A DNA stretch of 64,000 nucleotides, from contig OY821641.1 in assembly GCA_963555995.3 (NCBI GenBank), positions 1,792,001-1,856,000 of the forward strand, written 5' to 3'. Numbering within the stretch: the first letter of the stretch is position 1; every line of letters starts with the position of its first letter. This DNA is from Vicinamibacteria bacterium (GTDB lineage Bacteria > Acidobacteriota > Vicinamibacteria > Marinacidobacterales > Marinacidobacteraceae). Positions 1 to 64,000 of this stretch are shown here, piece by piece. The position numbers and the translations under genes are program-made. The notes beneath the pieces are model-generated. The model ran no database searches, was not told the origin of the DNA, and worked only from the letters and a program-made list of their open reading frames with translations.

Positions 1-768
1 GCGGAACCGGGCCAGACGCTTCTCGTCGCCGCCGAAGAAATCGCGAACCTCCGCTTCGCTCTCGGCGCGGTTCATCCCCACGTCCACGACGACGGCGCCC
101 TCGCGGATGGCGTCCGCTCGCACCATCGCCGGCCGGCCGATCGCGGTGCAGAGGATGTCGGCCTCGCGGCAGACGGCGGGGAGGTCGCGGGTCCGCGAGT
201 GACAGAGCGTGACCGTGGCGTGCTGGTGGAGGAGCAGCAGCGCGAGCGGCTTGCCCACGATGTCGCTCCTCCCGACGACCACCGCGCGGGAGCCCTTCAC
301 TTCGATTCCCTCGCGGCGGAACATCTCCATGATCCCCGCCGGGGTGCAGGGAACCGGCCCGGGAAGACCCGCCACCAGGCGGCCCACGTTCTCGGGATGA
401 AAGCCGTCCACGTCCTTCGCCGGACGGATCCGGGCCAGAAACTCCGACGCCGCGAGCCCGTCCGGGAGCGGAAGCTGCAGCAGGATCGCATCCACCGCCT
501 CGTCCCGGTTCAGCCGCTCCAGCAGGCCGCCCAGCTCGGGCGCCGTCGTGGTGGCCGGGAGGCGATGGGTCTCGGAGGCGATCCCCGCCTCCCGCGAGGC
601 CTTGATCTTGCCCCGCACGTAGATCGCCGAAGCGGGGTCGTCGCCCACCAGCACGACCGCCAGTCCGGGCGGACGCCCCGCCGAGCGGGCGAACTCGCGC
701 GCCGCCTCGGCGGCGTCGGCGCGAATCGCGGCGCCGATCTTCTTTCCGTCCAGGATCCTTCCGGCCAT
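1..768 (-). CDS. folD: Bifunctional methylenetetrahydrofolate dehydrogenase/cyclohydrolase (3' end runs off window)
   Basis: Manual translation from ATG 768: MAGRILDGKKIGAAIR...LAVVLVGDDPASAIYVRGK...QLPLP...KDVDGFHPENVG...PCTPAG...VVGRSDIVGKP; GAGGAG RBS upstream. Confidence 0.95.
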   Translation of the reverse strand, partial: MAGRILDGKKIGAAIRADAAEAAREFARSAGRPPGLAVVLVGDDPASAIYVRGKIKASREAGIASETHRLPATTTAPELGGLLERLNRDEAVDAILLQLPLPDGLAASEFLARIRPAKDVDGFHPENVGRLVAGLPGPVPCTPAGIMEMFRREGIEVKGSRAVVVGRSDIVGKPLALLLLHQHATVTLCHSRTRDLPAVCREADILCTAIGRPAMVRADAIREGAVVVDVGMNRAESEAEVRDFFGGDEKRLARFR

Positions 769-805
769 CAATCTCTCCTCGGATGTTTGTTGTCGACGAA
801 GTCTC

Positions 806-1528
806 TCAGCCGGCCTCCGGCCGGGATCCGGCCGCGGCCAGGAGCGCCCGCGCCCGGTCCCCGATCTCGCGGGGCGAGGTGGCGGACACGGCCGAGATCA
901 CCGCCGCCGCATCGGCGCCGGCAGCGAGCACCGAACGGATGCGGTCCCGGCCGATTCCCCCGATCGCGATCAGCGGCCCCCGGTAGAGCGCGCGCGCCTC
1001 CCGGACGCCCGACAGCGAAACCACCGGCGCAGCGTCGGCCTTGGTCGGCGTGTCGAACACGGGTCCCACGGCAAGATAGTCGGCGGGTGCGCGCCTCGAG
1101 AGTTCCACCTCCGCCCGGGTGTGGGTCGAAAGGCCGATCACCGCCCGACGCCCGAGCAGGCGGCGGGCCGCCCCCACCGACAGGTCGTCCTGCCCGAGAT
1201 GGACCCCGTCGGCGCCGGCCAGCAGGGCGACGTCGGCCCGGTCGTTCACCACCACGCGGACGCCGCACCCCGCCGCGCCGCGGACCCCGGCAGACACCCA
1301 GGCCGCGAGGGCGCCTGCCGGAAGTCCCTTCCCCCGGAGCTGGACGATCCGGATTCCGGCGGTCCCGAGCGCGCGGAGCACCGGGCCGGGGTCCCGGCCG
1401 CCGAGTACGCCCGCGTCCAGGATGGGATAGACGGGGCTGGCCGCGAAGAAGGCCCGCGAACACCAGGAGGCCGCCGCACTCGCGTCCCGATCAGTCGAGA
1501 CGCCCGATGAACCCGGTGTCGAAGCCAC
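806..1528 (-). CDS. thiE: Thiamine-phosphate synthase (start uncertain)
   Basis: VQLRGK, VNDRADVA, GVHLGQDD, GLSTH, GPVFDTPTK and AIGGI motifs; nearest in-frame GTG at 1528. Confidence 0.9.
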   Translation of the reverse strand: MASTPGSSGVSTDRDASAAASWCSRAFFAASPVYPILDAGVLGGRDPGPVLRALGTAGIRIVQLRGKGLPAGALAAWVSAGVRGAAGCGVRVVVNDRADVALLAGADGVHLGQDDLSVGAARRLLGRRAVIGLSTHTRAEVELSRRAPADYLAVGPVFDTPTKADAAPVVSLSGVREARALYRGPLIAIGGIGRDRIRSVLAAGADAAAVISAVSATSPREIGDRARALLAAAGSRPEAG

Positions 1529-2825
1529 CCGCGAGAAACTCCTCGCTCTCCATGATGCGGCGGTGGAGGGGAAGGGTGGTGTGGATTCCCTCCACCTCCA
1601 TTTCGGCGAGCGCCCGCCGCATCCGCGCCACCGCGTGCACCCGGTCCTCACCGTGCACGATGAGCTTGGCGACCAGCGAGTCGTAGTAGGGGGGGATGAC
1701 CGCTCCCGCGTGCGCCGCCGTATCCAACCGCACCCCGGGTCCGCCGGGGCCGTGGAAGGCCGTGATGGTTCCCGGACTCGGGATGAACCGCTCCGGATCC
1801 TCGGCGTTGATCCGGCATTCGATCGCGGCGCCGGCGATCCGGACGGACTCCTGCGAGAACGAGAGCGGCTCCCCCGCGGCCACCCGGATCTGTTCGCGCA
1901 CGAGGTCCAGTCCGGTCACCATTTCCGTCACCGGGTGCTCCACCTGGATGCGCACGTTCATCTCGCTGAAGAAGAAGTGGCCGTCGGGGTCCATCAGGAA
2001 CTCGACGGTGCCGGCGTTGCGGTATCCCACCGCCTCGGCGGCCTTCACCGCCGCCGCTCCGAGCTTCGCCCGCGTCGCTTCGGTGAGGCCGGGCCCCGGC
2101 GCCTCTTCGACGAGCTTCTGGTGCCGGCGCTGCACCGAACAGTCCCGCTCGCCGAGATGGACCGTGCTGCCGTGCGCGTCCGCGAAGACCTGGACCTCCA
2201 CGTGGCGCACGCTCGGCAGATACCGCTCGATGTAGACCTCGGCATCCCCGAAGGCGGCCTGCGCCTCGGTCGCGGCCGAGTTCAGCGCCGGCGCCAGTTC
2301 CGACTCGCTGCCCACGATGCGCATGCCGCGTCCGCCGCCGCCGAAGGAAGCCTTCAGCAGGACCGGGTACCCGACCTCGCCCGCGACCCGGGTGGCTTCC
2401 TCCACGCCGGACACGCCGGACTCGGTCCCCGGGAGAATCGGCACCCCGGCCTCGCGCATGATCCGCCGCGCGAGCGCCTTGTCGCCCATGCTCCGAATGC
2501 TCTCCGGGGGCGGGCCGATGAAGGTCACCCGGCAGGCCTCGCAGACCTCGGCGAGCGCGTGGCTCTCGGCGAGGAATCCGTAACCGGGATGGATGGCGTC
2601 GGCGCCGGAGATCTCCGCCGCGGTCAGGATGCGCGGGACGTCGAGGTAGCTCTCCGCCGGGGCGGCCGGCCCGATGCAGACCCCTTCGTCGGCGAGCCGC
2701 ACCGGCAGGGCGTCGCGGTCCGCATCGGAATAGGCGATCACGGTCCGCAGGCCGAGGTCCCGGCAGGCCGCGATGATCCGCACCGCGATTTCGCCGCGGT
2801 TTGCGACCAGGACCTTGCCGAACAC
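1491..2825 (-). CDS. accC: Acetyl-CoA carboxylase biotin carboxylase subunit
   Basis: ANRGEIA, HPGYGFLAE, GGGGRGMR, ERDCSVQRRHQK, RIQVEHPVTE, YYDSLVAKL. Confidence 0.97.
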   Translation of the reverse strand: MFGKVLVANRGEIAVRIIAACRDLGLRTVIAYSDADRDALPVRLADEGVCIGPAAPAESYLDVPRILTAAEISGADAIHPGYGFLAESHALAEVCEACRVTFIGPPPESIRSMGDKALARRIMREAGVPILPGTESGVSGVEEATRVAGEVGYPVLLKASFGGGGRGMRIVGSESELAPALNSAATEAQAAFGDAEVYIERYLPSVRHVEVQVFADAHGSTVHLGERDCSVQRRHQKLVEEAPGPGLTEATRAKLGAAAVKAAEAVGYRNAGTVEFLMDPDGHFFFSEMNVRIQVEHPVTEMVTGLDLVREQIRVAAGEPLSFSQESVRIAGAAIECRINAEDPERFIPSPGTITAFHGPGGPGVRLDTAAHAGAVIPPYYDSLVAKLIVHGEDRVHAVARMRRALAEMEVEGIHTTLPLHRRIMESEEFLAGGFDTGFIGRLD

Positions 2826-2861
2826 GTCAGCAGCCTGTGAACCGGGTCACGCGGCGTTCGT

Positions 2862-3329
2862 TCAGATTGGCCGGATTTCGAAGAGCCGGTCCCCGAACTG
2901 CACCGCGGAGCCGTCCTCGGGGACGATCTCGACGACTTCCCCACTCTGCTCGGCCTCGATGTTGTTCATCAGCTTCATCGCCTCGATGATGCAGAGTACC
3001 TGTCCCTTGCGGACCCGGTCTCCCACACTGACGAACGCCTCCGCCTCGGGCCGCGGCCGGCGGTAGAACGTCCCCACCATCGGCGCGGTCACGGTCTCCA
3101 GTCCGGACGCCGCCGCATCCGCCGACCCATCGTCCTCCGGGGCCGCCGGCGCCGGGGCGGCGGCCGCCGCCGGGAGGGGAGCGGCCGCCGTTGCCGCCGG
3201 CCCCCGCGCGACGCGCAGACGCGCCCCTCCGACGCGGAGGTCCACCTCGTGGAACTCCGTTCCGGCGAGTTGGTCGAGCGCCTCCAGCAGGTCGGCGAGA
3301 GTGGGCTCTTTGGACGAGGATGCGGGCAC
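2862..3329 (-). CDS. accB: Biotin carboxyl carrier protein
   Basis: APMVGTFY, EAMKLMN biotinylation motif, Ala/Pro linker. Confidence 0.97.
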   Translation of the reverse strand: MPASSSKEPTLADLLEALDQLAGTEFHEVDLRVGGARLRVARGPAATAAAPLPAAAAAPAPAAPEDDGSADAAASGLETVTAPMVGTFYRRPRPEAEAFVSVGDRVRKGQVLCIIEAMKLMNNIEAEQSGEVVEIVPEDGSAVQFGDRLFEIRPI

Positions 3330-3434
3330 GAACGGCAGCGGGGCTCGGCCCGCAACGGCCGGAACGGTACCACAACGCAGGGCACGTCCCGCCGCCGGGA
3401 CGGAGGGCTTCGCCGGTTCCCCAACCGGTCCGTT

Positions 3435-5240
3435 TCAGGGTGGAGACCGTCCCGCGCCATCCGGCGTCCGAGACCCCCCGACCGCGCGGATCCGCGGCGT
3501 CAGGAAGATGAGCAGCTCCTCGTCGCGGTGGTTCTGCTCGCGTGACCGGAACAGGTGTCCCAGGAGCGGAATCCGGTGCAGGCCCGGGACCCGGCCCCGG
3601 TCCTGCGACTGCTGGGTGGCGAAGACGCCCCCCAGCACCGTGGTGGCCCCGTCGTCCACCCGCACGCGGGTCGTCGCCTGCTGGGTCAGGATGCTCGGAA
3701 TCCCTCCCACCGCCTGACCGAAGTCCAGCGCGTCGTTGCTGACCGTCAGGTCGAGCAGGACCGTCCCCTCGGGGCTGACCTGCGGCGTCACCGTGAGTTC
3801 GAGCACGGCGTCCCGGAACTGCACCGTGACGGTGTTGTTGGCCACCACCTGGACCGGGAAGGTCACACCCTGCTTGATCGTCGCCGGCCGGGCGTTCTGG
3901 GCAACGATCCGGGGAGCCGACAGGATCCGCACCTCACCCCGCCGTTCGGCGGCGCTCAGCGCCAGGTCGAGATGGGCGGCCCCGTTCAGGGCGCCCAGCG
4001 CGAGCCCCAGCGCCCCGGTGGGAGCCCCGCTGATGGGGAGGTTGACGCCGTAGCCCCGGCGCTCGCCGTCCTGGTTCACCGGGGCCGACACGCCGCCGGC
4101 CGGCGCTCCCGTGGAGAACGACGAGCCCGCGCCCCCGATGACGTCCGCCCCGATGCGGACGGACTGCGGCAGCTTCTTCCCGGTGTGTTCGCGGACCAGT
4201 CCCCCGCCCCACTGGATTCCGAGCCGGCGGGTCAGCGTCCGCGTCGCCAGCACGATGCGCGCCTCGATCTCCACGCCGGGCACCGGAATGTCGAGCAGGT
4301 CGAGCACCGACTCGATCTCCTCGATCCGGCTCTCCACGTCGGCCACCAGGACGGTCCCCGTCCGCTGGTCGGCGATGAGCGAGCCGCGCGCGCTCAGGCG
4401 GCTTTCGAGCATCTCCCTCACCTCCTCCGGACGTACGTAGGCGAGGCTGCGGCTGAAGGTCATCAGGTCGCCGGCGAGTTCCCGCGCTTCCTGCTGGCGC
4501 CGCCGCTCTTCGAACTCGCCCGCCAGTTCGGCGGCCGGACCCACCCGCAGCACGCCGTCCTCGAGCACGTGCCCCAGGCGCTGGGAGCGGAGGACGAGTT
4601 CCAGCGCCTGTTCCCAGGGGATCTCGCTCAGCCGCAGCGAGACCCGACCGGCGACCCCGGGCTGGAGCACGAAGTCGAGCCCGCTCACTTCGCTCAGGAC
4701 GCGGAGCACGTCCCGGAGGTCCGCGTCCCGGAAATCGAGGCTGACCCGCGGCCCGGCCGCCTCCCCGGAGGGACCGGCGGCCCGCTCCGCGTCCTCCACG
4801 GGCGGCTCCGGCGGGGCCCGGCAGGCGATCTCGAGGCCGGCATCGAACAGCGAGGGAGTGCAGGCGACGCCCGGGGCGGCGAACACCGTGACGCCCTCCG
4901 ACTCGTCCGCGGAAACCCGCACCTCGAGGACCTCGGGGGTTCCGACCCCCCACGAACCCGCGACCGCCGAGAGATCCACCCCCGGCATCAGCACCTGGAA
5001 GCGGTCCGCGAGCGGTGCGCCCGCCGGCTCCCGCAGCCTCCCGTCCGTGATCAGCCGCAGCAGGGTCTCCCCGGGGCTCGGGGCGACCTCCAGTCCGGTC
5101 ACCGCCGGCCGGGCCGCGGTCACCCGGACCTGCGGCGGCTGGGACGCGGACGCGGCGGCCGGACGAGCCGGCGACCCGACGAGGACAACGAGGGCACCGC
5201 ACGCGAGCCGGAACCCTGCAAGATGTTTCACTGACTTCAT
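3435..5240 (-). CDS. pilQ: Type IV pilus/competence secretin
   Basis: VSLDFRDADLRDVLR STN region; IEARIV; LSAPRI; VPGLHRIPLLGHLFR...ELLIFLTPRI secretin C-terminus; ATG 5240 with GGAG RBS. Confidence 0.92.
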   Translation of the reverse strand: MKSVKHLAGFRLACGALVVLVGSPARPAAASASQPPQVRVTAARPAVTGLEVAPSPGETLLRLITDGRLREPAGAPLADRFQVLMPGVDLSAVAGSWGVGTPEVLEVRVSADESEGVTVFAAPGVACTPSLFDAGLEIACRAPPEPPVEDAERAAGPSGEAAGPRVSLDFRDADLRDVLRVLSEVSGLDFVLQPGVAGRVSLRLSEIPWEQALELVLRSQRLGHVLEDGVLRVGPAAELAGEFEERRRQQEARELAGDLMTFSRSLAYVRPEEVREMLESRLSARGSLIADQRTGTVLVADVESRIEEIESVLDLLDIPVPGVEIEARIVLATRTLTRRLGIQWGGGLVREHTGKKLPQSVRIGADVIGGAGSSFSTGAPAGGVSAPVNQDGERRGYGVNLPISGAPTGALGLALGALNGAAHLDLALSAAERRGEVRILSAPRIVAQNARPATIKQGVTFPVQVVANNTVTVQFRDAVLELTVTPQVSPEGTVLLDLTVSNDALDFGQAVGGIPSILTQQATTRVRVDDGATTVLGGVFATQQSQDRGRVPGLHRIPLLGHLFRSREQNHRDEELLIFLTPRIRAVGGSRTPDGAGRSPP

Positions 5241-5683
5241 CACTCCTCCTCGGGAGCCCCCAAGCGCTCGAGCGGCCGATGGACGGGGCGGTCCGGATCT
5301 CCCTCCAGCCAGAAGACGACGACGCCCGGCTCGATCTCCCCCAGGACCCCGTCCAGCAGGTGATCGCCCGGCGCCGCGACGAACCCCTCTCCGGCAGGGG
5401 ACTCGAGAATCGCCCAGCCGGAAGGATCGGGCCGGGAATCCGAGCCGGGCGGAATCCGAACCCTCACGATTCCCCGAACCACGGCTTCGGTCACCCCGAC
5501 GCCGGCAAGCCCCGGCGGCCGCGGGGTATCGGAGCCGGCCCCCGGGGGCCGGAACGGATCGCGCACCGGTTGCCGCTCGCCCCGCTGGAGCGGGGGGAGA
5601 AGCCGGCCGCCCGTCGCATCCGCCGGTCCCGGCCCGGCGAATCCCGCCGCCAGCAGGACCAGCGGCCACCAGTTCGCGCGCAT
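5240..5683 (-). CDS. pilP: PilP-like pilus assembly protein
   Basis: Signal peptide, RDPF motif, position between pilO and pilQ. Confidence 0.7.
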   Translation of the reverse strand: MRANWWPLVLLAAGFAGPGPADATGGRLLPPLQRGERQPVRDPFRPPGAGSDTPRPPGLAGVGVTEAVVRGIVRVRIPPGSDSRPDPSGWAILESPAGEGFVAAPGDHLLDGVLGEIEPGVVVFWLEGDPDRPVHRPLERLGAPEEE

Positions 5684-6273
5684 CACTCCTCCGGACTCCC
5701 GGACGCCGGCTCCTCCAGATCGGGCGTCTCCGGGACGAGGTCCTCGACGGCCCGGACGGTGACCGCGACGAAACGGCACTGGAGAAGGTCGCCGGGCGTC
5801 CGTTCGAGCGTGACCTCTTCCATCAGCACCAGGTGCGGCGAGAGCGAGACCCGTTCGAAGAAGCGCAGGAAGTCCCCGAACGCGCCCTCCGCGACGACGG
5901 AAACGGCGCTCGCCTGGTACCCGTCCAGCCGGTACCCGGGCTCGGGCGCGAAGCGCAGGAACCGGACGCCCGCCGCCGCCGCGGTCGCACCGAGCGACTG
6001 CAGGACGGCCTCCGACTCACCCGAGGTGGCCAGGATGCCCCGAAGCGCCGCGACCCGCTCCTCGACCCGGGCCCGCTCCCCGGCCAGTTCCGCAGCCTCC
6101 CCGGCGTCCGGGCCCGCGGGCGCCGGCGCGTGCAACCGCGCCACCTCCTCCTCGACCCGCTCGGCCTCCAGGACCATCCCCGGCCGTACCCCCAGGCGGA
6201 AGACGGCGTAGGCCAAGACGGCCGCGGCCAGGAACGACCCGGCCCCCGCCCATCGGAACGCGGAGCCTCTCAA
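5683..6273 (-). CDS. pilO: PilO-like pilus assembly protein
   Basis: N-terminal TM, coiled coil, EGAFGDFLRFFERV; TTG start overlaps the pilN stop. Confidence 0.75.
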   Translation of the reverse strand: MRGSAFRWAGAGSFLAAAVLAYAVFRLGVRPGMVLEAERVEEEVARLHAPAPAGPDAGEAAELAGERARVEERVAALRGILATSGESEAVLQSLGATAAAAGVRFLRFAPEPGYRLDGYQASAVSVVAEGAFGDFLRFFERVSLSPHLVLMEEVTLERTPGDLLQCRFVAVTVRAVEDLVPETPDLEEPASGSPEE

Positions 6274-6890
6274 CGGGACCTCTCTCCCGTCCGGGACAGC
6301 GCTTCGACGCGCTCGAAGGGCTCCGGTTCCCTCGACGCGTAGCGAAGCGACCCGGCGAACGCGAAGCGCTGTTCCGCCGCGTCCGCCGCCTCGCCGGCCT
6401 GCTCGACCCAGAGCAGTTCCAGCCCGTTCATCCGCTCCGTTTCCAGGAGGGCCTCCAGGGTCCGGCCGACAACCGCCGCGGAACTCGCCCGTCCGGTCAC
6501 CCGGAGCTCGGCACCGTCGCGGCGGACCGCTTCGAGAACGACGGCGTCCGGGACCGCGTCCGCCAGCGCCCGGAGCAGTTCCGGGAGCAGGAACCGCTCC
6601 TCGTCCCAGCGGGCGAGGCGGGCCTCCTCGATCCGCAGCCGGCGAAGCCGCTCGCGATCCGCAACGAGACGCTCCTCCAGGCCCCGGCGCTCGGCGGCCA
6701 CGACCCGCAGGCGGTCCCGCTCGGTGCGCGCGCCTTCGAGACGCGTGGTGAGGGAACGGACGTCGAGCCCGATGACCGCCAGCGTGAGGCCGGCGAGGAA
6801 CACGCTCGCCAGCAGCCGGACCCGTCCGGGGAACGCGGCGCTCCCGGTCCTCCTCCGGGACCGCCGGTCGTCCGCGGGCAGGAGATTCAT
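6270..6890 (-). CDS. pilN: PilN-like pilus assembly protein
   Basis: MNLLP motif, TM, coiled coil, LADAVPDAVVL...LRVTGRA. Confidence 0.85.
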   Translation of the reverse strand: MNLLPADDRRSRRRTGSAAFPGRVRLLASVFLAGLTLAVIGLDVRSLTTRLEGARTERDRLRVVAAERRGLEERLVADRERLRRLRIEEARLARWDEERFLLPELLRALADAVPDAVVLEAVRRDGAELRVTGRASSAAVVGRTLEALLETERMNGLELLWVEQAGEAADAAEQRFAFAGSLRYASREPEPFERVEALSRTGERSR

Positions 6891-8044
6891 GCGCGGAGGC
6901 GGGTCCCCGGCCCCTGCTGATCGAGAATCGCCTGGTAGGCGAGCCCGGCGGCCACCGAGTAGGCCGGTCCGTAGCCCGACGGAGCGAGCCGCGCGAGCGG
7001 ATCGAGCACCACCGGGTCCCCGGCGGCGAAGTCGCCAAGACCCGCTCGAACCGCGGGAGCGTGGGCTCCGCCACCGCTCAGGAACACCCGGACCCCGTGG
7101 CGCAACCCGGCCTCGCGCCGAGCTTCGCGCGCCGCCGCCGCGATCCCGTCCTGAAGCACCGCCGCACCCGCGGCCGGGCTCCCCGGCGACCCGATCCCCC
7201 GGTCGCTCCCGGAAGCGGCCGGCCCGGCTCCCGCTGCCGCCTCCGCCGGCGAACCGCCCGCCGCCGGCGCCCCCGCGCCGGGCGCGGGAACGCTCGCCAG
7301 CAGATCGGCCGGAGCGCCCGCCGGGGCGGGAGGACCGGGCCCGAGGCCGGGGCCGGCCAGCGGCGCATCGCCGAAGACGTGGATTCCGGAACGGGAGGCG
7401 CCGATCTCCACGACCGCCAGCGCGCCGGCCTCCCGGTCCGCGCCCGCGAGACGGCCCGCCAACCCGACCGCCGCATGGAGCGCGTACGGCTCGAGTTCGA
7501 TCCGGGTCGCCTCCCTCCCGGCGGCCGCCGCGGCCCGGCAGTGATCGAGGACGATCTCCCGCGGCGCGGCGCCGAAGACGACCGCCCGGAGCCCCCTGCC
7601 GTCCGAGTCGCCCGACGCCGCCTCCGGGTCGGCGGAGGGTGCGTCCTCGTAGTCGAACTCGAGGGATTCCAGATGGAAGGGGATGTGGCGGGCCGCTTCC
7701 CGGGCGACCGCCTCGCGCAGGTCGCCCGGCGCCGTCCCCCGCGCCACCGCCTCGGGCGGCAGGGAGAACCGCTTGACGAGGACCGAACTGCCCCCGATGG
7801 CGAGCCCCAGCAGCCGGCGCCGCACCCGGAGCCGGGTGAGCAGCCGCCCGAGCGCGGAGCCGACGGCGTCCGGGTCGCGCACCGCACCGTCCCAGAGGGT
7901 CCCCGGCGGGAGCGGCTCGAGCCCCGCCCCCAGCAGCGTCAGCTCCCCGCCGTCGGCGGCGAGGGCCACCGCCTTGACCCCGCAGTGCCCGAGGTCCACT
8001 CCGACCCCCTGAAGCGGGCGTCTCCAGTGGACGAGTCGGCGCAC
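6887..8044 (-). CDS. pilM: PilM actin-like pilus assembly protein
   Basis: VGVDLGHCGVKAV, HIPF..E..FDY, VEIGAS, FLSGGGA, VAAGLA; first gene of the pilMNOPQ operon. Confidence 0.85.
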   Translation of the reverse strand: MRRLVHWRRPLQGVGVDLGHCGVKAVALAADGGELTLLGAGLEPLPPGTLWDGAVRDPDAVGSALGRLLTRLRVRRRLLGLAIGGSSVLVKRFSLPPEAVARGTAPGDLREAVAREAARHIPFHLESLEFDYEDAPSADPEAASGDSDGRGLRAVVFGAAPREIVLDHCRAAAAAGREATRIELEPYALHAAVGLAGRLAGADREAGALAVVEIGASRSGIHVFGDAPLAGPGLGPGPPAPAGAPADLLASVPAPGAGAPAAGGSPAEAAAGAGPAASGSDRGIGSPGSPAAGAAVLQDGIAAAAREARREAGLRHGVRVFLSGGGAHAPAVRAGLGDFAAGDPVVLDPLARLAPSGYGPAYSVAAGLAYQAILDQQGPGTRLRA

Positions 8045-8151
8045 ACTTCCCTAGACGTAAAAAGCACCGAAAAATTCCCGTTTCGGGCCGAAATGTGGAA
8101 AAGTCGAAGCGAAGCGGCACCAAAAGCCGGGTCGGAACGCTCCGGACCCGC

Positions 8152-9360
8152 CTATTTCGGCGGAGGAGGGTCCGACTCGGCCGCTTCCGCCGGGGGCGGC
8201 AGGAGGCCGCAGCGCACCGGCCAGTCCGCGGACGGGATGACCGGACGCAGCGGCCTGGCGCCGGGGGGCCGGGGCTCGACCGCGGCGGCCGGTTCCCAGA
8301 ACGCGCCGGCCGCAGCGTCGGGACAGTCGGCCCGCCCGTGCCCGAAGTAGTCGTCGCGTCCCGCGTCCACCACCACCTCGTCGTGTCCGCTCCACTCGGG
8401 TCCCGCGTACATGAGGTCCCCGGCGCTGGTCCCGACGTGCGCGCTCGTCTCCAGCCGATCGGGAGCGCACTCCGGCACGGCCCCGAAGACGTGCAGCAGC
8501 TCGTGCACCAGCACCGCTTCGTAGGTGGAGGCCGTCTCCCGATCCTCGCCCACCGCCCGCGGGCTGCATCCCTCCGGGTGCACGAAGGCGACGGCGACCC
8601 GGCCCTCCGCGCTGGCGCTGCCGCAGAGGTCCCCCGAAGGTCCGGCGTAGTACACCGCGTACGCCTTCTCGGGGGAGGTTCCGGGCCCGTCCCGGATGGC
8701 GCCCCCGAGGTCCTCGACCAGCGCGGCGCCCCGCTCCTCTCCCTCCCGGGCCGTGAAGGGCAGGCGCAGGAAGGTCACGTCGAGCCCGCCCCCGGCGGTG
8801 TCGAGCCTGAGGCGCTGCCCGGTCTCGGCCGCCAGCCAGTGCTGGATGGCCGCGAGCGACCGTTCGATGTCGCCGTGGCGATCCAGGTTCCCGTCCTCCG
8901 CGTCGCTCGGGAGCGCATAGACGACGTGGATCTGCGGACCGGCGAGGTCGTCCGGCTGGTCCCGGTCGTGGCGGGGGTTCGGCGCCAGCACCTCGAGGTC
9001 CAGCGCGTCGCCGAACTCCTCGAACGAGGCCGAGACGGTGGCGCGGCCCACGGCGGCGCCGGTCAGCGTCCCGTCTTCCCCGACCTCCACGACCGACGGG
9101 TCCGAGGAGGTCCAGACGGCTTCCACGAGGGCCGTGGCGCCGTCGTCGTAGCGGCCGTAGGCGAGCGCCGGCCCGGTCACCTGACCGACCCGCAGATCGT
9201 TCCGCGCCAGGGTGACCTCGAGGCCCCTCAACTCCTTCAGGGAAACCCGGGGCGTTCCCGGGGTGACCGGAGTCCGGTTGTTCTCCCCCCCGCCGCACGC
9301 GAGACCCGCCAGCAACAGCGACGCCGCCCACCGGGTCGCCGCCGTCCGCGCCGGAGTCAC
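8152..9360 (-). CDS. Putative lipoprotein with Ig-like (Big_2) domain and HExxH zinc metallopeptidase domain
   Basis: Lipobox LAGLAC; VWTSSDPSVVEV.E.G.L (Big_2-like); HELLH and downstream DLMY; GTG 9360 overlaps the tag stop. Confidence 0.65.
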   Translation of the reverse strand: MTPARTAATRWAASLLLAGLACGGGENNRTPVTPGTPRVSLKELRGLEVTLARNDLRVGQVTGPALAYGRYDDGATALVEAVWTSSDPSVVEVGEDGTLTGAAVGRATVSASFEEFGDALDLEVLAPNPRHDRDQPDDLAGPQIHVVYALPSDAEDGNLDRHGDIERSLAAIQHWLAAETGQRLRLDTAGGGLDVTFLRLPFTAREGEERGAALVEDLGGAIRDGPGTSPEKAYAVYYAGPSGDLCGSASAEGRVAVAFVHPEGCSPRAVGEDRETASTYEAVLVHELLHVFGAVPECAPDRLETSAHVGTSAGDLMYAGPEWSGHDEVVVDAGRDDYFGHGRADCPDAAAGAFWEPAAAVEPRPPGARPLRPVIPSADWPVRCGLLPPPAEAAESDPPPPK

Positions 9361-9941
9361 CGGTCCGGGCCGCCCAGCTCCCGGTGCCGGAAGCAGGACA
9401 CCAGATGGTCGTTCACGAGGCCGGTCGCCTGCATGTGGGCGTAGAGGATGGTCTCGCCCACGAAGCGGAAGCCGCGGGCCTTCAGGTCCCGCGCCAGCGC
9501 CGCCGACGCTTCCGAGGCCGCCGGGACCTCGTCGTCGCGCCGCCACCGGTTCACCAGCGGCGCCCCGCCCACGAAGCTCCAGATGTAGTCGCTGAAGCTC
9601 CCGAACTCCCGCTGCACTTCGAGGAACCGCCGCGCGTTGTTGACCGCGGCCTCCACCTTCGCGCGGTTCCGGATGATGGCCGGGTCCGCGAGCAGGCGCT
9701 CGATCCGCAGTTGCCGGAAGCGGGCGACCCTGTCGGGGTCGAAGCCGGCGAACGCCTTCCGATATCCCGCGCGCCGCTTCAGGATGGTGGCCCAGCTCAG
9801 GCCCGCCTGGGCGGATTCCAGCACCAGGAACTCGAACTGGGTCCGGTCGTCGCGGACCGGAACGCCCCACTCCTCGTCGTGATAGCGGACGTACTCCGGG
9901 AAGGTCCCCTCGGCCCACCCGCAGCGCCGCCGCCCGCTCAC
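9357..9941 (-). CDS. tag: DNA-3-methyladenine glycosylase I
   Basis: RCGWA, YHDEEWG, LESAQAGLSW, IIRNRAK, NDHLVSCF. Confidence 0.95.
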   Translation of the reverse strand: MSGRRRCGWAEGTFPEYVRYHDEEWGVPVRDDRTQFEFLVLESAQAGLSWATILKRRAGYRKAFAGFDPDRVARFRQLRIERLLADPAIIRNRAKVEAAVNNARRFLEVQREFGSFSDYIWSFVGGAPLVNRWRRDDEVPAASEASAALARDLKARGFRFVGETILYAHMQATGLVNDHLVSCFRHRELGGPDR

Positions 9942-10531
9942 GGCGCTTCGGCCGCGTCGTCCTTCCCCTGCTCGTAGCGGAGAATCGCGGGCTCCTGCTC
10001 CAGCAGGAAATCCAGCGGGCCCCGCCCGGTGAGCAGGCACCGGCGTGCGAAGGGGGGCAGCTCGAACCGGGCCGAACCCCCGTCCGGGAGCGACACCGTC
10101 CCGGCTTCCACGTCAATCACGATCTCGGCCCCGGGACGGGAGACGAGCTGCCGGTGGGCCGACGGCTCGATCTCCACCGGGACGAGGCCGTTCCGGACCG
10201 CATTCCCCTTGAAGATGTCCGCGATCGAAGGACTCACGACGGCGGCGAAGCCGTGGTCGGCAAGCGCCCAGGGGGCGTGCTCGCGCGACGAGCCGCAGCC
10301 GAAGTTGGCGCCGGCGACCAGGATGCGGGCCCCTTCCGCCTCCGGGCGGTTGAGCGGGAACTCGGGGCGCAGCGCCCCCGCCCGGTCGCGGCGCCAGTCG
10401 GCGAACAGCGAGGCGCCCAGTCCGTCCGTGCGGGTGCCGGTCAGGAAGCGGGCCGGAATGATCTGGTCGGTGTCCACGTTGTCGGCGGGGAGCACGACCG
10501 TGCGGGAGGCGATGCGGGCCACGGGATGCAT
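9938..10531 (-). CDS. leuD: 3-isopropylmalate dehydratase small subunit
   Basis: NVDTDQIIPARFL, NFGCGSSREHA. Confidence 0.97.
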   Translation of the reverse strand: MHPVARIASRTVVLPADNVDTDQIIPARFLTGTRTDGLGASLFADWRRDRAGALRPEFPLNRPEAEGARILVAGANFGCGSSREHAPWALADHGFAAVVSPSIADIFKGNAVRNGLVPVEIEPSAHRQLVSRPGAEIVIDVEAGTVSLPDGGSARFELPPFARRCLLTGRGPLDFLLEQEPAILRYEQGKDDAAEAP

Positions 10532-10538
10532 GGGTCGT

Positions 10539-11945
10539 TCAATCCTGGAGGAAAGGCCGGGGATCGGCGACCGCTCCGGCGAGCGCGGAGGCGGCGGCGG
10601 TCACCGGCGAGGCCAACACGGTGCGGCCTCCGGGTCCCTGCCGGCCCTCGAAGTTGCGGTTCGAGGTCGAGACCGCGAGTTCCTTCGGCGACAGCCGGTC
10701 CCCGTTCATGGCGATGCACATCGAGCAGCCCGGCGCCCGCCACTCGGCCCCGGCGCTCCGGAACACCTCGTCGAGGCCCTCCGCCTCCGCCTGGCGGCGC
10801 ACCTTCGCCGACCCCGGGACCACCAGCAGTTGGGTGGCGGGATTCGTCCGGCGGCCGGCCAGCACCCGCGCCGCGGCCCGCAGGTCGGAGATCCGGGCGT
10901 TGGTGCAGCTCCCGATGAAGACCACGTCGGCGGGCCGGCCGAGGAGGGGCCGCCCCGCCTCGATCCCCATGTAGTCGAGCGCCGCCCGCTCTTCGGCGTC
11001 GGCGGGCGCCGGGACCGCCTCCGAGATCCCGCACGACATCCCGGGGTTCGTCCCCCAGGTGACCATGGGTTCGAGCGACCCGGCATCGAAGGACAGCAGC
11101 CGGTCGAAGGCGGCGCCCTCGTCGGTGGGCAACCGGCGCCAGCGGGCGACGAGGCCGGCGAAGGCGTCCCCGGACGGGACGTGTTCCCTCCCTTCAAGGT
11201 ATGCGAAGGTCGTCTCGTCGGGGGCGATCAGACCGGCGCGCGCTCCGGCCTCGATGGACATGTTGCAAAGCGTCATGCGCGCTTCCATGTCGAGCGCCCG
11301 AACCGCCCCGCCCCGGTATTCGATGACGTGTCCCCGGCCCGCCGCGACGCCGAACCGGCGGATCACCCCGAGGATCAGGTCCTTGGCCGAGACGCCCGCT
11401 CCCAGCCGTCCCGAGATCTCGATGCCGAGGGTGCGGGGGCGCTCCTGCAGCAGGCACTGGGTGGCGAGCACCTGGGCGACCTCGGTCGTCCCGATCCCGA
11501 ACGCCCAGGCGCCGAAGGCGCCGTGGGTGCTCGTGTGGCTGTCCCCGCAGACGATGGTGCGTCCGGGCTGGGTGAGGCCGAGTTCCGGGCCGATGACGTG
11601 GACGATGCCCTGCCCGGGATCGCCCATCCGGAAGAGCGGGACGCCGTGCTCCTCGCAGTTCCGCTCGAGGGTCTGGACCTGGTTCCGGGTGGCCCGGTTC
11701 AGGAACGCGGGCCGGCCCTCCACGAAGCGCGTCGGAATCGAATGGTCCACGGTCGCCCAGGTCCGGTCCGGACGGCGGACCCGCAGTCCCCGTTTCCGGA
11801 GCAGGGCGAAGGCTTGGGGCGAGGTCACCTCGTGGATCAGGTGGGTGTCCACGTAGATGACCGCGGGATGGTCCGGGCCGGCCGGGACCGCCTCGTGGGC
11901 GTCCCAGATCTTGTCGAAGAGCGTGCGCGGCTGCTCCGGCGTCAC
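10539..11945 (-). CDS. leuC: 3-isopropylmalate dehydratase large subunit
   Basis: [50 protein letters not shown]; GTG 11945. Confidence 0.97.
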
Positions 11946-12478
11946 GTCGCTTCTCCCTTTTCCCGGACGCGCCGGGTGCGCGCCCGGTTCTCCGCGTCCT
12001 TGAGCCGCCAGCGGCGCTCCGCCTCCGAGGAGACCGCCACCAGGACCAGGCCGTTCAACAGTCCCATGCGGGGCACCGCTTCCCAGCCGCCGCCAGGGTC
12101 GAGTTCGCCGAGACGTTCGGCGAGCCGGCCCGGATCGCGCTCGCAACGGACGGCTTCGAGCGCCTCGTCCGAGAAACCGGACAGCGGCGAGCCGCCGTCG
12201 CCAAGCCCCAGGAGGCGGCTCCCCGCCCTCCCGAGGGCCTGCCGCTCGGCGTCCGAGAGCGTCGGCTCCCCGAGACGCCGGGCGCGCGCCTCGGCCCGTT
12301 CGGCGACGAGTTCACGGGCGGCCTTCCGGTAGGCCGCGAAGGAATGCCGCTTCGCGACGAGGGGCCCCAGCAGCGCCGGCAGCTCCCCGGGATCGTCCAG
12401 TCGGGCGAGTCGCGACAGGACCTTGAGCGGCCGTTTCTCGAGCGAGCCGCGGGGACCCGGGCGCTTTTTCGGGGGCAA
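11942..12478 (-). CDS. Hypothetical protein between leuA and leuC
   Basis: 178-aa ORF filling the gap; its stop overlaps the leuC GTG; no recognisable motif. Confidence 0.55.
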
Positions 12479-12553
12479 GGGGCGCGGAGCCTATACGACA
12501 GTGCGACGGGAGGCGTCTCCCGTCCGCCGATCCGGGAAGCGCCCGCTGCCGTC

Positions 12554-13755
<1,202 letters not shown>

Positions 13756-13759
<4 letters not shown>

Positions 13760-13830
13760 GTTGGGTTTTCCCGAGGAGGGCCGGAGTCGCGGCGCTCCCG
13801 GCCCGAAAGAAGAACGACCCCGGCGACCAT
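13756..13830 (-). CDS. Candidate leader peptide MVAGVVLLSGRERRDSGPPRENPT
   Basis: 24-codon ORF with GTC GTT CTT CTT; its TGA overlaps the leuA ATG (ATGA). Confidence 0.4.
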
Positions 13831-13845
13831 GGAGGTCGCCGGGGC
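13806..13845 (-). terminator. Terminator/attenuator-like hairpin in the leuA leader
   Basis: 11-bp stem CCCCGGCGACC-tccat-GGTCGCCGGGG followed by TCGTTCTTCTTT. Confidence 0.5.
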
Positions 13846-13860
13846 GATACCGCGATGTCA

Positions 13861-13889
13861 ACCGTAGACCCCGGAGGGGGCCATGTCAA
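13861..13889 (-). promoter_or_regulatory. Sigma70-type promoter upstream of leuA
   Basis: TTGACA (13889-13884), 17-bp spacer, TACGGT (13866-13861). Confidence 0.6.
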
Positions 13890-13956
13890 AGCGCTGGCGG
13901 CGCTTTGCGGTCGAGCCCGGCTCCGGGCGCCTTCCGGCCCCGGACGCCGGTCCGCC

Positions 13957-15054
13957 TCAGGAGCCGAACAGCATCCCCCAGTCCATCACTACCGGCTCCG
14001 GAGTGAAGCAGAGGGCGAAGGTGGCGGCGCCCGCGGCGGCCAGCAACCGGCGGCTCCGCCCGAGCGGGGCGTCGTCGTCGAGGGTCGGGGGATGCGGCCG
14101 CCGGGCGCCGAGCAGGAGGCAGAGCAGGCCCCACACGAGCCAGGTCGGGGACCACAGGGCGAGCGGGAACATGAGCAGGTGGACCGTCTTCGAGAGCCGC
14201 GCCGCGCGCCCCCGGAACACCGCGTAGAGCGCGTGCCCGCCGTCGAGCTGGCCCATCGGCAGCAGGTTGATCGCGGTGACGAGCAGGCCGAACCAGGCGG
14301 CGAGTCCCATGGGGCTCAGATACAGGACCTGCCCGTCGGGAACCGCCGGACCGAACGCCGACGCGAACCACTGGAAGAGGATCGGTTCCCCGAACTGGAT
14401 CCCGCCCGCCGCCAGCGGCCCGGGACGCGAGGAGGCGACGCCCGCCGCCAGGAGCGGCAGGCAGACGAGGAAACCGGCGATGGGTCCGGCAAGCCCTACG
14501 TCCATCAGCGCCCGGCGGTTCGGGAACGGCGACCGGATCCGGATGAAGGCGCCGAGCGTCCCCACGATCGTGAACGGCATGGGCAGGAAGTAGGGGAGGC
14601 TGGCGTCCACCCGGTAGTGGCGCGCCGTGAGGTAGTGCCCGAACTCGTGGCACAGGAGGATCGCCAGCAGCGAGAACGAATACGGGATTCCGTAGCGGAT
14701 CCAGAGCAGCGTCCACTCGATGCCGGAACGCGCATCCTCGGGCGCCCGGAAGAGTTCCGGCGCTTCGGCGGCGATGCCGAGCGCGCCGCCCACCCAGAGG
14801 GTGGTGCCGACCGTGGCGAGGAAGAGCGCCGCCGGCAGCAGGAATCGCGGGGGTCCCGGCGCCGCTTCCGGGGAGCGCCGGTCTTCAGACCGGCACAGCG
14901 GGCCGAAGGCCCGCGGATGTCGTGTCGCTGCTTGCAGTGATGAACCGAGAGCAGAGCGCCACCGCGCCGGCCCGCGTCGTGCCGTGCGCTGCGCTCTCGC
15001 GCAGCGCGTGCCGGTCTGAAGACCGGCGCTCCCAGCCGTTTCGGCGCCGTTCAT
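13957..15054 (-). CDS. Site-2 protease (peptidase M50); N-terminus formed by an in-frame REPIN
   Basis: HEFGH, GLAGP, NLLPMGQLDGGH; the ATG overlapping the upstream stop is the nearest canonical start before TM1. Confidence 0.85.
   Translation of the reverse strand: MNGAETAGSAGLQTGTRCARAQRTARRGPARWRSALGSSLQAATRHPRAFGPLCRSEDRRSPEAAPGPPRFLLPAALFLATVGTTLWVGGALGIAAEAPELFRAPEDARSGIEWTLLWIRYGIPYSFSLLAILLCHEFGHYLTARHYRVDASLPYFLPMPFTIVGTLGAFIRIRSPFPNRRALMDVGLAGPIAGFLVCLPLLAAGVASSRPGPLAAGGIQFGEPILFQWFASAFGPAVPDGQVLYLSPMGLAAWFGLLVTAINLLPMGQLDGGHALYAVFRGRAARLSKTVHLLMFPLALWSPTWLVWGLLCLLLGARRPHPPTLDDDAPLGRSRRLLAAAGAATFALCFTPEPVVMDWGMLFGS
14871..15033. repeat. REPIN (inverted pair of REP-like palindromes)
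   Basis: GGGAGCGCCGGTCTTCAGACCGGC at 14871; exact inverse ending 15033. Confidence 0.85.
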
Positions 15055-16340
15055 CGCTCCGGATAGAGGAGGTGGGGGCTTCGTTCCTCGAGGAACGCGG
15101 CCACCGCGGCGGCTTCGGCATCCATCAGGTCGTCCACCGGGACCCCGGCATCCATTCCCCGGCGAACGCGGTCGGTCCCGAGCAGCAGGTCCAGCCAGTA
15201 GCGCTCTCCGCCCGCGCGCCAGCCGAAATCGCCGGGATGCGCGCGACGGACCGCCTCGATCGCCCGGAGACCGCTGCGCACCGGCCGGAAGGCCGGAAGG
15301 TCGGTGATCTCGACCCGCAGCCCGTTGCTCGCCTCGTCGCTGAAGCGCGGGTTCGGCGCCGCCGGCCCCGGCCGGGGAGTGAAACGCGCTTCCGCGAATC
15401 GCACTCCGGGAAGCGCCGCGCCTCCCCCGAGCTCCCTGATCCAGGCGGCGGCGTCCACCCACGGCGCTCCCACCACCTCGAAGGGGGTGTCCGTCCCCCT
15501 GCCCTCCGAGAGCATCACGCCCTCGAACAGGCCGAACCCCGGATACACGAGGGCGCTTTCGAGCGTCGGGATGTTCGGCGACGGCGGGCGCCACGGGAGC
15601 CCCGTCTCTTCCCAGCGGGTACCGCGGGTGAGACCCTTCACCGGAACCACCCGGACCCCTGCCCCCTCGCGCGCCGCGAACAGCCGCGCCAGTTCTCCGA
15701 CGGTCATCCCGTGGAGGAGGGGGAGCCGGTCCGTCCCCACGAAGGAGCGGAACTCCGGGTCGAGCATCGGCCCCTCCACCCGGTCGCCGCCGTTCGGGTT
15801 GGGGCGGTCCAGCACCCAGAACCCGATTCCGGCCCGGTGCGCGGCGACGAGCGCGTTCCGCAGCGTGGAGATGTAGGTGTAGTAGCGGACCCCGATGTCC
15901 TGGATGTCGAAGACGAGCGCGTCGAGGCCGGCGAGCGAGGTCCCGTCGGGGCTGCGCCGCTCCCCGTAGAGGCTGACCACCGGCAGCCCGGTTTCCGGAT
16001 CCCGGCCCGACGCGACCTCCTCGCCGGCGGCGGCCGACCCGGAGACCCCGTGCTCCGGACCGAAGAGCAGGGCGACCTCCACCCCGGCCCCGATCAGGGC
16101 CGCCGCCGCCGACTGCCCGGCGACGGTGCGGCCGGTGTGGTTCGTGACCAGTCCCACCCGCATCCCCCGGAGGTCTCCCGGCCCCTCGGCGACGATCCGG
16201 TCGAGGCCGGGCAGCACCGCGGACGGGAGCGGATCGTCCCCCGCCGGGCCGCAGGACAAGAGCACCGCGCACCCCAGCAGAACCGCCCGGGCGCGGGATG
16301 CGCCGCTCAAGTTCGCCCGACGGTCAGACGAGCCGGTCAA
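15051..16340 (-). CDS. Exo-beta-N-acetylmuramidase NamZ (DUF1343) family lipoprotein
   Basis: VGLVTNHTG, LFGPEHG, FDIQDIGVRYYTY, VLDRPNP, HGMTVGELA, PSPNIP, SEGRGT. Confidence 0.9.
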   Translation of the reverse strand: MTGSSDRRANLSGASRARAVLLGCAVLLSCGPAGDDPLPSAVLPGLDRIVAEGPGDLRGMRVGLVTNHTGRTVAGQSAAAALIGAGVEVALLFGPEHGVSGSAAAGEEVASGRDPETGLPVVSLYGERRSPDGTSLAGLDALVFDIQDIGVRYYTYISTLRNALVAAHRAGIGFWVLDRPNPNGGDRVEGPMLDPEFRSFVGTDRLPLLHGMTVGELARLFAAREGAGVRVVPVKGLTRGTRWEETGLPWRPPSPNIPTLESALVYPGFGLFEGVMLSEGRGTDTPFEVVGAPWVDAAAWIRELGGGAALPGVRFAEARFTPRPGPAAPNPRFSDEASNGLRVEITDLPAFRPVRSGLRAIEAVRRAHPGDFGWRAGGERYWLDLLLGTDRVRRGMDAGVPVDDLMDAEAAAVAAFLEERSPHLLYPER

Positions 16341-17406
16341 CCCAGCCGTAGGGATCGGGACGCCGCCCCAGCCGGATGCCGGTCAGCCGCTCGCGCAGTT
16401 CGTCCTGGACCGGCGTGTCCTCCGGGAGGCGGATCTCGACGCCCCCGCCGGTAAGCCGCGCCACCGGGGTCACTACCGCCGCGGTCCCCACCCCGAAACA
16501 CTCGCGGAGGCTGCCGCTCTCCGACGCCTCGGCGACCTCCTCGATGGAGACGGGCCGCTCGTCCACCCCGGTCCCCATCTGGTCGCACAGCAGGCGGATC
16601 GCGCTGTCGCGGGTCACCCCCGGCAGGATCGTCCCTCCGAGGGGCGGCGTCACCACCCGGTCGCCGATGACGAACATCATGTTCATCGTGCCGCACTCCT
16701 CGATGAACCGGTGTTCCTTCGAGTCGAGCCACAGCACGTTGTCGCAGCCGTGCTCCGAGGCTTCCTTCATCCCGTAGTAGCTGGCCGAATAGTTCCCCGC
16801 CGCCTTCGCCTCCCCGATGCCCCCTTCCGCGGCGCGGATCCACCTCCGGGTCACGTAGAGGCTCACCGACCCCTCGTAGTAGGCCCCGACCGGAGCGGTC
16901 ATGATGTGGAAGCGGTACTCCCGCGAGGGGCTCACCCCGATGTAGGGATCGGCGGCGAACAGGAAGGGGCGGATGTAGAGCGAGCCGAACTCGTTGGGCG
17001 GGATCCACCCCCGGTCGAGCCGGACGAGTTCCCGGATCCCGCCCAGGAAGATGTCCTCCGGAACCTCGGCCATCACCATCCGGCGGGCCGACCGGTTCAT
17101 CCGCCGCCAGTTCTCCTCGGGCCGGAAGAGCACCGGGACGCCGTCGTCGGTGAGGTGGGCCTTCATTCCCTCGAAGATCGCCTGCGCGTAGTGCAGGACC
17201 GCCGTCGCGGGGTGCAGCGCGATGTCCCCGAACGGCACGATCTCGGGGTCGTCCCAAACCCCGTCGAGACAGCGCGCCGACAGCATGTGGTCGCTGTACA
17301 CCCGGCCGAAGGCGACGTTCGCGAGATCCACCTCCGGCAGCCGGGACTCCGCGACCCGCTCGATCGCGATGGACGTGGTGGCGGCGGCAACGGGCGGCGG
17401 GCTCAT
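16324..17406 (-). CDS. ilvE: Branched-chain amino acid aminotransferase
   Basis: LHYAQAIFEGMKA, LYIRPF, AKAAGNY, ILPGVTR, GTAAVVTP. Confidence 0.95.
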   Translation of the reverse strand: MSPPPVAAATTSIAIERVAESRLPEVDLANVAFGRVYSDHMLSARCLDGVWDDPEIVPFGDIALHPATAVLHYAQAIFEGMKAHLTDDGVPVLFRPEENWRRMNRSARRMVMAEVPEDIFLGGIRELVRLDRGWIPPNEFGSLYIRPFLFAADPYIGVSPSREYRFHIMTAPVGAYYEGSVSLYVTRRWIRAAEGGIGEAKAAGNYSASYYGMKEASEHGCDNVLWLDSKEHRFIEECGTMNMMFVIGDRVVTPPLGGTILPGVTRDSAIRLLCDQMGTGVDERPVSIEEVAEASESGSLRECFGVGTAAVVTPVARLTGGGVEIRLPEDTPVQDELRERLTGIRLGRRPDPYGWVDRLV

Positions 17407-17450
17407 CGGCGCCGGATGCTAGCAGCCTGTGGGAGTTCGTCGAACCCGGA

Positions 17451-17783
17451 TCACCGCGCCAGCCGCGCGCTGACCAGCCGGTTCAGGCTCACCCCCTCCT
17501 CGGCCGCCCTGATTGCGAGATCGCGGTGGGTTTCGGGTGGTACCCGCACCACGAACCTGCCACTGTAGGTCCGGTCCGCCATGGGCTCGGGCGGCGATTC
17601 CCCGCGCGCCCGCATGTCCTCGAGCACCTCGCTGACCAGCGCCCGGATGCCCGAGAGGGCTTCACCCGGAGTCCGGGCCAACCAGCTTAGCGACGGGAAC
17701 TCCGCGCAGCGTCCAACGTGCTCGCCGTCCTCCGCCGACCACGTGATGCGGTACGTGTAGTGATCAGAATCTCGGCGTGCCAT
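17451..17783 (-). CDS. hicB: HicB-family antitoxin (orphan)
   Basis: YTYRITWSAEDGEHVGRCAEFPSLSW; C-terminal RHH YSGRFVVRVPPETHR...VSLN. Confidence 0.85.
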   Translation of the reverse strand: MARRDSDHYTYRITWSAEDGEHVGRCAEFPSLSWLARTPGEALSGIRALVSEVLEDMRARGESPPEPMADRTYSGRFVVRVPPETHRDLAIRAAEEGVSLNRLVSARLAR

Positions 17784-17789
17784 CAGCAC

Positions 17790-17810
17790 GATAGTATCAC
17801 TATTGGTATC
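17790..17810 (-). promoter_or_regulatory. Putative -10/operator of leaderless hicB
   Basis: GATACCAATAGTGATACTATC: palindrome ATAGT-GAT-ACTAT; TACTAT lies 7 nt before the ATG. Confidence 0.45.
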
Positions 17811-17845
17811 GGCAGACAGAATCGTTGCGCACTTTCGGAAACGGC

Positions 17846-18044
17846 CGGAGCGCCGGCCTCCGGCCGGCATCGCCGACCGCAGGGAGGCGAAACGCACGCC
17901 GCCACCGACCCACATGGAGTGATCCCACCCGGGCACGGCCCCGTGCCGCCGGAACGAGCCGAACGTGCCGCCGTTCACGGGGAGGAACGCCGTCAGCGCG
18001 GATTTCGCGCTCCCGCGCGATGCCAGCCGGAGGCTGGCGCTCCG
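17846..18044. repeat. REPIN, variant arms
   Basis: CGGAGCGCCGGCCTCCGGCCGGCATC ... GATGCCAGCCGGAGGCTGGCGCTCCG. Confidence 0.7.
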
Positions 18045-18063
18045 ACGCGAACCGGCGGACGGT

Positions 18064-19407
18064 TCAGGCAGATCTTCCCGCTCGGGCCGTCCGGCGGCGC
18101 CGCACCATGACGACCGCCCACCCGGCGATCCCGGCCAGTGCGAGGGGCCACAGCAGCCACGACCAGGACGGCGGCGCCCCGCCGGAGATCGCCCAGGCGC
18201 GGGAGAGTTCGGAGACGCGCGACTCGAGCAGGTGCCAGGCGGCGTGGCCGGCGATCACCGAGAGCAGCGCGCTCACCGCGAACCGGGACCGGTCGGTCCC
18301 CGAGAGCAGGTGCAGCAGCGGGATCACGGCGAGCACCACCGCCGCCTGCCCGGCCTCCACTCCCACGTTGAACGAGAAGAGCGCGAGCGGCAGGTGGTCC
18401 CCCGCGAACGCGAGGGACTCGCCGAGGGCGAACGCGAAGCCGAAGCCGTGGAAGAGCCCGAAGACGAACGCGAGCACGGTCCGGCGCACCACGCTCGCCG
18501 AAATCAGGTTCTCGATCGCCGTGTAGAGGATCGAGAGCGCCACCACGCCCTCGACGAGGGGAACGAACCACAGCGCCTCGGGGGCATGGCCGAGGGCCGC
18601 CGCCACCAGGGTCACCGAATGGGCGACCGTGAACCCGGTCACCATGATGAGGAGGTGCTTGATGCGGGACAGCCGCCCGAAGGGCGCGATGAGGCAGATC
18701 AGGAACAGCAGGTGGTCCCAGCCGGTGAGGATGTGCTCGACTCCCGACCGCCCGAAGGCGAAGAACGCCTGCCAGGGGGAGGGGTCGAGCGCCACCCGGC
18801 CCTCCCGGACGCTGATGTGGTAGAGGTTGCTCTTCCACGCCTCCCCGCCCTCTTCCCGGCGTTCGTAGAGCACGTCGAGCGCCACCCGGTCGCCGAAGCC
18901 CGGCGCCACGTTGCACTCGATGGCGACGCTCCCCTCGGCGGGCGCCGGATAGGTCAGGTAGAAGTCGAGGAACCCCTGGTTCCAGAAGACCTGGGTGTCC
19001 GCCGGCAGCGGATCCGAGAGCACCTTGTCCCGCGCCGACTCGAAGTCGGTGAAGGAGCGGTCCCACGGCAGCGCGACCCGGAAGGCCCGGAGGGTGGCGG
19101 GAAGCGCCGCACCGTCGGGATGGAAGAGCGGCGCCTCGGAAGCGAAGACCTCCCCCGCCCGGCGCAGGACGGGCTCCGCCCGCTCGAAGTCGAGGTACCC
19201 GGCGCCCCACTTGGGGACGTTCAGCGAGAGCAGCAGGAGCAGCGGCACCCGCGCGACGAGGTGCAGCTCGCCGTCGGTCTCCCGGACGAACACCGGGATC
19301 CGGATCTCGTCGGGGATGTCGTGGGACGCCGCCGGAGGGGGCGCCGCGACCAGGGCAACGAAGGCGAGGAGCAGCAGGGAGGCCACGCTCCGGGTGCGCT
19401 TCGCCAT
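18064..19407 (-). CDS. HupE/UreJ family membrane protein
   Basis: Signal peptide ending ASH; GVEHILTGWDHLLF, FTVAHSVTL, FGLFHGFGFA, FNVGVE. Confidence 0.88.
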   Translation of the reverse strand: MAKRTRSVASLLLLAFVALVAAPPPAASHDIPDEIRIPVFVRETDGELHLVARVPLLLLLSLNVPKWGAGYLDFERAEPVLRRAGEVFASEAPLFHPDGAALPATLRAFRVALPWDRSFTDFESARDKVLSDPLPADTQVFWNQGFLDFYLTYPAPAEGSVAIECNVAPGFGDRVALDVLYERREEGGEAWKSNLYHISVREGRVALDPSPWQAFFAFGRSGVEHILTGWDHLLFLICLIAPFGRLSRIKHLLIMVTGFTVAHSVTLVAAALGHAPEALWFVPLVEGVVALSILYTAIENLISASVVRRTVLAFVFGLFHGFGFAFALGESLAFAGDHLPLALFSFNVGVEAGQAAVVLAVIPLLHLLSGTDRSRFAVSALLSVIAGHAAWHLLESRVSELSRAWAISGGAPPSWSWLLWPLALAGIAGWAVVMVRRRRTARAGRSA

Positions 19408-19529
19408 GCTCGGGTCAGCCCCTCCCCTCAGTCTGAAACCGACCGAGACCCGGCGCCCGCGGGGCGCGCCGGGAGTCTCGGAATCCGATGCGGGTGCGTA
19501 CGGTCAGTGGCGCGTGTCGGCGTCCGAAG

Positions 19530-20690
19530 TCAGTGGACGTGGCCCGTGTGGTCCACCACGAACTTCTGCGCCCGGCGTCCCTGGTTCACCTCGGCGGTGT
19601 AGAAGTTGCCGTCCGAGTCCACGACGACGTTGTGGACCCAGTGGAACTGGCCCGCGTTCCGGCCGCGGCGGCCGAAGTAGGCCTCGATCTCCAGTTCGGC
19701 GCGGTGGATGATGTGGATGCGCTGGTTCTGGCCGTCGGCGTTGTAGAGGTCCACCTGTCCCTCGTCCGGCGAGAGTTCGAGGTCCCAGGTCGAGCCGTTG
19801 CCGAGGCTGTTCCCCTCCACGATCATCTCGTCCACGTAGGTTCCGTCCTTCTCGAACACCTGGATGCGGTTGTTCACCCGGTCGGCCACGTACACCATGC
19901 CGTCCCGCGCGATCCGCACCGCGTGGACCGGCGTCCGGAACTGCTGGATGGGCTCTTCGCCCGGGACGAACCCTCCCGTGTCCTCGTCGGACGGTTCGTT
20001 GCCATAGGCGCCCCAGTGGCGCCGGTACTCGCCGGTCTCGGCGTCGAAGACGATGATCCGCTTGTTGAGGTACCCGTCGGCGATGTAGAGCTCGTTGGTC
20101 TCGGGGTCCACCTCCATGTCCGCGGGGCGGCCGAGGAACTCGGTGCTGTTGCTGCCCTCGGTGCGGCCCGCCTGCCCGATCTGCATCACGAAGGTGCCGT
20201 CCCCGCTGAACTTGAGGACCTGGTGGTCGTCGGGTCCGTTCCCGGCGAGCCAGACGTAGCCGAGGTGGTCCACGAAGATGCCGTGCTCGCTCGCCGGCCA
20301 CTCGTAGCCCTCGCCCGGATAGCCGGTCTGGTCGCCCCAACTGTCGAGCAGGTTCCCGTCGGCGTCGAACTTGAGCACCGGGGGCGCCGGGATGCAGCAC
20401 GCGGAGAGCGGCGGGTCCTGCACCAGGCCCGCCTCGTCGGCGTTCAGGCTGCGGGGACGCTGCACCAGCCAGATGTGGTCGTTCCCGTCCACCGCGATCC
20501 CGGAGACCTCACCCATCAGCCAGTCGTCGGGAAGCATCGGCCAGTGCGGATCCACCTCGGGCATTTCCGCGTGCTCGGCGTGCGGATCGTGCAGCGGCGC
20601 ACCGCTCGTCCGTTCGCCCGGGGCCTGGCAGCCGACGGCGAAAGCGATCCCCAGCGCCATCAAGAGAAGAGCCGGATTCTTGGTGTTCAT
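19530..20690 (-). CDS. NHL-repeat beta-propeller lipoprotein, paralog 1
   Basis: Lipobox FAVGC; repeats HGIFVD, LYIADGY, VYVADRVNNRIQVF. Confidence 0.85.
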   Translation of the reverse strand: MNTKNPALLLMALGIAFAVGCQAPGERTSGAPLHDPHAEHAEMPEVDPHWPMLPDDWLMGEVSGIAVDGNDHIWLVQRPRSLNADEAGLVQDPPLSACCIPAPPVLKFDADGNLLDSWGDQTGYPGEGYEWPASEHGIFVDHLGYVWLAGNGPDDHQVLKFSGDGTFVMQIGQAGRTEGSNSTEFLGRPADMEVDPETNELYIADGYLNKRIIVFDAETGEYRRHWGAYGNEPSDEDTGGFVPGEEPIQQFRTPVHAVRIARDGMVYVADRVNNRIQVFEKDGTYVDEMIVEGNSLGNGSTWDLELSPDEGQVDLYNADGQNQRIHIIHRAELEIEAYFGRRGRNAGQFHWVHNVVVDSDGNFYTAEVNQGRRAQKFVVDHTGHVH

Positions 20691-20852
20691 GTCGTTCTCC
20701 CGGAGTCGCAGCCCCGACGGATAGCAGTTGCCGGCGCCAGCAGGCGCCGAACCGAATGAGTGTACGGGAACCCCCGTCCGCGGCAAAACCGCGCGCCGCC
20801 GCAGCCGCGCACGACCGGGATCGTTCCGGCCCCGAGATTCTCGCGGTGGTTG

Positions 20853-21405
20853 TTAACAGCCTGTGGTGAAACCCACGTGAGCGCCGAGACGGGTGAGGCG
20901 CCCGGCTGACAAGGCGCGTGAGGGAGGAATACCGGGTGTATTCCGACCGAAACGCAACGCAGAGCGCCTCGGAGAGGCGCGGTTCAGCCGGGATGCATCG
21001 CCCGTCGAACGCCGCGTGGGTTTTGCCACAGGCTGTTAGCAGCCTGTGGTGAAACCCACGTGAGCGCCGAGACGGGTGAGGCGCCCGGCTGACAAGGCGC
21101 GTGAGGGAGGAATACCGGGTGTATTCCGACCGAAACGCAACGCAGAGCGCCTCGGAGAGGCGCGGTTCAGCCGGGATGCATCGCCCGTCGAACGCCGCGT
21201 GGGTTTTGCCACAGGCTGTTAGCAGCCTGTGGTGAAACCCACGTGAGCGCCGAGACGGGTGAGGCGCCCGGCTGACAAGGCGCGTGAGGGAGGAATACCG
21301 GGTGTATTCCGACCGAAACGCAACGCAGAGCGCCTCGGAGAGGCGCGGTTCAGCCGGGATGCATCGCCCGTCGAACGCCGCGTGGGTTTTGCCACAGGCT
21401 GTTAA
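20853..21405. mobile_element. Three identical tandem MITE-like elements (179 bp each, 183-bp period)
   Basis: Copies at 20857-21035, 21040-21218 and 21223-21401; 21-bp TIR CAGCCTGTGG(TG/CA)AAACCCACG; junctions TTAA/TTAG/TTAG/TTAA. Confidence 0.8.
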
Positions 21406-22550
21406 CGGCTCGCCACGAACTTCTGGGCGCGGCGGCCGGTGTTCACCTCGGCGGTGTAGAAGTTGCCCATGGAGTCCACCACCACGTTGTGGACCCAGTG
21501 GAAATGCCCGGAATGGCGCCCGCGGCGTCCAAAGAAGGACTCGACCTCCAGCGCGGCCCGGTTGATGATGTGGATCCGCTGGTTCGTGCCGTCGGCGTTG
21601 TAGAGGTCGGTCTGTCCGTCGTCGGGTGACAGCTCCAGGTCCCAGGTGGAGCCGGCGCCGAGGGTGTTGCCCTCCACGATCATCTCGTCCACGTAGGTCC
21701 CGTCCTTTTCGAACACCTGGATGCGGTTGTTCACCCGGTCGGCCACGTACACCATGCCGTCGGTCGCGATCCGCACCGCGTGGACCGGGGTGCGGAACTG
21801 CCGGATCGGCTCGATGCCGGGCTCGAAGGCGCCGGTGTCCTCGTCCGAGGGTTCGTTGCCGTAGGCGCCCCAGTGACGGCGGTACTCCCCGGTCTCGGCG
21901 TCGAAGACGATGATCCGCTTGTTCAGGTATCCGTCGGCGACGTAGAGCTCGTTCGTTGCGGGGTCCACCTCGATGTCGGCGGGCTGTCCGAGGAACTCGG
22001 TGCTGTTGCTGCCCTCGGTGCGCCCCGCCTGCCCGATCTGCATCACGAAGGTCCCGTCGCCGCTGAACTTGAGCACCTGGTGGTCGTCCGGGCCGTTCCC
22101 CGCGAACCACACGTAGCCCAGGTGGTCCACGAAGATGCCGTGCTCGGTGGCGGGCCACTCGTAGCCCTCGCCCTGGTAGCCGTTCTCGTCGCCCCAACTG
22201 TCGAGCAGGTTCCCGGCGGGGTCGAACTTGAGCACCGGCGGCGCGGCGTTGCAGCACGCCGAGACCGGCGGGTCCTGGGCGAGACCGGTCTCGTCGGCGT
22301 TCAGGCTGCGGGGGCGATGGACGAGCCAGATGTTGTCGTCGAGGTCCACCGCGATCCCGCCGACCTCCCCCATCAGCCAGTCGTCGGGAAGCCGCGGCCA
22401 CGACGGGTCCGCCACCGGCGCCCCGCCGCGCCCGCCCTGCGGATCGGAAGCGGTCGCGGTCCCCCCCGTCGTCTCTCCCGGCGGCCCGCAGCCGGCCGCG
22501 AGCGCCAGCGCCAGCAGCGTCACCAAAGGAGCCAGTGTCCTGATCTTCAT
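21402..22550 (-). CDS. NHL-repeat beta-propeller lipoprotein, paralog 2
   Basis: Lipobox LAAGC; nearly the same sequence as paralog 1 after the N-terminus. Confidence 0.85.
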   Translation of the reverse strand: MKIRTLAPLVTLLALALAAGCGPPGETTGGTATASDPQGGRGGAPVADPSWPRLPDDWLMGEVGGIAVDLDDNIWLVHRPRSLNADETGLAQDPPVSACCNAAPPVLKFDPAGNLLDSWGDENGYQGEGYEWPATEHGIFVDHLGYVWFAGNGPDDHQVLKFSGDGTFVMQIGQAGRTEGSNSTEFLGQPADIEVDPATNELYVADGYLNKRIIVFDAETGEYRRHWGAYGNEPSDEDTGAFEPGIEPIRQFRTPVHAVRIATDGMVYVADRVNNRIQVFEKDGTYVDEMIVEGNTLGAGSTWDLELSPDDGQTDLYNADGTNQRIHIINRAALEVESFFGRRGRHSGHFHWVHNVVVDSMGNFYTAEVNTGRRAQKFVASR

Positions 22551-22644
22551 CGCTTCCTCCCCGGGACCGCCGCCCCGGCCGATCGCAGCTTCCGGCGCCA
22601 CCATGGCGCCGAACGGGATGAGTCTATGGGAAAGGTCCGATGCG

Positions 22645-25566
22645 TCAGCGACCGTCGGCCAGCGCCGCGATCACCGCGTCGTGGAACGCCGGACGGAGCC
22701 GGAAGATCCCGTCGTTCTCGCGCGTCGGATAGACGCGGTTGGTGAGCAGCACGGCGAAGAGCTCGCGTTCCGGATCCACCCAGATCGAGGTGCCGGTGAA
22801 CCCGGTGTGCCCGAAGGACGAGGCGGAGAAGTGATCGCCCGCCGACGAGGGGCCGCCGGACGACGTCCGGGACGGGGTGTCCCAGCCGAGCGCCCGGCTG
22901 CTGTCCGGCGCGAGCCCCGCGCGCCGCGTGAACCGGGCGATGGTGCCCGCGCGGAGCAGGCGCTCGCCCTTCATCGTCCCCCCGTTCAGCAGCATCTGCA
23001 GGAAGACGCCGAGATCGCCGGTGGTGCTGAAGAGCCCCGCGTGCGCCGCCACCTCCCCCAGGACCACGGTGTTCTCGTCGTGCACCTGTCCCCGCACCAC
23101 CCGGCCGCGCCACGGGTTGTCCTCGGTCGGCGCGATGCGGTCCAGCCATTCCGGCGGCGGGCGGTAGCGGGTCGTCGTCATGCCCAGCGGTTCGAACAGC
23201 CGCTCCCGGACCAGCACGTCCAGCGGCTTCCCGGAGACCCGCTCGATGATCTCCCCGAGCAGCAGGATGCCGTTGTCCGAATACACGGTGTCGGTCCGTG
23301 GTTCGTAGTCGGACGTCGCGCCCATGATCCGGTCGAAGACCAGCCGTCGCGCCTCGGCGAGCGGGAGGCCGCGCGCTTCGGGGTCGAACTCCAGGTAGAA
23401 CTGGATCCAGGCCGGAAGCCCCGAGCAGTGGGCGAGCAGGTCGGTGACGGTGACGCCGGCCCTCCGGAGGCGCTCCTCCTCCGAAGGCGCCTGGTCGAGG
23501 AACTCCGGGAGGTAGGCGCTCACCGGCAGCGAGATGTCGAGGGCGTCCTCCTCCACCAGCATCATCACCAGGGTGGTGGTGCCGACGACCTTGGTCAGCG
23601 AAGCGAGGTCGTAGATCGTCTCGGGCGTCACCGCGGGCGCGTCCTCGTCGTAGGTCAGGCGGCCGAAGCCCTCCTGCAGCACGACGCCGCCCCGGCGCAC
23701 CACCAGCGCGCTGGCGCCCGGCGTCACTCCCTCGGCGATGGCGCGCTCGATGACCGCGCGGATGTTCTGGATGCCCTGCGGGCTCATGCCTGCCTCCCCC
23801 GGTTCCACCGGGCGGAGCCGCTGCCGCTCCGCTTCCTTCCTGATGCCCGCGCCGGCCGCCGCTTCCTCCAGCGGAATCGGCAGCGCCCCGTCCACCGCGG
23901 CCTCGCCGAAGAGCGCCGCCGCGGCCGCCTCCTGGTTCTCCCGCGCGCCGTCCCAGGCGAGCAGGATCGCCGCCTCGGGCGGCGCGTTCCGGACGCCGTG
24001 CGGGTTGCCGAAAGAAACCACCGCCAGCTTCTCCGCGAAGGGCGTCACCGCGCGCAGCAGTTCCTCGGGCATTTCGAGTCCGTTCTTCCGGAAATCGGCG
24101 ATCACTACCACGTCCGCCCGATCGGCGTCGCGCGCGAACCGCGCGACCGGCAGGGCGCCGTGGCGCGTCGCCGCGATCCTGGACCGCAGCGCGCCCCGCC
24201 GGCGGAGCGCTCCCCGGAAGAAGCGGCGGTCCGGCTCGTAGGGACCTTCCTGATGGACCTCCACCAGGAGGAGGCCCGGGGTCCGGTCGGACGGTCCCGA
24301 CCGCTTCCCGGTGATGCGCGTGGACCAGGGAAGGAGGCCCTCCGGATCGCGCACGAGCGTCAACCCGCGGGCGAAGAGCGACCCGGCCCACGCGCGGGCG
24401 GCCGGATCGCCGAACGCCTCCTCCAGCCGCTCCGGCGGCCGGCGGTCCCCGAAGAGACCGAGCCGGGCCTTCGCGGCGAGCACCCGGAGGACCGCGTCGT
24501 CGAGCCGCGCCTCGTCGAGCCGGCCCGCGCGCACCGCCCGCACGAGCGCCGCGTGCGCCACCACGGGGTCGCGGGGCACCAGGATCACGTCCACCCCGGC
24601 CCCGAGCGCGAGCGCCGCCACCTCACCGTCGAAGCGCCCGGCGCGCGCGCCCTCCATCTCCAGGGCGTCGCTCACCACCAGTCCGGCGAACCCCATCTCC
24701 GACCGGAGCACCCCGCCGAGGATCTCCGGCGAAAGCACCGCGGGCCGGTCGTCCCGGCCGTCGAGCGCCGGCACCGCGAGGTGGCCGGGCATGACCGCGG
24801 AAACCTCCGCCTCCACCGCCGCCCGGAAGGGAGCGAGGTCCACGGCGTCGAGGTGCTCCCGGTCCGCGGGCACGAGCGCGAGTCCGTGGTGGGAGTCCGT
24901 GCCGGTCCCGCCGTGCCCCGGAAAGTGCTTCGCCGTGGCGAGCGCCCCGCCCGCTTCGACGCCGCGCAGGAACGCGACCCCGAGCTCCGCGACGAGACCG
25001 GGATCGGCGCCGAAGGAGCGCGTCCCGATCACCGCGCTCGAGGCGCTCCGGAGGACATCCAGCACCGGGGCCAGCACCAGGTGGACCCCCACCGCCCGCG
25101 CCTCCCGCGCCACGATGCGGCCCTGGCGCTCCAGCGCGGCGGGGTCGGGGGCCGCGCCCGACTGCATCGCCGGCGGGAAGCGCACCCCGCCGGCGGTCCG
25201 CATCGGCGTCCCCCACTCGTAGTCGGCGGCCACCAGCACGGGGACCGGAGCCGCGCTCTGGAGCGCCGACGTCATGCGCCGCGTCCCGTCGGGCGTCCCG
25301 GCGAAGACGACCACCCCGCCGAGCCGGCCCGCCTCCGCCATCGCCAGCAGCTCCCGGCGCTCGGGATCCGCCGCATTCCGGAAGTCGGCAGGCGCCCGCG
25401 GCATCAGCACCTGGCCCACCTTCTCTTCGAGACTCAGGCCCCGGAGCACCCGCCGCGCCGTCTCGGCAGGTTCTTCCGCGCCCGCCGCCGCCACGCTTCC
25501 GAGCACGAGCCAGCTCGCCAGCGCCCGGCGGCGGGCGCTCCGCCGCGCCGTCGCCACCCCTCTCAC
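22645..25566 (-). CDS. GH3 beta-N-acetylglucosaminidase fused to a beta-lactamase-like serine hydrolase (NagZ-AmiE-like)
   Basis: LSLEEKVGQ, KHFPGHG, DSH, VSDALEM; then LASLTK (SxxK), YSD, GLFST, FGHTGFTGT. Confidence 0.88.
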   Translation of the reverse strand: MRGVATARRSARRRALASWLVLGSVAAAGAEEPAETARRVLRGLSLEEKVGQVLMPRAPADFRNAADPERRELLAMAEAGRLGGVVVFAGTPDGTRRMTSALQSAAPVPVLVAADYEWGTPMRTAGGVRFPPAMQSGAAPDPAALERQGRIVAREARAVGVHLVLAPVLDVLRSASSAVIGTRSFGADPGLVAELGVAFLRGVEAGGALATAKHFPGHGGTGTDSHHGLALVPADREHLDAVDLAPFRAAVEAEVSAVMPGHLAVPALDGRDDRPAVLSPEILGGVLRSEMGFAGLVVSDALEMEGARAGRFDGEVAALALGAGVDVILVPRDPVVAHAALVRAVRAGRLDEARLDDAVLRVLAAKARLGLFGDRRPPERLEEAFGDPAARAWAGSLFARGLTLVRDPEGLLPWSTRITGKRSGPSDRTPGLLLVEVHQEGPYEPDRRFFRGALRRRGALRSRIAATRHGALPVARFARDADRADVVVIADFRKNGLEMPEELLRAVTPFAEKLAVVSFGNPHGVRNAPPEAAILLAWDGARENQEAAAAALFGEAAVDGALPIPLEEAAAGAGIRKEAERQRLRPVEPGEAGMSPQGIQNIRAVIERAIAEGVTPGASALVVRRGGVVLQEGFGRLTYDEDAPAVTPETIYDLASLTKVVGTTTLVMMLVEEDALDISLPVSAYLPEFLDQAPSEEERLRRAGVTVTDLLAHCSGLPAWIQFYLEFDPEARGLPLAEARRLVFDRIMGATSDYEPRTDTVYSDNGILLLGEIIERVSGKPLDVLVRERLFEPLGMTTTRYRPPPEWLDRIAPTEDNPWRGRVVRGQVHDENTVVLGEVAAHAGLFSTTGDLGVFLQMLLNGGTMKGERLLRAGTIARFTRRAGLAPDSSRALGWDTPSRTSSGGPSSAGDHFSASSFGHTGFTGTSIWVDPERELFAVLLTNRVYPTRENDGIFRLRPAFHDAVIAALADGR

Positions 25567-26861
25567 GGCTTGCGGAGCAGCACGACGCGGTTGGTGTTCG
25601 TGCCGCGCGTGCGGTTGTCCACCCCCCAGCAGTGCGCGGTCTTGGTGAACCGCTGGTCGTTCACCAGCACCAGCAGCGGTTCGAGCCCCGCTTCCCGCGC
25701 CGCCGGAACCACCAGCGTCTCCAGCAGCAGCCGCCCACCCCGCACCTCGCCCACCTCGAACGCGACGAACCCCGACGGGACGAGGATGCGGCCGAGTTCC
25801 CGGAAGACCCGGGTCATGGCGGCCTGCCAGTCCGGCGCGCGCTTCCAGTGCCACAGCGCCACCTTAGCCGCATCCACCCCGTTGAACCAGCAGCGCAGCC
25901 AGTTGTCGGCGCGGTAGTCCACCACGTCGAGGAACGGCGGCGAGGTCACCACCAGCCGGACGCTCGCGTCCGCGAGCCGCGGCGTCCGGTCGGCGGAGGC
26001 GGTCAGCAGCACGGGATCGGCCTCCGCCAGGCGGCGCGCGTCCTCCGGGCCGAACCGGGCGAGCAGCGAGCGGGACTTCCGCAGGATCAGCGCCTTCACG
26101 TCCCGCTCGGGGGGCGTCTGGTTCCGTCGCTCGTTGATCCGCACCTGCGACCGGACCGACGCCGCCTGGTTGGGAGGCAGCGTGTACACCGAGAAGAACC
26201 CCGGCGAGTGCCCGGTGAGCCGGTTGGTCGCCACCATCCCGATCCAGCGGTCCACCCGGTCCGCCGTCCCCCGGGCGGCCCGGTCGAGGAGTTCCCGGCG
26301 GAGGTTCACGACGCGACGGAGGGTGGCCGGGTGGTAGAAGGCGAGCAGGTCGCCGGGGGTCTCGCACGGCCGTTCGAGGTCCAGCGAATCCAGCCGCCCG
26401 GCGACCGCGGCGAGGTCCGGCGGGTCGAAGCGCGGCCCGAGGAGCGTGGCGCTCAGCGGGTTCAGGTCCGAGCCGGCGGCGCGGCGGCCGCGCAGCGCGG
26501 CTTCGAGCGGCGTCGTGCCCCGGCCCATGAACGGGTCGTACACCCGGTCCCCCGGCCGCGTCAGCCGCTCGATGAAGAACCGGGGAAGCTGCGGCTTGAA
26601 GCAGGCGCGGTAGGAGATCTCGTGGAGCGAGTGCGCGGCCCGCTGCTTCGCCGTCCAGAACTCGTTCACAAACACCGGAAGGGAGGTCGCCGGGTCGGGG
26701 AACGGAACGATCCGCGTCCGCTTTCCGAACCGGTCGAACGCCTCCAGCTCCGCCCCGAACGCCGCCACCGAAAGCGGCCCGGCGGCCTCCGGCGCCGGGA
26801 CGAGCCGTCCCGAGGCCGCGGGCGGGAGTTCGGAACGGGCCGTCTCTACCGTTTGCGCCAA
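25563..26861 (-). CDS. Orphan DNA methyltransferase (likely N4-cytosine)
   Basis: YRACFKPQLP, YDPFMGRGTT (motif I), VTSPPF (motif IV). Confidence 0.85.
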   Translation of the reverse strand: MAQTVETARSELPPAASGRLVPAPEAAGPLSVAAFGAELEAFDRFGKRTRIVPFPDPATSLPVFVNEFWTAKQRAAHSLHEISYRACFKPQLPRFFIERLTRPGDRVYDPFMGRGTTPLEAALRGRRAAGSDLNPLSATLLGPRFDPPDLAAVAGRLDSLDLERPCETPGDLLAFYHPATLRRVVNLRRELLDRAARGTADRVDRWIGMVATNRLTGHSPGFFSVYTLPPNQAASVRSQVRINERRNQTPPERDVKALILRKSRSLLARFGPEDARRLAEADPVLLTASADRTPRLADASVRLVVTSPPFLDVVDYRADNWLRCWFNGVDAAKVALWHWKRAPDWQAAMTRVFRELGRILVPSGFVAFEVGEVRGGRLLLETLVVPAAREAGLEPLLVLVNDQRFTKTAHCWGVDNRTRGTNTNRVVLLRKP

Positions 26862-26972
26862 GTCCAGAGTCCGACGCGGACGCCGCGCCCGCCGGACCGC
26901 GATGCTACCAACCCGAACGTCGCGCCCGACCGGGGCGCCGGCCCCCGCCCGGCGTGGGACGACGCGGCCGAT

Positions 26973-27248
26973 TCAGGGATCGCTTCCGGACGGTTCGGCC
27001 GGCGTCTCCTCGATCGGCAGCAGCCGGAGCACGCCCTCGATGCGGGAAACCCGCCGGTCCAGATCGTCGAGGCGCGTCTCGATGCGATCCATGCGCGCCT
27101 CGATGCGATCCATACGGGCGTTCAGCCGCTCCTCGAGCCGATCCAGGCGCGCGTTCAGGTGCGCGAAACCAAAACCGGCAATGCCCAGCATCAGGGCGGC
27201 CTGCGCCACCCCGAGCGAGACGAACGGAATCCACTCTTTCTTCTTCAC
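26973..27248 (-). CDS. Small TM-anchored coiled-coil protein
   Basis: GTG with GGAGG RBS; hydrophobic segment then heptads ARLDRLE/ARMDRIE/ARMDRIE ending SRIEG. Confidence 0.7.
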   Translation of the reverse strand: MKKKEWIPFVSLGVAQAALMLGIAGFGFAHLNARLDRLEERLNARMDRIEARMDRIETRLDDLDRRVSRIEGVLRLLPIEETPAEPSGSDP

Positions 27249-27438
27249 GTTCCCTCCGGGCGTCTCCCGCCCATCGGACCCGTCCGGTCTATCGGAGAAC
27301 GTACCGGCGGGGCTCGTCGAACAATCGGGATTCAAGGTCTCCCGCTGGGAACGGCCCACGCGGCGCACGGCTCACTGCCTCCAACGCAGAGCCTAGCAGC
27401 CTCAACGTAACGTCAACCTGCGCAAATGACGGAACGGC

Positions 27439-27463
27439 TTGGAACGCCGGTCTCCAGACCGGC
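27439..27463 (+). repeat. Single REP-like palindrome
   Basis: TTGGAACGCCGGTCTCCAGACCGGC. Confidence 0.65.
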
Positions 27464-27540
27464 ACCGCGGCGCTCCGCGCCCGACGCAACCCCACCCGCA
27501 ACAAGGGAGTTCCCGCCCCGCCGAATAGACTCCGAGAGCC

Positions 27541-27702
27541 ATGAGCGGGACCCCCGAGATCTGGCTTGCCACCGTCTCCATCGTCGTTGCGATCGCGCTT
27601 TCGACCGCGTTCCTCCACCGGGAGTTTGCGTCCCTCCGCGAACGGCTGGCGAGGCTGGAGGGAGCCATCGAAGGCTTCTTCGCGGGGAAGGCGGCGCCGT
27701 AG
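27541..27702 (+). CDS. 53-aa TM/coiled-coil small protein (absent from the ORF track)
   Basis: MSGTPEIWLATVSIVVAIALSTAFLHREFASLRERLARLEGAIEGFFAGKAAP*; TAGACT just upstream. Confidence 0.65.
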   Translation: MSGTPEIWLATVSIVVAIALSTAFLHREFASLRERLARLEGAIEGFFAGKAAP

Positions 27703-27724
27703 TCCCACCGCGCCGGGTGCGCCC

Positions 27725-28627
27725 GTGAGCACGGATCGCGAAATGCCGAGCCGGTCCAAGGGCGGCCTTCCGCCCACACAGCGGCCCGACGACCCGCCCG
27801 GGATGGCGGCCATCCGGCGCTTCTTCGGGCACCCGGTCTTCCAGGGGATCTGGGCGTGGCTGCGCGCGATCGGACGCGGCATCCGGGCCGTGTGGAAGTG
27901 GCTCGACCGGAACGCCGGCCCCATCGCGCGCGGCATCGAGAAGGCGGGTGACGTGGCCGCCCGCGCGTCGCGGGCCACGGTGCACGTCGGGCAGGCGGCG
28001 GTGGAGATCGGGGGGAAGGTCAACGATTGGGGCCGGCAGCGCGGCGCCGCCGGGGGTGCGAAGCTGCGGCGGGCCGGCGCGCGGATACGCGACTTCGGCC
28101 GCCACGCCGCCCGGATCGGACAACGGGCCGAAGACACCGCCGAGACCGTGGAGGACCTGGGCGGGGAGCTCGCCGGGCTCACCGAGGGAGACGGCGGCGC
28201 GAAGCCCGCCGCGACGGCGACTCCGCTCCCCTCGCCGCGACCCGCACCCTCCGCCACCTCCCGCGTGCGGCCCCCGGAGCCTCCGGCGCCCAGCCCCGCG
28301 CCCCCGCCTGCCGCCCCGGCGGAACCGCCCCCGGACACGGCAGCGCCGCAACCGGGTGAAGCCGACGGAGCACTCCCCGAAGCGTTCCACGAGCGCATCC
28401 GCGCTCTCGGCAAGCGCCGCCGATCCAAGCCGCTCCGGCAACTCATCGCGGACATCTGCGCGTTTCGGAAATGGACCACCGTGGGCGAACTCGCGGGATG
28501 GCTCGGGATGGACGCCAGCAACCTCCAGAAGCGCCATCTCCGGCCGTTGTTGAAGGCGGGCCGGCTGCGGCTTCGTCATCCCGATAACCCACGCCATCCA
28601 GAGCAGGCGTACCGGACCGTCGCCTGA
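27725..28627 (+). CDS. Hypothetical protein with C-terminal winged-helix domain (Fic-C-like)
   Basis: Amphipathic N-terminus, Pro-rich linker, TVGELAGWLGMDASNLQKRHLRPLLKAGRLRLRHPDNPRHPEQAY. Confidence 0.65.
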   Translation: MSTDREMPSRSKGGLPPTQRPDDPPGMAAIRRFFGHPVFQGIWAWLRAIGRGIRAVWKWLDRNAGPIARGIEKAGDVAARASRATVHVGQAAVEIGGKVNDWGRQRGAAGGAKLRRAGARIRDFGRHAARIGQRAEDTAETVEDLGGELAGLTEGDGGAKPAATATPLPSPRPAPSATSRVRPPEPPAPSPAPPPAAPAEPPPDTAAPQPGEADGALPEAFHERIRALGKRRRSKPLRQLIADICAFRKWTTVGELAGWLGMDASNLQKRHLRPLLKAGRLRLRHPDNPRHPEQAYRTVA

Positions 28628-28666
28628 TCCGGGGTTTCCGGCCGGGGTTGACGGCAACGCCGCGGG

Positions 28667-29026
28667 AGCAATGGTCAAACCCGCCGAGCAATGGTCAAAG
28701 CAATGGTCAATTCGCCGGGAGCAATGGTCAATTCGCCGAAACAGGCCGGAAAGCAATGGTCAAACCGCGAATTCGGGGGCTTTTCCGGGAATTCGGACGC
28801 TTCGGCGGTTCTCTGCCGGATTCGGTTCCTACCGGCTGGAACCGGCTGAATTCGGCTGGTATTCGGTAGTCCCGGTCCTTTCTAGCGGCGGATTCCGGTC
28901 CGGGGACCGGGTTCGCGGAACAGCAGGAATCGGCTCCGGCGAGCTCTGGTCAGATACCGGCTGACGCGCGGCAGCAATGGTCAAACCCGACGGAGCTCTG
29001 GTCAATGTGCGGCGAGCTCTGGTCAA
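28667..29026 (+). repeat. Direct-repeat array AGC(AA/TC)TGGTCAA in two clusters
   Basis: AGCAATGGTCAA at 28667, 28687, 28699, 28720, 28752 and 28973; AGCTCTGGTCA(A/G) at 28942, 28994 and 29015. Confidence 0.85.
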
Positions 29027-29080
29027 TTCACCGGAACGCAGCCCCACCGGTACGCCCACCGTCGTGATGGCGCCGCCGGC

Positions 29081-29323
29081 TTGGAGCGCCGGCTTCAGCC
29101 GGCACCGCGGGCCGCAGGTCCGCGGATGTCGTGTCGCTGTTTGCGGTGATGGGCCGGAAACCGCGCGCTGTCGCGCGGGGCAGCGTCGTGCAGTCCGCTG
29201 CGCTGCGCGCAGCGGGTGCCGGCTGAAGCCGGCGTTCCAAGCCGGTGCGCCATGCGGCTACTCAGCCATTTGCGGTTTCGCTGCGCTGCGCGCAGCGGTG
29301 CCGGTCTGAAGACCGGCGGTCCC
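29081..29323. repeat. REPIN plus third REP arm
   Basis: TTGGAGCGCCGGCTTCAGCCGGC at 29081; inverse 29218-29240; GCCGGTCTGAAGACCGGC at 29300. Confidence 0.8.
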
Positions 29324-29343
29324 GGGTACCCGAGTGACGGGAA

Positions 29344-32300
29344 ATGGCGTGGGGCGCTCGTATGATCCGGCGCTGCATGGGGAACTCGACCGCGCCGCCG
29401 TCCCGGAGCGTCCGCGTCCGTCGGTTCCGTGACTGGCGGGGGCTGCGCTCCCACCTCGCCGAGGAGGCGCGGCGGGACGCGGGGGGGCTGCTCCTGCTCA
29501 CCGCGACCGACGGCGCGCGCGCCGCGCTCGAGGACGCCGTCCGGCGGCGGCTGCTCGCGGGTCGCGGGGACGCGGCGCGGCTTCCGGCGGTGCGCACCCC
29601 GGCGCTCGCGGTGGCCGACCTCCTCCAGCGCAGCGACCCGCCGGGAACGCTCGCCACCCCGCTGGCGCGCTCGCTGATGATGGAGAACGCGCTGCTCGCG
29701 CACCAGCACGCGGACGGCGCGCCGCGGGGGAATCCGCTGCGGCTCGCCGGACCGCTGCTCGGGTTCCTCGACGAGCAGGCGCGCGACCGCAGGGTGGAAC
29801 CGGGCCGCCCGGCGTTCGGGGCGCTGCTCCGGCGCGCGGCGCGGACCTTCGGCGAACACCGGGAGGCGGACGCCGGCGCCGAACGCCTGTCCCGGCTCAC
29901 CGGCTGGCTGGAAGCGGTCCACGCGAGCTACCTCGAGCAGTTGCGGGCCTCCGGCGCGCTGGACCTCGACCGGGCGCGCCGCCGCCTCCTCGACGCGCCC
30001 CCGGAGTCGCCGTGGTCGGAGGTCCGGGCGGTCGGCGACCAGGCCACCGGGCTCGCCGACAACCACCTCTTCGGGAGCCTGCTCCCGGCCGGGCGGCTCC
30101 ACTTCCTCCTCCTCGAGGACGACCCGACCCCGGAGCTTCCCGACGGATGGACCGCCGCCGAGGAAACCGCCGCGCCGGCGGCGACAGCCGGGTCACCGAC
30201 GCTGTTCGTACCCGCCGCGCCCGAACCCGACGAGCCGTTCCTGTTCCGCCGCACCGACCGCGCCGGGGAAGCCCAGGCCGCGGTGGCGCTGCTGCGGCGC
30301 TACCACCAGCGGTCGGGGCTGGGCTTCGCCGGCTTCGACCGCTGCGCCGTCGCCGCCCGGAACCCGGCCGCCGTCGTGGAGGCGCTCGCCGCGCGCCTGA
30401 CCGAGGCGGGCGTCCCCTTCCAGACGCGGGTCCGCCCCTCGCTCGCCGAGGAGCCGTGGCCCGCCGGCCTCGACGACGCCCTCGCCTTCGCGGAGCGCCC
30501 CGGCCGCCTCTCGACCGGCATGGCGCTGCTGCGGAGCCCGTTCTTCCGGGACGACCGGCTCCCGCTGCCGCCGGGCCGGCTCGCGGACCTCGCGGAGTCC
30601 CGCCTCGCCGAGGCGGACATCCCGAACACCCACGACCCCGACGGCCTCGAAGCGCTGGCGGGAACGGTGCGGCGGCTCGCGGACGACCGCCTCGCCGAGG
30701 CCCGCCGGAAGGCGGCGGACGGCGCCGACGAGGGGGGCGCCCGCCGCGAGGAACGGGCGGGCCGGGAACTCGGGCTGGCGGCCGATGCGGTGGCGCGCTT
30801 CGCCGCCTACGCCCGCGCGCTCGCCCCGATCCGGGACGGCGCCACGCCTTTCCGGACCGCGGTGCGGGCGTTTGCCGCGTTCGTCACCGACCACTTCGCG
30901 GAGGCCCCGGACGACCGGGCGCTCGAAGCGCTCCGCCAGGCGGCGGACCCGGCGCTCCCGGACACCCCGGTCGGGGACCCGGCGCGCTTCCGCGACCGGG
31001 TCCGCCGACAGCTCCGCCGCCAGGAGGCGACCCGCTACCCGGGCCGCTCCGGGGTCCACCTCATCGCCGCCGAGGACGCCCCGTTCGGCGACTACGACTG
31101 CCTGCTGCTGCTCGGCGTCGGCGACGCCGACTGGCCCGGCCCCCGCCCCGGCAACATCTTCTTCCCGACCCGCGTCCTGGAACCCGCCACCCGGCGGCGC
31201 TTCGCGGACGCCCGCGGCCGCGAGGCGCGCCTCCTCGGTTCCTTCGCCGGACTGGCGGGCGAGGCGGCCGGATTCACCCGCGCCGAACTGGAGGACGGGT
31301 TCCCGGCGGGGGCGTCACCCCTCGCCTCCGTCCTCGGCTCGAAGCTGGAAACGGTCCCGGAACCGGTCCCGGTCGCGCTTGCGGAGGACTCCGCCGCCAG
31401 CGCGGCCGCCCCCCTGCCCGCGCGCCTCGCCCGCGCCGCGCCGGGCGCGGTGGATCTCGCGGCCCGCCCCCTGTCCCCGTCGGCGCTCGTCCTCTACGCC
31501 CGGAACCCCGCGCAGTACTTCCTCGAACGGGTGCTGCGCCTCCAGCGGGAAGAAGCGCTCACCGACACCGGGTCGCGGACCGCGCGCGGCAGCCGGCTGC
31601 ACCGGCTGATGGAGGAAGCGGTCCCGGCCTTCGCCCGCGAGCACGGCCCGCTCGCGGAAGACAACCTCGACGCCGCCCTCGCCTTCTTCCGCGACCGCTG
31701 GCGGACGCCCAACGACCCGGCGCTGACTCCGGAGGTGCGCGCGGCGGAGGAGCTCTGGCTCTTCGGCGGCGACTCGCATCCGGGGGCGCTCGAATGGTTC
31801 CTCCGCGAGGAAGCCAGCCGGGGTCCGAGCACCCCCATCCACCACGAGACGATGCTGGAGGGAACGGTGGAGCCCGCCAACGACCACCGGCCCCCGCTCC
31901 GCGTCCGGGGGTACGTGGACCGGGTGGACGAGGGGCCGGACGGCGGGCTCCGGGTCATGGAATACAAGTCGGGCTCCTCCGCCGGCCGCGACGAGGCCTT
32001 CCTGCAGGCCCGGCTCTACGCCCGCCTCGCCGGGGGCGGCGCGTCGGCGGAGATCGCCGTCCCCTTCTTCCGCGACCGGGTCTGGGGCGAACCCGACAAG
32101 CCGGACGAACTCGACGAGAAGATCCGCGAGGCGCGCGACGGGCTCGCCGACGGGGAGTTCCCGGTCCCCGAGAACGAGATCAAGTCCTTCGACTGGCCGC
32201 TCGCCATCCGCCCCGACCTCCCGGATGCCGCTCCGGCGCGCGCCCGTCCCGTCCCGGCGCCGCCGCCGGGGGCGCCGCCCCCCGCTCCCCCGGCGGCGAC

Positions 32301-34965
32301 CTTCCGCCCCGGCGACCACGACCAGCGGGTCGCCGCCGGCGACCCGAAGCGCCACGTGGTGCTGCGCGCCTCGGCGGGGACCGGAAAGACGACCGTGCTC
32401 ACCGAGCGCTACCGGAACCTGGTGCGCGCGGGCGTCCCGCCCCGGCACATCCTGGCGCTCACCTTCACCCGCAAGGCGGCGGCGGAGATGAAGGAACGCA
32501 TCGTGAAGCGGCTCGCGGGCGCAGACGTCGAGGGGAACCCGGACCTCGCCGAGGTCGGGGTCTCCACCCTCGACGCCTTCAACCTCGGCCTCATCCGGGA
32601 GTTCCCCCTCGACGCGGGCGTCGCGCCCGGGGTCGAGGTGCTCGACGAACGCGAGATGCCGGTGCTCCAGCAGGAGGCGGTCGAGCGGGTGCTGAGCGGC
32701 GCGACCGGTTTCGACCGCCGGACGCTGGCGGAGCTCCCGCTCCTCGGGCGGAGCCTCTCCCGGCTCGACGAGATCGCGAAGACCTTCCTCGACAACCGGC
32801 TGACCTGGCGCGACACCTTCGAGGAGGAGGCCGGACGGCGCGCCCGCCGGTCCAGCTCCGGGCAGCCGGTGCTGCGGGAGCGGTTCGGCCCGGTCGCGGA
32901 CGAGGTCGGCCGGTTCCTCGGCGGCTACGGCGGGCCGGTGCCGCTGCCCGTCCGGCTCGCGCTCCGGCTCGCGCCCCGCCCCCCGTCCGGGGACGCGCTC
33001 GACCGGGAGTTCCTGACCGGCTGGCTGCGGCCGGACCTCAAGACCGCCCCCCGGGGCGCCGCCGGCCTGGTGAAGCCGGTGGGCCCCGAGTACCAGCGCC
33101 TGAAGGCGGTGCTCCGGGATTTCAACCTCGACTGGCGGGACGCGCTGAACGAGCGCACCTTCGGCCCCGTCTGGGAACTGCTCCAGGCGGTCGAGTCGGA
33201 GTACGACGCCCTCAAGGAGGACCGGGGGGTGATGGACTTCGACGACCTGACGAGCCGCGCCACCCGGCTGCTGCGGAACACCGGCGAGTTCGCCGAGAGC
33301 CGTTTCCGGCTGGAGGCCCGCTACCACCACCTGCTGCTCGACGAGTTCCAGGACACCAGCGACCCGCAGTGGCGGCTGCTCCGCGCCATCGCCGAGCCGT
33401 GGACCCACGGCGAGGGCCTCGCGGCGGAGGAGGTCCGGAAGGTCACCAGGGGACGGCTGCGCGAACCCACCCTCTTCGTGGTCGGGGACCACAAGCAGTC
33501 CATCTACCGCTTCCGGAACGCCCGCGTGGAGATCCTCGGCGGCGCCGAGGCCTGGATCGGCAGGGCGTTCCGCACCCGGCCCCGGAACGTGCTGTCGTGG
33601 AACTTCCGCTCCCGCGCGCCGCTCCGGCGCTTCGTGAACGACGTGGCGGGCGCGGTCGCGGAGGCGGACGCGGCGACCGAAGGGGACTGGCGGTTCCGCT
33701 ACGACGGGGAAAACGACCGGTTCCCGGAGGAGCCCGGGCCGGAAGAGGACGCCCCCGGCGGGGAGGGCGCGGCGACCCCGAGCGCCCTCGCCGTATCGGT
33801 CGCGGAATACGACGAAGAGGCCGCGAAACACGACCGGGACGCACACCACAAGGAGGCCGCCCGACGGGTGGCGGCGCGCATCCAGGCGCTCGCCGACGGG
33901 GGCGTGCGGCTCGACGACATCGCGATCCTCGCGCGGGTGAGCACGCGGCTTTCCCTGTACCGCGAAGCGGTGGAGGGGCGCGGCCTGCCCACCTACCTCG
34001 TGCGGGGCGCCGGCTTCTTCGAGACCTCCGAGGTGCGCGACCTGACGGCGCTCGCCCGCTTCCTCGCCCGCCCCGCCTCGGACCTCCGGGCGGTGGAGCT
34101 GCTGCGGTCGCGGTTCTTCGCGGTCCCGGCGGCGGCGCTCGCCGCGCTCCGGGCGGCGGACCCGTCCGCCGACACGCCGTTCAGCGACCTCCTGCGGGGC
34201 GGCGGCGCGATCCCGGGCGACCTCCCGCCCCCGGACGCGGCGGCGCTCCGGGAGGCCGGGGAACGCGCGGCGGCGTGGATCGCCCTCTCCCGCCGCCTGC
34301 CCCCCTCGCTCGCGGTACGGCGGATCCTCGCGGACACCGGCTACCTGGCGCGGGCGCGCGCGGCGGATGGCGGCGGCTTCGCCGGCCGGCAGCAGGCGGC
34401 CAACGTGGAGCGGGCGCTCCAGCACGTGCAGCGGGTCGAGCGGAGCGGCTTCGCCACCTTCGCGGCGGTGGCGCGCCACCTCGAATCCGCCGCCGCGAAC
34501 GGCCACGACGCCACCCAGGCGCCGCTCCGCGCGGCGGGAGCGGTCCAGGTGCTGACCATCCACGCGGCCAAGGGGCTCGAGTACGAACAGGTCTTCCTCG
34601 TGGACCTGAACGCCCGGACCCGCGGCCCCGGGGGCGGCCTCCGGGTGCAGGAAGGCGACGACGGCCGCTGGAGCATCGCCCTGGTCGCGGAGTCGAGCGA
34701 CTGGGAGATCCGCGACGGGGGACGCAGCAGCGCGGAGGAGCGGCGCTGCCTCTACGTCGGCATGACCCGGGCGAAGCGCGGCCTCACGCTCTCGGGGACC
34801 ACGCGGTTCACCGCGAAGGGGGCGCCCGGGAAGGCCCAGGGGCTCGCCGGCTACCTCCCGCCCGACCTGTGGCTCGCCGCCGCGAGCACCGCCAGGGAGC
34901 CCCGTCCCGAGATCGCGTGGAAACGCCACCGGCTCGCGGTGCTGCCCCCGTCGGACTCCGGGTGA
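29344..34965 (+). CDS. Fused AddB-AddA (RecB-like) helicase-nuclease
   Basis: AddB-like N-half with nuclease motifs LSPSAL...RGSRLH...RGYVDRVD...EYKSG...QARLY; Pro-rich linker; UvrD motifs ASAGTGKT, LTFTRKAAAEM, LLDEFQDT, VGDHKQSIYRFR, NFRS, LTIHAAKGLE, LYVGMTRAK. Start may be 29362 or 29377. Confidence 0.88.
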   Translation: MAWGARMIRRCMGNSTAPPSRSVRVRRFRDWRGLRSHLAEEARRDAGGLLLLTATDGARAALEDAVRRRLLAGRGDAARLPAVRTPALAVADLLQRSDPPGTLATPLARSLMMENALLAHQHADGAPRGNPLRLAGPLLGFLDEQARDRRVEPGRPAFGALLRRAARTFGEHREADAGAERLSRLTGWLEAVHASYLEQLRASGALDLDRARRRLLDAPPESPWSEVRAVGDQATGLADNHLFGSLLPAGRLHFLLLEDDPTPELPDGWTAAEETAAPAATAGSPTLFVPAAPEPDEPFLFRRTDRAGEAQAAVALLRRYHQRSGLGFAGFDRCAVAARNPAAVVEALAARLTEAGVPFQTRVRPSLAEEPWPAGLDDALAFAERPGRLSTGMALLRSPFFRDDRLPLPPGRLADLAESRLAEADIPNTHDPDGLEALAGTVRRLADDRLAEARRKAADGADEGGARREERAGRELGLAADAVARFAAYARALAPIRDGATPFRTAVRAFAAFVTDHFAEAPDDRALEALRQAADPALPDTPVGDPARFRDRVRRQLRRQEATRYPGRSGVHLIAAEDAPFGDYDCLLLLGVGDADWPGPRPGNIFFPTRVLEPATRRRFADARGREARLLGSFAGLAGEAAGFTRAELEDGFPAGASPLASVLGSKLETVPEPVPVALAEDSAASAAAPLPARLARAAPGAVDLAARPLSPSALVLYARNPAQYFLERVLRLQREEALTDTGSRTARGSRLHRLMEEAVPAFAREHGPLAEDNLDAALAFFRDRWRTPNDPALTPEVRAAEELWLFGGDSHPGALEWFLREEASRGPSTPIHHETMLEGTVEPANDHRPPLRVRGYVDRVDEGPDGGLRVMEYKSGSSAGRDEAFLQARLYARLAGGGASAEIAVPFFRDRVWGEPDKPDELDEKIREARDGLADGEFPVPENEIKSFDWPLAIRPDLPDAAPARARPVPAPPPGAPPPAPPAATFRPGDHDQRVAAGDPKRHVVLRASAGTGKTTVLTERYRNLVRAGVPPRHILALTFTRKAAAEMKERIVKRLAGADVEGNPDLAEVGVSTLDAFNLGLIREFPLDAGVAPGVEVLDEREMPVLQQEAVERVLSGATGFDRRTLAELPLLGRSLSRLDEIAKTFLDNRLTWRDTFEEEAGRRARRSSSGQPVLRERFGPVADEVGRFLGGYGGPVPLPVRLALRLAPRPPSGDALDREFLTGWLRPDLKTAPRGAAGLVKPVGPEYQRLKAVLRDFNLDWRDALNERTFGPVWELLQAVESEYDALKEDRGVMDFDDLTSRATRLLRNTGEFAESRFRLEARYHHLLLDEFQDTSDPQWRLLRAIAEPWTHGEGLAAEEVRKVTRGRLREPTLFVVGDHKQSIYRFRNARVEILGGAEAWIGRAFRTRPRNVLSWNFRSRAPLRRFVNDVAGAVAEADAATEGDWRFRYDGENDRFPEEPGPEEDAPGGEGAATPSALAVSVAEYDEEAAKHDRDAHHKEAARRVAARIQALADGGVRLDDIAILARVSTRLSLYREAVEGRGLPTYLVRGAGFFETSEVRDLTALARFLARPASDLRAVELLRSRFFAVPAAALAALRAADPSADTPFSDLLRGGGAIPGDLPPPDAAALREAGERAAAWIALSRRLPPSLAVRRILADTGYLARARAADGGGFAGRQQAANVERALQHVQRVERSGFATFAAVARHLESAAANGHDATQAPLRAAGAVQVLTIHAAKGLEYEQVFLVDLNARTRGPGGGLRVQEGDDGRWSIALVAESSDWEIRDGGRSSAEERRCLYVGMTRAKRGLTLSGTTRFTAKGAPGKAQGLAGYLPPDLWLAAASTAREPRPEIAWKRHRLAVLPPSDSG

Positions 34966-35519
34966 GCGCCCGCCGCCTCCTCGCCACCCGGCGGCTCGCC
35001 CACCTCCTGCTCGAACGCGCGGCGCGGGGGAGGCCGGCGGACCGCCAGCCGGATCGGGAAACGGCGGCCCGGCTGCTGGACCCGCGCCTCGCGCCCGGCG
35101 CCGAAACCCGGCGGCGGGTAATCGCCGAGGCGCTCGCCCTCGCCCGCGCCGCCGCGGCCGCCCTCGGCGGCGACGAACGGCTGGCGGGCGAACTGCGCAC
35201 GAACCTGCGCATCGCGCTCCGGGACCGGGAGGGCAAGCCGTTTTCGGTGCTGGCGCCGAGCGTGGTGCGGCGCGCCGACGGGACCGCGGCGGTGCTCGTC
35301 ATGGTCCCGGACGGCGACCGGGGCGCGGAGGCGCGGGCGCGCCGCTACCGCTTCGCGGTGGGACGCCTCACGAAGCGCCGGGCGGACGCCTTCCTGGTCC
35401 ACCCGGACGGAACCGTCGGGGAAGCGCCCGTCAGTCGCAGCGGACCGCGCGGGGCGGCGTATCCAGACAGAGGATGTTCGCCGTCCGGCCGTCCGCGATC
35501 CGGGCGCAGGCCCCGGTGA
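34962..35519 (+). CDS. Degenerate RecB/AddA-type nuclease-like domain encoded as a separate ORF
   Basis: GTG overlaps the upstream TGA; RRLAHLLLE...VVRRADGTAAVLV...ARARRYRFAVGRL follows the GxxxH...D...DYK...QLxxY layout without the acidic/Lys residues. Confidence 0.55.
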   Translation: MSARRLLATRRLAHLLLERAARGRPADRQPDRETAARLLDPRLAPGAETRRRVIAEALALARAAAAALGGDERLAGELRTNLRIALRDREGKPFSVLAPSVVRRADGTAAVLVMVPDGDRGAEARARRYRFAVGRLTKRRADAFLVHPDGTVGEAPVSRSGPRGAAYPDRGCSPSGRPRSGRRPR

Positions 35520-35706
35520 TCGCGGCGCGGATCGCGTCGGCCTCGGTGGCGCCCTGGGCGGTCACGGTGGCCTCGCGGCCCGCCATCTCCATGGTGACTT
35601 CGCAACGCGCCTCTCCCATCGTCAGGGTGGAAACCACGAGGAAGACGACCAGCAGGGCGAAGAGCCCGAAGACGAGCCAGCCGATCCGGCGGATCCGGGG
35701 GTTCAT
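35431..35706 (-). CDS. Small membrane-anchored protein with four Cys
   Basis: MNPRIRRIGWLVFGLF... TM; CEV...GACA...C...VRCD; ATG overlaps the upstream stop. Confidence 0.7.
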   Translation of the reverse strand: MNPRIRRIGWLVFGLFALLVVFLVVSTLTMGEARCEVTMEMAGREATVTAQGATEADAIRAAITGACARIADGRTANILCLDTPPRAVRCD

Positions 35707-36608
35707 GCCGCGGCCCGCACCAGCGGCCGGGTCAGGCAGGTGGGGCCGCCCGAGCCGTTCTGGCTGATCTCGCCGCCCTCGTAGGTCAGCACCTCGAAGC
35801 CGGCGTCGCGCATCCGGACGTTCGTCCCGCGGTTGGCGGCGATGGCCAGGAGCGTCCGTTCCCCGAGGGCCAGCACGTTCGCCGCCATGGTCTCCCGCTC
35901 CTCCTCCACGATGGGGACGAAGTCGAACCCCCTTCCCTTCAGCATCTCCACCGTGGGAACGCCGAGGAACCGCAGGTCGGCCACCATCGTCCGGGAGTCG
36001 AGCACGCTGATCAGCGACATCAGGTGGAGGCAGGCGTGCGGCCCTTCGCCGAACGGCAGAGGCACGGAGATCACCTCCACACCGTCCTCCGCGAGGATTC
36101 GGCCGAGCTGCGCGATGCCCGCCGCGTTCGTGCGGTAGCCCTCTCCCGCCAGCAGGGTGTGTTCGTCGAGCCAGACCAGGTCGCCGCCCTCGGCGAGCCC
36201 CGGCGCCTCGACGGCGCCGATCACCGGAATCCCCTGCCCCTCGTAGATCCGGGCGTGCGCCGCAGGTTCGCCGCTCCGGCTCCCCTTGCCCATCCGCATC
36301 AGGATCATGCCCCTTCGTGACGGAAACGAGGCATCGTGGCAATAGACGGCGTCCGGGCTCAGCCCCCGGAGAGGTTCGTCCGGCTCCACGATATCCACCC
36401 CGCGCCCGACCAGCAGCGACCGGATCGCGTCGTGCTGGCGAACCGCCGCCTCCGGCGCGGGCGCATGCAGATACCCGATCTCCCGCCAGCCCGCGCCGGG
36501 CTCCCACCCGGCAACCCGCGGCCCGATCAGCAGCGCCCGCCGGAGCCTCCCGCACATGCTCGGGGCGCCGAGCGGCACGGAAGTCGGGGCGGTCGCAAGC
36601 GGCGTCAT
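35703..36608 (-). CDS. Amidinotransferase/dimethylargininase (pentein) family enzyme
   Basis: DAVYCHD, EGGD, RTN, CLHLMS, C-terminal GSGGPTCLTRPL. Confidence 0.88.
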   Translation of the reverse strand: MTPLATAPTSVPLGAPSMCGRLRRALLIGPRVAGWEPGAGWREIGYLHAPAPEAAVRQHDAIRSLLVGRGVDIVEPDEPLRGLSPDAVYCHDASFPSRRGMILMRMGKGSRSGEPAAHARIYEGQGIPVIGAVEAPGLAEGGDLVWLDEHTLLAGEGYRTNAAGIAQLGRILAEDGVEVISVPLPFGEGPHACLHLMSLISVLDSRTMVADLRFLGVPTVEMLKGRGFDFVPIVEEERETMAANVLALGERTLLAIAANRGTNVRMRDAGFEVLTYEGGEISQNGSGGPTCLTRPLVRAAA

Positions 36609-36701
36609 CGGCTGGACGGCGGGGAGCCTATCGTGGGCTGATTCACCCACCTGACCGTCAAGTGTCGCATTTGATGTCACTAGAGATGCCCAATTGATAC
36701 C

Positions 36702-37277
36702 ATGAGCGTCCTGGAGATGACACCGGTAGCAACGTCCCTCCCGTCCGGACGATTCGTCCTGCGGATGCCTCCACCCCTGCACGAGTTGCTGCGTGGCGAA
36801 TCGAAGGCTGCCGGATTGTCGTTGAACGAGTACTGCGTCCGCCGGCTCACAACCGGCGGCTTGGTGGAAGAGGATGCCGTGACCCTCGTTTCGCGCTGCA
36901 CCTCGGTCCTGGGGGGCGGCTTCGCCGCCCTCCTCCTGCACGGATCCTGGGTGCGCGGCGACGCCTCGGCGGGCTCGGATGTGGACGCGCTGATCGTGGT
37001 GCGCCCCGAGGTCGCGCTCGACCGGTCGCTCTACCGGGAATGGGACGCGCAGCCCCTGCGCTGGCGTGGCCTGCCCGTGGATCCCCACTTCGTCCACCTG
37101 CCGGCCCCGGACACCTTCAGCGGGCTGTGGGCCGAGGTGGCGACCCACGGCCTGACCCTCTTCGATCGGGACGGGCAGCTTGGCTTGCACCTCGCGCGTG
37201 TCCGGAGCGCGATTGCCGACGGTCGGCTGCGGCGGCGTTTCGCCCACGGCCAGCCCTACTGGGCGGGGGCCGCGTAG
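36702..37277 (+). CDS. HicB-type RHH fused to a minimal nucleotidyltransferase (MNT)
   Basis: SGRFVLRMPPPLH...GLSLNEY; HGSWVRGDASAGSDVD (GSx10DxD). Confidence 0.8.
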   Translation: MSVLEMTPVATSLPSGRFVLRMPPPLHELLRGESKAAGLSLNEYCVRRLTTGGLVEEDAVTLVSRCTSVLGGGFAALLLHGSWVRGDASAGSDVDALIVVRPEVALDRSLYREWDAQPLRWRGLPVDPHFVHLPAPDTFSGLWAEVATHGLTLFDRDGQLGLHLARVRSAIADGRLRRRFAHGQPYWAGAA

Positions 37278-37690
37278 TGCGGAACCCGGCGCTCGCTGCG
37301 GACCACCTGCGCCGCGCGGAAGGCCGCCTCATCGCGATCCGTGCCCTCCATGAGGCCCAGCATTGGGCCGATGTCGTCCGGCAATCCCAGGAAGCCGTGG
37401 AACTCGCGCTCAAGGGACTCCTCCGCGCTTCCGGCGTGGACCCTCCCCGCATCCACGACGTCGCCGACGTTCTGGAAGCCGAACGGGACCGCCTGCCCGA
37501 ATCGCTGATGGAGGATCTCCCTCGCCTTGCGGCTGCCTCGCGCAGCCTGCGACGGGATCGGGAACTCGCTGTGTACGGCGCCGATGACCTGACGCCCTCG
37601 GTGTTCTATCGCCGCGAGGACGCCGACGAGGCCTGGAGTACCGCGCGTTTCGTCGTGGAACGCGTGCGTCCCCTCGTCCCCGGCGACTGA
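37277..37690 (+). CDS. HEPN domain protein
   Basis: QEAVELALKGLL, PPRIHDV, RELAVYG; GTG overlaps the MNT stop. Confidence 0.85.
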   Translation: MRNPALAADHLRRAEGRLIAIRALHEAQHWADVVRQSQEAVELALKGLLRASGVDPPRIHDVADVLEAERDRLPESLMEDLPRLAAASRSLRRDRELAVYGADDLTPSVFYRREDADEAWSTARFVVERVRPLVPGD

Positions 37691-37758
37691 GCGTCCCGCA
37701 GCCGTAGCGGCCCCGCGCCGGCCCGGATATGCTCGGCGGCCCGGAGGTCGCCCGCCCG

Positions 37759-39063
37759 ATGTTCACCCGCTCCACGCTGTCGAAACTCCTCGTCGCCGCC
37801 CTGCTCGCCCTCGGCGTGGGCGCCTGCGCCTCCGAGCCGCCGCCGTTGCCGGGCGTGACCGCGTTCACCGGCGCCACCCTCTGGGACGGCGCCGGAGGCG
37901 CGGCGGTCGAGAACGCGGTCATGGTCGTGGACCACGGACGCATCGCGGCCGTGGGGTCGGCGGACGAGGTGGAAGTCCCGCCCGGCGCCGCGGTGGAGGA
38001 CCTCGCCGGCAAGACCGTGGTGCCGGGCCTCATCAACGCCCACGCCCACGCGAGCGACGTGATGGGGCTGGAGACCGGCCACTACGGCCGGGAGAACCTG
38101 ATCCGCCAGCTCGGCCTTTACGCCCGCTACGGGGTCACCAGCGTGGCCTCGCTGGGCGGGGACGGCCCCGAGGCTGCGGCGCTCCGCGACGAGCAGGACG
38201 ACGGCCTCGACCGCGCCCGGATCTGGATCGCCGGCGAGGTCATTTCGAGCGGCACCCCCGAAGAGGCCGCCGAATCGGTGGCCCGGAGCCTCGCGCTGCC
38301 CGCCGACTTCCTGAAGATGCGGGTGGACACCAACCTCGGCGCGAACGAGCGCGTCTCCTCGGAGACCATCGAGAAGGTGATGGAACTCGGCCGGGAAGCC
38401 GGAAAGATGGTCACGACCCACATCTTCTACCTCGACGACGCCAAGGAGGTACTGCGGGCCGGGTCCGGCCTCATCGCCCACAGCGTGCGGGACCAGCCGG
38501 TGGACGAGGAGTTCCTCGAGCTGATGAAGGAGAAGGACGTCTGCTACGTCCCCACCCTGGTGCGGGAGATCTCCACCTACGTCTATGCCGAGGTGCCCGA
38601 GTTCTTCGACGACCCGTTCTTCCTGAAGGACGCCGATCCCGCGGTGCTGGAAGCGCTCCAGGATCCCGAGCGCATGGAGCGCGTGGCGAACAGCCGTTCC
38701 GCGCAGGGCTACCGCGAGCACTACCCCATCGCGATGGCGAACACGAAGGCGGTGGCCGACGCCGGGGTCACGATCGCGTTCGGCACCGATACCGGGCCGC
38801 CGGGCCGCTTCCAGGGTTACTTCGAGCACATCGAGGCGGGCGAGATGGCCGAGGCCGGCCTCAGCGCCGAGCAGATCCTGATGTCGGCCACCGGCGACGC
38901 GGCGGCCTGCCTCGCCCTTGACGGCGTCGGGACCCTGACCGCCGGGAACTGGGCCGACTTCATCGTGCTGGACGAGAGCCCGCTGGAAGACATCGCGAAC
39001 CTGCGGTCCATCGCCCGGGTGGTGATCGCCGGGAACACCGTCCCCGGCAGCGCCGGCGAGTGA
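37759..39063 (+). CDS. Amidohydrolase-family lipoprotein
   Basis: Lipobox GVGAC; VVPGLINAHAH, FGTDTG, GTLTAGNWADFIVLD. Confidence 0.88.
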   Translation: MFTRSTLSKLLVAALLALGVGACASEPPPLPGVTAFTGATLWDGAGGAAVENAVMVVDHGRIAAVGSADEVEVPPGAAVEDLAGKTVVPGLINAHAHASDVMGLETGHYGRENLIRQLGLYARYGVTSVASLGGDGPEAAALRDEQDDGLDRARIWIAGEVISSGTPEEAAESVARSLALPADFLKMRVDTNLGANERVSSETIEKVMELGREAGKMVTTHIFYLDDAKEVLRAGSGLIAHSVRDQPVDEEFLELMKEKDVCYVPTLVREISTYVYAEVPEFFDDPFFLKDADPAVLEALQDPERMERVANSRSAQGYREHYPIAMANTKAVADAGVTIAFGTDTGPPGRFQGYFEHIEAGEMAEAGLSAEQILMSATGDAAACLALDGVGTLTAGNWADFIVLDESPLEDIANLRSIARVVIAGNTVPGSAGE

Positions 39064-39097
39064 CCTCCGGCGGGATTCCTTCCCTCGCCCGCGGTCG

Positions 39098-39137
39098 TGA
39101 TGTGTTGATGACGTCTTGATGATGCTATGATGCGTCC
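39098..39137 (+). promoter_or_regulatory. vapBC promoter/operator, probably leaderless
   Basis: Repeated TGATG; extended -10 TGCTATGAT 6 nt before ATG 39138. Confidence 0.5.
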
Positions 39138-39401
39138 ATGCGCACCACCGTCAACCTCCCGGACGACCTCCTGCAGGACCTGAAGGAACTCAGCCGGGCT
39201 CGCAAGACTTCGCTCACCGCCACGGTGACCGAGGTCCTGCGAGCCGGGCTCGCACGGATCGCGAAGCCGCGCGCCAAGCGCCGGTACCGGGAGAAAACCT
39301 ACGACATGGGCGTTCCCAGGGTGGACCTCACCAAGGCGCTGCGACTCGCCGCCCAGTTGGAAGACGAAGAGATCATCCGGAAGATGAAGCAGGGCAAGTG
39401 A
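39138..39401 (+). CDS. vapB: VapB-like RHH antitoxin
   Basis: MRTTVNLPDDLL RHH; overlaps the PIN gene. Confidence 0.85.
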   Translation: MRTTVNLPDDLLQDLKELSRARKTSLTATVTEVLRAGLARIAKPRAKRRYREKTYDMGVPRVDLTKALRLAAQLEDEEIIRKMKQGK

Positions 39402-39832
39402 AGGTCGTTGACGCGAACGTCCTGCTCTACGCCTCGAATCGCGCTGCCGCACACCACCGTCGGGCGCTCGCCTGGTGGGAGTCCGCGCTGGAGGGGGATG
39501 AGCCCGTGGGACTCCCGTGGGTATCGCTACTCGCCTTCCTGCGATTGAGCACCAAGCCGGGGATCTTTCCGCAGGCGCTCTCCGTGGCGGAGGCCGGCGC
39601 CAAGGTCAGGCGCTGGCTGGCGCAACCCATGGTGCGGCTGATCCGTGAAACCGACGAGCACGCGGAGTGTCTGCTGGCGCTGCTCGGCGAGACGGGGACG
39701 GCGGGCGATCTCACCACCGACGCCCATATCGCCGCGCTGGCGTTCTGCCGCGGCGCCACCGTCGTCAGCTTCGACGGCGATTTCAGCCACTTCCCCCAGG
39801 TGCGCTGGATGGTTCCGCCGCCCCTCGCTTGA
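39398..39832 (+). CDS. vapC: VapC PIN-domain toxin
   Basis: VDANVLLYA, TDAHIAALA, SFDGDF. Confidence 0.92.
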   Translation: MKVVDANVLLYASNRAAAHHRRALAWWESALEGDEPVGLPWVSLLAFLRLSTKPGIFPQALSVAEAGAKVRRWLAQPMVRLIRETDEHAECLLALLGETGTAGDLTTDAHIAALAFCRGATVVSFDGDFSHFPQVRWMVPPPLA

Positions 39833-41339
39833 CGTTCGCCGCTCCGTCGGCGGGGGTCTCCCGGAGGCCCCACTTCCGGCCTTTCCTCCGCGCGCGGCCC
39901 TCGCACTCCAGCTTGCGGAGCCCGGAGGTCAACGCCATCTCCGCCAGCCGGCGACCCGGCCCCACGCGCGGAACCTCGCTCGTCGGATAGACCCTGAGGC
40001 CGATGGCCCGCAGGCTCGCCGGCTCCGCGCCCAGCGCCTCGAGCACGCGCGCCTCGCGCGCCTCCCGGTGCTGGAGCTGCCCCCGGAGGAGGTCGGCCCC
40101 CGCCACCACCGGGACCCCGTGGCCCGGGTACACCACTCCCCGGCACTCCGCCGCGAGCCGCCGCAGCGAGTCCATGTACTGCCCGAGGTCGCCGTCCTCC
40201 GGCGAAATCAGGATCGAGGACAGCGAGGACACCATGTCCCCGGCGACCATCGCCCCGTAGCGGCTCTCCACGAACGCCAGGTGCCCGGGCGCGTGCCCGG
40301 GCACGAACCGCACCCCGAGGGTCCAGCCGGGCGACCCGTCGGGGGCGTCGCCGAGATCGAGCACGTCGCCCTCGCCCAGCTCCCGCACCCCGCCGGGCGG
40401 CGCGGGAATCCGCGCCAGGGTCTCGGGATGGGCGCCCGCGGGAACCCCGTAGCGCGCCGAAGCGGCGGCGACCGAGCCGATGTGGTCGGGGTGGTGGTGC
40501 GTCACCAGTACGCCCTCGATCCGGTCGCCGGGCCCGAGCAGCCGGTCCACCATCTCGAACAGCATCTCCCGTTCCGCGCGCCGCTCCGCCGCCGGGTCCA
40601 CGAGATAGCGGCGGGCCGTTCCGACGAGGACGGCGTTTGTGTGGGTGGCGGGCGGCAGCGTCCGGGTCCGGCAGGGAATGACCGCGATGCCGGGGGAATA
40701 GCGGACCGCCGGCCGCAGCCGCCCCTCTTCCCGGTTGCGGCTGCGGAAGACCGCGTTGTCGGGCGACCAGCGCTCCAGCAGGCCGATGATGGGCGGCGCG
40801 AGCGCCATCTCCCCCCCGAGCCAGGCGTCGAGCGCCGCCTCCGGCGTGCGCATCGCCGCGTCCACGATCTCGCCGGGCCAGACCGCCGGTTCCGTCCCCT
40901 CCGGCAGCGGCAGCCGGTAGAAGCGGGTATCGAAACGGAAGGGCGCCGACTCCGGGGTCACGAGGTCCTCGACCGGTGCGAACCGGGAGGCGGCGATCTC
41001 CGCGCCGGAGCGTTCGAGGATCGCCGGCAACCCGGTCTCGCCGGAGAGCAGGCCACGGCGCATGGCGTCCCACGCGGCGGGAGGCAGTTCGCGCCCCCCC
41101 GCCCCCAGGAACACCCCGGTCTCCTCGAACACCTCCCGCACCGCCGCCGCGATCCGGGCCGCTTCCTCCGTGTCCCCGGCCCCGGTCACCGGGGTGTCGC
41201 GGTCGGCCGGCGAGAGCGTCCCCCCCGGAAACGCCCAGAGGTTCGCGAACGCCTTCAGCCGGGGCGAACGCCGCACCAGCAGCACCTCGTCCCCGCGGGT
41301 GAGCATCACGGAGACCGCGCGGCGCGGCGGGTTCTTCAT
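39783..41339 (-). CDS. NUDIX hydrolase fused to a metallo-beta-lactamase (LACTB2-like)
   Basis: FPGG...REVFEETG Nudix box; RFDTRFY; THHHPDHIG, PGHAPGH, AGD, PGHG. Confidence 0.9.
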   Translation of the reverse strand: MKNPPRRAVSVMLTRGDEVLLVRRSPRLKAFANLWAFPGGTLSPADRDTPVTGAGDTEEAARIAAAVREVFEETGVFLGAGGRELPPAAWDAMRRGLLSGETGLPAILERSGAEIAASRFAPVEDLVTPESAPFRFDTRFYRLPLPEGTEPAVWPGEIVDAAMRTPEAALDAWLGGEMALAPPIIGLLERWSPDNAVFRSRNREEGRLRPAVRYSPGIAVIPCRTRTLPPATHTNAVLVGTARRYLVDPAAERRAEREMLFEMVDRLLGPGDRIEGVLVTHHHPDHIGSVAAASARYGVPAGAHPETLARIPAPPGGVRELGEGDVLDLGDAPDGSPGWTLGVRFVPGHAPGHLAFVESRYGAMVAGDMVSSLSSILISPEDGDLGQYMDSLRRLAAECRGVVYPGHGVPVVAGADLLRGQLQHREAREARVLEALGAEPASLRAIGLRVYPTSEVPRVGPGRRLAEMALTSGLRKLECEGRARRKGRKWGLRETPADGAANVKRGAAEPSSAPGGSG

Positions 41340-41527
41340 CGCGGGGGAGCATAAGAGCCCGTGGACAAGGTGACGTGAACGCCGAGGCGCGCGGCGCCGT
41401 CGCCGTCAAAACGCGGCCCCCGTCGAACGTCAACCAGCGAAGTCGCGCCGCGCCTGGGAGCGCCGGCCAGTTGCCGTGCAAGAGCGGCTCCCGCGGGTCC
41501 GCCAACAGCCGTGAGGACGCTGCCGCC

Positions 41528-41728
41528 GGGAACGCCGGCTTCAGCCGGCACAGCCCGCCGAAGGCGGGCGGCGGGAAGGATCTCGTCTGCCGGGACGGCG
41601 CGAAGGCCGGGAACGCGGACCACCCGTTCTTTCGTGGCGCCTTGCCCGGCCACGCGCCGGGCGGGCCGGAGGCGTCCGTCGTTCCGTTGCGCGCTGCGCA
41701 GCGGGTGCCGGCTGAAGCCGGCGCTCCC
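41528..41728. repeat. REPIN
   Basis: GGGAACGCCGGCTTCAGCCGGC ... GCCGGCTGAAGCCGGCGCTCCC. Confidence 0.8.
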
Positions 41729-41835
41729 AGCCGTTTCCGCCACTTTCAGGACGGGCGGGGTGCACACGCGCATGGGCGTTTCTCCCGGTGGGGTGCGCCG
41801 AAGGCCGCCGATCTGGAAGCTGCGAACATACCGGG

Positions 41836-42717
41836 ATGCACGAACCCACCGGAGTCCCGTTCGGCGGACTGCTCGCGTCCGGGGCGGACGCCGAGCGGGC
41901 TCCCGCCTCGCTGCTCGGCGTCATGGACGCCACCCAGTCCACCTACCGGGACCGCTGCGCCGAAGCGCCGCCCGCCATCCGGACGGCCTACGACGGCGCC
42001 TGCTACAACACGGTCTCGGAAACGGGCGTGGACTGCGCCGGGAGCGTCCTGGACCTCGGCGACCTGCGCCCGGCGGGAGGAAGCTTCCGCGAGGATGCGA
42101 CCCGCTACACCGCCGCGGTGGCGGCGGAACTCGAGCGGGGCCGCACTCCCTTCATCCTGGGCGGCGACCACGCCATCACCCCCGCCCTGGTGGCCGCCTA
42201 CGCCGGGCGGGGTCCCCTCCACGTGGTGCAGTGGGACGCCCATCCCGACATGTACCCCGACTTCGAAGGCAACCGGGACTCGCACGCCTGCGTCGCGGCG
42301 CGTCTCCTCGAAATGCCGCACGTCGCGACCATCACCCAGATCGGCATCCGCACCGAGACCGCGGTGCAGCGCGGGGTCCGGGAAGCGGCGGGCGGGCGCG
42401 TCACCCAGATTCCGGCGTGGGAGGCGGAGAAGCGCGCGGCGCTGCTGGCGCACCTCCCGGAGGACGCCGCGATCTACCTGACCGTGGACATGGACGGCTT
42501 CGACCCCGCGTTCGCGCCGGCGGTGGCGCACCCGGTGCCGGCCGGCCTCTCCGCCCGCGCCGGACTCGAACTCGTCAAGGAGACCGGGGCCGCCGCCCGC
42601 CGGCTCGCGGGGATGGACGTCGTGGAAGCCTGTCCCGACGACCGGGACGACCGCACCCTGATCCTCGCCGCCCGCCTCATCCACGAAGGCGTGGCCATCG
42701 TCCTCTCGCGCCGCTGA
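41836..42717 (+). CDS. Arginase/agmatinase-family ureohydrolase
   Basis: LGGDHAIT, WDAHPD, SHA, DMDGFDP, GMDVVE. Confidence 0.9.
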   Translation: MHEPTGVPFGGLLASGADAERAPASLLGVMDATQSTYRDRCAEAPPAIRTAYDGACYNTVSETGVDCAGSVLDLGDLRPAGGSFREDATRYTAAVAAELERGRTPFILGGDHAITPALVAAYAGRGPLHVVQWDAHPDMYPDFEGNRDSHACVAARLLEMPHVATITQIGIRTETAVQRGVREAAGGRVTQIPAWEAEKRAALLAHLPEDAAIYLTVDMDGFDPAFAPAVAHPVPAGLSARAGLELVKETGAAARRLAGMDVVEACPDDRDDRTLILAARLIHEGVAIVLSRR

Positions 42718-42784
42718 CGCAACCGGTGGGACCGCCGGCCGCGGACGTCGTGACGGACCTCATCTGCCGGGACGGCGCAACGGC

Positions 42785-42943
42785 TTGGAACGCCGGCTTC
42801 AGCCGGCACAGCCCGCCGCCGGCGGGCGGCGGCGCAAACCTCATCCGTGGAGGTGGGACACCGCCCGGAACATCCGGCAGCACGGCGATTCGCCGTTCCG
42901 CTGCGCTCCGCGCAGCGGGTGCCGGCTGAAGCCGGCGTTCCAA
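42785..42943. repeat. REPIN between convergent genes
   Basis: TTGGAACGCCGGCTTCAGCCGGC ... exact inverse. Confidence 0.8.
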
Positions 42944-42956
42944 GCCGGAGGCGCCG

Positions 42957-44252
42957 TCAGGGCGAGGCGATCAACGCCTCGATCTCGTCGTCGGTGAGGA
43001 GCCGCCGCGCCTCCTTGGCGGCGCGGAAGATCCGGTGCTTCAGCTCGTCGGTCGGTTCGTGGCCGTGTTTTTCCAGCCAGTAGATGACGTTCGAGAGGCC
43101 GCTCATCGGCCCCACTTCCACCTGCTGGTGGAGGCCGTAGTCCCCGGCCGGGACGCCCGAATAGACGCGGTCGGCGAGCCAGTCGTCGCCCTTGGCCATC
43201 GCCTTGATGATGGCGGCGGCGTGCACGCCGGTCCCGGTCCGGAAGGCGTCCTTGCCCACCACCGGGTAACCGGCCGGGATCCGCGTTCCCGTCGCCTCGG
43301 AGACGGTGCGGCAGTAGTCCGCGAGGTGCGTGAGGTCGTTTTCGATCCAGCCGAGCAGCCGCAGGTTCACGAGCAACTGGTCCATGGGGGTGTTGCCGCA
43401 GCGTTCCCCGATGCCGATCGCCGTCCCGTGGACGCAATCGGCGCCGGCCTCGATCGCGGTGAGGCTGTTCGGGACGGACAGCCCGCGGTCCCGGTGCCCG
43501 TGCCAATCGAGCTGCACGTCCTCACCGGTGTCGGCAATGACCTCCCGGACGAACTGGAGGAGCCGCGTGACCCCGTCGGGGGTGGCGTGCCCCACCGTGT
43601 CGCAGACGACGACCCGCCGGGCCCCCGACTCGATCGCGACCGTGTAGAGGCGGCGGACGCTCTCGGGGCGCGCCCTGGTGGTGTCCTCGGTCACGTACAT
43701 GGGCGGCACGCCGTGGGCGACCGCCCACTTCACCGCTTTTTCGGTGTGGCGGAGCAGCAGGTCGAGGTCCCAGTCCTCGGCGTACTGGCGGATCGGGCTG
43801 GACCCGATGAACATGGCCACCTCGATCGGCATGCCGACCGCATCGGCCACCCGTGCGATCGGCTCGATGTCGGAGATCACCGTCCGCGCCGCGCAGTTCG
43901 GGCGGATCCGCATCCGGTGGTTCGCGATCTCGCGGGCGAGGTGGAGCACCTGCTCTTCCACGTGCGGGCCGGCGGCCGGAAGCCCGATATCGGCCGAATC
44001 AATGCCGAGCGACTCCATGAGGTGGAGCACCTCGGCCTTCTTCTCCAGCGTCGGGGACGTCACCGACGGGCTCTGGAGCCCGTCGCGGAGCGTCTCGTCG
44101 TTCAGCTTGACCGGCTTCGGAGGGAACCAGGCGCGGGCGGGATCCGGCCGGTTCCAGTCATAAATGAGGGCGTCCGTGGTGGGAACGCCGCCGTTCCCCG
44201 ACGAAAATCGCGGTTCGCCCCGTTCCTCGAGGTTCCGGGCCGGGTCCGTCAT
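42957..44252 (-). CDS. LeuA-like DRE-TIM acyltransferase (isopropylmalate/homocitrate/citramalate synthase family)
   Basis: DETLRDGLQ, YVTEDTTR, CDTVGH, WHGHRDRG, GIGERCGN. Confidence 0.85.
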   Translation of the reverse strand: MTDPARNLEERGEPRFSSGNGGVPTTDALIYDWNRPDPARAWFPPKPVKLNDETLRDGLQSPSVTSPTLEKKAEVLHLMESLGIDSADIGLPAAGPHVEEQVLHLAREIANHRMRIRPNCAARTVISDIEPIARVADAVGMPIEVAMFIGSSPIRQYAEDWDLDLLLRHTEKAVKWAVAHGVPPMYVTEDTTRARPESVRRLYTVAIESGARRVVVCDTVGHATPDGVTRLLQFVREVIADTGEDVQLDWHGHRDRGLSVPNSLTAIEAGADCVHGTAIGIGERCGNTPMDQLLVNLRLLGWIENDLTHLADYCRTVSEATGTRIPAGYPVVGKDAFRTGTGVHAAAIIKAMAKGDDWLADRVYSGVPAGDYGLHQQVEVGPMSGLSNVIYWLEKHGHEPTDELKHRIFRAAKEARRLLTDDEIEALIASP

Positions 44253-44270
44253 CGGGTGCGCCCGTCAACC

Positions 44271-45062
44271 TCACGCGCCGAGCCCGGGGATCGTCGCGCC
44301 CAGCGCGTGGAAGCCGCTGTCCACGTGGAGCACCTCGCCGGTGACCCCCCGCGCGGCGTCGGACAGCAGGAACGCCGCCGCGTCCCCCACCTCCGTCGGA
44401 TCGGTGCCGGCGCGGAGCGGCGCGTGCTCGCGGTAGTGCTCGACCATCTTGCCGATCCCGGAGACGCCGGACGCGGCGAGCGTCTTCGCCGGGCCGGCCG
44501 AGATCGCGTTCACCCGGACGCCGCGCGGCCCCAGGTCGCTCGCCAGGTAGCGCACCGAGGACTCCAGCGCCGCCTTCGCCACCCCCATCACGTTGTAGTG
44601 GGGAACCGCGCGCTCGCCGCCCAGATAGCTGAGGGTGAGCGCGGAGCCGCCCCCGTCTGCTTCGAGCAGCGGCGCGAAATGGCGGACGAGCGCGGTCAGC
44701 GAATAGACCGAGATGTCATGGGCGACCCGGAAGCCTTCGCGGGAGGTGGAAACGAAGTCGCCCTCGAGGTCTTCGCGCAGCGCGTAGGCGACGGCGTGGA
44801 CGAGGAAGTCGAGCCCGCCGAAGCGCTCGCGGACGGTCTCGGCGGCGCTTTCGAGCTGCTCCTCGCTCGAGACGTCGAGCGGCAGGGTGAGCGTGCCCGG
44901 GATCTGCGCCGCCAGCTTGTCCACGTTCCGCTGGAGCCGCTCGTTCTGGAAGCTGAGGGCGAGCGCCGCGCCCTCCCGCGCCGCGGAGCGGGCGATCCCC
45001 CACGCGAAGGAGCGGTGGTTCGCGACCCCGACGATCAGTCCTCGTTTGTTCTCAAGCAGCAC
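44271..45062 (-). CDS. fabI: Enoyl-ACP reductase
   Basis: GVANHRSFAWGIA, YNVMGVAKAALE, RVNAISAGP. Confidence 0.95.
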   Translation of the reverse strand: MLLENKRGLIVGVANHRSFAWGIARSAAREGAALALSFQNERLQRNVDKLAAQIPGTLTLPLDVSSEEQLESAAETVRERFGGLDFLVHAVAYALREDLEGDFVSTSREGFRVAHDISVYSLTALVRHFAPLLEADGGGSALTLSYLGGERAVPHYNVMGVAKAALESSVRYLASDLGPRGVRVNAISAGPAKTLAASGVSGIGKMVEHYREHAPLRAGTDPTEVGDAAAFLLSDAARGVTGEVLHVDSGFHALGATIPGLGA

Positions 45063-45080
45063 GGTCTTTCACTTTAGCAG

Positions 45081-46643
45081 TCACCGCGCCGTTCCCACCC
45101 GTGGCTCCCGCATCGGGATGGCCCCACTCGCTTCGAGCCAGGCGGCCAGCCGGATGACGGCGAAATCCGCTCCCGGACCGCCGACGAGCTGCGCCCCGAG
45201 CGGCATGCCCGGCGCATCGAAGCCCGCCGGCGTCGAGAGGGCCGGGAGTCCGGTGAAGTTGAAGGGGCCGACCAGGCGGATGAGCCCGGGACGGATGTCC
45301 TCCGCGGTCGCGAGCGGCTCCCCCGCCTCCGGGGCGCCCGCCGGGGTGGACGGGACCACCAGCACGTCCACGTCCTCGAAGAGCCGCGCGAACGCGCCGG
45401 CGACGAGGCGCCGGCCCCGGAGCGCGGTGATGAGGTCGGCAGCGGACAACACGCCTCCGACATCCAGGAGCCGCCGGACGTCCTCGCTGATGTCGTCCGG
45501 CCGGGCCGCCAGCCGCTCCCGGTGGACCACCGCCGCCTCCCCGAAGGCGAGCACGTTCCGGCAGACGCCGCTCAACTCCACTTCCGGGATCCTCACTTCG
45601 ACGCGCTCCGCCCCCAGCCCGACGAGCGCCGCGACGATGCCGTCCGCCGCCCCGCGGGCGTCCCGGACCAGGTCGGTGTAGAAGAAATCGAGCGGCACCC
45701 CGACCCGCACCCCGGCGAGGGGCTCCGAACCCGCGGCGCGCGGCGACGCCGGGCCGGGAGACCGGCCCGAGAGGACCTCGAAGAGGAGGGCGATGTCCCC
45801 GGCGCTCCGGGCGATGGGCCCGACGTGATCGAGGCTCCACGACAGCGGGGTCACGCCCGCCCGGGACACGGCGCCATAGGACGGTTTCAGGCCGAAGACC
45901 CCGTTGAGCGACGCCGGGATGCGGATGGATCCCCCGGTATCGGTCCCCACCGAGCCGTAGCCCATGCCGGTGGCCACCGCCACCGCGGAACCGGAGGACG
46001 ACCCGCCCGGGATGCGCGCCGGATCGTGCGGGTTCCGGGTCCTCCCGAAGGTCGGGTTGTCGCCGCTGACGCCGAAGGCGAACTCCTGCAGGTTGTTCTT
46101 GCCGAGCAGGATGGCCCCGGCGTCGGCGAGCCGCCCCCAGGCCGGAGCGCTCCGGGCCGCCTCGTGCGGGAACTTCGACCCCGAGGTGGTGGTCATCCCG
46201 GCGACGTCCACGATGTCCTTGACGCTGAGGGGGATCCCGAGGAGGGGCCGCCCGCCGCCCCCCTGCCCCGACGCGCCCGGCGACCCGGTCAGCCGCCGCG
46301 CCTCCGCGAGCGCCTCTTCTTCCCGGAGCTTCAGGAAAGCGCCGAGATGGCGCCCCGCCCGCGCGCGTTCGAGCGCCTCCTCGACCAGGTCCACCGCCGA
46401 GCGGCGCCCCGCGGCGAGGTCGGCGCGCGCGGCGGCGATCGTCCCCGGCGCGGAATCCGCCGGCGGCGCCGGAACCCCGGCCGCCCTCGGGCGGCTCCTG
46501 TCGGGGAGCGCGCCGGCGGCCAGCTCGCCGGCTGTCAGCGGCTCCGGAGGGTCCGGCAGCCGCGCGAACGCCCGTTCGACCGCTTCGAGTTCCTTCCGCA
46601 GCGCGTCGGCCCGTTCCTCGGCGGCGGCCAGCCGTTTTGTCAT
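45081..46643 (-). CDS. Amidase signature family enzyme
   Basis: GIPLSVKD, PGGSSSGSA, GTDTGGSIRIPAS. Confidence 0.92.
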   Translation of the reverse strand: MTKRLAAAEERADALRKELEAVERAFARLPDPPEPLTAGELAAGALPDRSRPRAAGVPAPPADSAPGTIAAARADLAAGRRSAVDLVEEALERARAGRHLGAFLKLREEEALAEARRLTGSPGASGQGGGGRPLLGIPLSVKDIVDVAGMTTTSGSKFPHEAARSAPAWGRLADAGAILLGKNNLQEFAFGVSGDNPTFGRTRNPHDPARIPGGSSSGSAVAVATGMGYGSVGTDTGGSIRIPASLNGVFGLKPSYGAVSRAGVTPLSWSLDHVGPIARSAGDIALLFEVLSGRSPGPASPRAAGSEPLAGVRVGVPLDFFYTDLVRDARGAADGIVAALVGLGAERVEVRIPEVELSGVCRNVLAFGEAAVVHRERLAARPDDISEDVRRLLDVGGVLSAADLITALRGRRLVAGAFARLFEDVDVLVVPSTPAGAPEAGEPLATAEDIRPGLIRLVGPFNFTGLPALSTPAGFDAPGMPLGAQLVGGPGADFAVIRLAAWLEASGAIPMREPRVGTAR

Positions 46644-49258
46644 CCGGACTCGGTTTCCCGCGCCGCCGCCAGTTCCTCCGGGGTCACGTCCCCGGCGGCG
46701 AGCCGCCGCAGCTCCTCCTCCCCGCCGACCGGCACCCCCAGCCCCCGGGCCTTCTCCAGCTTGGAGCCGGCGCGTTCGCCGGCCACCACGAGCGACGTGC
46801 GGCTGCTGACGCTCGAGACCACCCGCCCGCCGTGGCGTTCGACGAGTTCCCCGGCTTCCTCGCGGGTGAGCCCGGCGAGTGTCCCGGTCAGCACGATCCT
46901 GAGGCCCGAAAGCGTGGACTCTCCCGTCGCCTCCCAGACCGGGGCCACCCCCGAGCGGGCGAGGTCCTCCAGCTCCCGCCGGTTCGCCTCGTCCGCGAAG
47001 AAGCCCGTCACCGCGTCGGCCACCTGCTCGCCGACCTCGTGCACCTCAAGGAGCGCTTCCCGGTCCGCCGCCGCCAGCCGCTCCAGCGACCCGTAGCGCG
47101 CGGCGAGCACCCGCGCCACGTGCTGGCCGACGTGCGGGATGCCGAGCGCGAACAGGAACCGGTCGAGCCGCACGCCGCGGCTCTCCTCCAGCTCCCGGAG
47201 CAGGTTCGCCGCCGACTTCTCGGCGAACGGACGGCGCCGGCGCTCGGGCAGCGCGAGGAGGTCCGCTTCCGTCAACCCGAAGAGATCCGCCGGGCGGGCC
47301 ACCCGGCCCGAATGCACCAGGTCGGCGGCGATCCCTTCGCTCAGCCTCGGCAGGTCGAGAGCGTTCCTGTCCGCGAGCCGGGCGATCGCGGCGGCGAGGG
47401 CGGCGGGCTCCCAGCGGAAGGGCTCGTCCCGGCGCTGCCCTCCGGCCGCGCCCCGCACCACCCCGGCCTCGACCAGGTCCTCCAGCAGGGCGCGCTTGCC
47501 GGGCGAGGCCAGCGCCTTCAGCGCCTCGTCGGCGCGGCCCGCCGGTCCTTCGCCGGCCCGGCGTTCCGCGTGCGCCCGGAGGGCGGCCAGGTCGAAGTCC
47601 CGCGCCATCGTCTCCGCCCGCGTCGGGCCGACTCCGGGCAGGCCCAGCGCCACCAGCACCCTCCCGAGCGGCGCGTTCCGGGCCGCGCCGAGGCGGCGGA
47701 CCAGCTCCGCCGCGCCAGCGGGATCGAAGGGCCGGCCGGCGGGCTGCGGCGGCACCGCGAGGAGCTTCTCCCGGGTCAGCCGGTACAGGTCCCCCGGCGA
47801 CCGCACGAATCCGCACTCGACGAGGAGTTCCACGAGTTCGTCGCCGAGGGTCTCGATCTCCATGCCGCCCTTGCCGACGAAATGGACCAGCCGGGCCTTC
47901 CGCTGCGCGGGGCAGCTCCAGCCTCCGGAACAGAAGTGGTTGGCGCCTTCCGCCAGCACCGGCCTGCCGCATTCGGGACACCCGGGCGGCATGGACCAGG
48001 GCGCCGCGTCTTCCTCGCGGGCGCGGGAGACGACCTCCACGACCTGCGGGATGACGTCTCCCGCCCGCTGGATGCGGACGCGGTCGCCGGGCTGCGCCCC
48101 GAGCGCCTGGACCATCCCCTCGTTGTGGAGCGTGGCGCGGCTCACCGTCACCCCGGAGACGAGCACCGCATCCAGCCGCGCCACCGGGGTGAGCTTCCCG
48201 GTGCGTCCCACCTGCACGTCAATGGCGAGGAGCGTCGTCTCCGCCTGCCCCGGCGGGAACTTGAAGGCGACCGCCCAGCGGGGATTCCGGGACCGCTCGC
48301 CCAACTCTTCCTGGTCGGCGATCCGGTCCAGCTTGACCACCGCCCCGTCGAGTTCCACGGTGAACCGGTCCCGTCCCTCGATCAGGAGGCGGTGGTAGGC
48401 GAGGACCCGACCGGGGCCGCGTCCCACCTCCCACCAGACGGACCGCCGGCCCGTTGCGCGGCCGCCGTCCCCGCGCGACTCCGGCGCCACCCGGAACCCG
48501 AACCCGGCGAGGGTGCGGAGCACCCCGGACTGCGTCTCGGGCGCCGCGAGCCCGCCGTCGTCCCAGACCAGGATGTCGTAGGCGTAGAGCGCCAGCGGAC
48601 GGGCGGCCGCAATTCCCGGGTCGAGCTGGCGCAGCGAGCCGGCCGCCGCGTTCCTCGGGTTCTTGAAGGTGTCCTTCCCGGCACGCTCGAGACCCTCGTT
48701 CATGCGTTCGAAGTCGGCCACCGGCAGGACGGCTTCGCCGCGCACCGCGAGCCGCTCCGGCGTTCCGTCCCCGGCAAGCCGGAGGGGCAGCGACCGGATG
48801 GTCCGCAGGTTGGCGGTGATGTCCTCCCCGATCGCGCCGTTCCCCCGCGTCGCCCCGCGCACGAACCGGCCGTCCGCATAGACGAGTTCCACCGAGAGCC
48901 CGTCGAACTTCGGCTCGAGGCAGTAGTCGAGGTCGTCCCGGCCGATCTCCCGCTCCATCCGGTCCGTGAACTCGCGCAGCTCGGTCTCGTCGTGGATGCT
49001 CTGGAGCGAGAGCATCGGCGCCTCGTGGCGGACTTCCGGGAACCCCTCGGCCACCGCGCCGCCGACGCGCTGGGTGGGCGAGTCGGGGGTGACGAGTTCC
49101 GGGTGGTCCCGCTCCAGTCCCTCCAGTTCCCGGAAGAGCGCGTCGTAGTCGTGGTCCGCGATCTCCGGCGCGTCGAGGACGTAGTAGCGGTGGTCGTGAT
49201 GGCGGATCGCGTCCACGAGTTCCCGGTGCCGCCCGGCCGGGTCGCGACCTGTCTTCAC
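46640..49258 (-). CDS. ligA: NAD-dependent DNA ligase with duplicated HhH block
   Basis: EPKFDG, TRGNG, NPRNAAAGSLRQLD, VGRTG, C4 zinc finger, BRCT (VLTGTL...AGSKLEKA); GTG 49258. Confidence 0.95.
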   Translation of the reverse strand: MKTGRDPAGRHRELVDAIRHHDHRYYVLDAPEIADHDYDALFRELEGLERDHPELVTPDSPTQRVGGAVAEGFPEVRHEAPMLSLQSIHDETELREFTDRMEREIGRDDLDYCLEPKFDGLSVELVYADGRFVRGATRGNGAIGEDITANLRTIRSLPLRLAGDGTPERLAVRGEAVLPVADFERMNEGLERAGKDTFKNPRNAAAGSLRQLDPGIAAARPLALYAYDILVWDDGGLAAPETQSGVLRTLAGFGFRVAPESRGDGGRATGRRSVWWEVGRGPGRVLAYHRLLIEGRDRFTVELDGAVVKLDRIADQEELGERSRNPRWAVAFKFPPGQAETTLLAIDVQVGRTGKLTPVARLDAVLVSGVTVSRATLHNEGMVQALGAQPGDRVRIQRAGDVIPQVVEVVSRAREEDAAPWSMPPGCPECGRPVLAEGANHFCSGGWSCPAQRKARLVHFVGKGGMEIETLGDELVELLVECGFVRSPGDLYRLTREKLLAVPPQPAGRPFDPAGAAELVRRLGAARNAPLGRVLVALGLPGVGPTRAETMARDFDLAALRAHAERRAGEGPAGRADEALKALASPGKRALLEDLVEAGVVRGAAGGQRRDEPFRWEPAALAAAIARLADRNALDLPRLSEGIAADLVHSGRVARPADLFGLTEADLLALPERRRRPFAEKSAANLLRELEESRGVRLDRFLFALGIPHVGQHVARVLAARYGSLERLAAADREALLEVHEVGEQVADAVTGFFADEANRRELEDLARSGVAPVWEATGESTLSGLRIVLTGTLAGLTREEAGELVERHGGRVVSSVSSRTSLVVAGERAGSKLEKARGLGVPVGGEEELRRLAAGDVTPEELAAARETESG

Positions 49259-49287
49259 GGCGCCTCCGCCCTGATAGCAGCGCCGGC

Positions 49288-49483
49288 TTGGAACGCCGGC
49301 TTCAGCCGGCACCGCGGGCCGCCGGCTCGCGGGGGACGTGTCGCGGTTCGGCCTTGCGGGACGCCATGACCGGAACGTCCCGTCCGTTCGGGTCGGCGCA
49401 GAAAAAGAACCGCTCCGCCGGTGGGCGTCGCGCCATGCGCTGCGCTGTCGCGCAGCGCGTGCCGGCTGAAGCCGGCGTTCCAA
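49288..49483. repeat. REPIN
   Basis: TTGGAACGCCGGCTTCAGCCGGC ... inverse at 49461-49483. Confidence 0.8.
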
Positions 49484-49531
49484 GCCGTTTCCGCCGTGTT
49501 CATGACGTGCGGGGGGCGCGAGTGGTCCCGG

Positions 49532-49846
49532 TCATCGGGGTTTGGCCTCCCCACCCCGCGCTGTCCGCCGTTTCACGAATCCGGCCAGGCGGTCGGTGAC
49601 CGCCCGGGACCAGGGGAGGTCCTTCCCGAGCACCGCCAATCCCGCCAGGATCATCAGCACGCCCTGCAGGATCGGGAGGAAGAGCCCGATGACCCCAAGC
49701 GCGAGGAGGAGGAACCCGGAGGCAATCCGCAGGACCCGCCAGGGACGGAAGCGCCGGGCCGCCGGTTGCTGCGAAGAAGCAGTCCCGCCGGTCCGCCTGG
49801 GAGCGCCAGTTTCCGGCTGGCCCCGTCCTCCCGGTGGAGCCGGCAC
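49532..49846 (-). CDS. Small membrane protein (PGPGW-like); start uncertain
   Basis: RIASGFLLLALGVIGLFLPILQGVLMILAGLAVL...PWSR. Confidence 0.65.
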   Translation of the reverse strand: MPAPPGGRGQPETGAPRRTGGTASSQQPAARRFRPWRVLRIASGFLLLALGVIGLFLPILQGVLMILAGLAVLGKDLPWSRAVTDRLAGFVKRRTARGGEAKPR

Positions 49847-49847
49847 A

Positions 49848-50009
49848 GGAGCGCCGGTCTTCAGACCGGCACCGCGGGCCGAAAGCCTGCGGATGTCGCG
49901 TCGCAATTCGCGCTGATGAACCGAAAGCGGAACGCCACCGCGCAGGTCAGCGTCGCGCCGTGCGCTGCGCTGTGGCGCAGCGCGTGCCGGTCTGAAGACC
50001 GGCGCTCCC
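49848..50009. repeat. REPIN
   Basis: GGAGCGCCGGTCTTCAGACCGGC ... inverse; spacer resembles that of 14871-15033. Confidence 0.8.
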
Positions 50010-50157
50010 AGCCGGCGGCGCAACGTGCGCTGGTTGACGTTTCGCCGAAACCGCACTTTCGCGGCGGACTTGCCGCCGGACCCGGCCCCGGGCGGGCGGC
50101 GATAATCTGCGCTCGGTCCCGCGGCCATCGCCGTGAAGGTAGCACCCGAGCCCCATT

Positions 50158-51462
50158 TTGAAGAAGACATCCGGCCTCGCCACGGTCCCGCAGGTGCTGG
50201 CCACCTTCGCGGCCACCTTCGTCGCGATCATCCTCATCGGCGTCGTCATCGCGCGGACGGGGTTGCCGTTCGACGTCGCCATCCTCGCGACTCCGGGCGT
50301 CACCCTGCTCGTGGCGCTGGCGGCCATCCGGCTGTTCCGCCTGAACCCCTATCGCGCGTTCCGGCTCCGGCCGGCGAAGAACAGCCAGCTCCTGCTTTCG
50401 GTTCCGATCGCCCTCTCGCTGTTCGTGGTGAGCGACCAGCTCGCCAACCTGAGCCGGGCGTTCCTGCCAATCGACGAGCAACTCGTCCAGACCGTCGCCG
50501 AACTGGTGCGCGCCGAGGGACTGTTTTCCTGGCTGATCCGGCTGGCGGGCATCGGCTTCGGGGCGGCGCTCGCCGAGGAACTGCTGTTCCGGGGCGTGAT
50601 CCTCACCGGGCTCCGGCCCCTCGGCCGGGGCGGCGCCCTCGTCGTTTCGGCGTTGCTCTTCACCGTGATGCACGGCCTGCTGCTGCCCAACTACTTCGTG
50701 GCCGGGCTCGTCCTGGGACTGGCGGCGATGGCCACCCGCAGCATCCTGGTCCCGATCTCGATCCATCTCTTCCACAACGTCGCGGCGCTCCTCCTCTTCA
50801 ACCTGACCGACATCGAGACCCTGGGGGACCCCCTCTGGATTCCGGGCGGGATCCTGGTGCCGGCGGCGGGCATCCTGGCGATCGGGGTCTTCCTCTACCT
50901 GCGGGACCTGGGGGCCGAAACGGCCGGAAAACCCGCGGCGCCGGCGCCCGACGTCCCGCAGGAGACCTGGCTCCCCCCGCCTCCCCCCGGCGCGCTCAGC
51001 CTCGGGGAGGACCTGCGGGAGGTGCCCTCCGGTTCGCGCCGTCTCGGCTTCGTCTTCCTGGCGCTCGCGATGATCGCCGGGGTCTTCATCGCCGTCGGGC
51101 TCTTCATCTACCTCGGCTACCTCACCAACCCGGGGCCCCAGCGCGCCGCCGCCATCCAGCAGCTCCGCCAGATCGCCCACGAATCGCTGGCCGACGAGGC
51201 GGCGAGCCGCGAGGCCGAGATTGACGCGGCGTTCGAGACCCTGACCGAACTGAACCGCGAGGGCCGGGTCGGATTCCGGCACGTCTGGAGGGCGGCCACC
51301 GTGGTCGCCGCCGCCACCACCGACGGGGAGTTCGGGAACGGGGACGTCGAATCCCTGCTGATGGCCGTCGGGGGGATCCGCCAGGACGCCGAGGAACGGC
51401 GTCCGCGCCGGGAACCGCGTCCCGAAGCCGCGCAACCGGCCCGCGCCGGAGAAAGCGAATAG
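50158..51462 (+). CDS. CPBP (CAAX) intramembrane metalloprotease
   Basis: AEELLFRG, FTVMH, IHLFHN; multiple TM segments. Confidence 0.85.
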   Translation: MKKTSGLATVPQVLATFAATFVAIILIGVVIARTGLPFDVAILATPGVTLLVALAAIRLFRLNPYRAFRLRPAKNSQLLLSVPIALSLFVVSDQLANLSRAFLPIDEQLVQTVAELVRAEGLFSWLIRLAGIGFGAALAEELLFRGVILTGLRPLGRGGALVVSALLFTVMHGLLLPNYFVAGLVLGLAAMATRSILVPISIHLFHNVAALLLFNLTDIETLGDPLWIPGGILVPAAGILAIGVFLYLRDLGAETAGKPAAPAPDVPQETWLPPPPPGALSLGEDLREVPSGSRRLGFVFLALAMIAGVFIAVGLFIYLGYLTNPGPQRAAAIQQLRQIAHESLADEAASREAEIDAAFETLTELNREGRVGFRHVWRAATVVAAATTDGEFGNGDVESLLMAVGGIRQDAEERRPRREPRPEAAQPARAGESE

Positions 51463-51465
51463 CCG

Positions 51466-51987
51466 CTACCGCGGAACCCTCGTGCGCCGGAACCGGCCGA
51501 AGAAGAGGGGGAGCCACATCGCCGCCACTCCTCCCACCATCATCAGCCCCCCGACGAGCGGCCGCCACGACAGCAGCACGAAGCCCCCGGACAGCAGGTG
51601 GACCACGACACTCATGTAGCTGGACAGCACCACCAGCCGCATCGGGGAGTCCGAGGTCCGCATCGCGAAGAGCGGGAACATTTCGAGGACCGCGGTGAAC
51701 AGGGTGCTGCGGGCCAGGAGCGCCCACAGGTTGAGGTCCTCGCGAAAGGCCATTCCCACGATCGCGGAGAAGAGGGACGCCGCGAACGCCGACTGGTAGG
51801 GGCGGCGCCCGTCCAGCCAACGGATCATCAACGCCTTGAGCGGCGTGAACAGCGCCACCAGTCCCAGGGCGAGCAGGAAGTCCGCCGGATCTTCGATCGT
51901 GCCGGCCACCCGGACGGCCGCCAGGATGGTGAGCAGCCCCAGCGCCCCGAGGAGCGCGAATCGGGGGGAAGGGCTCGGCGCGTTCAC
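51466..51987 (-). CDS. Hypothetical membrane protein
   Basis: Several hydrophobic segments; start overlaps the lysA stop. Confidence 0.65.
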   Translation of the reverse strand: MNAPSPSPRFALLGALGLLTILAAVRVAGTIEDPADFLLALGLVALFTPLKALMIRWLDGRRPYQSAFAASLFSAIVGMAFREDLNLWALLARSTLFTAVLEMFPLFAMRTSDSPMRLVVLSSYMSVVVHLLSGGFVLLSWRPLVGGLMMVGGVAAMWLPLFFGRFRRTRVPR

Positions 51988-53288
51988 CAGGAAACCCCCG
52001 CCGGCTGCCGGCCGAGTTCGCGGGCGGCGAGGTCCGCCGGCGTCTCCGCGGGCCGGGCCAGGACCGCGCCTCCGTCCCGGACCACGACCTCGGCGGGCCG
52101 CGGACGCAGGTTGACGTTGGAAGCCATCGAGTAGCCGTAGGCGCCGGCGTCGAGCACGGCGAGCAGGTCTCCCGGCTCGGGGGGCGGCAGCGCGCGGTCA
52201 CGCGCGAAAGCGTCGCCGGACTCGCACACCCCGCCCACCACGTCGAAGATGCGCTCCGGTCCCGGGCGGGGGGCAACCGGCGCCACCCGGTGCCAGGCGC
52301 CGTAGAGCGCCGGCCGCAGGAAGTCGTTCATGCCCCCGTCCACCACGCAGAACTCCCGGGTTCCCGTCCGCTTGGTGTGGAGCACCCGGACCACGAGGGC
52401 GCCCGCCGGCCCGAAGAGCGCCCGTCCCGGCTCGAAGACGACCGCGGGGTCGGCATCGGCGCCTTCGCTCTCCAGGACCTCGCGGAGCGTTCCGAGGACC
52501 CGGGCGGCATAGGCGGACATCGGAATCTCTTCCTCCCCGTCCCGCTGCGGGATCCCGAGCCCGCCGCCGACGTCCACGACCCGCACCGGCAGACCCGCGC
52601 CGCGCAGCCGGGCGAACACCCTTCCGAGCCGCTCGGCGCTCCGCGCCAGCGTGGCGAGCTCCCGGATCTGGGACCCGACGTGCGCGTGGACCCCGAGGAT
52701 CTCCACACCCCGCCAGTCGCGGGCTCCGGAGGCCAGCGCGAGGAGGTCCGCCGCCGCCATCCCGAACTTGGCGGCGCGGGTGCCGGTGGCGATCTTCGGA
52801 TGGGTCGCGGCCTCGACCCCGGGATTGAGGCGGAGGAGGGCGCGGGCCCGGCGGCCGCGGCGAAGCGCCAGGCGGTTCAGGAGTTCCAGTTCGCCCCGCG
52901 ATTCGACCGAGACGAAGCGCACGCCGAGATCGAGCGCCGTATCGAGGTCCGCCGGGGTCTTGCCGACCCCGGACATCACGATGCGGTCTCCCGTGAACCC
53001 GAGCCCGTCGGCGACCAGCAGTTCGGCCGCCGAGACCGCCTCCACCCCCGCCCCCAGCTCCCGCAGCGGGGTCAGCAGCGCCGGGAGGGCGTTCGCCTTG
53101 AGCGCCACCGCGACGAGGTGCTCGGCGCCCGCGAGCGCCTCCTGGAGCGCGGCGAAACGCGCGACGACCGCGCGCGAGCTGTACACGTAGGCCGGGGTCC
53201 CGGCTCCCGCCTCGGCCAGCGCCGCGTCCAGGCACAGCCCGTCCGCAGCGAGGCGACCGTCCGTCCCGGGACGAAAAACGGAGTGCAA
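51984..53288 (-). CDS. lysA: Diaminopimelate decarboxylase
   Basis: GTPAYVY, ALKAN, HAHVGSQI, DVGGGLG, EPGR, RPALYGAWH, GGVCESGD, AGAYG. Confidence 0.95.
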   Translation of the reverse strand: MHSVFRPGTDGRLAADGLCLDAALAEAGAGTPAYVYSSRAVVARFAALQEALAGAEHLVAVALKANALPALLTPLRELGAGVEAVSAAELLVADGLGFTGDRIVMSGVGKTPADLDTALDLGVRFVSVESRGELELLNRLALRRGRRARALLRLNPGVEAATHPKIATGTRAAKFGMAAADLLALASGARDWRGVEILGVHAHVGSQIRELATLARSAERLGRVFARLRGAGLPVRVVDVGGGLGIPQRDGEEEIPMSAYAARVLGTLREVLESEGADADPAVVFEPGRALFGPAGALVVRVLHTKRTGTREFCVVDGGMNDFLRPALYGAWHRVAPVAPRPGPERIFDVVGGVCESGDAFARDRALPPPEPGDLLAVLDAGAYGYSMASNVNLRPRPAEVVVRDGGAVLARPAETPADLAARELGRQPAGVSW

Positions 53289-53437
53289 GGTTCTGGGAGC
53301 CTGGTCCCGGCCGGGCCGCGCGCCGATCCGCAAGGACTTCCGGCTCGGGAGGCGGCGGGGGCGCCTTCGCCGAGGGCCGCAGGGGGGTTCCGAATGTATC
53401 ATCGAGAGCCGTTTCGAGACGCCCGGAGGCTTTCCCC

Positions 53438-54634
53438 ATGACTCGATGGTTCCGATTCCCCGCTGCATCCGTCCTGTTCGTCGTCGCACTTGGCTGCGGT
53501 GGCGGCGCGGGAGAAACGCCCGAGGCCCCGGCGCCGGCGGGGGATCTCGGCCTCCCCTTCTCCGAATACCGGGAGAGCGGCGACCTCGTGTACCTGGCGG
53601 GCGCCCTCGGCAACGTGCCGGGAACGCTCGATCTCGTGCCGGGAGGCATCGAGGCGCAGGTCCGCCAGACGATGGACAACCTCGGCGCCACGCTGGAGAG
53701 CGCCGGGCTCGACTTCTCGCGGGTCGCGGCGGTCAATGTCTATCTCTCGGACGTCCGGCACTTCCAGGCGATGAACGGGGTGTACCGCGAGTACTTCCCG
53801 GAGGACCCCCCGACGCGGGCCACCGTCGAGGCGGGCATCGCGATCCCGGGGGCGCTCGTCGAGATCTCGATGGTGGCGGTGAAAGCCGGGGTCGAGCGCG
53901 AGGTGATCAACCCCGAGGCGATGAAGAGCCCGGAGCTTCCCTATTCCTGGGGGATCAGGGCGGGCGACACGCTCTTCGTCGCCGGCGCCACCGCCCGCGA
54001 CCCGGACACCTACCAGCCGGTCGCCGGGGGCGTCACCGAGCAGATGGCGCGCATCATGGGGAACATCGGGCTCGTCCTCGAAGCGGGGGGAATGGACTAC
54101 GCGGACGTCGCCAACTGCCGGGTGTTCCTCGATGACCCGCGCACCTTCGGCGAGATGAACGCGGCCTACCGGGAGTTCTTCCCCGAGGATCCCCCCACCC
54201 GCGCCACGGTCGAGGCCCGGCTCGCCAACCCGCTCTTCACGGCGGAAGTGCAGTGCGTGGCCTCAAGCGCCGAGCGGAGCGTGCTGGCGCCCGACGGTCC
54301 CCGCTCGGGAAGCCCGCTCTCGCCCGGTATCTGGGCCGGCGACCGGCTCTATCTCTCGGGCATGGTGGCGCCGGGCCCGGACCGCAGCGAGGACGCCGGG
54401 GACCAGACGCGCGCCGTGCTCGGGCGGCTGAGCGCCGCACTCGAGGCCGGCGGGCTGAGCTTCTCGGACGTGGACGACGCGATGGTCTACCTCGAGGACA
54501 TGCGCGACTACGCCGCGATGAACGAGGTGTACCGGGAGGTCGTCGGCGCCCCGTTCCCGCCCCGCGCCACGGTGGAGACCCAGATGATGGGCGCCGGCAT
54601 CAAGGTCGAGATCATGATGACCGCAACCCGGTAG
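53438..54634 (+). CDS. Lipoprotein with three tandem RidA (YjgF/YER057c/UK114) domains
   Basis: Lipobox VALGC; three repeats of MN.VY/AY..F...PP(T/P)RATVE. Confidence 0.88.
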   Translation: MTRWFRFPAASVLFVVALGCGGGAGETPEAPAPAGDLGLPFSEYRESGDLVYLAGALGNVPGTLDLVPGGIEAQVRQTMDNLGATLESAGLDFSRVAAVNVYLSDVRHFQAMNGVYREYFPEDPPTRATVEAGIAIPGALVEISMVAVKAGVEREVINPEAMKSPELPYSWGIRAGDTLFVAGATARDPDTYQPVAGGVTEQMARIMGNIGLVLEAGGMDYADVANCRVFLDDPRTFGEMNAAYREFFPEDPPTRATVEARLANPLFTAEVQCVASSAERSVLAPDGPRSGSPLSPGIWAGDRLYLSGMVAPGPDRSEDAGDQTRAVLGRLSAALEAGGLSFSDVDDAMVYLEDMRDYAAMNEVYREVVGAPFPPRATVETQMMGAGIKVEIMMTATR

Positions 54635-54675
54635 GCAGTCGAGCCCGCACGTCGCAACCCCCACGGCGCAACGGC

Positions 54676-54916
54676 TTGGAGCGCCGGCTTCAGCCGGCAC
54701 AGCCCGCCGCAGGCGGGCGCCGGGGCGGACCCCATCCGCGAGGATGGCGCGACGGCCGGGAACGCCGGCTTCAGCCGGCACAGCCCGCCGCAGGCGGGCG
54801 CCGGGACAGACCCCATCCGCGAGGATGGCGCGGCTGCGCGCGCCAATGCACCCGGGGCGGCGACGAACCGTCCGCGACCCTGCGGGCCGCGGCGCCGGCT
54901 GAAGCCGGCGTTCCAA
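54676..54916. repeat. REP mosaic: two direct arms (82-bp period) plus one inverted arm
   Basis: Arms at 54676 and 54758, inverse at 54894-54916; duplicated spacer ACAGCCCGCCGCAGGCGGGCGCCGGG..CCCCATCCGCGAGGATGGCGCG. Confidence 0.8.
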
Positions 54917-55004
54917 GCCGGCGGCGCCATCACGGCGCTGGCCAACCCCGCTCGACCGCGTTTTCACAGCGGGGGCCGCGTGGATTTCACCACCGGCATT
55001 GCCG

Positions 55005-56114
55005 CTACGCGTCGTCGAAGGAGACCGTCTTCAGCAGCGCGAACACCTCGCGGCCGGGTTCGAGCCCGAGCTCGGAGGCGGCGTCCCGGGTGATCCGGGC
55101 CACGAGCCGCTGATCCGCGATCGCGACGCCCACTTCGGTGAAGGGAGTCTCCGGCAGGCCGCGCACCTCGACGATGCGGCCGCGCAGCACGTTCCGGATG
55201 CTGATCGCGGTCGGCGCCTCCGTGGCGAGCGCCACGTCCCGGGCCCGCACCCGCAGGCGCGCCTCGGTTCCGGTCGGACGCTCGGCGCCCGGGACCCGGA
55301 GGCGCTGTCCGCCGAGGTCGAGCTCCGACAGCCCGAGGGCCGGAAGCCGCGCCCGGACGGTCGCCGTCAGCACGCTGCCGGCCTCGAACCGCGAGAGCAG
55401 ATCGCCGGCCGGCAGGTGATGGATCGCCCGCGCGGCCGGGGCCGCGCCGGTGACGGAGCCGCTCGCGATCGGGGCGATCCGGTGCGCGACGTCCACCACC
55501 TCCCCGAGGTCGTGGCTGACGTAGAGGATCACCATGCCGGACGCCTCGCCCAGGGCGCGCAGCCAGGGCAGGATGGCCGCGCGGGCCGGGCGGTGGAGGC
55601 CCGACAGGGGCTCGTCGAGCAGGAGCGCCGCGGGACGCGCGAGCAGCGCCCGCGCCAGCGAAACGCGCTGGCGCTCACCCCCCGAGAGCCCCCGCGGCAG
55701 GCGCCCGAGCTGCCCGTCGAGTCCGAGACGTTCCACGACCCCGGCGAAGGAAACGAGCGGGTCCGCTTCCGGCTCGCCGCTGCGGCGCTCGGCGTAGCGG
55801 AGGTTGCCCTCGACGGTGAGGTGATCGAACAGGGCCGGCTCCTGGAAGGCGAACCCGATCCGCCGGCGATGCGCCGGCACGAAGACGCCGCGGCGGTCGT
55901 CCTGCCAGGTGGCCGGCCCGAGGGCGAGCCGTCCGGGAAGGCGGGTGAGGCCGGCGACCGCGCGGAGGAGCGTCGTCTTGCCGCTGCCGGAAGGACCGAA
56001 GATCGCGGTCGTTTCCCCGGCCCGGGCCTCGAAGGCCGCCTCGATTCGCAGTTCTCCGACCGCTCCCCGCAGCCCCACTTCGAGCGCGCCGGGCGCGGCG
56101 CCCGAGCCGGTCAC
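55005..56114 (-). CDS. modC: Molybdate ABC transporter ATPase
   Basis: [31 protein letters not shown]-terminal TOBE (ISIRNVL). Confidence 0.93.
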
Positions 56115-56791
56115 CGGTCCCCGCCTCCCATCTTCCTCTGGAGGCTGAGGGTCAGCGCCACCACCACGAAGGAAAACGCCAGCAGGCTCCCGGAAAGCAG
56201 GTGCGCCGTGCCCCACTCCATGAGTTCCACGTGGTCGTAGATGGCGATGGACAACACCCGGGTGGCGCCCGGAATGTTGCCGCCGATCATCAGGATGACC
56301 CCGAACTCTCCGACGGTGTGGGCGAAACCGAGCACCGCGCCGGCGATCAGGCCGGGCCGGGCGAGCGGTACCGCGACGGTCCAGAAGGCGTCCCAGGGTG
56401 AGGCGCGGAGCGTGGCGGCCGCCTCCAGCGGACGGTCGCCCACCGCTTCGAAGGCGCTGCGGATGGGCTGCACGGTGAACGGCAGCGAATAGATGACCGA
56501 CCCGATCACGAGGCCCGGGAAGGAGAACGCGAGGGACCGGTCGCCGAACAGCCGGGCGACGAAACCCCCGGGCCCGTCGGGACCCAGGGCGATCAGCAGG
56601 TAGAAGCCGAGCACGGTGGGCGGCAGGACGAGCGGAAGCGCGACCAGCGCCGCCACCGCTTCCCGGAAACGGAACCGCGTCCTGGCCAACCACCAGGCGA
56701 TCGGGGTCCCGAGGAGCAGCAGGAAGACCGTCGTCATCCCCGCCAGCTCGAGGGTGAGCCGGACGGGCGGCCAGAGGGTCTCGGCGTTCAC
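56111..56791 (-). CDS. modB: Molybdate ABC transporter permease
   Basis: [24 protein letters not shown]. Confidence 0.95.
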
Positions 56792-57579
56792 GGTCCGCGG
56801 CGTCCGCCGGGCGCCGTCTGTTCGGTGCGGTAGCCGTGCCGGCGAAGGATTTCCCGGGCGGTCGCCGACCCGAGGAAATCGAGGAAGCGGGCGGCGGCCG
56901 GGTTGTCGCGGCCGGCCTCGAGCAGCACCGCCTGCTGCCGGATGGGGGCGTGGAGGTGTTCGGGGACGAGCCACCGGGACCCGTCCGCGCTCCGGACAAC
57001 CTGGGAGAGGGCGAGGAACCCCAGCTCGGCGTTGCCGGTACGGACGAACTGGTGCGCCTGGGACACGTTCATGCCGATGACCTGACGGTCCCGCACGACG
57101 TCTTCGACCCCGAGCGCCCGGGCCGCCTCGAGCGCCGCTCGGCCGTAGGGGGCGAGCGCCGGATTCGCCAGCGCGATGCGCCGGAGGCCGGGGTCCCGGA
57201 GGGCGTCAGGGCCGGCGACCCGCCCCGTGTCCGTGCTGAAGAGCACGAGCCTCCCCACCGCGTAGGTCCGGCGGCTGCCGGGAACGGCGAGTCCCTCGCG
57301 CTCCGCGAGCTCCGGGCGCGCCTCGTCGGCCGCGAGGAACACCTCGAAGGGAGCGCCCTGGAGGATCTGGGCGTAGAGCTGGCCAGTCGAGCCGAAGCTG
57401 AGGAGCGCGCGGTCTCCGGTGGCGTCCTCGAACGCGGCGGCGATCTCGCGAGCGGCCGCGGTGAAGTTGGCGGCCACCGCCACCGTGACGATATTGACGC
57501 CCGGTGGTGTCCCTGCGAACGCGGCTCCGGCGAGCAGGTGCACGATCAGGATCGCGGACGGCAGGGCGGGTCGCGTCAT
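56788..57579 (-). CDS. modA: Molybdate-binding periplasmic protein
   Basis: [28 protein letters not shown]. Confidence 0.95.
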
Positions 57580-57617
57580 CGCTTCGACCTGACGGACGTC
57601 GGGCCTGCGGACACGGC

Positions 57618-57860
57618 TTGGAACGCCGGCTTCAGCCGGCACCGCGGGCCGAAGGTCCGCGGACGTCGTGCCGGCATCCGCGGTGATGGACCGCGAGCCG
57701 AACGCCATAGCCCGGGACAGCGTCGTGCCGTCCGCTGCGCTCCGCGCCGCGGGTGCCGGCTGAAGCCGGCGCTCCAAGCCGACGCGTCCTCCGCGCAGAT
57801 CAGCCATACGTCGGTCCGCTGCGCTCCGCGCAGCGGGTGCCGGCTGAAGCCGGCGTTCCA
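57618..57860. repeat. REPIN plus extra inverted arm
   Basis: Arm at 57618; inverse arms at 57755 and 57839. Confidence 0.8.
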
Positions 57861-57878
57861 GCCGGTGTGTCATACGGA

Positions 57879-59561
57879 TCAGGAGCCTGTCCGGCCGGGG
57901 CCTGGGCAGTCCCGGGGTTCCACCAGCAGCAGGTAGCGGCCGGGGGCCGCCTCAATTTCGTGTTCGCAGCCCGAGAGCCAGCGCACCCGCACCCGGAAGG
58001 GGCCGGCCTCGGATCCCAGGCCGAAGAGAACGCGGGGATCGCTTGAAGCGAGGTAGCTCCCCGCCGACCGTGCCTCCCGCACCCGGGAGCCGCCGTCGCC
58101 GGTCAGGACGAGCCGGGTCCCAACGCCGTCGCGCGGGCTCCGGCGACCCACCAGCCGGAACCCCGCCCAGGCGGCGGCGGTGTCGGTGTCGTTGCGGAAG
58201 AGCGCCGGCGAGCCGTTCATGACGGTCGCGAGCAGGTCGGGGTCGCCGTCGTCGTCGTAGTCGGCGAAGGCCGCGCCGCGGTACACGCGCGGGACCTCGA
58301 GCGCGGTCGGCGGGACCTCGTCGAAACCGCCGTCCGTCCGGTTCCGGAAGACGAGGCCCCGCTGGGCGTAGTCGCTCTCGGTGATGCCTCCCTCGACCTC
58401 GGGATAGACGTGCCCGTTCAGGACCACCAGGTCCAGCCAGCCGTCCCGGTCCAGGTCGCGGAACCCGGTCCCCCAGCCGAGATAGGGATAGCTCGGTTCG
58501 GCCACCCCGGCGGCGAACGACTCGTCGAGGAACCAGCCCCCTCCCACCGCCCGGTAGATGGTGTTGTAGTCATGGGAGAAGTTCGTGACCACGATGTCGA
58601 GCTGCCCGTCGTTGTCGTAGTCGCCGAGGTCCACCCCCATGCCCGCCTGCGCGCGGCCGTCCTCGTTGTAGGCGACCCCCGCGGCAAGGCCCACATCGGT
58701 GAAGTCGAACCCCCGGGCACCGGTGTCGTTCCGGTAGAGGTTGTTGGGGGTCTGGTCGTTCGCCACGTAGACGTCGAGGTCCCCGTCGTCGTCGAGATCG
58801 CCGAACACGACCCCGAGACCGAAGTACCGCTCCGCGCCGATCGCCTGCCCCTCCACCCGCGTGAAGCGGCCGTCGGGAAGTCCCCGGTAGAGGAGGGCCG
58901 GCGCCGGGGTCAGGCCGTTCGGGCCGCACATCACCGGCAGCCCCCGGAAGAAGCAGAACGGCTCTTCTCCCGGCCGTGGTGTCTCCTCCACCCGGAAGTC
59001 CACGTAGTTCACGACCACGAGGTCGGAGACGCCGTCCCGGTCCAGGTCGCCGAACGCGGCCCCCGCCCCCCACTGCGGATCGTCCAGCCCCACCTCCCGG
59101 CCGACCTCCGCGAACGTCCCGTCGCCCCGGTTCCGGTAGAAGAGGTTCCTCCCGTAGCGCGTGACCAGGAGATCGAGGTCGCCGTCGTTGTCGTGGTCCA
59201 CGACGAACGCGCCCTGCCCCCAGCCGTAGGACTCGAGCCCGGCGGGGCCCGTCACCTCCCGGAAGCGCCCGCCGCCCTCGTTCCGGAACAGCGCGTTCGA
59301 AAGGCTCTGGCTCGCGTCGTACCCGAGGCGGGACCCGTTGACGAGGAACAGGTCCAGGTCCTCGTCGCCGTCGTAGTCGAAGAACGCCGCGCCGGTCCCG
59401 GTCGTCTCGAGGATGAAGTCCTTGCTGCGGACGCCGCCGTACATGTTGATGAAACGGATGCCCGACGCCTCCGCCACCTCGGTGAAACGGATGTCCGGCT
59501 GGGCGGACACGACCGCCGCCAGCACGAGGAGGGCCCCGGCCATGGCGCTGACGGCCTTCAT
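57879..59561 (-). CDS. CRTAC1-like FG-GAP/ASPIC-UnbV protein
   Basis: Signal peptide; repeated DxDxDGxLD; YLASSDPRVLFGLG. Confidence 0.88.
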   Translation of the reverse strand: MKAVSAMAGALLVLAAVVSAQPDIRFTEVAEASGIRFINMYGGVRSKDFILETTGTGAAFFDYDGDEDLDLFLVNGSRLGYDASQSLSNALFRNEGGGRFREVTGPAGLESYGWGQGAFVVDHDNDGDLDLLVTRYGRNLFYRNRGDGTFAEVGREVGLDDPQWGAGAAFGDLDRDGVSDLVVVNYVDFRVEETPRPGEEPFCFFRGLPVMCGPNGLTPAPALLYRGLPDGRFTRVEGQAIGAERYFGLGVVFGDLDDDGDLDVYVANDQTPNNLYRNDTGARGFDFTDVGLAAGVAYNEDGRAQAGMGVDLGDYDNDGQLDIVVTNFSHDYNTIYRAVGGGWFLDESFAAGVAEPSYPYLGWGTGFRDLDRDGWLDLVVLNGHVYPEVEGGITESDYAQRGLVFRNRTDGGFDEVPPTALEVPRVYRGAAFADYDDDGDPDLLATVMNGSPALFRNDTDTAAAWAGFRLVGRRSPRDGVGTRLVLTGDGGSRVREARSAGSYLASSDPRVLFGLGSEAGPFRVRVRWLSGCEHEIEAAPGRYLLLVEPRDCPGPGRTGS

Positions 59562-61249
59562 CGCACCGCTCCGGCCCCGATCCCGATGCTCGCGACGCGC
59601 CCGGCGCCTTCCTTGAGGACGTGGACCGCTCCCGCCGGCAGGAGTCCGAGGGACTCCTCCTTCCCCGACGGCCAGCGAACGCTGACCTCGCTCGCGCCTG
59701 CCGCCGGGCCGAGACCGAACCAGAGCACCGGATCGTGCTGGGAGAGGTAGCTCGCCCCCGCCCGCCGCTCCTCCTCCTGCCGCACGCCGCCCCCTGCGAG
59801 CCGGACGCGCGCGCCGATTCCCTCCCGGTTCCCCTCGGCGCCGATCAGCAGCAGACCCACAGTGTTGCCGGCCTCGGCCCCACCCCGGTTCTCGAGGAGT
59901 TCCGCCGGGCCGCGGTTGTTGGCGAGCACGAGGTCGAGGTCCCCGTCGAGGTCGTAGTCGAGGGTGGCGAGGCCCCGGCCCACCCGGGGCCGGGCGAAGT
60001 CGCCCTCGCTCCGGCGGCGGCGCCGGAGCCGCCCGCGGTCGTTCCCGAACACCTGGCCGGGCTGGGCGAAGGTCAGGTTCGACTGGATCCTGGCGATGTT
60101 GTCGAGGATGTGGCCGTTCGCGACCACCAGGTCGAGCCAGCCGTCGTTGTCGAAGTCGGCGAGGTCGCAGCCGAAGGCCAACTCGGTGAGGCTCTCGCTC
60201 CCGAGTCCGAACGACGCCGTCGCGTCGAGGAAGAGGCCCCCGCCGAGGTTCCGGTAGAGCGTGTTCGTCTCGAAATCGAAGTTCGTGACCACGAGGTCCA
60301 TGCGCCCGTCGCGGTCCACGTCCCCGAAGTCGTTCCCCATGCCGGCTTCGGGAAGGCCCTCCTCGTTGTACGCGACCCCCGACGCGAGCCCCTCCTCGAA
60401 GAACCCGACGCCACCCGGCCCGGCCGTCGTCCGGAACAGGAAGTTGGGGGTGGTGTCGTTCGCCACGTGCACATCGGGCGCGCCGTCCCCTCCCAGGTCG
60501 CTGACCACCACGCCGAGACCCTTCCCGTCCTCGGAGCCGGGCACCGGAGACGCCCGGAAGGTCCCGTCGCCCAGATTCTCGAAGAAAGAATCGGCCGCGC
60601 CCGGGTACTCCTGCGGGTGGCAGTAGGCGAGCAGTTCCCGGACCGGGCTGACGCAGTCCCGGTGCCGCTCGATCGCGTAGTCGAGGTAGTTCGCGGCGTA
60701 GACGTCGAGGTCCCCGTCGCGGTCCGGATCGAAGAGCGCCGCGCTCGTGGTCCAGCGGGGGTCGGTCGCGCCGGCCGCGCCGGACGCTTCCCGGAAGGTG
60801 CCGTCCCCCCGGTTCCAGAAGAGCCGCTCCTCCCCGAAGTGGGTAACCAGCAGGTCCGGATCGCCGTCGCCGTCGAGGTCGCCCGCGACCGCGCCCATAC
60901 CGTAGCGGAGCCGGTCCGGCGGATCGAGAAGCCCGGCGGCTTCGGTGCGGTCCCGGAAGGTGCCGTCTCCGCGGTTCCGGAAGAGGCGGTTTCCGACCGT
61001 GGCCCCGCCCGGGTCGCCCGGCAGCGGATGCCCGTTCACGAAGAAGAGATCGGGCCACCCGTCGCCGTCGTAGTCGAGCACCGCGACGCCCGACCCCACG
61101 ATCTCGATCACGTAGCGCCGGCCGCTCCCCCCGTCCTCGTGGTGGAACCGGATTCCGGCTTCCTCGGTCCGGTCCACGAAGACGAAGTTCTCGGCCGCCG
61201 CCGGCGCCGCGGCGAGCAGCGCGGCGAACCCGAAGCGGAGGTGCGCCAT
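59558..61249 (-). CDS. CRTAC1-like FG-GAP/ASPIC-UnbV protein
   Basis: DYDGDGWPDL repeats; SYLSQHDPVLWFGLG...VRWPSG. Confidence 0.88.
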   Translation of the reverse strand: MAHLRFGFAALLAAAPAAAENFVFVDRTEEAGIRFHHEDGGSGRRYVIEIVGSGVAVLDYDGDGWPDLFFVNGHPLPGDPGGATVGNRLFRNRGDGTFRDRTEAAGLLDPPDRLRYGMGAVAGDLDGDGDPDLLVTHFGEERLFWNRGDGTFREASGAAGATDPRWTTSAALFDPDRDGDLDVYAANYLDYAIERHRDCVSPVRELLAYCHPQEYPGAADSFFENLGDGTFRASPVPGSEDGKGLGVVVSDLGGDGAPDVHVANDTTPNFLFRTTAGPGGVGFFEEGLASGVAYNEEGLPEAGMGNDFGDVDRDGRMDLVVTNFDFETNTLYRNLGGGLFLDATASFGLGSESLTELAFGCDLADFDNDGWLDLVVANGHILDNIARIQSNLTFAQPGQVFGNDRGRLRRRRRSEGDFARPRVGRGLATLDYDLDGDLDLVLANNRGPAELLENRGGAEAGNTVGLLLIGAEGNREGIGARVRLAGGGVRQEEERRAGASYLSQHDPVLWFGLGPAAGASEVSVRWPSGKEESLGLLPAGAVHVLKEGAGRVASIGIGAGAVR

Positions 61250-62181
61250 CAGCGCGGGCGGGCCTTCGCGCGGGTGCGGGAAAGCGAGCGTCCGGGTTCC
61301 TCCCCCGCCGCCGCGGCCTCGGCGAACCGGCGGCGCACCGCGGCCGCCTCTTCCGGGCGCCCGAGCAGCGCCAGCGCGGCGGCGAGGTTGTAGAGCGCCT
61401 GACGGTGGCCGGGGTTCGCCGCCAGCGCGGCCTCGAAGGAGGCGACGGCGCGTTCCGGGCGGCCCGCCTCCAGTTCGAGCCTCCCGAGCCCCACGAGGGC
61501 GGCCGGCAGTCCGGGCGCCTCGGCGAGCGCCGCCCGGTAGGCCTCCCGGGCCTCTTCCGGACGCCCCAACTGGGAGAGCGTGCGCCCGAGCGCCACGTGG
61601 GCCTCGACGTTCCGGGGATCCAGGACCACCGCCTTCCCGAAGGCTTCCGCCGCCGGCTCCAGCGCCCCGAGGGCGGCTTCCGCCAGCCCCAGGTAGAAGG
61701 GGGCCTGCGCGTTGTTCGGCGCCACCGCCCGCGCCCGGCGCAGGACCGCGCGGGCGGAAATGCCATCGAGCCTCGTGTAGTGGGTGTACCCGAGCTGGAC
61801 GAGGATGGGAGCGGCGCGCGGGAAGCGCTTCGCGCCCTCCAGAAGGACATCCACCGCCTCGCCCGAGGCGCCCGTCCGCAGGAGCGCCGTGCCGAGCGAC
61901 AGCGTCAGCGCCGGATTCGGGGTTTCCGCCAGGGACTCCGCCCGGCGGAGCGCGTCCACCGCCTCTTCCGGCCGGTCGTCCTGGAGGAGCGCGACTCCCA
62001 GGTAGTAGTGGGACCGGGAGTCCGGAGCCGCCGCCACCAGCCGGCGGAACGATTCCACCGCCGCCCGGGGGTTCCCGGCATCGAGCCAGCGCTGGCCGGT
62101 GCGCAGCAGGGCCTCGGGGTCCTGGCCGCCGAACCCCACCGCCGCCGAGAGCAGCAGCGCGGCCGTTAGCGAACGGATCAC
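61249..62181 (-). CDS. Secreted TPR-repeat protein
   Basis: Signal peptide from GTG 62181; multiple TPR units (AVVLDPRNVEAHVALG, ANPGHRQALYNLA). Confidence 0.82.
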   Translation of the reverse strand: MIRSLTAALLLSAAVGFGGQDPEALLRTGQRWLDAGNPRAAVESFRRLVAAAPDSRSHYYLGVALLQDDRPEEAVDALRRAESLAETPNPALTLSLGTALLRTGASGEAVDVLLEGAKRFPRAAPILVQLGYTHYTRLDGISARAVLRRARAVAPNNAQAPFYLGLAEAALGALEPAAEAFGKAVVLDPRNVEAHVALGRTLSQLGRPEEAREAYRAALAEAPGLPAALVGLGRLELEAGRPERAVASFEAALAANPGHRQALYNLAAALALLGRPEEAAAVRRRFAEAAAAGEEPGRSLSRTRAKARPR

Positions 62182-62201
62182 GCGCGGAGCGCCGGGGTAC
62201 C

Positions 62202-62376
62202 GGGAGCGCCGGTCTTCAGACCGGCATCGTCTCCCGCAGGGAGACGAAACTCCCATGCTTCGTCTGCCGCCTGGCAGGGCGTCACCCGAGACGGCGTTAC
62301 GCCAGGCGGCAGCGTGATCACGGGAATTTCGCCCGTCCTCCGGACGGGCGATGCCGGTCTGAAGACCGGCGCTCCC
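62202..62376. repeat. REPIN
   Basis: GGGAGCGCCGGTCTTCAGACCGGC ... exact inverse. Confidence 0.8.
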
Positions 62377-62408
62377 AGCCGTATCCGCCATCTTCACTAC
62401 CGGATAGA

Positions 62409-63446
62409 TCAGGATCCCCCCGGGAAGAGCGCCGCCAGGAACTCGTCGTCGAGGCCCGGATGCCGGGTCCAGCGCAGCGTGGACTCGAGCTGGCCGCGGA
62501 AGAGATCGTTCATCCCGGCGGCCTTCCGGAGGACCTCGAGGGCGCGGTCCCGGTTGCCCAGCGAGTAGCTCAGCAGGCCCAGGTGCAGCCAGGGGTCGGA
62601 GGCATCGGGCCAGAGTTCGGTGGCCCGTTCCGCCGCCGCCAGCGCGCCGGCGCCGTCGCCGGCCTGGTTCCGCTCCCGGCTGCGGGACATCGCGGTGATC
62701 GCGAGGTTGATGTTCAGCACCCGTCCGAGTTCCTCGATCGGGCGCGGGTGGTCCTCGACCTGGAGCCTCGCCACCACGTCGTTGTTGATGTTCCGGCCCA
62801 TCCCCTTGCCGACCACCAGCAGCGCCGACGACTGCCGCCCGCGGGCGTCTCCGCCGGCCTCCTGTCCGGCGACCATCGCCGCCTGCATCTTCTCCGCGAG
62901 CGTGCCCCCGGCGGCCTCGAAGGCGTCCCCCATCGCCTCCACGACCTCGGGTCCGGTCAGGATGTTCCCCTGCGCCGAGTAGTGCTCACCCACCCGGTGC
63001 CCGGCCCAGAACGTGGCGGTCGGCCCGGTGTGGGCCGCGATCCCGCCGTTCGCGTCCACCACCGCGAACTGCCGTCCCTCGAGGCCGGGGAAGGTGTCCT
63101 CGGCGAGCAGCCGGTCCTTCACCTCCTCGGCGCTCAGCCCCTGCCGCAGGAGGTCGAGTCCCTGGAGGCCGTAACCGGCGTTCACGTTGGCCTGGGTGGC
63201 GACCACGCCGACTCCGGCCTCTCCCCACGGAACCACGTGCCCCACCGAGAAGTACCGGGACTGGACCGCGACCCCCATCTCCCCGGTGTCGGGGTCGTAG
63301 GCGACGATGGAGAAGGTCGCGACCGGCGGGTGGGTGGCCTGCGCCAGCGCCGGCGCCGCGCCCACCCCGAGAATGAGGAGGGCGGTGATGAGGATTCGTC
63401 TCGCGCGCACGTTGCAGTTCCTCCCGTGTCTGGACAGCGGGCTCAT
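62409..63446 (-). CDS. DUF1028 (Ntn-hydrolase-like) protein with C-terminal TPR
   Basis: TFSIVAYDPDTGEMGVAVQS, QGNIL, GGDARGRQS; start may be GTG 63410. Confidence 0.88.
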   Translation of the reverse strand: MSPLSRHGRNCNVRARRILITALLILGVGAAPALAQATHPPVATFSIVAYDPDTGEMGVAVQSRYFSVGHVVPWGEAGVGVVATQANVNAGYGLQGLDLLRQGLSAEEVKDRLLAEDTFPGLEGRQFAVVDANGGIAAHTGPTATFWAGHRVGEHYSAQGNILTGPEVVEAMGDAFEAAGGTLAEKMQAAMVAGQEAGGDARGRQSSALLVVGKGMGRNINNDVVARLQVEDHPRPIEELGRVLNINLAITAMSRSRERNQAGDGAGALAAAERATELWPDASDPWLHLGLLSYSLGNRDRALEVLRKAAGMNDLFRGQLESTLRWTRHPGLDDEFLAALFPGGS

Positions 63447-63516
63447 GGTACGCGCCTCCGGCGGGCTCCGGCGAAACCAACCGCGCGTCAGCCAGGCGCC
63501 GTGATGGCGCCGCCGG

Positions 63517-63726
63517 GGGAGCGCCGGTCTTCAGACCGGCACGCGCTGCGCAAGCGCGCAGCGCACGACACGAGGCTGGCCGGCGCGGTGGCGCTCGGCT
63601 CCCGGTTCATCACCGCAGACAGCGACTCGACATCCGCGGGCCTGCGGCCCGCGGTGCCGGTCTGAAGACCGGCGCTCCCGGGCGTTTCGCGCTTCCGCGT
63701 GATGCCAGCCGGAGGCTGGCGCTCCG
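63517..63726. repeat. REPIN plus variant arm
   Basis: Arms at 63517 and 63656-63679; GATGCCAGCCGGAGGCTGGCGCTCCG at 63701 is identical to 18019. Confidence 0.8.
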
Positions 63727-63731
63727 ACGGA

Positions 63732-64000
63732 TCAGCGGGGAGGTTCCGGCCGGGCGCCCTCCTCCCGGTTGAGGTCCTCGAAGCGCTCGAGCGCCGCCGC
63801 GGCTCCTTCCTCGTCGCCGAGGCGGCGCCGCGCGAAGGAGAGCTGGTAGTAGGCGTCGGCATAGTCCGGGGCGTGGCGGATCGCGGTCTCCAGCAGGCGG
63901 GCCGCCTCCTCTGCGTCGCCCCGGCGGAGCGCGATCTTCCCGAGGTTGAGCCACGCCTCCGGGAAGTCCTCTCCCTGTTCGAGGGCGCGCCGGAACGCGG
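63732..64000 (-). CDS. TPR protein, 3' end only
   Basis: Manual translation FPEAWLNLGKI...APDYADAYYQLS...*. Confidence 0.75.
   Translation of the reverse strand, partial: AFRRALEQGEDFPEAWLNLGKIALRRGDAEEAARLLETAIRHAPDYADAYYQLSFARRRLGDEEGAAAALERFEDLNREEGARPEPPR

Follow-up and report, generated by a model that had tools for sequence, protein, structure and literature searches.

In Bacillus subtilis AddAB (PDB entries 3U44, 3U4Q, 4CEH, 4CEI and 4CEJ), an inactive helicase domain and a nuclease in AddB are combined with an SF1A motor and a second nuclease fold in AddA. According to PMC3321194, the motor of AddA moves along the 3' strand; the AddB nuclease cleaves the 5' strand, and that of AddA cleaves the 3' strand up to Chi. 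The same paper describes that AddB deprived of its Fe-S cluster no longer binds DNA ends and has an unfolded nuclease. AdnAB is described there as a heterodimer encoded by two genes, both of its nucleases being active; its AdnA subunit keeps the Walker motifs. In the engineered AdnB D1014A form (6PPR, 6PPU and 7SJR; PMC5314763), a 3'-to-5' motor is combined with a 5'-strand nuclease. For Mycobacterium smegmatis, the host of AdnAB, PMC5314763 states that no RecJ-like enzyme is known and reports that recombination stays near wild type when the 3'-strand nuclease is dead and drops about 5-fold when the 5'-strand nuclease is dead. In RecBCD, the single active nuclease is found at the end of the motor subunit. 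An SF1 helicase and a RecB/Cas4-family nuclease are also joined on one chain in the UvrD-Cas4-like pfam12705 fusions, which mostly adjoin restriction-modification genes (PMC5704561), and in eukaryotic Dna2, whose nuclease has an Fe-S cluster.

The window analysed here is a stretch of 64,000 nucleotides from a Vicinamibacteria genome of 3.8 Mb in 2 contigs. It contains a gene at 29344..34965 (+) in which AddB and the AddA helicase are encoded as a single open frame of 1873 aa (the start may instead be one of the next ATGs, at 29362 or 29377). The sequence-only reading had described an uninterrupted 1873-codon ORF, and the frame is indeed open throughout, with a GC3 of 0.86-1.0 in all 150-nt bins including the junction. 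Pfam placed PDDEXK_1 at aa 710-940, UvrD-helicase at aa 993-1398 and UvrD_C up to aa 1818, confirming the order of a PD-(D/E)xK nuclease (PF12705) followed by UvrD that had been proposed for this ORF. Against NCBIfam AddA models the ORF stayed below the thresholds, with 239 bits (cut-off 861) and 181 bits (cut-off 708), and the best PDB sequence match of the ORF was B. subtilis AddA.

The first domain (aa 21-700; 29404..31443, +) is an AddB-type inactive helicase domain, assigned by a profile match to 3u44_B and by alignment. When the profile of the N-terminal 680-700 aa was compared with the PDB, B. subtilis AddB (3u44_B, E=1e-6) was the sole match below E 0.3, in agreement with the AddB-like region claimed earlier. 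No Walker A was found in the alignment of this N-terminal domain, and the single Walker A of the fusion lies at aa 1009; the Walker A/B motifs by which the AddB-like subunit of AdnAB is recognized are therefore lacking. The stretch equivalent to motif Ia differs among family members. In the Chi region the residues of B. subtilis AddB are not alignable, and the profile match spans just AddB 189-383. The last domain is the AddA-type SF1A helicase (aa 986-1873; 32299..34962, +), in which all eight motifs of the claimed UvrD set (I, Ia, II, III, IV, IVa, V and VI) were found, with Walker A at 32368, DEFQDT at 33340 and motif VI at 34753. The ORF stops 63 aa past motif VI and the C-terminal nuclease of AddA is absent. 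The AF2 model of aa 701-1873 had a mean pLDDT of 84 and a pTM of 0.75, and its top four Foldseek matches were the B. subtilis AddA chains 4cei_A, 4cej_A, 3u44_A and 4ceh_A.

Nuclease and helicase are joined by a Pro/Ala-rich linker of 26 aa (aa 960-985; 32221..32298, +), which is predicted to be disordered (AF2 pLDDT <50 at aa 963-985) and resembles the low-complexity AddB tail of unfused relatives. The linker had been noted as about 25 aa long and free of in-frame ATG codons; no in-frame ATG, GTG or TTG was found at aa 950-1004. Production of a separate AddA by internal restart was thus rejected, as the first GTG (aa 1005) is only 4 residues ahead of Walker A. We searched 41 order genomes, 25 from the family to which the source itself belongs and 16 from its sister families f2 and f3, and an addB-addA locus of the window's type was present in all 41. 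The two genes are fused in seven of the 25 family genomes, namely five of genus g1 (including the source) and both of genus g6, and split in the other 18. In the split relatives addB ends as a low-complexity tail and addA begins a few bases on, and in genome G016 both genes are in one frame, parted by a single TGA. Because of these two observations, the linker is most simply explained as the former AddB tail read through.

That an assembly or sequencing error merged two genes is hardly conceivable. Apparently spurious joins do exist in the protein collection (P0052 and P0053, both single members in which the nuclease match ends early), but the same in-frame join in seven family genomes argues that this fusion is no artefact. 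A protein search yielded 49 matches, and 19 clusters contained both domains, two of them partial and the other 17 with lengths of 1771-1879 aa. The seven genomes and 19 clusters were drawn from ENA, NCBI and Logan and have the join in common, with divergent linkers. A read-level check over the linker had been suggested, and contigs from three of the four sequencing runs examined, all three from one study that is possibly the genome's source, span the junction in frame without a stop or frameshift, the sole difference being an in-frame 6-nt insertion at 32168. The codon bias is also unbroken over the junction, and a frameshift or assembly artefact was rejected on all of these grounds.

The AddB-type PD-(D/E)xK nuclease (aa 710-959; 31471..32220, +) was delimited with Pfam PF12705 and column counts, and its closest PDB sequence match is AdnA (E=1e-5). 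The catalytic set consists of H753, E835, D859, E873-x-K875 and Q888-x3-Y892. These seven positions (H, E, D, (E/D)-x-K and Q-x3-Y) are kept in 25/25 AddB nucleases of the family, whose domains are 42-77 % identical to that of the source. In the alignment E873, the acid of motif III, corresponds to D934 of AdnA, which was mutated in 6ppj/6ppr to inactivate that nuclease. The four Fe-S ligand positions are occupied by N721, I946, F949 and I955. The sequence-only reading had noted YARNP and NEIKSFDWPLAIR in place of the Fe-S cysteines, and this was borne out: in an alignment with 15 AddB nucleases from the sister families, YARNP (starting at 31495) falls on the Cys1 column and NEIKSFDWPLAIR (starting at 32173) on the Cys2-4 columns. 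Cysteine is missing from all four cluster positions in each of the 25 family genomes; the Cys1 position is N or S, and the Cys3 position is F in 25/25. The four cysteines of the fusion ORF (aa 11, 334, 586 and 1802) are all outside the nuclease. The sister families retain Cys2-4 in 15/15 loci and Cys1 in 14/15 (the exception is frameshifted; G025 was left out of the count as the gene is missing from its contig). All 14 loci read in further orders of the class and in family f19 have CxxC..C, and 12 of them carry the AddA nuclease motif. Relatives of the same order and of the same class have addB and addA as split genes.

Lactococcus RexB is an example of an AddB without the Fe-S cluster. The absence of the cluster is not new in itself, because published descriptions (PMC3321194, PMC2887965) ascribe it to 'many' AddB proteins and not to all. 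Structure modelling, another check proposed at the outset, folded the nuclease confidently without the cysteines (AF2 pLDDT mostly about 90, and 66-74 in the former staple segment); the invariant Phe likely occupies the place of the lost cluster.

The ORF had also been noted to lack the AddA nuclease. The nuclease is indeed absent from the fusion ORF, but its fold is encoded by the next ORF (34962..35519, +; 185 aa, GTG start), which overlaps the stop of the fusion by GTGA. This Arg-rich protein, here called the satellite, has its conserved part at about 34962-35417, and a homologue is located 3' of addA in 24 of the 25 family loci; in the remaining genome (G021) the contig ends there. The AF2 model of the satellite (pLDDT 94) had the AddA nuclease (1056-1230) as its best structural match (Z 8.9, rmsd 3.6, 137-138 residues aligned), with Cas4-like ACE1 and Dna2 tied with AddA within 1 Z. 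An hhalign comparison of the satellite with the C-terminal part of AddA from family f2, where it is intact, gave an E-value of 6e-5 over 139 columns. The catalytic E, D, D, K and Q are absent in 24/24 satellites and the H is kept in 22, and hhalign gives the same register. Searches of the satellite against Pfam, NCBIfam and PADLOC gave no match, and a single-protein search of genome contigs found nothing. A profile search of 1.84 billion sequences retrieved 10 representatives, 150-245 aa in length, and up to an E-value of 0.001 none of the matches was a full-length AddA; the tie between satellite and AddA is therefore drawn from gene position, from the fold and from the comparison of profiles. 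The satellite thus represents an unannotated protein family of 62 clusters, none with a Pfam domain. In the sister families, the AddA nuclease is still attached in f3, with its catalytic residues lost in 7/8 genomes, and its motif is intact in the five f2 genomes where it is readable.

The satellite is under purifying selection, with dN/dS values, estimated by a simple counting method at high GC, of 0.13-0.25 in six pairs of split alleles and 0.39-0.53 in four fused pairs. The corresponding values were 0.06-0.18 for the flanking amidohydrolase and 0.14-0.36 for the nuclease and helicase of the fusion. Complex prediction of the satellite with the AddB N-terminal domain gave a score of 0.78 (best of three controls 0.00), a pass that is a prediction and not a measure of binding and that may reflect likeness to solved AddAB; the mark applied was reached by 116/157 solved pairs and 2/215 mismatched pairs. 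The runs agreed in at least 94 % of contacts and the partner pLDDT was at least 83. The predicted interface lies on AddB N-terminal residues at about aa 63-108, and six of the 14 invariant residues of the satellite are among the 26 interface residues of 152 (p=0.016). The satellite is therefore predicted to dock on the AddB N-terminal domain. The claim of a single-chain enzyme accordingly stands for AddB and the AddA helicase, but the AddA nuclease fold is on a detached chain.

B. subtilis AddAB is the top sequence or fold match for the fusion helicase, the N-terminal domain and the satellite. The locus shares with AddAB the SF1A helicase motifs, an inactive AddB helicase domain followed by a catalytic RecB-family nuclease, and descent from an addB-addA operon. 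Three features of AddAB were not found, namely the two-gene heterodimer, two active nucleases (judged by sequence) and the four-cysteine Fe-S staple. The chain breaks are shifted, with AddB and the AddA helicase on one chain and the AddA nuclease fold on another, and the Fe-S cysteines, the AddA-nuclease catalytic residues and the AddB Walker A are missing. Unlike in the engineered AdnB D1014A enzyme, the one-nuclease state is natural here. The arrangement is the reverse of RecBCD, as it is the nuclease on the AddB/RecC side that keeps its catalytic residues, and no RecD gene was found among the scanned neighbours of the fusion. In comparison with the UvrD-Cas4 proteins and Dna2, the fusion is led by a 700-aa AddB inactive helicase domain; the UvrD-Cas4 defence fusion has the helicase first and an Fe-S nuclease second, whereas here a nuclease without Fe-S cysteines precedes the helicase.

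The window's AddAB was considered as the only AddAB of the cell, and this was overturned by a second addB-addA operon at C1:2157999-2164810, which has the four cysteines and both nuclease motifs. Canonical AddB is present in 39/41 order genomes and in 29/29 of high quality. The cysteines and the AddB motif were found in all 21 canonical loci read in the family, and the AddA nuclease pattern in 18. Among 13 same-class genomes of other orders, nine have the canonical system and eight of those have both types, so that two AddAB-type machines coexist across a bacterial class. A complete-genome survey (PMC6452273) describes such systems as largely complementary, with 16 genomes alone having both RecBCD and AddAB. 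Five genomes of the class or phylum gave matches for the window's type only, as judged with one query for the canonical system; with that query, the window's type can thus be the sole AddAB.

The source genome also encodes RecA, RecO, RecR, RecQ and Ku, and a search for RecF in it found none. RecJ was detected in only 1/41 order genomes (below cut-off and at a contig edge), against 121/161 genomes of the phylum sample (a tally that includes the unpublished G063) and 12/13 same-class genomes of other orders. Those 12 RecJ-bearing genomes also have the window's AddAB type, which occurs class-wide and is therefore older than the RecJ loss; the hypothesis that the system arose to replace RecJ was rejected. 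The tie between the two is weak and loose. Family f2 is without RecJ but has kept the AddA nuclease motif in the five genomes where it is readable. RecJ also works at gaps, which would be out of reach for an end-loading enzyme.

Phylogenetic trees (quick IQ-TREE runs) were drawn for the AddA helicase (38 rows) and AddB (27 rows). The fused alleles formed one clade on both (SH-aLRT 100), so several independent fusions inside the family are unneeded, and holding genus g1 together on the allele trees was rejected (AU p=6e-41). On the rpoB tree (24 rows, without G016, in which rpoB is absent) the fused state needs five changes and a fused clade was rejected (AU p=8.6e-51); the canonical AddA test agreed with rpoB (p=1.3e-28). 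Vertical inheritance of the fused allele is thus rejected by the AU tests. Both allele types occupy one locus, with a GH3 gene on one side and an amidinotransferase-like gene and the amidohydrolase on the other. Between the source and G014 (same genus, split) the flanking proteins are 78-90 % identical and the cassette 38-55 %, while the cassette is 56-69 % identical between the source and G024 (other genus, fused). Between G005 and G014, 83-92 % of nucleotides are identical up to the cassette but only 54-72 % within it, and 92 % is regained right past the satellite. These data indicate that the three genes were exchanged in place more than once. The fusion thus arose once and then spread as a three-gene cassette swapped at the same locus. 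The likely direction is from a g6-like donor into g1, because the split alleles of g1 are placed with the split alleles of g5 and g7, in line with the grouping of the species. Loss of the Fe-S cysteines in all 25 family genomes and detachment of the nuclease in all 24 scored were found in fused and split loci alike, and the fusion is therefore not their cause.

We consider it probable that the locus encodes a rearranged AddAB that resects the 5' strand only and independently of Chi. The complex would consist of the AddB-AddA(helicase) chain and the small, catalytically dead AddA nuclease-fold protein. By analogy with AddAB, it would bind a DNA end, after which the AddA motor, whose motifs are all present, would move 3'-to-5'. 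The displaced 5' strand would enter the AddB nuclease and be cut there, a strand choice taken from B. subtilis, and the 3' strand would go via the inactive AddB helicase domain and exit uncut past the satellite, which may act on the AddB N-terminal domain as a cap or a single-strand guide. With the 3'-strand cutter dead, a 3' tail would be formed from the outset and Chi would be unneeded. RecOR, the genes of which are present, could then load RecA onto this tail. The enzyme would work beside the canonical two-nuclease AddAB and may provide the 5'-to-3' resection done elsewhere by RecJ. The kept AddB catalytic residues and the little effect of a dead 3'-strand nuclease in M. smegmatis speak for this model; the failure of B. 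subtilis AddAB at DNA ends once its cluster is gone, the higher satellite dN/dS in fused alleles and the loose tie to RecJ speak against it. The fusion itself was probably a late step, in which the stop between two coupled genes was lost with little change of the chemistry. The sequence-only reading of a re-wired end-resection machine with one active nuclease is consistent with these sequences, although it needs amendment in that two chains are probably involved, the Fe-S loss and the nuclease detachment are not explained by the fusion, a canonical AddAB coexists and the fusion recurs elsewhere. The enzyme descends from AddAB and would work like post-Chi AddAB, departing from it in the three textbook features named above. 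A bolder version is tentative and less probable: that a Chi-free, 5'-strand-only resectase took over the RecJ role in a RecJ-less order, that the AddA nuclease, once dead, was turned into a subunit of its own for DNA binding or RecA handover, that a Phe-packed core replaces the Fe-S staple and that an advantage of the fused allele drives its repeated in-place replacement.

Three other functions were weighed against this resection enzyme. A role in conflict, in which the window's AddAB acts on, or is the target of, phage or other foreign DNA and species trade divergent cassettes to evade inhibitors, is doubtful. It would account for the sharp-edged swaps at one locus and for a single fused clade that is scattered over the rpoB tree, and some split alleles diverge beyond their species (65 % between G014 and G009, vs 81 % in canonical AddA). 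RecBCD-bound phage proteins (8b1t, 8b1r and 5mbv) are among the fold matches, and an N6/N4 methylase and an MNT-HEPN pair stand beside the locus in many members of the genus. The locus is, however, stable and family-wide with metabolic genes on its flanks, dN/dS is <1 in 10/10 pairs, and loss of the 3'-strand nuclease should impair the destruction of DNA. PADLOC returned generic UvrD matches alone and none for the satellite, and a known defence system was rejected on this basis.

Somewhat less probable still is a redundant copy under relaxed constraint, in which Fe-S loss, nuclease decay and fusion are accidents tolerated as the canonical AddAB does the repair. The near-universal presence of that system in the order, with its cysteines and nuclease motif kept in 21/21 loci, fits this explanation, as do the decay of the AddA nuclease while still attached in f3 and the mere loss of a stop that the fusion requires (as in G016). 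Against it stand the retention of the window's type in 41/41 order genomes with all catalytic residues kept, the low dN/dS of nuclease and helicase, and a rate equal to that of canonical AddA in 6/9 same-allele pairs outside the fused g1 set. The satellite was also retained in all 24 loci reached by the contig, and the five class or phylum genomes had no canonical match. For the fusion step alone, relaxed constraint may still hold. It is very improbable that the complex is a helicase only, which opens ends for RecOR while its clusterless AddB nuclease is inactive and cuts nothing. B. subtilis AddB is destabilised when its cluster is lost (PMC3321194), and doubly nuclease-dead AdnAB is reported to still support recombination (PMC5314763), but the seven catalytic positions have been kept throughout the family despite the divergence of the nuclease, which is confidently folded in the AF2 model without its cysteines.

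If the resection enzyme is right, it would be a natural one-chain 'post-Chi' AddAB, with the motor on the 3' strand and the cutter on the 5' strand alone. The loci also form a graded natural series, from canonical through Fe-S-less with a detached nuclease to fused, in which it can be tested whether an AddB nuclease can bind ends without the cluster and what role the AddA nuclease fold has besides cutting. A single-chain resectase that yields long 3' tails could serve as a reagent. What is distinctive is the combination of an absent Fe-S cluster, a retained, dead and detached nuclease predicted to dock, the co-occurrence of a canonical AddAB and the exchange of the cassette in place.

The fusion by itself is a modest and recurrent event. 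In the literature on fused AddAB, Fe-S-less AddB/RexB, AddAB/AdnAB/RecJ and the lineage, no such architecture was found at title and abstract level, although an earlier survey of AddAB shuffling may already describe fusions or AddB forms that lack Fe-S. A search for longer forms gave 27 proteins: 17 of this family, two probable frameshift joins and eight from other lineages (P0054 from Myxococcales, P0056 in a cluster with a Planctomycetota member, P0055 and P0057-P0061). These eight clusters likewise carry an AddB nuclease followed by a UvrD-type helicase on one chain, but a second nuclease motif is kept at the C-terminus in 8/8 and CxxC..C in 6/8, both of which are absent here.

When the helicase motif II of the cassette, which comprises the AddB, AddA helicase and satellite parts of the locus whether fused or split, was compared across the family, the sequence DEFHDT was observed in 16 of the 18 split alleles (loci L027-L044). 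The sequence DEFQDT is retained in all seven fused alleles, in genus g3 and in the sister families. In the relative G016, a single TGA and one further codon separate addB and addA, which lie in the same frame (L027:3546-3554). Only one more step would join the two genes, and the lineage concerned does not belong to the fused clade. At position 32168, the contigs from all four read runs examined have 6 nt more than the window, inserted in frame. It is a difference of strain or assembly and the frame is unaffected.

Besides the AddAB locus of the window, its genome holds a second one, a canonical addB-addA operon (G000:C1:2157999-2164810, corresponding to L085:10000-16810) whose products have four Fe-S cysteines and two nuclease motifs. 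Both AddAB types occur side by side in most of the order and together in 8 of 13 same-class genomes from other orders. In genome G189, the AddA of the window's type (L136) stops 98 aa past motif VI without a nuclease motif, and no match to the second AddAB was found in this RecJ-positive genome; the absence of the AddA nuclease is possibly an independent loss. RecJ itself was detected in only one of the 41 genomes of the order sample, compared with 121 of the 161 genomes sampled across the phylum. The window's own genome encodes RecO, RecR and RecQ, and no match to RecF was found in it.

The approximately 2.5 kb upstream of the cassette (window 26800-29330) found no match in the loci of relatives. 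This region includes an ORF (27566-28627) with a weak Fic-like C-terminal match (E-value 4e-4, below the cut-off), a 19-nt repeat present eight times in two groups (28665-28768 and 28971-29031), with a 12-nt core that the genome contains 16 times, and palindromic elements of which the whole genome has 142 and 296 exact copies. An N6/N4 DNA methylase gene (25563-26861, minus strand; PF01555) lies 5' of the cassette across genus g1 (77-83 % identity) and was not found at the same position in the loci of the other genera.

On the other side of the cassette, a short ORF (35431-35706, minus strand; about 90 aa) is conserved and has a hydrophobic N-terminal stretch and cysteines, with no Pfam match, and its 3' end overlaps the dispensable tail of the satellite, the detached AddA nuclease-fold gene. 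Further 3', a HicB-like/nucleotidyltransferase gene and a HEPN gene (36702-37690, plus strand), of the MNT-HEPN toxin-antitoxin type, show a patchy distribution in relatives.

In the protein collection, two single-member clusters (P0052 and P0053) are apparent AddB-AddA fusions of the window's type in which the nuclease match ends early. Both are probably frameshift errors and serve as a warning for counts of domain architecture.
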